Assembly (NCBI RefSeq): GCF_003334335.1
Contig: NZ_QOWQ01000122.1
From: Escherichia coli
GTDB taxonomy: Bacteria; Pseudomonadota; Gammaproteobacteria; Enterobacterales; Enterobacteriaceae
DNA length: 1,088 nt
Direction: 5' to 3' (one strand)
Part shown: piece after piece, positions 1 to 1,088 of the stretch
Layout of the letters: every line of letters starts with the position of its first letter
Position numbering within the stretch: the stretch's first letter is position 1
Program-made: the position numbers and the translations under genes
The notes under the pieces: generated by a model
What the model was told of the DNA's origin: nothing
The model's input: the letters and a program-made list of their open reading frames with translations, nothing else
Database searches by the model: none

Positions 1-228
1 GTCACCACCGCCGACATTCTGACGCCACGACGCCGGGAGGATTACGGTAAGGACCTGTGGAGTGCTTATCAGACCATTCAGGAGAATATGCTGAAAGGCG
101 GAATTTCAGGTCGCAGCGCTAAAGGAAAACGTATCCATACCCGTGCCATTCACAGCATTGACACTGACATTAAGCTCAACCGCGCATTGTGGGTGATGGC
201 GGAAACCCTGCTGGAGAGCCTGCGCTGA
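1..228 (+). CDS. 3' end of an upstream CDS (75 codons, TGA stop at 226-228); conserved island protein, possibly DUF932/YfjQ-like
   Basis: Frame 1 is the only frame open across 1-225; frame 2 hits TGA at 20-22 and frame 3 hits TAA at 48-50. Translation ends ...GISGRSAKGKRIHTRAIHSIDTDIKLNRALWVMAETLLESLR*. It is co-directional with and sits 54 bp upstream of the antirestriction gene, where DUF932-type genes are often found in such islands. Product assignment is from memory of that synteny and is tentative; the 5' end lies outside the window. Confidence 0.55.
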   Translation, partial: VTTADILTPRRREDYGKDLWSAYQTIQENMLKGGISGRSAKGKRIHTRAIHSIDTDIKLNRALWVMAETLLESLR

Positions 229-270
229 TTCAGCCATTACCCTGAAAACCACGCATTTATTTGTCCTTTA

Positions 271-275
271 AGGAG
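271..275 (+). promoter_or_regulatory. Shine-Dalgarno (AGGAG) for the antirestriction gene
   Basis: AGGAG at 271-275, 7 nt upstream of ATG at 283-285. Confidence 0.6.
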
Positions 276-282
276 TCATTTC

Positions 283-768
283 ATGAAAACCATTTCACAT
301 AATTCCACCACATCTTCTGTTTCCGTAACCGCTGCATCAGGGAATGACCAGCCTCAGTTGGTTGCCACCCTCGTCCCTGATGAACAGCGCATCAGCTTCT
401 GGCCGCAGCATTTTGGCCTCATTCCACAGTGGGTGGCCCTGGAGCCCCGTGTTTTCGGCTGGATGGACCGTCTGTGCGAAGACTACTGCGGTGGTATCTG
501 GAATCTGTACACCCTGAACAACGGCGGGGCATTTATGGCCCCCGAACCGGATGACGATGATGACGAAACATGGGTACTGTTCAATGCCATGAACGGCAAC
601 CGCGCTGAAATGAGCCCGGAAGCCGCTGGCATTGCTGCCTGTCTGATGACGTACAGTCATCACGCCTGTCGTACGGAGTGTTATGCCATGACGGTCCATT
701 ATTACCGGCTGCGGGATTACGCCCTGCAGCATCCGGAATGCAGCGCCATTATGCGCATCATCGACTGA
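283..768 (+). CDS. klcA: Antirestriction protein, KlcA/ArdB family (YfjX/YafX-like), 161 aa, complete
   Basis: Complete ORF from ATG 283 to TGA 766-768 with a canonical SD. The translation (MKTISHNSTT...FWPQHFGLIPQWVALEPRVFGWMDRLCEDYCGGIWNLYTLNNGGAFMAPEPDDDDDETWVLF...) matches my memory of KlcA/ArdB-type antirestriction proteins from E. coli cryptic prophages and IncP plasmids. Which paralog (yfjX, yafX or other) cannot be decided from sequence alone; 'klcA' is used as the family name. Confidence 0.9.
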   Translation: MKTISHNSTTSSVSVTAASGNDQPQLVATLVPDEQRISFWPQHFGLIPQWVALEPRVFGWMDRLCEDYCGGIWNLYTLNNGGAFMAPEPDDDDDETWVLFNAMNGNRAEMSPEAAGIAACLMTYSHHACRTECYAMTVHYYRLRDYALQHPECSAIMRIID

Positions 769-770
769 AT

Positions 771-775
771 GGAGG
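771..775 (+). promoter_or_regulatory. Shine-Dalgarno (GGAGG) for the RadC-like gene
   Basis: GGAGG at 771-775, 8 nt upstream of ATG at 784-786; it lies directly after the klcA stop, suggesting translational coupling or close co-expression. Confidence 0.6.
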
Positions 776-783
776 CAGGGACA

Positions 784-1088
784 ATGCAGCAGCTTTCCTT
801 TCTGCCCGGAGAAATGACGCCCGGCGAGCGCAGTCTCATTCTGCGGGCTCTGAAAACCCTGGACCGCCATCTTCATGAACCCGGTGTGGCCTTCACCTCC
901 ACCCGTGCGGCACGGGAATGGCTGATTCTGAACATGGCGGGACTGGAGCGTGAAGAGTTCCGGGTGCTGTATCTGAATAACCAGAATCAGCTGATTGCCG
1001 GTGAAACCCTCTTCACCGGCACCATCAACCGCACGGAAGTCCATCCCCGGGAAGTGATTAAACGCGCCCTGTACCACAATGCCGCTGC
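784..1088 (+). CDS. RadC-like JAB-domain protein (YeeS/YfjY/YkfG family, UPF0758), 5' portion; continues past the window end
   Basis: ATG 784 with a good SD; frame 1 stays open to the window end. The translation MQQLSFLPGEMTPGERSLILRALKTLDRHLHEPGVAFTSTRAAREWLILNMAGLEREEFRVLYLNNQNQLIAGETLFTGTINRTEVHPREVIKRALYHNAA... matches the conserved RadC C-terminal-domain pattern (E-F-x-V-L-x-L-[DN], LF-x-GT, V-x-PREV-x-K-x-AL-x-x-NA). The metal-binding JAB motif would lie just beyond position 1088. Paralog identity is undetermined, so no gene symbol is given. Confidence 0.88.
   Translation, partial: MQQLSFLPGEMTPGERSLILRALKTLDRHLHEPGVAFTSTRAAREWLILNMAGLEREEFRVLYLNNQNQLIAGETLFTGTINRTEVHPREVIKRALYHNAA

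What the first reader, a model, noticed from the sequence alone, without database searches (positions are those of the whole stretch)
1..1088. Anti-restriction / RadC-like 'establishment' module of an integrated mobile element
The gene order (conserved island protein, then KlcA/ArdB antirestriction, then short RadC-like JAB protein), all co-directional and tightly spaced, is the signature of CP4-type cryptic prophages and related islands in Enterobacteriaceae. It marks this window as horizontally acquired accessory DNA. By established synteny, a DUF987 gene and a CbeA/CbtA-type toxin-antitoxin pair would be expected downstream, and an integrase plus a tRNA attachment site further away.
Basis: partly seen in the sequence, partly recalled or inferred. 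Interest (0 to 1): 0.4.

Follow-up and report, generated by a model that had tools for sequence, protein, structure and literature searches.

The report
Known E. coli island antirestriction module
The window is an ordinary, already described piece of an Escherichia coli genomic island (the 'yee module' of the pheV island).

Summary
The window holds three co-directional genes, all in + frame 1:
- the last 75 codons of a DUF932 gene (1-228);
- a complete 161-aa ArdB/KlcA antirestriction gene (283-768; Pfam PF03230, E 3e-37);
- the first 101 codons of a 158-aa RadC-like JAB gene (784-1088; PF04002, E 2e-16).

ArdB is identical at 133 of 136 core residues to the crystallised, in-vivo-tested ArdB of E. 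coli CFT073. The JAB protein is 99.3% identical to K-12 YeeS.

An exact DNA copy lies in an E. coli assembly. A 99.8% copy lies in the Nissle 1917 pheV island. So is a 17/18 repeat of the tRNA-Phe 3' end, 5.2 kb past the window. In Nissle, tRNA-Phe and an integrase sit about 70 kb upstream.

Copies occur in 4824 of 5426 complete E. coli genomes (median 3 per genome) and on large IncHI plasmids, but in almost no phage records. dN/dS against K-12 paralogues is 0.08-0.22.

Three caveats apply. The 'establishment' role is inferred, not shown. GC content does not discriminate. The JAB catalytic motif lies just outside the window.

The module is already known, so interest is low.

The parts
1..228 (+). 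3' end (last 75 codons plus stop TGA 226-228) of a 272-aa DUF932 gene, the YfjQ/YafZ family
   Evidence: Pfam PF06067 model 182-227/227, E 1.5e-4. The full-length gene is at L012:9128-9946. It is 74.9% identical to K-12 YfjQ and YafZ and scores E 1e-127 against PHROG 12094. dN/dS is 0.14-0.22.
229..282 (+). 54-nt AT-rich spacer (39% GC) with the ribosome-binding site AAGGAG at 270-275
   Evidence: Read directly from the sequence; GC. No sigma-70-like promoter or intrinsic terminator was found and there is no Rfam match.
283..768 (+). Complete ardB gene: a 161-aa acidic ArdB/KlcA-family antirestriction protein (pI 4.74). It has a variable Ser/Thr-rich N-terminus (residues 1-25) and an acidic run DDDDDE at 550-567.
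   Evidence: PF03230 E 3.2e-37 over the full model. PDB 2WJ9 (ArdB of CFT073) E 1.4e-99; KlcA 2KMG E 4.3e-21. 133/136 identical to ArdB_CFT over residues 26-161. 69.5% identical to YfjX/LfgA and 67.5% to YafX. dN/dS 0.08-0.10.
769..783 (+). 15-nt spacer with the ribosome-binding site GGAGG at 771-775
   Evidence: Read directly from the sequence. This spacer differs between island copies.
784..1088 (+). First 101 codons (plus 2 bases) of a 158-aa short RadC-like JAB/JAMM gene, the orthologue of K-12 yeeS. The window cuts it 6 codons before the HNHPSGEVTPSKAD metal-binding motif.
   Evidence: PF04002 E 1.6e-16, model 2-65/121. The full-length gene is at L012:10502-10978. It scores 149 bits on TIGR00608 (cut-off 133.85) and matches only the C-terminal half of the RadC profile. 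It is 99.3% identical to YeeS, 81.6% to YkfG and 77.9% to YfjY/LfgB, and the motif is intact. PDB 2QLC E 6e-26.
337..1077 (-). 246-aa antisense ORF. This is an artefact, not part of the module.
   Evidence: It lies in the codon-aligned antisense frame. Only sense TTA, CTA or TCA codons create stops there, and none occurs between 340 and 1088. The frame is broken in the CP4-57, CP4-6 and L011 copies.

Best explanation
The window is part of the 'yee module', an approximately 9-kb gene block at the attR-proximal end of tRNA-inserted, P4-integrase-type E. coli genomic islands. Here that island is GI-pheV. The block runs DUF905, DUF932, ardB, RadC-like JAB (yeeS), DUF987, a 214-aa gene, cbeA, cbtA, DUF5983, DUF957.

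Shown here:
- the gene identities;
- the synteny;
- the island ends (tRNA-Phe plus integrase on one side, an imperfect repeat of the tRNA 3' end on the other);
- the multicopy, variable distribution;
- purifying selection on all three genes.

Shown by others on near-identical or paralogous proteins:
- Island ArdB proteins (CFT073 ArdB, YafX, YfjX) block all four families of type I restriction systems in vivo. They are not DNA mimics and did not inhibit EcoKI in vitro.
- The JAB paralogue YfjY/LfgB is reported to have metalloprotease activity.

Inferred:
- The three genes are probably co-transcribed as part of a longer operon, given the 54- and 15-nt gaps and the absence of a terminator or promoter consensus.
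- ArdB protects the element's unmodified DNA from type I restriction when it enters a new host.
- The JAB enzyme acts as a second entry or establishment effector, either a protease or a nucleic-acid-processing enzyme.
- The CbtA/CbeA pair stabilises the element once it is resident.
For: Gene identities.

Source and synteny:
- Exact source locus L012, with the full gene string.
- Nissle pheV island copy at 99.8%.
- tRNA-Phe and integrase upstream.
- A 17/18 repeat of the tRNA-Phe 3' end at L012:16017-16034 and L001:26299-26316; chance expectation 0.005.
- The published description of GI-pheV matches: a 'yee module' and a 19-bp imperfect attR with a T substitution (PMC11537424).

Distribution and selection:
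- Present in 4824 of 5426 complete E. coli genomes, median 3 and maximum 15 places per genome.
- The same block is on IncHI/IncFIB conjugative plasmids of 210-480 kb in Klebsiella, Citrobacter and Raoultella.
- dN/dS 0.08-0.22.

Function from the literature:
- ArdB function and structure: PMC2836571. The window's ArdB core differs from the tested ArdB_CFT at 3 of 136 residues.
- R64 ArdB inhibits a type I enzyme in vitro: PMC12429846.
- JAB protease activity and the lfgABCDE operon: PMC10846083.

Plasmid relatives: distant ArdB/KlcA homologues are found on 4637 plasmids, 76% of them conjugative. In the IncF examples inspected they lie in the leading region with ssb, DUF905, a parB-like gene and psiB. 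PMC11541004 describes such leading regions as anti-defence islands.
Against: - No conjugation, oriT or relaxase genes lie within 10-20 kb of the window. How and how often the island transfers is not shown, so an 'establishment' role has no direct support here.
- On the IncHI plasmids the block looks like an inserted island cassette, with AlpA, inovirus Gp2-family and WYL genes. It does not sit in a leading region.
- The ArdB mechanism is unresolved. It is indirect according to PMC2836571 and direct according to PMC12429846.
- The biochemical role of RadC-like JAB proteins is disputed: protease (PMC10846083) versus nuclease or nucleic-acid processing (PMC5512222, PMC3239186). The authors of the protease study state they could not strictly exclude contaminating proteases.
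- K-12 CP4-44 has lost window positions 1-807, so the genes are dispensable to the host.
Confidence: 0.85

Rival explanations
1. The operon is domesticated for host stress physiology. Its present function would be host-beneficial rather than element-beneficial: the JAB protein is a protease that degrades the antitoxin MqsA to derepress rpoS, and ardB is a passenger.
For: PMC10846083 reports the following for the 78%-identical paralogue YfjY/LfgB. Deleting it sensitises K-12 to H2O2, acid and heat. MqsA binds the operon promoter. Purified LfgB degrades MqsA and casein in vitro.
Against: This is a single study on one paralogue, and its authors could not strictly exclude contaminating proteases. 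The lfgA (ardB) deletion phenotype could not be complemented. The block is multicopy, variable, and carried on plasmids of other genera, which fits an element-level function. The two roles do not exclude each other.
Confidence: 0.2
2. ardB, the JAB gene and DUF987 are accessory regulators of the downstream CbtA/CbeA type IV toxin-antitoxin pair, together forming a five-gene toxin-antitoxin operon.
For: The order ardB, JAB, DUF987, antitoxin, toxin is conserved in CP4-6, CP4-57, GI-pheV and IncHI plasmids. Wen et al. considered them one operon (PMC5371832).
Against: Co-expressing the three upstream genes did not neutralise YkfI or YpjF toxicity (PMC5371832). ArdB alone has antirestriction activity (PMC2836571). 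ArdB/KlcA homologues on IncF plasmids have no CbtA neighbour.
Confidence: 0.08
3. The genes are early or accessory genes of a P4-like prophage or phage satellite, as the 'CP4' name implies, and protect phage DNA at infection.
For: There is a P4-type integrase next to the tRNA (intP4 in PMC11537424). AlpA and a DUF3987/YfjI protein occur in the same islands. All three proteins hit PHROG families. Distant DUF932 members sit in phage-like gene arrays in metagenomes.
Against: Only one record among 50,697 phage genomes matches the window, and it is 3.2 kb and unannotated. No capsid, tail or lysis genes lie within 20 kb. The block is found on large conjugative plasmids.
Confidence: 0.08
4. The genes are decaying junk with no current function.
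For: The island is littered with IS elements and pseudogenes. K-12 CP4-44 has deleted most of this segment.
Against: The reading frames are intact in thousands of genomes. dN/dS between paralogues that are nearly saturated at synonymous sites is 0.08-0.22. The JAMM motif is intact.
Confidence: 0.04

Closest known systems
'yee module' of the E. coli pheV genomic island (intP4.1_GI-pheV; Nissle 1917, CFT073 PAI II, EC958) and the K-12 cryptic element CP4-44
   Same: The window is 99.8-100% identical in DNA to these copies. The gene order is the same, as is the position about 5 kb from the imperfect attR repeat (PMC11537424). The yeeS product is 99.3% identical.
   Different: K-12 CP4-44 has a 3.3-kb deletion that removes irmA, DUF905, DUF932, ardB and the first codons of yeeS. 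Only window positions from about 808 to 1088 have a CP4-44 counterpart. The window differs from Nissle only in ArdB codon 30 (Leu versus Ile).
ArdB of E. coli CFT073 PAI II (PDB 2WJ9), and ArdB/KlcA proteins of conjugative plasmids (KlcA of pBP136, PDB 2KMG; ArdB of pKM101 and R64)
   Same: ORF2 matches Pfam PF03230 over the whole model. It is 133/136 identical to ArdB_CFT over the folded core. It aligns with KlcA from residue 22 to the end. It is small and acidic, pI 4.74.
   Different: Residues 1-25 are divergent. Relative to KlcA there is an acidic DDDDDE loop. Plasmid homologues are at most 39% identical, and in the IncF examples inspected they sit in leading regions with ssb and psiB rather than next to a JAB gene.
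K-12 CP4-57 operon lfgABCDE (yfjX-yfjY-ypjJ-yfjZ-ypjF) and the CP4-6 genes yafX-ykfG-ykfH-yafW-ykfI
   Same: The five-gene order is the same: ardB, JAB, DUF987, antitoxin, toxin, near an attachment end.
   Different: These are paralogues, not orthologues: 67-70% identity for ArdB and 78-82% for JAB. In CP4-57 and CP4-6 the DUF932 gene is separated from ardB by several genes. In the window it is directly upstream, 54 nt away.
Housekeeping RadC/YicR
   Same: It shares the C-terminal JAB/JAMM domain with the HxHPSGxxxPSxxD motif.
   Different: The island protein has 158 aa and lacks the N-terminal helix-hairpin-helix half. It matches profile positions 88-211 of 212 only, and falls below the NF000642 equivalog cut-off (160 versus 180 bits).

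Membership tests
ArdB/KlcA antirestriction family (Pfam PF03230) | Significant full-length match to the family profile | tested here: met
   E 3.2e-37, model 1-92/92. PHROG 10132 'anti-restriction protein', E 2.7e-63.
ArdB/KlcA antirestriction family (Pfam PF03230) | Sequence similarity over the whole fold to members with solved structures | tested here: met
   2WJ9 E 1.4e-99; 2KMG E 4.3e-21 over residues 22-161. 133/136 identical to ArdB_CFT.
ArdB/KlcA antirestriction family (Pfam PF03230) | Alleviates type I restriction in vivo without blocking modification | not testable with these tools
   Shown experimentally for ArdB_CFT, YafX and YfjX (PMC2836571), but not for this exact protein.
RadC-like JAB domain proteins (Pfam PF04002 / TIGR00608) | Profile match above the curated threshold | tested here: met
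   The window fragment scores E 1.6e-16. The full-length gene in the exact-match locus scores 149 bits on TIGR00608 against a cut-off of 133.85.
RadC-like JAB domain proteins (Pfam PF04002 / TIGR00608) | Intact JAMM metal-binding motif HxH...S..D | tested here: met
   HNHPSGEVTPSKAD at residues 107-120 of the full-length protein. It lies 6 codons beyond the window end, so it is not visible in the window itself.
Housekeeping RadC/YicR equivalog (NF000642) | Full-length protein with the N-terminal HhH domain, scoring above the equivalog cut-off | tested here: not met
   160.3 bits against a cut-off of 180. Only profile positions 88-211 of 212 are matched.
DUF932 (Pfam PF06067) | Profile match | tested here: met
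   The window fragment scores E 1.5e-4 on the last 46 model positions. The full-length gene is annotated DUF932 and scores E 1e-127 against PHROG 12094. There are 5336 cluster representatives.
tRNA-inserted P4-integrase genomic island (GI-pheV / CP4-44 type) 'yee module' | Downstream synteny: DUF987, then the cbeA/cbtA type IV toxin-antitoxin pair | tested here: met
   L012 and Nissle both carry DUF987, a 214-aa gene, CbeA, CbtA and DUF5983. The window is 100% identical to L012:9719-10806.
tRNA-inserted P4-integrase genomic island (GI-pheV / CP4-44 type) 'yee module' | Integrase adjacent to a tRNA gene at one end, and a direct repeat of the tRNA 3' end at the other | tested here: met
   In Nissle, tRNA-Phe is at 1729621-1729696 and the integrase at 1729894-1731159. 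The 17/18 repeat is at L001:26299-26316 and at L012:16017-16034. The tRNA and integrase end was checked only in the 99.8% Nissle copy, not in the exact source contig.
Conjugative-plasmid leading-region anti-defence island | Location next to oriT with ssb, psiB or relaxase genes, expressed early from single-stranded-DNA promoters | tested here: not met
   No ssb, psiB, relaxase or transfer genes lie within 10-20 kb. Only distant ArdB homologues on IncF plasmids have that context. Single-stranded-DNA promoters were not searched for specifically.
Prophage or P4-like satellite | Phage structural or hijacking genes nearby, or presence in phage genome records | tested here: not met
   There are none in the 90 kb inspected. 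One 3.2-kb unannotated record among 50,697 phage records matches.
Known anti-phage defence systems (PADLOC) | Match to a defence-system protein model | tested here: not met
   No hits for DUF932, ArdB, JAB or DUF987 at E <= 0.01.

The most novel reading that the evidence does not exclude
ArdB and the adjacent RadC-like JAB enzyme may work as a coupled pair. A JAB metalloenzyme, encoded next to ardB in islands and by resident paralogues in every K-12 test host, would be the missing cellular factor. That would explain why island ArdB proteins block type I restriction in vivo but not with purified EcoKI in vitro. A related open point is DUF932, which is always upstream in this block and has no solved structural relative. 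It could be a third, uncharacterised anti-defence effector.
Probability: 0.05. Interest if true: 0.5.

Novelty: already known. Interest (0 to 1): 0.08.

Why it matters
It matters little as a discovery. The segment is present in about 89% of complete E. coli genomes. Its ArdB has a crystal structure and in-vivo data. The enclosing 'yee module' of GI-pheV is described in the literature.

Its practical value is as an annotation marker. The trio flags horizontally acquired island DNA and correctly predicts the neighbouring toxin-antitoxin pair and the island end.

Three biochemical questions remain open, but they are known questions rather than new ones raised by this window: how ArdB inhibits type I enzymes, what the short RadC-like JAB proteins act on, and what DUF932 does.

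Tried and rejected
- **Non-coding features:** The Rfam scan at E <= 1 found nothing. The promoter and terminator scan found none, with about 0.7-0.9 expected by chance. The repeat scan gave only two-copy chance-level matches.
- **Antisense ORF:** The 246-aa ORF at 337-1077 is rejected as an artefact. It lies in the codon-aligned antisense frame and is not conserved in paralogous copies.
- **GC and codon usage:** It is uninformative: the module is about 55% GC with GC3 0.54-0.68, while the neighbouring and K-12 core genes compared are 51-58% with GC3 0.57-0.65.
- **Family libraries:** NCBIfam has no model for DUF932, ArdB or DUF987. PADLOC gave no hits.
- **DUF932 fold:**
  - An AlphaFold2 model from 94 homologues was confident (pLDDT 93, pTM 0.89).
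  - The best matches were partial: a HAD-family hydrolase, dynein, the TnsE C-terminal domain, and T3SS-chaperone or YbjN-like folds.
  - A sequence search of the PDB also found nothing, so no function could be assigned.
- **Is the trio ancient?** Distant DUF932 members (38-43% identity) sit in phage-like arrays with NAD-dependent ligase or thymidylate synthase genes. None has ArdB nearby, and only one of three has a RadC gene, about 5 kb away. The tight trio is therefore specific to the enterobacterial island and IncHI lineage.
- **Not run:** A whole-collection scan of genome contigs or metagenome contigs, because it could not change the verdict.
Full report
**What is in the window**

The 1088-base window contains three co-directional genes on the + strand, all in frame 1.

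- ORF1 runs off the left end and stops at TGA 226-228.
- ORF2 (283-768, 161 aa) follows a 54-nt AT-rich spacer. An AAGGAG site lies 7 nt before its ATG.
- ORF3 starts at 784 after a 15-nt spacer with a GGAGG site. It runs off the right end.

The Pfam results are:

| ORF | Family | Match |
|---|---|---|
| ORF1 | DUF932 | C-terminal end, E 1.5e-4 |
| ORF2 | Antirestrict PF03230 | whole model, E 3.2e-37 |
| ORF3 | RadC-like JAB PF04002 | model positions 2-65 of 121, E 1.6e-16 |

No sigma-70-like promoter, intrinsic terminator, Rfam family or meaningful repeat is present.

The long antisense ORF at 337-1077 is an artefact. It lies in the codon-aligned antisense frame, where only sense TTA, CTA or TCA codons make stops. 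It is broken in paralogous copies.

**Are these real, selected genes?**

I compared each ORF with its K-12 paralogues: YfjQ and YafZ, YfjX and YafX, YfjY and YkfG. Differences fall mostly on third codon positions and dN/dS is 0.08-0.22 for all three.

**Where it comes from**

- Megablast finds the segment in 4824 of 5426 complete E. coli genomes. The median is 3 places per genome and the maximum 15; almost all are chromosomal.
- The best hits, including Nissle 1917, are 99.8% identical. The two mismatches both fall in ArdB codon 30, CTC (Leu) versus ATA (Ile).
- A look-up by exact protein sequence recovered a contig that contains the window at 100% identity: GCA_000408665.1, KE137222.1, locus L012:9719-10806.

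**Flanks**

In L012 and in Nissle the gene string is:

- YfjI-like (DUF3987), GTPase, Ag43, YeeR-like, IrmA, DUF905,
- **DUF932, ArdB, JAB**,
- DUF987, a 214-aa gene, CbeA, CbtA, DUF5983, DUF957, DUF4942, DUF6088, AbiEii.

Right end of the island:
- The sequence TTCCGATTCCGGGCACCA lies 5.2 kb past the window. It matches the tRNA-Phe 3' end at 17 of 18 positions, with one G-to-T change. The chance expectation is about 0.005.
- It is followed by a terminator-like GC hairpin and a T run.
- The kps capsule genes lie beyond it.

Left end of the island, in Nissle:
- tRNA-Phe and a tyrosine integrase lie about 70 kb upstream.
- Between them and the window are pap remnants, iuc/iutA, sat, iha, nan genes and many IS elements.

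This matches the published description of GI-pheV: intP4, modules including a 'flu module' and an 8,951-bp 'yee module' related to CP4-44, and a 19-bp imperfect attR with a T substitution (PMC11537424).

**Relation to K-12**

- The full-length JAB protein is 99.3% identical to YeeS, 81.6% to YkfG and 77.9% to YfjY/LfgB.
- ArdB is 69.5% identical to YfjX/LfgA and 67.5% to YafX.
- DUF932 is 74.9% identical to YfjQ and YafZ.
- K-12 CP4-44 lacks L012:7189-10525. That 3.3-kb stretch holds the rest of the yeeR-like gene, irmA, DUF905, DUF932, ardB and the first codons of the JAB gene. Only window positions from about 808 to 1088 have a CP4-44 counterpart.

**The proteins**

*ArdB*
- It is small and acidic (pI 4.74).
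- It matches PDB 2WJ9 (ArdB of CFT073 PAI II) at E 1.4e-99 and KlcA (2KMG) at E 4.3e-21.
- Over residues 26-161 it differs from ArdB_CFT at only three positions: L30I, A52T and D67N.
- Serfiotis-Mitsa et al. showed that ArdB_CFT, YafX, YfjX and KlcA block the four families of type I restriction systems in vivo. They did not inhibit purified EcoKI in vitro and are not DNA mimics (PMC2836571).
- A 2025 study reports direct in vitro inhibition of a Bacillus type I enzyme by R64 ArdB (PMC12429846).

*JAB*
- The protein has 158 aa and matches only the C-terminal half of the RadC profile.
- It passes the TIGR00608 cut-off but not the housekeeping RadC equivalog cut-off, so it lacks the helix-hairpin-helix domain.
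- Its HNHPSGEVTPSKAD motif is intact but lies six codons beyond the window.
- It matches the RadC-homolog structure 2QLC at E 6e-26.
- The paralogue YfjY/LfgB is reported to be a protease that degrades MqsA, within an operon lfgABCDE (PMC10846083).
- Iyer, Aravind and co-workers argue instead for a nucleic-acid-processing role (PMC3239186, PMC5512222).

*DUF932*
- It is a large family, with 5336 representatives at 50% clustering.
- There is no functional literature on it.

**What kind of element**

- The whole block, from DUF905 to DUF957, also occurs on IncHI/IncFIB conjugative plasmids of 210-480 kb in Klebsiella, Citrobacter and Raoultella. It is about 74% identical in DNA there and sits beside AlpA, inovirus Gp2-family and WYL genes.
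- The sub-block from ardB to cbtA occurs on pNDM-CIT.
- Among 50,697 phage records only one 3.2-kb unannotated entry matches.
- Distant ArdB/KlcA homologues (at most 39% identity) are on 4637 plasmids, 76% of them conjugative. In the IncF examples inspected they lie in the leading region with ssb, DUF905, a parB-like gene and psiB. Such leading regions have been described as anti-defence islands (PMC11541004).
- The module therefore works like plasmid establishment genes, but it is not located in a leading region. No transfer genes are nearby. 'Establishment' remains an inference.

**Rival explanations**

- A host stress-response role (PMC10846083) is possible and does not exclude the main reading.
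- A role as accessory regulators of CbtA/CbeA is weakened because the upstream genes did not neutralise toxin toxicity (PMC5371832).
- A phage origin is weakened by the phage-database result.
- 'Junk' is contradicted by purifying selection.

**Composition**

The module is about 55% GC.

**Verdict**

The feature is already known: it is annotated in RefSeq, one protein is crystallised, and the module is named in the literature. Interest is low.

The only non-excluded novel angle is functional coupling of ArdB with the adjacent JAB enzyme. I rate it at about 5%.

Noticed in passing
window 337-1077, minus strand: A 246-aa antisense ORF spans ORF2 and ORF3. It exists because both genes share frame 1 and use no TTA, CTA or TCA codons in this stretch. 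It is broken in the CP4-57, CP4-6 and L011 copies, so it is an artefact.
   Followed up: yes
window 1-807; L012:7189-10525 versus K-12 L013:12300-12303: K-12 CP4-44 has a clean 3.3-kb deletion that removes irmA, DUF905, DUF932, ardB and the first codons of the JAB gene. K-12 yeeS is therefore a 5'-truncated copy abutting yeeR.
   Followed up: yes
window 370-372 (ArdB codon 30): The only differences from the Nissle and CFT073-type copies are two substitutions in one codon, CTC (Leu) versus ATA (Ile). KlcA also has Leu at the aligned position. This may be a small recombination patch between paralogous copies.
   Followed up: partly
L018 (K. pneumoniae pKpCol17ndm) 11022-15410; L019 (pNDM-CIT) 11921-13821: The whole island block, from DUF905 to DUF957, sits on large IncHI/IncFIB conjugative plasmids of several genera. 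Two extra small genes there flank ardB. The block is almost absent from phage genome records, so the 'cryptic prophage' name for this module is doubtful.
   Followed up: partly
L001 14122-20228 (agn43 to DUF932 in Nissle): A published Nissle transcriptome study found one Ag43 gene (fluC) and a DUF932 gene (yfjQ) up-regulated together after plasmid curing (PMC11056357). This hints that the phase-variable agn43 promoter may read through into the module. That study concerns a different island copy.
   Followed up: no
[not shown]
   Followed up: partly
L020, L022, L023-L025 (metagenomic contigs with distant DUF932 genes): DUF932 homologues at 38-43% identity lie in long co-directional arrays of small genes with NAD-dependent DNA ligase, thymidylate synthase, HNH and DUF8224 genes. 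These look phage-like. None has ArdB nearby, and only one has a RadC gene, about 5 kb away.
   Followed up: partly
L001/L012 between DUF987 and cbeA (L012:11281-11925): A 214-aa gene with no Pfam hit sits between DUF987 and cbeA in the pheV island copies. It is absent from K-12 CP4-44 and from loci L005-L010.
   Followed up: no
L005-L010, 13.8-20.5 kb: In other islands that carry the identical ArdB protein, the block is followed by a large SNF2-helicase, N6/N4-methyltransferase and ResIII gene set, or by a type I hsdS/hsdM pair. An antirestriction gene is thus travelling beside restriction or defence-like genes.
   Followed up: no

Follow-up and report, generated by a model that had tools for sequence, protein, structure and literature searches.

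The 54-bp spacer upstream of klcA in an Escherichia coli genomic island is predicted to be an intercistronic gap within a polycistronic unit

Introduction

Relief of Type I restriction in vivo has been reported for proteins of the ArdB/KlcA family, including ArdB of Escherichia coli CFT073 (Serfiotis-Mitsa et al. 2010, PMC2836571). In the IncP plasmid RK2, klcA is a member of a multi-gene operon, kilC (klcA-klcB-korC), whose expression is controlled by KorA and KorC (PMC2836571, introduction).

Among the described systems that resemble the locus analyzed here is 'region 2' of E. coli strain 042 (EC042_2245-2249; PMC6480617), which lies in the same kind of island and has the gene order agn43-yeeR-irmA-DUF905-DUF932-antirestriction-yeeS-yeeT-cbeA-cbtA. 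Bernabeu et al. [quoted passage not shown] In hha-null and in hns mutants, the repression of all genes of region 2 was relieved to about the same extent (PMC6480617). The fold changes in the hha-null mutant were 4.9, 5.0, 4.6, 5.0, 5.0, 5.1 and 4.9 for EC042_2244A-2249 and 2.2 for upstream irmA (PMC6480617), values that come from an allele with an 81-bp spacer and in which multi-copy paralogues may blur the assignment of reads. When checked in the 042 chromosome, the EC042_2244A-2249 tags corresponded to DUF905, DUF932, antirestriction, yeeS, yeeT, cbeA and cbtA.

Two gene clusters of E. coli K-12, lfgABCDE (yfjX-yfjY-ypjJ-yfjZ-ypjF, in the cryptic prophage CP4-57) and yafX-ykfG-ykfH-yafW-ykfI (in CP4-6), have the paralogous order klcA/ardB-radC-DUF987-antitoxin-toxin, with junctions of 8-37 bp. 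The lfgABCDE cluster has been described as an operon in which an lfgA insertion exerts polarity on lfgB, and an MqsA-bound promoter region has been assigned upstream of lfgA (bioRxiv 10.1101/2023.09.23.559088). Finally, the three genes upstream of the toxin-antitoxin pair have been regarded as part of the same operon (Wen et al. 2017, PMC5371832).

Here, we describe a computational analysis of a 1088-bp stretch of E. coli DNA (the window) that contains the 3' end of a DUF932-family gene, a complete klcA/ardB gene and the 5' part of a RadC-like gene. [quoted passage not shown] The spacer at 229-282 is probably an ordinary intercistronic gap in a polycistronic unit, an operon reading that is predicted for this allele.

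Results

Organization of the window

All three genes of the window lie on the + strand, with 54 and 15 bp between them, as read from the open reading frames and from RefSeq. The features to which we refer are the following:

1-228, + strand: 3' end of a DUF932-family gene (YfjQ/YafZ-like), a frame-1 ORF whose translation ends ...LNRALWVMAETLLESLR*, with TGA at 226-228
149-176, + strand: best promoter-like match, TTCACA-16 nt-TAAGCT, inside the DUF932 coding sequence; a candidate for a rival explanation only
229-282, + strand: intercistronic spacer, 54 bp, 39% G+C, without a promoter-like or terminator-like site
229-246, + strand: weak 5-bp stem with an 8-nt loop, TTCAG at 229-233 pairing with CTGAA at 242-246; RNAfold of the spacer, -5.2 kcal/mol
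270-275, + strand: Shine-Dalgarno AAGGAG of klcA, read from the sequence, 7 nt upstream of the start codon; a T-rich stretch at 254-269 precedes it
283-768, + strand: klcA/ardB anti-restriction gene, 161 aa, ATG at 283 and stop at 766-768; Pfam PF03230
769-783, + strand: klcA-radC junction, 15 bp, with Shine-Dalgarno GGAGG at 771-775 and an alternative in-frame ATG at 769
784-1088, + strand: 5' two-thirds of a RadC-like JAB-domain gene (YeeS/YkfG/LfgB family; TIGR00608), first 101 codons, the window ending inside the gene

The 54-bp gap upstream of klcA and the 15-bp junction between klcA and the RadC-like gene had both been claimed earlier, and both stand: the DUF932 TGA and the klcA ATG delimit the former, in agreement with RefSeq, and the klcA stop codon and the next ORF, which runs from 784, delimit the latter. 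The RefSeq boundaries are identical in the corresponding locus of strain Nissle 1917 (99.8% identity), in which the DUF932 gene ends at 9228, the antirestriction gene occupies 9283 to 9768 and the JAB gene starts at 9784, the equivalent of window position 784. The Nissle copy of the upstream gene, which is identical to that of the window, is annotated 'DUF932 domain-containing protein'.

The ATG at 769 comes immediately after the klcA stop codon and is in frame with the RadC-like ORF, five codons before the start at 784. The GGAGG at 771-775 favours 784 over 769 as the predicted RadC-like start. An in-frame ATG equivalent to that at 769 is also present in two further loci, L002 and L003. On the minus strand, an ORF of 246 codons with a GTG start (337-1077) covers most of klcA and of the RadC-like gene, and is probably a shadow ORF of the coding strand.

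The klcA product matches Pfam PF03230 (Antirestrict) with E = 3e-37, is nearly identical to the chain of PDB entry 2WJ9 (E = 1.4e-99) and matches KlcA 2KMG at E = 4e-21; by its domain and by these two solved members, it belongs to the ArdB/KlcA family. The PDB molecule name of 2WJ9 is just 'intergenic-region protein', and we take this entry to be ArdB of E. coli CFT073, the product of ORF14 of a pathogenicity island; 2KMG is the KlcA protein of the IncP-1 plasmid pBP136, and both are of the PF03230 family. This identification of 2WJ9 draws on the CFT073 ArdB of 157 aa that PMC2836571 lists. The full-length RadC-like protein, taken from Nissle, scored 149 bits against NCBIfam TIGR00608 (radc), the cut-off of which is 133.85. 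NCBIfam returned no family for DUF932, KlcA, DUF905, DUF987 or a 214-aa protein encoded downstream in Nissle, and neither DUF932 nor KlcA nor RadC had a match in PADLOC.

Signals in the DUF932-klcA spacer

The first-pass annotation had reported neither a terminator nor a convincing promoter in the spacer, and our scans bear out both observations. A consensus scan of both strands of the entire 1088-bp window returned no promoter-like and no terminator-like site. In a position-weight promoter scan, which likewise found nothing in the spacer, the top pair with a -10 element ending there reached 1.19 bits, compared with 8-15 for reference promoters. The spacer contains no near-consensus -35/-10 pair separated by 16-18 bp upstream of the gene, the arrangement that characterizes a sigma-70 promoter, and 229-282 contains no compact GC-rich stem-loop leading directly into a T-tract, the arrangement that characterizes an intrinsic terminator. 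The nearest terminator-like structure, and the best combination of hairpin and T-tract, is a loose fold of 35 nt at 220-254 (-7.6 kcal/mol) that is followed by TTTATTTG and whose 5' arm overlies the DUF932 stop codon. The stem at 229-246 was also considered as a terminator and was rejected, as the T-tract does not follow it directly. The predicted fold of 200-300 was no better than that of shuffled sequences (z = -0.24), and Rfam returned no family for the spacer, a permissive threshold giving just two chance-level matches, both elsewhere in the window. The sole recognizable signal in the spacer is the strong Shine-Dalgarno sequence at 270-275, and every spacer allele examined retains an AAGGA/GAGGA core there.

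The absence of motifs from 54 bp is the default expectation and carries little information by itself. Shuffled sequences gave, over both strands of 1088 bp, approximately 0.7 sites of the promoter-like and 0.9 of the terminator-like kind, or approximately 0.04 per 54 bp, so that the lack of signals in the spacer says little alone. Negative motif scans are weak evidence, as weak or alternative-sigma promoters can escape consensus matching. In horizontally acquired, H-NS-bound DNA, weak internal promoters are common.

A weak or alternative-sigma promoter in the 3' end of DUF932, for example at 149-176, could transcribe klcA, and with it radC and the downstream genes, from a leader of approximately 100 nt that includes the spacer, making DUF932 and klcA separable, possibly in addition to read-through. 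The match at 149-176 is the top + strand weight-matrix hit both in the window and in positions 7400-9300 of the Nissle locus (L001), with a score of 8.64; this score, however, is reached by 20% of shuffles, and a stricter consensus scan did not list the site. Furthermore, its -35 hexamer is kept just in E. coli-type alleles and is absent in other genera, and its -10 hexamer overlaps conserved D-I/V-K-L codons. With a chance-level score and poor conservation outside E. coli-type alleles, the candidate was rejected as unsupported. The K-12 paralogue of klcA heads lfgABCDE and has an MqsA-bound promoter region, so klcA-led units exist, and SELEX peaks for sigma-38 and another minor sigma factor are located in the K-12 yfjW-yfjX interval, but the window locus has no equivalent of the long non-coding region in which the K-12 promoters sit. 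We regard transcription of klcA from a promoter of its own as unlikely.

Gene order and terminator-like hairpins around the block

Matches to the window DNA were found in 4824 of 5426 complete E. coli genomes, at a median of three places per genome, and the DUF932-klcA junction, with at least 80% of the query covered, was found in 3952 of the 5426. The + strand of the Nissle 1917 locus carries, in order, a GTPase gene, agn43, a yeeR remnant, irmA, DUF905, DUF932, antirestriction, JAB/RadC, DUF987, the gene for the 214-aa protein, cbeA, cbtA, DUF5983, DUF957 and DUF4942. For comparison, 21 loci encoding KlcA relatives were taken from other Enterobacterales species; DUF932-klcA-radC is present on one strand in 17 of these 21, mostly followed by DUF987-cbeA-cbtA. 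The junction has three properties of an operon spacer: genes on the same strand with short gaps, no intrinsic terminator between them, and an adjacency that is kept across distant genomes. Same-strand pairs of E. coli genes less than approximately 60 bp apart are reportedly mostly co-transcribed, according to the distance statistics of Salgado et al. and of Moreno-Hagelsieb and Collado-Vides. The hypothetical gene for the 214-aa protein (L001 10563-11207) is an extra gene between DUF987 and cbeA; most other loci are without it, and the O157 locus, L025, has a short remnant alone (6408-6521).

Hairpins followed by T-tracts were located on the + strand of the Nissle locus and at the two borders of DUF932 in related loci:

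L001 3057-3084, + strand: strong hairpin and T-tract before agn43
L001 8022-8050, + strand: strong hairpin and T-tract after irmA
L001 8331-8360, + strand: strong hairpin and T-tract between DUF905 and DUF932
L001 12818-12844, + strand: strong hairpin and T-tract after DUF957
30-45 nt before the DUF932 start, 19 of 19 loci: hairpin and T-tract, -14.4 to -28.7 kcal/mol, median -21.0
DUF932-klcA gap, 17 loci: best hairpin and T-tract, 0 to -13.9 kcal/mol, median -4.4; window allele, -7.6

From DUF932 to DUF957, the gaps between the genes of the Nissle locus contain no strong hairpin with a T-tract, and one structure that passes the strong filter sits within cbtA. The hairpin that precedes DUF932 is GC-rich and is present in all 19 loci whatever gene stands upstream (for example L001 8331-8360, L023 2602-2629, L005 1742-1769 and L019 2742-2773). 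Its stems vary in sequence yet stay paired, with double-sided compensatory changes at 6 of the 7 predicted pairs, and a conserved TTTT(G/C)NTTTAT comes after it. Conserved terminator-like elements thus bracket the block with none inside it, which is the pattern expected for one transcription unit. It is this comparison with related loci, rather than the spacer's lack of motifs, that carries the weight.

In a count across positions 1500-15500 of L001, promoter-like matches were rarer than in shuffles (6 versus 11.9 +/- 3.5) and terminator-like matches were somewhat commoner (17 versus 12.8 +/- 3.7).

Spacer alleles

There are at least three alleles of the spacer in E. coli, of 54 bp (the window and Nissle, and also E. 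albertii), 81 bp (strains 042 and CE10) and 90 bp (O157:H7). The window spacer corresponds to the last 55 nt (3' end) of the 81-bp allele and is without the first 27 nt. The 81-bp allele contains a weak terminator-like hairpin (CTGAGTGAGGGAATCATTCAG, then CTTTCGTT), which in strain 042 is located at L028 42948-42968 (8 pairs, of which 3 are G-C; -13.9 kcal/mol) and which is found at the same site in L026. The 27 nt that are absent from the window allele hold the 5' arm of this hairpin, and the window allele is therefore without it.

These structures bear on whether the spacer could lower the transcription of klcA relative to that of DUF932 by partial termination, either at the 220-254 structure and the following TTTATTTG or through the action of Rho on a C-rich, G-poor untranslated stretch. 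The structure of -7.6 kcal/mol is followed by 6 T in 8 nt, a weak terminator-like hairpin of -13.9 kcal/mol occupies the same place in the related 81-bp allele, and the spacer is indeed C-rich and G-poor. The 220-254 structure, however, has a large interior loop and falls far short of the strength of the terminator-like hairpins nearby (median -21), and it would be kept open by a ribosome terminating at the stop codon, which its 5' arm overlaps. The resemblance to the 81-bp allele is weakened by the loss of precisely those 27 nt that form the 5' arm of its hairpin, and 54 nt is short for the loading of Rho. Additionally, the fold changes in strain 042 are equal on either side of the DUF932-klcA junction, though fold changes do not measure absolute levels. 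Partial termination within the spacer is thus, in our estimation, highly improbable.

A small cysteine-rich ORF in longer spacers

In several other genera, the gap between DUF932 and klcA is 267-367 bp long and contains an 84-aa Cys-rich ORF (81-86 aa across loci; MPPLPDNAH...SISDDDLCAWC...YRPGELSLC...), the ATG of which overlaps the DUF932 TGA as TGATG. Its approximate positions, between DUF932 and klcA, are as follows:

L016 2676-2930: Cys-rich ORF
L020 2671-2925: Cys-rich ORF
L005 2615-2860: Cys-rich ORF
L008 2588-2848: Cys-rich ORF

This ORF represents a genuine family, which in Enterobacterales comprises at least 200 clusters at 90% identity. It has no family in Pfam or PHROGs and is named 'hypothetical protein', a few UniRef names reading 'Antirestriction protein'. 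The ORF is disrupted in L014 and L021 and is absent from the window allele, which has ATT where the Cys-rich ORF has ATG. Since the longer E. coli spacer alleles still start with TGATGCCGTTT, the window spacer may be a deletion remnant of a lost ORF of this kind, a weak inference. Local alignment of the window spacer with the Cys-rich ORF in six long-gap loci was no better than with shuffles in five (p 0.19-0.44), and gave p = 0.016 in L008.

The DUF932 stop codon, TGA, shares its reading frame with klcA, and no second in-frame stop occurs in the 54-nt spacer (window 226-285). The same open in-frame linker exists in the 90-bp O157:H7 allele (L025 5057-5152), but not in the 81-bp allele or in most other genera, and such a linker is expected by chance in approximately 14% of cases. 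Read-through of the TGA would yield a DUF932-KlcA fusion protein. A preference of spacer lengths for multiples of three was considered and rejected, 8 of 15 distinct alleles (a hand count) being not significant by a rough estimate; the in-frame arrangement is therefore treated as chance, which it probably is.

An independent coding or RNA role for the spacer, as a small-gene remnant, as a read-through linker for a DUF932-KlcA fusion or as a small RNA, is exceedingly improbable. The remnant draws on the presence of the Cys-rich ORF in the same gap in other genera and on the beginning of the longer E. coli alleles, but the window allele has ATT in place of the ATG and does not resemble the small ORF significantly in five of the six long-gap loci. 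The linker draws on the shared frame in the window and O157 alleles, against which stand its frequency by chance and its failure in the 81-bp allele and in most other genera. A small RNA would have to be reconciled with the lack of an Rfam match and of a stable fold for the spacer.

Discussion

The operon reading of the spacer has already been predicted in print. A search of the literature on the cbeA, yeeS and yeeT promoters, on the DUF932/antirestriction/RadC module and on the 042 locus tags found no transcript-mapping data, and we infer both the actual co-transcription in the window allele and the extent of the unit. The spacer would sit within a polycistronic unit carried by a genomic island of the CP4 type (P4-integrase-associated). 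RNA polymerase already engaged on DUF932 would enter the window, cross the 54-bp gap, klcA/ardB and the 15-bp gap, and proceed into the RadC-like gene; transcription would probably continue through DUF987, cbeA, cbtA, DUF5983 and DUF957 to a strong terminator consisting of a hairpin and a T-tract. The sole working signal of the spacer would be the translation-initiation region of klcA, comprising the T-rich stretch and the AAGGAG 7 nt before the ATG, from which ribosomes could start on klcA independently of DUF932. Expression of the anti-restriction gene would then track that of the entire block, silenced by H-NS/Hha under laboratory conditions.

The region upstream of klcA likewise yielded no convincing promoter for the unit. 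There is no good sigma-70 match on the + strand between irmA and klcA. Moriel et al. 2016 observed no co-transcription of irmA with the downstream genes, a result that fits the strong hairpin after irmA and from which it follows that the agn43 promoter is probably not the source of klcA transcription. The distance of 30-45 nt between the T-tract of the pre-DUF932 hairpin and the DUF932 start leaves little room for a promoter, and no promoter-like motif fits there. Rather than stopping transcription fully, the hairpins that precede the modules may be leaky or regulated. A hairpin stands before DUF932 in every locus and before klcA in K-12, with no recognizable promoter fitting between hairpin and gene, and these observations led us to propose that the DUF932-klcA-radC-toxin/antitoxin block could be expressed by regulated read-through of its hairpins, through attenuation or processive antitermination, without a dedicated promoter; the hairpin-free 54-bp spacer would then mark two modules fused into one read-through unit. 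This proposal is speculative, and we hold it to be rather unlikely.

Under the operon reading, the anti-restriction gene of a very common E. coli module is probably expressed with DUF932, with RadC/LfgB and with the CbtA/CbeA toxin-antitoxin pair, and the timing of anti-restriction would follow the control of the whole block, for which H-NS/Hha silencing has been reported. The operon reading is useful for annotation and for the design of non-polar knock-outs. The result repeats a prediction that is already published, and as such has little significance and raises no new question. The possible leakiness or regulation of the hairpins is the one point of mild novelty, and it falls outside the finding on the spacer itself.

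The window locus departs from each of the described systems in some respect. The strain 042 copy has the 81-bp spacer with its weak terminator-like hairpin, whereas the window allele is without that hairpin. In the K-12 paralogues, the upstream neighbour of klcA is a DUF905 gene or pseudogene rather than DUF932. Unlike the window, the K-12 klcA paralogue also has a GC-rich hairpin and T-tract right before its Shine-Dalgarno sequence (L023 9874-9896). At yfjX (lfgA) and yafX this element reads ACGCCAGCC...GCTGGCGT TTTTTATT, the yafX copy being the reverse-strand equivalent of L024 4750-4772, and its stem resembles that of the Nissle hairpin after DUF957 (L001 12818-12844). Should the yfjX-side hairpin be a terminator, transcription from the published lfgA promoter would need to pass it.

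The window protein is almost identical to 2WJ9, and the work on CFT073 ArdB and KlcA used protein expressed from pET vectors and contains nothing on native transcription (PMC2836571). The RK2 kilC operon offers the nearest plasmid parallel in that klcA is likewise one gene among several, but the window locus is not of the kilC type: its klcA has DUF932 upstream and RadC/JAB downstream as partners, and no klcB, korC or Kor regulators are annotated in the locus. Finally, the regulation reported for the island copies is silencing by H-NS and Hha (PMC6480617), as opposed to control by KorA and KorC in RK2.

Follow-up and report, generated by a model that had tools for sequence, protein, structure and literature searches.

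The closest described system to the gene analysed in this study is ArdB-CFT, which is ORF14 of the CFT073 pathogenicity island and is represented by PDB entry 2WJ9 (Serfiotis-Mitsa et al., 2010; PMC2836571). ArdB-CFT, the K-12 proteins YafX (prophage CP4-6) and YfjX/LfgA (prophage CP4-57), and KlcA of the IncP-1 plasmid pBP136 (KlcA136; PDB 2KMG) all relieve restriction by the Type I families IA–ID in vivo with negligible effects on modification, and the plasmid-borne ArdB and KlcA proteins are likewise characterised by anti-restriction without anti-modification (PMC2836571). The anti-restriction values reported against EcoKI were 9250 for YafX, 6160 for YfjX, 2430 for KlcA136, and 710 for ArdB-CFT, all obtained from uninduced plasmids with unmatched expression (PMC2836571, Table 2). 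EcoKI cleavage in vitro was inhibited by none of these four proteins at 20:1, and the EcoKI methyltransferase was not bound by KlcA136 (PMC2836571). For another member of the family, ArdB(R64), inhibition of the Bacillus Type I enzyme BlihIA in vitro was reported at a 30-fold molar excess (PMC12429846); the same protein was reported to bind DNA non-specifically, and a block of HsdR translocation was proposed (PMC10149784; PMC12429846). From a ΔD141 mutant of ArdB(R64), the conserved C-terminal Asp was reported to be required for activity (PMC12429846).

Ocr and ArdA are also acidic proteins that counter Type I restriction, but they are elongated dimers whose carboxylates trace the DNA backbone, and they bind to the core of the methyltransferase and are active in vitro (PMC2836571; PMC3874165). 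In contrast, ArdB is globular, and no inhibition of EcoKI by it was seen in vitro. On the basis of 2WJ9 and 2KMG, a review described ArdB proteins as globular, without significant or conserved charged patches, and unlikely to be DNA mimics (PMC3874165).

The window, which is the whole 1,088-nt stretch of Escherichia coli DNA analysed here, contains a complete ardB gene of 161 codons plus a stop codon, lying between the incomplete ends of two other genes (Table 1). The translated product matched the Pfam family PF03230 (Antirestrict) over model positions 1–92 of 92 (E value, 3.2e-37). It could be aligned over its full length with the 2WJ9 chain (E value, 1.4e-99), which has the same PEPDDDDDET segment, and it was also aligned with 2KMG (E value, 4e-21). 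Matching genes in thousands of E. coli genomes carry the RefSeq label "antirestriction protein". As PF03230, 2WJ9, and the RefSeq annotation agree, the ORF at 283–768 is a genuine gene. Residues D161, S111, and E152 align with the C-terminal Asp and the S/E patch of the family (S88 and E133 in KlcA) and are at least 90% conserved (alignment A1). The profile match, the ArdB/KlcA fold, and the conserved C-terminal Asp with the S/E patch place the protein in the PF03230 family, and the ArdB/KlcA antirestriction identity given in the preliminary description of this DNA is borne out by the PF03230, 2WJ9, and 2KMG matches.

Table 1. Coordinates of the features located in the 1,088-nt window.
Feature	Position (nt)	Strand	Basis
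DUF932-family gene, 3' end	1..228	+	RefSeq annotation of the matching Nissle 1917 locus
Shine-Dalgarno-like AAGGAG	270..275	+	Read from the sequence, 7 nt 5' of the ATG at 283
ardB, ArdB/KlcA-family antirestriction protein, E. coli island type, lineage of CFT073 ORF14	283..768	+	ORF list, Pfam, PDB matches, RefSeq, AlphaFold2 (AF2) model
Beta strand before the loop, residues 83–87 (AFMAP), = KlcA136 strand C	529..543	+	DSSP on AF2 model, 2KMG alignment; strand names from PMC2836571
Acidic hairpin loop, E88-P-D-D-D-D-D-E-T96	544..570	+	DSSP on AF2 model, subfamily consensus
Penta-aspartate run, D90–D94	550..564	+	GAT GAC GAT GAT GAC
Beta strand after the loop, residues 97–101 (WVLFN), = KlcA136 strand D	571..585	+	DSSP on AF2 model, alignment
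C-terminal Asp161	763..765	+	Aligned with KlcA136 D142; ArdB(R64) D141 by C-terminal position
RadC-like JAB-domain gene, 5' part	784..1088	+	Nissle 1917 annotation; PF04002 (Pfam) match of the counterpart gene at related loci

The protein is nearly identical to ArdB-CFT from residue 26 onward, including PEPDDDDDET, and the two share the predicted fold and an island-type context. They differ in the N-terminal ~25 residues, where a 4-residue indel is found, and in a few other substitutions, none of which changes the loop. By analogy with the near-identical ArdB-CFT, the protein would be expected to counter Type I restriction in vivo while leaving modification almost unaffected. YafX and YfjX belong to the same subfamily and are encoded in the same order of genes (DUF932, ArdB gene, RadC-like JAB, DUF987, antitoxin/toxin pair). 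Unlike the query, with which they share 67–68% identity, they have a loop that is not homopolymeric and is two residues shorter. KlcA136 and the plasmid ArdB/KlcA proteins share the Pfam family, the fold, and the conserved C-terminal Asp with the query, whereas KlcA is only ~37–39% identical to it and has a short, non-acidic C–D loop (DLAGR). The negative charge of KlcA is instead found on strand D (E75 and E77), at the positions occupied by W97 and L99 in the query, and these plasmid-borne genes lie in a gene context other than that of the query.

Protein lengths in the subfamily range from 152 to 161 aa or more. The N-terminus of the query (residues 1–24, nt 283–354) is Ser/Thr-rich and predicted to be disordered, with pLDDT below 50 for residues 1–20, and, given its 4-residue indel relative to ArdB-CFT, it varies more than the Asp run does.

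The segment at nt 541–570 reads CCC GAA CCG GAT GAC GAT GAT GAC GAA ACA and encodes PEPDDDDDET, residues 87–96 of the 161-aa ORF. Translation of the ORF at 283–768 on the plus strand confirmed the earlier assignment of codons 550–567 (GAT GAC GAT GAT GAC GAA) to D5E at about residues 90–95, more exactly to D90–D94 and E95. Loop residues 88–96 hold 7 of the 20 acidic residues of the protein. When the residues of the same protein were shuffled 200,000 times, a run of at least five D appeared at a frequency of 5.5e-5 and a run of at least six D/E at 2.6e-4. Given this rarity in the shuffled sequences, the D5 run cannot be put down to composition.

The underlying DNA tract is short and imperfect; at a minimum score of 30, it was not called by Tandem Repeats Finder. 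Scans of the 1,088-nt window for promoters, terminators, and Rfam families gave no matches, and with all of these searches empty the tract was no longer considered as an RNA or regulatory element. An antisense ORF of 246 aa (337–1077, minus strand) extends over the greater part of ardB and the beginning of the JAB gene, and a shorter antisense ORF (483–632) reads the tract as poly-Ser (SSSSSS). The antisense ORFs across the tract were treated as spurious, since the homology support of the sense genes is overwhelming.

The structure was modelled with AF2 from a 54-sequence alignment (mean pLDDT, 88.7; pTM, 0.82). A Foldseek search with this model retrieved 2wj9_B (E value, 7e-24; TM, 0.81/0.90) and 2kmg (E value, 9e-10; TM, 0.76/0.86), and the next match had an E value above 0.1. 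According to DSSP, residues 88–96 are unstructured and join the strands formed by residues 83–87 and 97–101. The mean pLDDT was 94 for residues 81–90 and 87 for residues 91–100, while the neighbouring blocks reached 94–97. The proposal that the run forms a loop thus agrees with the model, in which it lies between two strands and outside regular secondary structure; this position would leave the run solvent-exposed.

In the alignment with KlcA136, M66-A67-P68-D69 of KlcA corresponds to M85-A86-P87-E88 of the query, R73 corresponds to E95, and E75 and E77 of strand D are matched by W97 and L99. This alignment identifies the run as an insertion in the C–D loop. D69, E75, and E77 lie in or near the "glutamate cluster" of KlcA, and the most mobile part of KlcA extends from the end of strand C to helix 3 (PMC2836571). 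Because the equivalent stretch is the most mobile part of KlcA, the acidic loop is very probably exposed and flexible. The modelled residues of 2WJ9 number 138 in chain A and 145 in chain B, and superposition of the AF2 model on chain A gave at least 11 gap columns and an rmsd of 5.1 Å. This suggests that an internal segment of chain A is disordered or differently placed, and the acidic loop could be that segment.

The loop was then compared across homologues. KlcA136 and 19 distant representatives (36–53% identity) have a loop of about four residues that is not acidic, for example APDLAGRLE, APDSQETYD, and APEGEGEFH, and a few distant representatives carry unrelated insertions. In place of the R64 ArdB loop, which was left out of the comparison, two plasmid homologues (one IncF and one Klebsiella) were taken, and neither has an acidic loop. 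The acidic insertion is confined to the enterobacterial chromosomal-island ArdB subfamily, whose members are at least ~65% identical to the query.

Within this subfamily, nine residues separate MAP from the Trp in 46 of the 54 distinct loops, and the consensus is E-P-D-[D/E]-D-x-D-E-[K/T]. When only loops with at least two differences from EPDDDDDET are counted, D/E makes up 74–97% at positions 88, 90, 91, 92, 94, and 95. Position 93 varies freely (S, D, N, C, T, or R), and Lys, Ala, or Thr predominates at position 96. The central loop positions of the subfamily comprise 149 D, 33 E, 21 G, 18 N, and 16 S versus 2 V, 2 A, and 1 Y. This scarcity of hydrophobic residues is informative because a single substitution in GAT/GAC would be enough to give Val, Ala, Tyr, or His. 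The pure D5 form is found mainly in E. coli sequences, and in one metagenomic variant (P0052) DDDDDET is absent altogether. On the sequences compared, this pattern speaks against neutral drift and for constrained charge and length, and we infer purifying selection on the loop. The conservation of charge and length across genera shows constraint and is silent on what the loop does.

Length variation was probed with allele-specific queries of 48–54 nt against 5,426 complete E. coli genomes. For the allele type of the window (GAT GAC GAT GAT GAC), seed matches were obtained at 9,414 places, distributed over 4,218 genomes. A second D5 allele, (GAT)4GAC, coexists with it in E. coli and differs by synonymous changes only; it was found at approximately 700 places in approximately 667 genomes. 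About 80 of the 5,426 genomes carry a D4 allele, (GAT)3GAC, and the (GAT)4GAC and (GAT)3GAC alleles were verified on three loci and two further contigs. A DDNDD allele occurs in at least 17 genomes, and DDNDD is also present in P0013, which represents a very large protein cluster. In Klebsiella and Citrobacter, a D7 allele was observed (EPDGDDDDDDDEK, coded GAC GGC (GAT GAC GAC)x2 GAT), and the Klebsiella D7 contains a 9-nt tandem duplication, (GATGACGAC)x2. The K-12 loops, EPDNDET in YafX and DADGDDK in YfjX, are two residues shorter than that of the query.

The two one-codon variants of the window tract itself that were searched for were absent from the 5,426 complete E. coli genomes: neither the D6 query (GATGACGATGATGATGAC) nor the D4 query (GATGACGATGAC) was found, and both gave gapped 94% matches to D5 only. 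The 12 records (D6 query) and two records (D4 query) of higher identity were partial matches with less than 80% coverage. The D4 allele (GAT)3GAC was seen only beside the (GAT)4GAC allele type (L008 and L010 versus L004, L005, and L009). Together with the two missing variants of the interrupted tract, this fits a repeat that the GAC interruption may stabilise. Slippage occurs, apparently in the purer (GAT)4 allele; the tract is nevertheless stable and is not a contingency-type repeat.

The expectation that run length varies was therefore correct in one respect, as the run differs among homologues and paralogue lineages (PDNDE in YafX, ADGDD in YfjX, D4 in about 80 genomes, and D7 in Klebsiella and Citrobacter); the tract is not, however, notably mutable, given the missing D6 and D4 variants. 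A hypermutable, contingency-like simple-sequence tract that diversifies paralogues would be consistent with the D4 genomes and with the 9-nt tandem duplication in Klebsiella. However, copy number does not vary often among close strains as it would in a contingency tract, D5 predominates (~9,400 plus ~700 places), the tested D6 and D4 variants occur in 0 of 5,426 genomes, and Tandem Repeats Finder was empty. Moreover, every change is in-frame, and therefore does not switch the gene off. This reading is largely refuted, and we consider it extremely improbable.

The same alleles bear on another explanation, namely that the run is neutral low-complexity filler, a functionless by-product of codon slippage in a tolerant loop. 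Loops of the family do vary in length and composition (PMC2836571; our alignment), D4 and D7 alleles exist, P0052 has no run, and active homologues do without it. On the other hand, the 9-residue length and the acidity are kept in several genera despite sequence change while hydrophobic residues are almost absent, synonymous D5 alleles persist in thousands of copies, and the two one-codon variants of the window tract that were tested are missing from the E. coli genomes searched. Weighing these points, we regard neutral filler as unlikely.

The preliminary description had also proposed that the acidic run contributes to mimicry of, or interference with, DNA-binding restriction complexes. In its most explicit form, the loop would act as an electrostatic decoy or partial DNA mimic that imitates DNA phosphates, contacts a surface with which a Type I enzyme (e.g., its HsdR) binds or translocates DNA, and thereby aids anti-restriction directly. 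Seven carboxylates in nine loop residues, with acidity conserved in the subfamily, are consistent with such a role; the in vitro inhibition of BlihIA by ArdB(R64) makes direct action possible (PMC12429846), and the proposed HsdR translocation block points in the same direction (PMC10149784). However, ArdB-CFT, whose loop is identical, does not inhibit EcoKI at 20:1, KlcA136 does not bind the EcoKI methyltransferase (PMC2836571), and the globular fold has no significant or conserved charged patches (PMC3874165). In addition, ArdB barely alters modification, in contrast to the true mimics Ocr and ArdA. The AF2 model is a compact alpha/beta structure in which 20 of 161 residues are acidic, seven of them in one loop, and it lacks the elongated shape and carboxylate arrays of a DNA mimic; set beside Ocr and ArdA, the acidic run of the query is a single 9-residue loop. 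The acidic loop would not help DNA binding, and contact with a basic enzyme surface is conceivable.

The homologues without the run provide a further comparison. KlcA136 without an acidic loop and YafX and YfjX with shorter loops are as active as ArdB-CFT or more so in vivo, with expression unmatched (PMC2836571, Table 2), and the two plasmid homologues examined also have no acidic loop. The longest run (ArdB-CFT) goes with the lowest EcoKI value of the four, and activity therefore does not track run length. Overall charge is likewise independent of the run, with net values of −11 (query), −13 (YafX), and −15 (YfjX). These comparisons show that the acidic run is dispensable for anti-restriction, while the unmatched expression leaves room for an effect. 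The idea that the run is needed for activity thus finds no support in these assays. Absence of the run from active homologues, named in advance as evidence against a functional role, is found in part, in that YafX, YfjX, and KlcA136 are active, again with unmatched expression. Taken together, the published results lend no support to mimicry or interference, and a role of the loop as an electrostatic decoy appears improbable.

A composition as rich in Asp as this one could also indicate a divalent-cation site, in which the loop chelates Ca2+ or Mg2+ in the manner of DxDxDG loops and affects stability or oligomerisation. In the DxDxDG calcium-binding motif, Asp occupies positions 1, 3, and 5, and position 6 is always Gly. 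Composition is what recommends this reading, with D well conserved at positions 90, 92, and 94. However, the residue after D94 is E in 80–83% of the subfamily loops and G in less than 10%, in place of the glycine of the motif, and conservation at positions 91 and 95 equals that at 90, 92, and 94, so that no alternating pattern is seen. The loop is thus not of the DxDxDG calcium-binding type. No metal is mentioned for 2WJ9 in the literature consulted; the structure was phased with platinum according to the facility table in PMC2883930, which lists 2WJ9 without describing the structure. A cation site is accordingly considered very improbable.

The explanation that we favour, and hold as a whole to be moderately probable, is that the D5E run would be the E. 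coli form of a conserved, lineage-specific acidic loop of nine residues in the C–D beta hairpin of ArdB, with a role that is modulatory and outside the core mechanism. The loop would have arisen by insertion in the Enterobacterales chromosomal-island ArdB subfamily, which is marked by the order DUF932, ArdB, RadC-like JAB, and purifying selection would keep it hydrophilic and acidic. It would add local negative charge beside the face that bears the "glutamate cluster" in KlcA. It would lie outside the family-wide core for blocking Type I restriction and would not form a DNA mimic. Its role is most likely modulatory, possibly through local surface charge, solubility, or a subfamily-specific contact. 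The occasional changes in length are rare and would be due to slippage or duplication of GAT/GAC codons. Of the elements of this explanation, the identity of the protein, the place of the run between two strands of the model, its restriction to the subfamily, and the conserved length and charge are shown, whereas solvent exposure, selection, and the modulatory role are inferred.

More specifically, the loop could determine the specificity of the island ArdB proteins by making a contact that plasmid ArdB and KlcA lack. Such a contact might be with a basic surface of translocating HsdR or with a co-encoded island protein, either the RadC-like JAB protease (LfgB in K-12) or the DUF932 protein. 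We consider this quite doubtful, yet if true it would give the ArdB copies of "cryptic prophages" a role beyond classical anti-restriction. The protein, the fold, and the exact loop were already known from 2WJ9, and anti-restriction by the family had already been measured. The ArdB literature consulted does not single out the loop, and the present addition is a modest one: the loop is recognised as a conserved acidic subfamily insertion and not as a random poly-Asp tract. It also offers a cheap and well-defined target for mutagenesis, and the existing data argue against it as the key to the ArdB mechanism.

The window shares 99.8% identity with E. coli chromosomes such as that of Nissle 1917, from which it differs in its 1,088 nt only at positions 370 and 372, which fall in one codon (CTC vs ATA) and give L30I. 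In Nissle 1917, the genes follow the order DUF932, ardB, RadC-like JAB, DUF987, and then the cbeA/cbtA antitoxin–toxin pair. Window-like copies were found at 13,090 places in 4,824 of the 5,426 complete E. coli genomes, 13,083 of these places being chromosomal versus seven on plasmids.

The gene located 3' of ardB in the window, whose ATG is preceded by GGAGG at 771–775, is a homologue of lfgB. In K-12, yfjX and yfjY of CP4-57 (L003, 5920–6869) are now annotated as lfgA and lfgB, and LfgB, a RadC-like JAB protein, has been reported to be a protease that cleaves the antitoxin MqsA (PMC10846083). The phenotype of an lfgA deletion could not be complemented and was attributed to polarity (PMC10846083).

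A few loci, which form a very small sample, suggest that the acidic loop and the DUF932–ArdB–RadC gene order travel together. For distant homologues, gene context was informative in one case (P0177), and another (P0158) lies on a 556-nt contig. At one locus (L014, 4001–5592), an ArdB homologue of 48% identity without the acidic insertion is followed by a small ORF and then by DUF932. The same locus has no RadC-like gene, and genes for WYL and DUF3944 proteins are located upstream of the ArdB homologue.

Public gene calls include an ArdB–RadC fusion of 275 aa (PF04002 and PF03230) and an ArdB with a PF03811 domain (P0104 and P0014), and many of the homologue representatives match only the first or last ~100 residues. 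These fusions and fragments look like frameshifts, assembly errors, or pseudogenes of a multi-copy module.

Follow-up and report, generated by a model that had tools for sequence, protein, structure and literature searches.

The shared reading frame of ardB and a radC-like gene in an Escherichia coli CP4-type island is very probably incidental to an ordinary operon junction

An antirestriction gene and a radC-like gene follow one another in the window, the whole stretch of 1,088 nucleotides of Escherichia coli DNA that was analyzed, and are separated there by a TGA stop codon and a short linker in the same reading frame. We consider it very probable that the arrangement is an ordinary short intercistronic junction in an operon of a CP4-type E. 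coli island and that the common frame is incidental, as is the ATG next to the stop. Ribosomes would finish the antirestriction gene at TGA 766-768, and the radC-like gene would be initiated at ATG 784 from GGAGG 771-775, presumably by a newly bound 30S subunit or by the ribosome that has just terminated 15 nt upstream. Two by-products are to be expected, as the frame is shared and there is no second stop: read-through of the UGA by tRNA-Trp would yield a small fraction of a 325-amino-acid ArdB-RadC fusion, and a single-base change of the TGA to a sense codon would fuse the open reading frames (ORFs), such alleles being rare polymorphisms. The features of the window are located as follows.

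1 to 228, plus strand: 3′ end of a DUF932-family gene of the same operon, with stop TGA at 226-228 (from the 99.8% identical Nissle 1917 locus).
270 to 275, plus strand: AAGGAG, ribosome-binding site of the ardB/klcA-like gene, 7 nt before ATG 283 (direct reading).
283 to 768, plus strand: predicted ArdB/KlcA-type antirestriction gene, 161 amino acids, with stop TGA at 766-768 (ORF list, Pfam, PDB and PGAP).
769 to 783, plus strand: 15-nt intercistronic spacer ATGGAGGCAGGGACA, in frame and stop-free, containing GGAGG at 771-775.
769 to 771, plus strand: in-frame ATG abutting the stop, a possible minor alternative start for a 163-amino-acid, MEAGT-extended RadC-like protein.
784 to 1088, plus strand: 5′ part of a predicted RadC-like JAB/MPN-domain gene, 158 amino acids in full and cut by the window (PGAP start in Nissle 1917).

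The upstream protein matched the complete Pfam Antirestrict model PF03230 (E value of 3.2e-37, residues 66 to 161, model positions 1 to 92 of 92). It also matched PDB entry 2WJ9, the ArdB protein of E. coli CFT073 PAI II, over its full length with no notable difference (E value of 1.4e-99, residues 1 to 161), and PGAP names the product of the 99.8% identical Nissle 1917 locus "antirestriction protein." By these matches, the upstream gene is a member of the ArdB/KlcA antirestriction family (PF03230) with a predicted antirestriction function. The preliminary description had called the gene klcA, and whereas the family was right, the type was not: KlcA of plasmid pBP136 (PDB 2KMG) was matched at an E value of 4.3e-21, and the product would therefore be of the chromosomal-island ArdB type. 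The K-12 proteins YafX and YfjX/LfgA have an island context in common with the ArdB of the window. For the downstream protein, the part within the window matched the NCBIfam RadC model at an E value of 7e-18, which is below the curated cutoff because the protein is truncated by the window. The full-length Nissle 1917 copy contained an AHNHPSG motif (metal-binding H-x-H-P-S-G), the full-length protein matched PDB entry 2QLC at an E value of 6e-26, and precomputed PF04002 matches are listed for its homologues. On the strength of these similarities, we assign the downstream gene to the RadC-like JAB family (PF04002), whose members in CP4-type cryptic prophages include YeeS, YkfG, and YfjY/LfgB.

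Many E. coli genomes contain a locus 99.8% identical to the window. One such locus, in Nissle 1917, has the gene order Ag43 - ... - DUF905 - DUF932 - antirestriction - JAB - DUF987 - hypothetical - CbeA - CbtA; there, the annotated DUF932 domain-containing protein ends at the position matching the stop in the window, and the PGAP start of the JAB/RadC-like gene is the equivalent of ATG 784. We conclude that the window belongs to a well-known, polycistronic CP4-type island module, DUF932 - ardB/klcA - radC-like - DUF987 - cbeA/cbtA. Thousands of E. coli genomes already carry annotations of both genes, in this order and in this operon, and there are published studies of paralogues. The exact 80-nt junction was present in 1,514 E. 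coli records, with the two genes annotated in every listed row. When the whole window was compared with 5,426 E. coli genomes, it was found at 13,090 places in 4,824 of them, with a median of 3 and a maximum of 15 copies per genome. The same junction alleles occurred in copies with different ArdB N termini, a pattern that would fit frequent recombination or gene conversion between copies of the module. No promoter or terminator consensus was found in the window. An antisense ORF of 246 codons with a GTG start (337 to 1077, minus strand) spans both the ardB and the radC-like genes and probably results from codon bias in the two sense genes.

In the window, the junction reads ...ATC ATC GAC TGA ATG GAG GCA GGG ACA ATG CAG CAG..., and direct reading placed the stop at 766-768, the first ATG at 769-771, GGAGG at 771-775, and the second ATG at 784-786. 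The five codons between the TGA and ATG 784 (M E A G T) are all sense codons with zero stops among them, and the two ORFs share a frame because positions 283 and 784 are both 1 modulo 3. The preliminary description had given this same order of TGA, ATG, GAG GCA GGG ACA, and ATG 784 in one frame and had placed the Shine-Dalgarno sequence of the downstream gene within the linker; all of its coordinates were correct, and GGAGG does lie in the linker, 8 nt before ATG 784. No ribosome-binding site was present 5′ of ATG 769. A shared frame has an a priori chance of one in three, five codons are stop-free with a probability of about 0.82, and an ATG at one given codon has a probability of about 0.013 at the local base composition, this ATG having been singled out post hoc. 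We conclude that the layout is no more than chance would give.

Conservation was assessed in 80 loci carrying ArdB relatives of 61 to 95% identity from other Enterobacterales (one genome per species), at each of which the ardB stop and the radC start were located. The radC gene lay directly 3′ of ardB in 69 of the 80; in 8, an extra ORF of about 80 codons stood between the two genes, with a spacer of 228 to 270 nt, in 1 an insertion sequence (IS) separated them, and 2 had no radC gene. Spacers of the 69 adjacent pairs were 8, 9, 10, 11, 12, 13, or 15 nt long, and the compact junction with the downstream ribosome-binding site inside it, as first described from the window, was thus borne out at a spacer of 8 to 15 nt in 69 of 80 related loci. 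The frame was not conserved. Offsets of 0, 1, and 2 were found in 28, 12, and 29 of the adjacent pairs, an in-frame share that did not differ from one third by a binomial test (P = 0.20) on loci that are not phylogenetically independent, and in 22, 11, and 24 of the 57 distinct junction strings (P = 0.40). The in-frame fraction of the 69 pairs, 41%, was slightly and nonsignificantly above one third. The stop was TGA at 50 of the 69 related junctions, and the first base past the stop was G at 57, typically as TGAGGA or TAAGGA, where the window has A. In-frame junctions neither favored nor avoided TGA, which was used at 18 of 22 in-frame and 24 of 35 out-of-frame junctions, with no difference between them (P = 0.36).

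The ATG directly past the stop was found in E. coli and E. albertii alleles only; no relative outside Escherichia had it, nor did the CP4-6 and CP4-57 copies of K-12. The K-12 CP4-6 pair (yafX-ykfG) has TGA followed by the 15-nt spacer CCGAAGGAGCAACAG, in frame and without an ATG next to the stop. The CP4-57 pair (yfjX-yfjY) has TAA followed by the 8-nt spacer GGATACTC, out of frame. The N terminus M-Q/K/E-Q-L of the RadC-like protein was kept as the start in relatives. The peptide that the spacer would encode differed between alleles (MEAGT, MERST, KGAGT, PKEQQ, and PEEQR) by nonsynonymous changes, as expected of noncoding sequence constrained only to purine-richness. A TGA between operon neighbors in one frame should be taken as a sign of recoding only where relatives keep the frame, and here they did not. 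The significance that the preliminary description implied for the shared frame was therefore not upheld, nor was that implied for the ATG, which is confined to the Escherichia alleles. We conclude from the comparison that the conserved feature is the ribosome-binding site that begins right after the ardB stop and that this allele appears to have its common frame, and the ATG next to the stop, only incidentally.

Some of the related loci differed in other ways. The interposed ORF, of about 75 to 85 codons (e.g., MLYELSHLDALWDALGKTTVRDEDGDVVTDEPFLHFPTGTPLFHIWSWFESLHDGFVVAVKLYNTS...), was found in Trabulsiella, Enterobacter, Phytobacter, Cedecea, Kosakonia, and others, at about positions 1960 to 2200 of loci L017, L024, L029, L032, L034, and L038 and about 1957 to 2230 of L042 and L060; the copy in L024 contained an in-frame TGA. 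In Klebsiella pneumoniae ATCC 13883 (L055, about 1950 to 3200), an IS of about 1.2 kb with a transposase gene lies just past the start of the radC-like gene and parts that gene from ardB.

Pairs that are translationally coupled typically combine a short, conserved spacer with an adjacent ribosome-binding site, and this anatomy was found at the junction: the spacer is 15 nt in the window and 8 to 15 nt in relatives, and the ribosome-binding site comes right after the stop. Unlike classical coupled junctions, the stop and start do not overlap (as in ATGA or TAATG), and no RNA structure masks the ribosome-binding site. No unusual structure was found around the junction when positions 725 to 815 were folded (z = +1.14 versus shuffled controls), and the window had no Rfam match at an E value of 1 or less. 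An RNA structure hiding the ribosome-binding site and a SECIS-like element were both rejected on the fold and the empty Rfam search. With neither an overlap nor a masking structure, coupling of ardB to the radC-like gene is plausible, judged by the anatomy of the junction, but not required by it.

Published work on K-12 paralogues concerns the same pair of families. The paralogous yfjXY-ypjJ-yfjZF genes are cotranscribed as one operon, and a kan insertion in yfjX (lfgA) was polar on yfjY (lfgB), an effect of transcriptional polarity (PMC10846083). YfjY/LfgB complemented alone and is a protease acting on MqsA (PMC10846083), and ArdB_CFT, YafX, and YfjX, each expressed alone, showed antirestriction in vivo, by inhibition of type I restriction (PMC2836571). 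The radC-like gene of the window matches ykfG and lfgB in operon position, but it is a paralogue of lfgB and a separate gene, and the protease activity and the MqsA target are those of LfgB. In the current K-12 annotation, yfjX-yfjY-ypjJ-yfjZ-ypjF has become lfgABCDE; at 2775919-2776868 of NC_000913.3, yfjX is named lfgA (putative antirestriction protein) and yfjY is named lfgB (CP4-57 prophage protease), after PMC10846083. In the same record, the start given to lfgB is the first of two consecutive ATG codons (ATGATG), 8 nt past the TAA stop.

One alternative is that translation of the RadC-like gene begins at ATG 769 through termination-reinitiation at the TGA-ATG pair, in which case the protein would have 163 amino acids and GGAGG would be coding sequence. 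The ATG does abut the stop and is used in a few older annotations, such as AAN82119.1 of CFT073, and its position explains why some of these have a RadC-like protein of 163 rather than 158 amino acids. Against such a start, the ribosome-binding site is missing before ATG 769, and GGAGG lies at the ideal 8 nt from ATG 784, which is the start that PGAP uses. Moreover, the 163-amino-acid form was found on 9 contigs versus at least 1,000 for the 158-amino-acid form, the ATG is missing in every non-Escherichia relative and in both K-12 paralogues while M-Q/K/E-Q-L is kept, and the five extra codons vary nonsynonymously (MEAGT, MERST, and KGAGT). We regard ATG 769 as an improbable principal start, though from its position it could serve as a minor start for reinitiation.

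The preliminary description had raised the possibility that fused versions of the two genes exist and had proposed a search for variants with a sense codon in place of the TGA. The hypothetical 325-amino-acid read-through product was used as the query against 5.8 billion clustered proteins, and six in-frame proteins spanning both domains were found. The residue at the stop position was leucine in four (P0001, P0002, P0004, and P0005) and arginine in two (P0003 and P0006), and all but P0006, which has 275 amino acids and lacks the ArdB N terminus, were full length. In the DNA, the fused junction read GAC TTA ATG GAG AGA AGT ACA ATG, or the same with CGA replacing TTA, one base away from the common allele GAC TGA ATG GAG AGA AGT ACA ATG that is present in the second Nissle copy. 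A genetic-code artifact in which TGA is read as tryptophan under code 4 was ruled out by the leucine or arginine in the proteins and the TTA or CGA in the DNA. The six fusion proteins were 93 to 98% identical to the split genes, and all were singleton clusters from ENA or Logan assemblies or metagenomes, with none from NCBI genomes. Independent samples yielded the TTA allele on at least 13 contigs, whose backgrounds differed at 12 to 21 of 800 nt. The allele is real; it therefore either persists or arises repeatedly, and selection against it is not strong. Each of the two CGA alleles was a single contig, and the coverage of one (L094) was about 2-fold.

The fused alleles were rare by every count. 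The exact TTA junction was found in 0 of 5,426 complete E. coli genomes, whereas the separate ArdB and RadC proteins form 90% clusters of 11,164 and 6,367 member sequences, and the exact ArdB protein was on 302 contigs and the exact 158-amino-acid RadC-like protein on at least 1,000. With the read-through product as the query, no full-length two-domain protein was found among 1.84 billion representatives at 50% identity, in a search where fusions with each half below about 30% identity would score under the listed range; both halves were matched solely by chimeric fragments of 237 amino acids or fewer. Twelve long RadC representatives (244 to 435 amino acids) contained no Antirestrict domain, and among them one carried DUF932 and one a dynamin-type GTPase domain. 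On these two results, a divergent family of ArdB-RadC fusions with halves of about 30% identity or more was rejected. The match list from the 5.8 billion proteins also held fusions of other neighbors, namely, DUF932-ArdB (e.g., P0039, P0040, and P0050) and RadC-DUF987 (e.g., P0043, P0044, P0055, and P0058), as well as internal-deletion chimeras. Fusions of other neighbors were at least as frequent in that list, and sporadic fusion is therefore background in this island. The fused alleles fall within the diversity of E. coli and are one base from common alleles; they are thus derived and not ancestral. We conclude that fused versions exist as six single-base stop-loss sequences, with TTA and CGA as the sense codons, and that they are rare derived alleles that constitute neither a lineage nor a family. 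The preliminary description had added that, if there were no fused homologues, the arrangement would be just a compact intergenic junction; the reading as a junction holds, but the homologues are not absent, as sporadic mutants occur.

Most contigs with the TTA allele carried an IS66-family element (tnpA, tnpB, and a DDE transposase gene) about 77 nt 3′ of the radC stop, at 4043-6468 on L002 and L003 and at 1795-2055 on L095. The element cuts radC off from the DUF987 gene. One TTA-allele contig (L008) had no IS.

Read-through of the TGA could also be programmed, with a regulated fraction of ribosomes making a functional ArdB-RadC fusion beside the separate proteins. The earlier statement that read-through would yield such a fusion is correct by sequence, the product being a 325-amino-acid ArdB-W-MEAGT-RadC protein. 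RF2 binds UGAA relatively weakly, and the K-12 form of RF2 performs unusually poorly next to the B-type variant (PMC5373646); TGA followed by A, as in the window, is thus a relatively weak signal. UGA read-through in K-12 reporters was about 2% at 37°C and 4% at 25°C (PMC10570021). The frame of the linker is open, stop-loss fusions are tolerated in nature, and the majority of related junctions (50 of 69) use TGA. All the same, the frame is unconserved in relatives (28/12/29), in the K-12 paralogue pair yfjX-yfjY, the stop is TAA and the second gene is in another frame, in-frame junctions do not use TGA more often than out-of-frame ones (P = 0.36), and the linker peptide varies. Neither the fold nor the Rfam search turned up a stimulatory RNA structure or a known element, and paralogues of both proteins function singly (PMC2836571; PMC10846083). 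Modeled with AlphaFold2 from a shallow alignment of 35 locus-paired concatenated sequences, the read-through chain had two folded domains, a pTM of 0.46, and a disordered linker, with residues 163 to 175 below a pLDDT of 50; no confident packing of the domains was seen, a weak negative given the shallow alignment and a model scored by pTM and pLDDT and not by PAE.

Programmed stop codon read-through is known from the coat/A1 protein of phage Qbeta. The junction resembles that case in that an open extension in the same frame follows a UGA stop, but here the frame, the stop type, and the extension peptide are unconserved, and a stimulatory element was not found. Of the marks of recoding, the comparison thus revealed neither conservation of the frame nor a stimulatory RNA element or conserved 3′ context. 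A trace of ArdB-RadC fusion is expected from background UGA read-through of an open frame, nothing suggests that read-through is programmed or selected here, and we hold a regulated fusion to be very unlikely. The converse reading, that an ancestral single ArdB-RadC protein was recently split by a nonsense mutation to TGA and rescued by an internal start, would account for the shared frame and for the restoration of a single ORF by one base change, but we give it next to no credence: in other genera, each of the 69 adjacent pairs consists of two genes, every one with a ribosome-binding site and a start of its own, and most of the pairs are out of frame; the search of 1.84 billion representatives revealed no fused family; and the fused alleles lie within the range of E. 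coli variation, at 93 to 98% identity.

At an ordinary junction, the two proteins could still have a joint role. That ArdB and the adjoining RadC-like JAB protease act together seems very unlikely to us, and the strict adjacency of ArdB to a JAB protease and the indirect mechanism of ArdB make it a thread with some potential. Assays of ArdB antirestriction in vivo were reportedly made in K-12-type hosts, and K-12 carries ykfG and yfjY. The gene almost invariably found beside ardB encodes a protease (PMC10846083). If the two proteins did cooperate, the recurrent TGA-to-TTA fusion would be a natural "Rosetta stone" for their partnership, be it physical or functional, and a tethered form could come from low-level read-through of the UGA.

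Sequences of another kind also joined the two genes. Chimeras encoded by several E. coli assemblies of NCBI had an N-terminal portion of ArdB joined to a C-terminal portion of RadC via internal in-frame deletions; among them were P0008, P0013 (in which ...GGAFMAPE runs into MTPGERSL...), P0024, P0027, P0021, and P0025, the last in reverse order. The hexamer ATGACG is present in both genes of the window, near 551 and 813, which suggests that the chimeras arose by short-repeat deletion or as assembly artifacts. Chimeric sequences may bridge the ArdB and RadC families in clustering. The RadC-like 90% cluster that contains P0273 included 161-amino-acid members named "antirestriction protein" (P0280 and P0287).

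What the first reader, a model, noticed from the sequence alone, without database searches (positions are those of the whole stretch)
784..1088. Short RadC-like protein lacking the N-terminal helix-hairpin-helix region of canonical RadC
The recognisable RadC C-terminal-domain conservation begins at about residue 55 of this ORF (REEFRVLYLNNQNQ...). Only about 50 residues precede it, so the roughly 100-aa N-terminal HhH-containing region of chromosomal RadC/YicR cannot be present. Such stand-alone JAB-type RadC-like proteins are recurrently linked to antirestriction genes on mobile elements, and their biochemical role (putative nuclease or peptidase acting during element entry) remains poorly defined.
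Basis: partly seen in the sequence, partly recalled or inferred. Interest (0 to 1): 0.35.

Follow-up and report, generated by a model that had tools for sequence, protein, structure and literature searches.

The report
Known short RadC-like JAB gene (YeeS)
The window ends with the first 101 codons of the E. coli island gene yeeS, a long-annotated, very common short RadC-family metalloenzyme that sits after an antirestriction gene, so the finding is correct but ordinary.

Summary
An ORF starts at ATG 784 behind a GGAGG ribosome-binding site and runs off the window after 101 codons. These 305 bases are 100% identical to a copy in E. coli Nissle 1917, where the ORF is intact (158 aa). That copy carries the complete JAMM motif: E57, then H107-x-H109-x7-S117-x-x-D120. 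Pfam RadC (PF04002) covers residues 38-157. The N-terminal UPF0758_N/HhH domain of chromosomal RadC (YicR) is absent, and one short helix (residues 13-30) takes its place.

The protein is 99% identical to K-12 YeeS, 82% to YkfG, 73% to YfjY/LfgB and 41% to YicR. The module DUF932 - antirestriction - JAB - DUF987 - CbeA/CbtA occurs in 4,824 of 5,426 complete E. coli genomes, with a median of 3 copies. Paralogues show dN/dS of about 0.1. Short RadC-like proteins are also common on conjugative plasmids, ICEs and prophages.

The best mechanistic guess is a Zn-dependent JAMM hydrolase that cleaves a protein target, as reported (with weak biochemistry) for LfgB. The nuclease hypothesis remains open. 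The tight antirestriction linkage holds for the enterobacterial module but not for more distant relatives. Verdict: already known, low interest.

The parts
1..228 (+). 3' end (75 codons plus stop) of a DUF932-family gene, the first gene of the module
   Evidence: Translation. The identical Nissle locus is annotated as a DUF932 domain-containing protein. The full-length protein matches PHROG 12094 at E 5e-128.
271..275 (+). AGGAG ribosome-binding site, 7 nt before ATG 283
   Evidence: Read directly from the sequence.
283..768 (+). Antirestriction protein gene (ArdB/KlcA-type, 161 aa), orthologous in position to K-12 yafX and yfjX/lfgA
   Evidence: ORF listed. Pfam Antirestrict PF03230 covers residues 66-161 at E 3e-37. 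PHROG 10132 'anti-restriction protein' at E 3e-63. Annotated as such.
771..775 (+). GGAGG ribosome-binding site, 8 nt before ATG 784
   Evidence: Read directly from the sequence.
784..1088 (+). First 101 codons (plus 2 nt) of the 158-aa stand-alone RadC-like JAB/MPN+ gene (yeeS orthologue). The ORF continues for about 172 nt beyond the window.
820..873 (+). Codons 13-30: an N-terminal alpha-helix specific to the short forms, standing where canonical RadC has UPF0758_N/HhH
   Evidence: The AF2 model places a helix at 13-30. The helix is conserved among short homologues, with consensus I..AL.IL..RL and A22 nearly invariant. It has no Pfam match.
895..1088 (+). Start of the RadC-like JAB domain (residues 38-101 of 38-157)
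   Evidence: Pfam PF04002 covers 38-157. Foldseek best match is RadC structure 2qlc, E 4e-13, TM 0.86.
952..954 (+). Codon of Glu57, the JAMM general-base glutamate at the N-terminus of strand beta-1. It is the only catalytic residue inside the window.
   Evidence: Nearly invariant (90% or more) in the 48-sequence alignment. Beta-1 spans residues 58-64 in the model.

Best explanation
Identity (shown). This is the 5' two-thirds of an intact yeeS-type gene. It encodes a 158-aa stand-alone RadC-family JAB/MPN+ metalloenzyme. It belongs to the conserved accessory module DUF932 - ArdB/KlcA antirestriction - JAB - DUF987 - CbeA/CbtA of P4-integrase-type E. coli islands ('cryptic prophages' CP4-44, CP4-6 and CP4-57).

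Anatomy (shown). One N-terminal helix is followed by a JAB domain with the full Zn site: E57, H107, H109, S117 and D120. The HhH/UPF0758_N DNA-associated domain of chromosomal RadC is absent. The gene is under purifying selection. No terminator-like site lies between the terminator-like hairpin upstream of the DUF932 gene and the one after the DUF957 gene, so it is probably co-transcribed with its neighbours.

Mechanism (inferred). The Zn2+-activated water, with Glu57 as general base, hydrolyses an amide (peptide or isopeptide) bond in a protein target. This alters a regulator or antitoxin when the module is expressed, either on entry of the element into a new host or under stress. The precedent is the 73%-identical paralogue LfgB/YfjY, reported to degrade antitoxin MqsA. 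The substrate of the YeeS-type copy is unknown.
For: Identity and intactness.
- The 305 window bases are 100% identical to the Nissle copy, which is intact at 158 aa.
- Identity is 99% to YeeS, 82% to YkfG, 73% to YfjY/LfgB and 41% to YicR.
- 158-aa clusters hold thousands of member sequences.
- The module is present in 4,824 of 5,426 E. coli genomes, median 3 copies.

Domain and motif.
- Pfam RadC at E 9e-45.
- TIGR00608 scores 149 bits against a cut-off of 133.85.
- H107, H109, S117 and D120 are invariant and E57 nearly invariant in 48 diverse short homologues.
- 80 of 81 diverged cluster representatives keep HxHx7SxxD.

Fold.
- The AF2 model has mean pLDDT 89.5.
- The best match is RadC 2qlc. 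The next tier consists of JAMM isopeptidases (BubCD, PfJAMM1, Rpn11 homologue, Sst2) and cytidine/DNA deaminases; no classical nuclease fold appears.

Selection and operon.
- dN/dS is 0.09-0.12 between paralogues, and 0.09 for the N-terminal region against YkfG.
- No terminator-like site lies between L001 11360 and 15818.
- In CP4-57 the yfjXY-ypjJ-yfjZF genes are described as one operon (PMC10846083).

Protease precedent. LfgB degrades MqsA and alpha-casein in vitro, and deleting lfgB sensitises cells to H2O2, a phenotype that was complemented.
Against: The protease evidence for LfgB is weak. It rests on an overnight incubation of poorly soluble protein. The authors 'cannot strictly rule out' contaminating proteases, and no active-site mutant is described in the passages read.

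That result concerns a 73%-identical paralogue, not this protein.

Iyer et al. argue from domain fusions (HhH, ArdC-N, primase, DinG helicase in the place of an exonuclease) that RadC-type JAB domains act on nucleic acids. They also argue that these domains lack the ubiquitin-tail groove (PMC3239186 and PMC5512222).

Co-expressing the five-gene modules did not change CbtA-type toxicity (PMC5371832).

The downstream part of the ORF in the actual source of the window was not seen.
Confidence: 0.55

Rival explanations
1. The stand-alone RadC-JAB is a nuclease or nucleic-acid/nucleotide-processing enzyme. It would act on the incoming (single-stranded) element DNA or on host DNA during establishment, alongside the antirestriction protein.
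For: Contextual arguments of Iyer et al.:
- RadC-JAB is fused to HhH, ArdC-N, DnaG primase and DinG helicases.
- In the DinG fusions it occupies the position of a 3'-5' exonuclease.
- The JAB fold belongs to the deaminase-like fold, whose members act on nucleotides.

Foldseek also returns cytidine and DNA deaminases at marginal E-values. Overproduced YfjY was reported to give a mutator phenotype (cited in PMC10846083). The gene sits in establishment-type contexts: next to an antirestriction gene here, and near ssb and antirestriction genes on pOXA-48-like plasmids.
Against: This short form lacks exactly the DNA-associated N-terminal domain. No nuclease activity of any RadC protein turned up in the papers found. 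The structural neighbours with the same metal site are isopeptidases (PMC11981726). The only reported biochemistry in this clade is proteolysis.
Confidence: 0.25
2. It is an anti-defence deconjugase. On entry of the element it would strip ubiquitin-like or cGAS-type protein conjugates made by host immune systems (Bil/Bub-type, CBASS Cap2) or cleave a host defence protein.
For: It has a JAMM isopeptidase-type active site. The best non-RadC structural neighbour is the JAB subunit of the bacterial ubiquitination-like BubCD complex, although only at E 1e-2. It is adjacent to an anti-restriction gene. It is widespread on conjugative plasmids: 1,649 of 2,337 plasmid records with a match are typed conjugative.
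Against: No PADLOC family matches it. No Ubl, E1 or E2 genes are annotated nearby. Iyer et al. argue that RadC-type JABs lack the groove for a ubiquitin tail. There is no experimental support.
Confidence: 0.08
3. It is a decaying remnant: a 5'-truncated radC or a cryptic-prophage pseudogene with no function.
For: It lies in elements called 'cryptic prophages'. Many truncated or fused gene calls exist in databases. The K-12 yeeS copy has lost its upstream antirestriction gene and is annotated from an internal Met.
Against: dN/dS is about 0.1, including the N-terminal region. Catalytic residues are invariant. The short architecture with its own conserved N-terminal helix is shared by many diverged relatives: 37 of 81 representatives have fewer than 60 residues before the JAB domain, and 80 of 81 keep the motif. 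Deleting the paralogue lfgB gives a phenotype that was complemented.
Confidence: 0.03

Closest known systems
E. coli K-12 YeeS (b2002, CP4-44), 'RadC-like JAB domain-containing protein'
   Same: 99% identical over the 148 residues annotated in K-12. The downstream genes are the same: yeeT (DUF987), cbeA and cbtA.
   Different: K-12 yeeS is annotated from Met11 because yeeR replaces the antirestriction gene and overlaps the start. The window has the ancestral arrangement, with the antirestriction gene and the full 158-aa ORF.
E. coli K-12 YfjY = LfgB (b2644, CP4-57, 'prophage protease') and YkfG (b0247, CP4-6)
   Same: 73% and 82% identical respectively, with the same length class (160 and 158 aa). 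Both show the same synteny: antirestriction - JAB - DUF987 - type IV TA. The catalytic motif is identical.
   Different: The N-terminal 20 residues of YfjY have diverged. MqsA binding at the promoter and MqsA degradation were shown only for the CP4-57 copy. Nothing has been tested for the YeeS-type copy.
Chromosomal RadC/YicR (UPF0758; NCBIfam NF000642, TIGR00608)
   Same: The JAB domains are homologous (41% identity overall). The E...HxH...S...D motif and the invariant D-H pair near the C-terminus are the same.
   Different: YicR is 222 aa and has UPF0758_N/HhH at residues 9-77. It matches the whole NF000642 profile at 289.6 bits. The short protein matches only positions 88-211 and scores 160.3, below the 180-bit equivalog cut-off. 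YicR lies in the core genome next to rpmB-rpmG and dfp, not in an island.
Short RadC homologues of conjugative elements (pOXA-48 IncL/M 149-aa JAB protein; ICEclc Orf58432, 164 aa)
   Same: They are stand-alone JAB proteins of about 150-165 aa on mobile elements. The pOXA-48-type copy is about 60% identical over residues 38-158. It lies in a region that also carries DUF4942, antirestriction and ssb genes.
   Different: The immediate neighbours differ: DUF3085 and an HTH protein on pOXA-48 (DUF3085-RadC pairing is noted in PMC12826799), and T4SS genes on ICEclc. Deleting the ICEclc gene had no effect on transfer.
JAMM/MPN+ isopeptidases (Rpn11, CSN5, AMSH/Sst2, PfJAMM1, BubCD JAB)
   Same: They share the fold and the Zn-site motif EXnHxHx7SxxD (PMC300881, listed).
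   Different: Similarity is only at fold level: 12-17% identity and Foldseek E of about 1e-2. No ubiquitin-like partner gene is present. RadC-type JABs are said to lack the Ub-tail groove.

Membership tests
Pfam RadC-like JAB domain (PF04002) | Significant full-length match to the family HMM | tested here: met
   Residues 38-157 match model positions 2-121 of 121 at E 9e-45. The window fragment alone matches the NCBIfam RadC models at E 7e-18.
Pfam RadC-like JAB domain (PF04002) | JAMM metal-site motif E...HxHx7SxxD | tested here: met
   E57, H107, H109, S117 and D120 are present in the copy that is 100% identical over the window. They are invariant or nearly so in 48 homologues. Only E57 lies inside the window.
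Pfam RadC-like JAB domain (PF04002) | Fold of the solved RadC C-terminal domain (PDB 2qlc) | tested here: met
   The AF2 model (pLDDT 89.5) matches 2qlc with Foldseek E 4e-13 and target-normalised TM 0.86. phmmer against 2qlc gives E 6e-26.
Canonical RadC/YicR (UPF0758; NCBIfam NF000642 equivalog) | N-terminal UPF0758_N / helix-hairpin-helix domain | tested here: not met
   The 158-aa protein has no PF20582 or HhH hit. YicR has PF20582 at residues 9-77. Profile positions 1-87 have no counterpart.
Canonical RadC/YicR (UPF0758; NCBIfam NF000642 equivalog) | Score above the curated equivalog cut-off (180 bits) | tested here: not met
   The score is 160.3 bits, against 289.6 for YicR. The broader subfamily model TIGR00608 is passed: 149 bits against a cut-off of 133.85.
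Canonical RadC/YicR (UPF0758; NCBIfam NF000642 equivalog) | Core-genome location (next to rpmB-rpmG / dfp in E. coli) | tested here: not met
   The gene lies in an island between Ag43/DUF932/antirestriction genes and the CbeA/CbtA genes. yicR lies next to rpmB and dfp.
YeeS/YkfG/YfjY(LfgB) group of CP4-type E. coli islands | High full-length identity to the K-12 members | tested here: met
   99%, 82% and 73% identity respectively.
YeeS/YkfG/YfjY(LfgB) group of CP4-type E. coli islands | Synteny: antirestriction - JAB - DUF987 - CbeA/CbtA-type TA | tested here: met
   Seen in the Nissle locus, in K-12 CP4-6 and CP4-57, and in the 7 IMG/VR loci at 80% identity or above. Only the antirestriction - JAB junction is visible in the window itself.
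YeeS/YkfG/YfjY(LfgB) group of CP4-type E. coli islands | Protease activity (as reported for LfgB) | not testable with these tools
   The only evidence is literature on the paralogue (PMC10846083).
JAMM/MPN+ ubiquitin-like isopeptidases | Association with a ubiquitin-like protein or E1/E2-like genes | tested here: not met
   None is annotated within 12 kb on either side. There is no PADLOC hit.
JAMM/MPN+ ubiquitin-like isopeptidases | Ub-tail binding groove / Ins-1 segment | not tested
   Only fold-level similarity was found, at E of about 1e-2. Iyer et al. state that the groove is absent from RadC-type JABs.

The most novel reading that the evidence does not exclude
The short RadC-JAB is the catalytic 'switch' of the island's establishment module. 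In this reading it is a Zn peptidase expressed on entry or under stress. It would cleave a specific small regulator or antitoxin (host MqsA-like, or the co-encoded DUF987 or CbeA) or a host defence protein. That would couple antirestriction, the type IV toxin-antitoxin pair and host stress responses. The short N-terminal helix, which replaces the HhH domain, would act as the substrate- or partner-docking element.
Probability: 0.15. Interest if true: 0.5.

Novelty: already known. Interest (0 to 1): 0.12.

Why it matters
For genome annotation it matters little. The gene is already annotated ('JAB domain-containing protein' / YeeS) in thousands of E. coli genomes, and the short architecture has been discussed since at least 2011.

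The wider question does remain open. It is not known what RadC-type JAB enzymes do, or why mobile elements so often carry a version stripped of the HhH domain. The only biochemistry found for this clade is preliminary (LfgB), and a knockout on ICEclc showed no transfer phenotype. This window adds no new handle on that question beyond what any E. coli genome already offers.

Tried and rejected
- PADLOC scan of the JAB, antirestriction and DUF932 proteins gave no hits. There is therefore no link to catalogued defence systems.
- The look-up of encoding contigs on three diverged representatives returned short contigs. The only mobile-element hints were one integrase and one HigB/HTH pair, which say nothing about synteny.
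- An IMG/VR scan returned 80 loci, whose ORFs I searched with phmmer using the Nissle module proteins.
  - The whole module is recovered only in close relatives.
  - Among the 73 loci at 56% identity or below, 1 has a PF03230-like ORF and 3 have DUF932.
  - I therefore rejected the idea that antirestriction linkage is a general property of short RadC proteins.
  - Caveats: the search was single-sequence, ArdA and ArdC types were not searched, and the collection is biased towards phages.
- 'Truncated chromosomal radC' was rejected. The short form is a large family with its own conserved N-terminal helix and is under purifying selection.
- 'Pseudogene' was rejected for the same reasons.
- A literature hit for 'YeeS' in a FEMS review was a false match to the author name Yeesin.
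- Attaiech et al. 2008 ('RadC, a misleading name?') is not held. It is cited only through other papers.
- The promoter scan found no convincing sigma-70 site inside the module. This is uninformative by itself.

Full report
**What is in the window.**
The 1,088-base window carries three co-directional coding regions on the + strand.
- Positions 1-228 are the last 75 codons of a gene.
- Positions 283-768 are a complete 161-aa ORF, preceded by AGGAG (271-275).
- An ORF starts at ATG 784, 8 nt after GGAGG (771-775), and runs off the window after 101 codons.

The flagged feature is this third ORF: MQQLSFLPGEMTPGERSLILRALKTLDRHLHEPGVAFTSTRAAREWLILNMAGLEREEFRVLYLNNQNQLIAGETLFTGTINRTEVHPREVIKRALYHNAA...

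**Is the similarity real?**
The 101-aa fragment alone matches the two NCBIfam RadC models at E 7e-18 and 2e-17. It aligns to profile positions 88-155 of 212 and 95-161 of 218. So the similarity is far beyond chance, and about the first 90 profile positions have no counterpart.

**Getting the rest of the ORF.**
- Megablast against 5,426 complete E. coli genomes finds the window in 4,824 of them. The median is 3 places per genome, and almost all places are chromosomal.
- The best hits are 99.8% identical. The only two differences are at positions 370 and 372, inside the middle ORF.
- The flagged region 784-1088 is 100% identical to E. coli Nissle 1917.
- In Nissle the ORF is intact, 158 aa, and annotated 'JAB domain-containing protein'.
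- Its C-terminal part reads ...[58 protein letters not shown]. This contains the JAMM motif H107-x-H109-x7-S117-x-x-D120, with the general-base Glu57 upstream.

The true downstream sequence of the window's own source was not available.

**Domain architecture.**

| Test | 158-aa protein | YicR (chromosomal RadC, 222 aa) |
|---|---|---|
| Pfam RadC PF04002 | residues 38-157 (model 2-121/121), E 9e-45 | residues 103-221 |
| Pfam UPF0758_N PF20582 | no hit | residues 9-77 |
| NCBIfam TIGR00608 (subfamily, cut-off 133.85) | 149 bits | 323.6 bits |
| NCBIfam NF000642 (full-length equivalog, cut-off 180) | 160.3 bits, positions 88-211 only | 289.6 bits, whole profile |

- The 158-aa protein also has a weak Prok-JAB hit.
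- The claim that the HhH-containing N-terminal region is absent is confirmed.
- One correction is needed: the domain begins at about residue 36-38, not 55. Residue 55 is only where single-sequence similarity to PDB 2qlc starts.

**Structure.**
An AlphaFold2 model was built on a 48-sequence alignment of short homologues. Its mean pLDDT is 89.5 and its pTM 0.81.
- It shows a helix at 13-30, a short linker, a helix at 40-51, and then the beta-alpha JAB core.
- Foldseek against the PDB gives RadC of Chlorobium tepidum (2qlc) as the only strong match, at E 4e-13 and target-normalised TM 0.86.
- A marginal tier follows at E of about 1e-2. It contains JAMM isopeptidases (BubCD, PfJAMM1, a Caldiarchaeum Rpn11 homologue, Sst2/AMSH) and cytidine/DNA deaminases.

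**Which known gene is it?**
Alignment with the K-12 proteins gives 99% identity to YeeS (CP4-44), 82% to YkfG (CP4-6), 73% to YfjY (CP4-57) and 41% to YicR.
- The neighbourhood in Nissle reads: DUF905 - DUF932 - antirestriction - JAB - DUF987 - hypothetical - CbeA - CbtA-family - DUF5983 - DUF957 - DUF4942. Ag43 lies upstream.
- The K-12 islands show the same order: yafZ...yafX-ykfG-ykfH-yafW-ykfI, and yfjX(lfgA)-yfjY(lfgB)-ypjJ-yfjZ-ypjF.
- The middle ORF of the window is a Pfam Antirestrict protein (PF03230, E 3e-37; PHROG 'anti-restriction protein').
- The first ORF is the end of the DUF932 gene.
- K-12 yeeS is annotated 10 codons shorter because yeeR has replaced the antirestriction gene there.

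**Is it functional?**
- Nei-Gojobori dN/dS between the three paralogue types is 0.09-0.12. For the first 40 alignment columns against YkfG it is 0.09.
- In the 48-sequence alignment of short homologues at 44-61% identity, G79, R89, A100, H107, H109, P110, S111, S117, D120, D140 and H141 are invariant, and E57 is nearly so.
- The exhaustive representative search finds 40,907 clusters (at 50% identity) with E of 1e-3 or better.
- Among 81 diverged representatives with a complete JAB domain, the residues preceding the domain are distributed as follows:
  - 37 have fewer than 60.
  - 17 have 85-130, the canonical length.
  - 7 have more than 130 and are fusions.
  - 80 of the 81 keep HxHx7SxxD.

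The short architecture is therefore a large, conserved class and not a truncation.

**Operon.**
The only terminator-like hairpins with strong stems around the module lie upstream of the DUF932 gene and after DUF957. This is consistent with co-transcription. For CP4-57 the yfjXY-ypjJ-yfjZF genes are described as one operon.

**Wider distribution and the antirestriction link.**
- tblastn finds relatives on 2,337 of 72,556 plasmid records, of which 1,649 are typed conjugative.
- On a pOXA-48-like IncL/M plasmid, a 149-aa JAB gene follows a DUF3085 gene. It lies in a region that also holds DUF4942, an antirestriction gene and ssb.
- The DUF3085-RadC pairing on broad-host-range plasmids has been noted in the literature (PMC12826799).
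- An IMG/VR scan gave 80 loci. All 7 loci at 80% identity or above keep antirestriction - JAB - DUF987 - CbeA.
- Two loci at 49-56% identity have JAB followed directly by CbeA-CbtA.
- Of all 73 loci at 56% identity or below (these two included), only 1 has a PF03230-like ORF and 3 have a DUF932 ORF within 6 kb. That search was single-sequence and is insensitive.

The tight antirestriction linkage is thus a property of the enterobacterial module rather than of short RadC proteins in general.

**What is known about function.**
- Iyer et al. (2011, 2017) proposed from domain fusions that RadC-type JAB domains process nucleic acids and lack the ubiquitin-tail groove.
- Fernandez-Garcia et al. 2024 renamed yfjY to lfgB.
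  - Findings: deleting it sensitises cells to H2O2, acid and heat, and this was complemented. MqsA binds the operon promoter. Purified LfgB degrades MqsA and alpha-casein.
  - Weaknesses: solubility was very low, incubation was overnight, and the authors admit they could not exclude contaminating proteases.
- RefSeq now names that K-12 gene 'CP4-57 prophage protease'.
- Co-expressing the five-gene modules did not change toxin toxicity.
- Deleting the 164-aa RadC homologue of ICEclc did not affect conjugation, and its authors call its role 'enigmatic'.

**Mechanism.**
Shown:
- an intact JAMM Zn site on a RadC-type JAB fold;
- no DNA-associated N-terminal domain;
- purifying selection;
- a position inside an accessory island module alongside an antirestriction gene and a type IV toxin-antitoxin pair.

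Inferred: Zn-activated hydrolysis of a peptide or isopeptide bond in a protein target. I put this at about 0.55, including the reading that it acts when the module is expressed on entry or under stress. Rivals are nucleic-acid processing (about 0.25), an anti-defence deconjugase (about 0.08) and a non-functional remnant (about 0.03).

**Verdict.**
However, the object is the already annotated, extremely common YeeS/YkfG/YfjY(LfgB) family. It is not a member of canonical full-length RadC/YicR, because the N-terminal domain, the equivalog score and the core-genome context were all tested and not met. It is a member of the RadC-like JAB family. Novelty: already known. Interest: low.

Noticed in passing
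window 766-786: A second in-frame ATG (769-771) directly abuts the TGA stop of the antirestriction ORF (TGAATG). Using it would add five residues (MEAGT) to the JAB protein. The GGAGG at 771-775, the PGAP annotation and the conserved MxQLS N-termini of the paralogues all favour ATG 784.
   Followed up: partly
window 337-1077, minus strand: A 246-aa GTG-started antisense ORF spans both the antirestriction and JAB genes. It is most likely a shadow ORF opposite well-conserved coding sequence. I did not test it for homologues.
   Followed up: no
window 370 and 372: These are the only two differences from the best E. coli matches: CTC here versus ATA there, giving Leu30 instead of Ile in the antirestriction protein. 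None of the 5,426 complete E. coli genomes gave a 100% match in the listed top hits, so the exact source strain or species is not identified.
   Followed up: no
window 283-480 and 550-567: The first ~65 residues of the antirestriction protein lie outside the Pfam Antirestrict model. They begin with a Ser/Thr-rich stretch. An acidic run DDDDDE (residues 90-95) lies at 550-567.
   Followed up: no
L002 6780-8755 (K-12 CP4-44): In K-12 the antirestriction gene is replaced by yeeR (inner membrane protein), which overlaps the start of yeeS. As a result K-12 YeeS is annotated from the internal Met11, at 148 aa.
   Followed up: partly
L018 527-2726; L019 1-2187 (IMG/VR contigs): In relatives at 49-56% identity the JAB gene is followed directly by CbeA-CbtA homologues, with no antirestriction or DUF987 gene (DUF932-JAB-CbeA-CbtA; JAB-CbeA-CbtA-DUF4942). 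In these two loci the JAB-toxin/antitoxin linkage is kept where the JAB-antirestriction linkage is not.
   Followed up: partly
L006 7433-16363 (pOXA-48-like IncL/M plasmid): DUF3085, a 149-aa JAB protein and an HTH protein are followed by DUF4942, Hha-like, antirestriction and ssb genes. Three families (JAB, DUF4942, antirestriction) are shared with the E. coli island module. This suggests that the island end resembles a plasmid leading or establishment region.
   Followed up: partly
L001 13563-14207 (Nissle): A 214-aa hypothetical gene (PHROG 5162, unknown function) sits between the DUF987 and cbeA genes. It is absent from the three K-12 modules. A homologue follows a JAB gene directly in the distant locus L070.
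   Followed up: no
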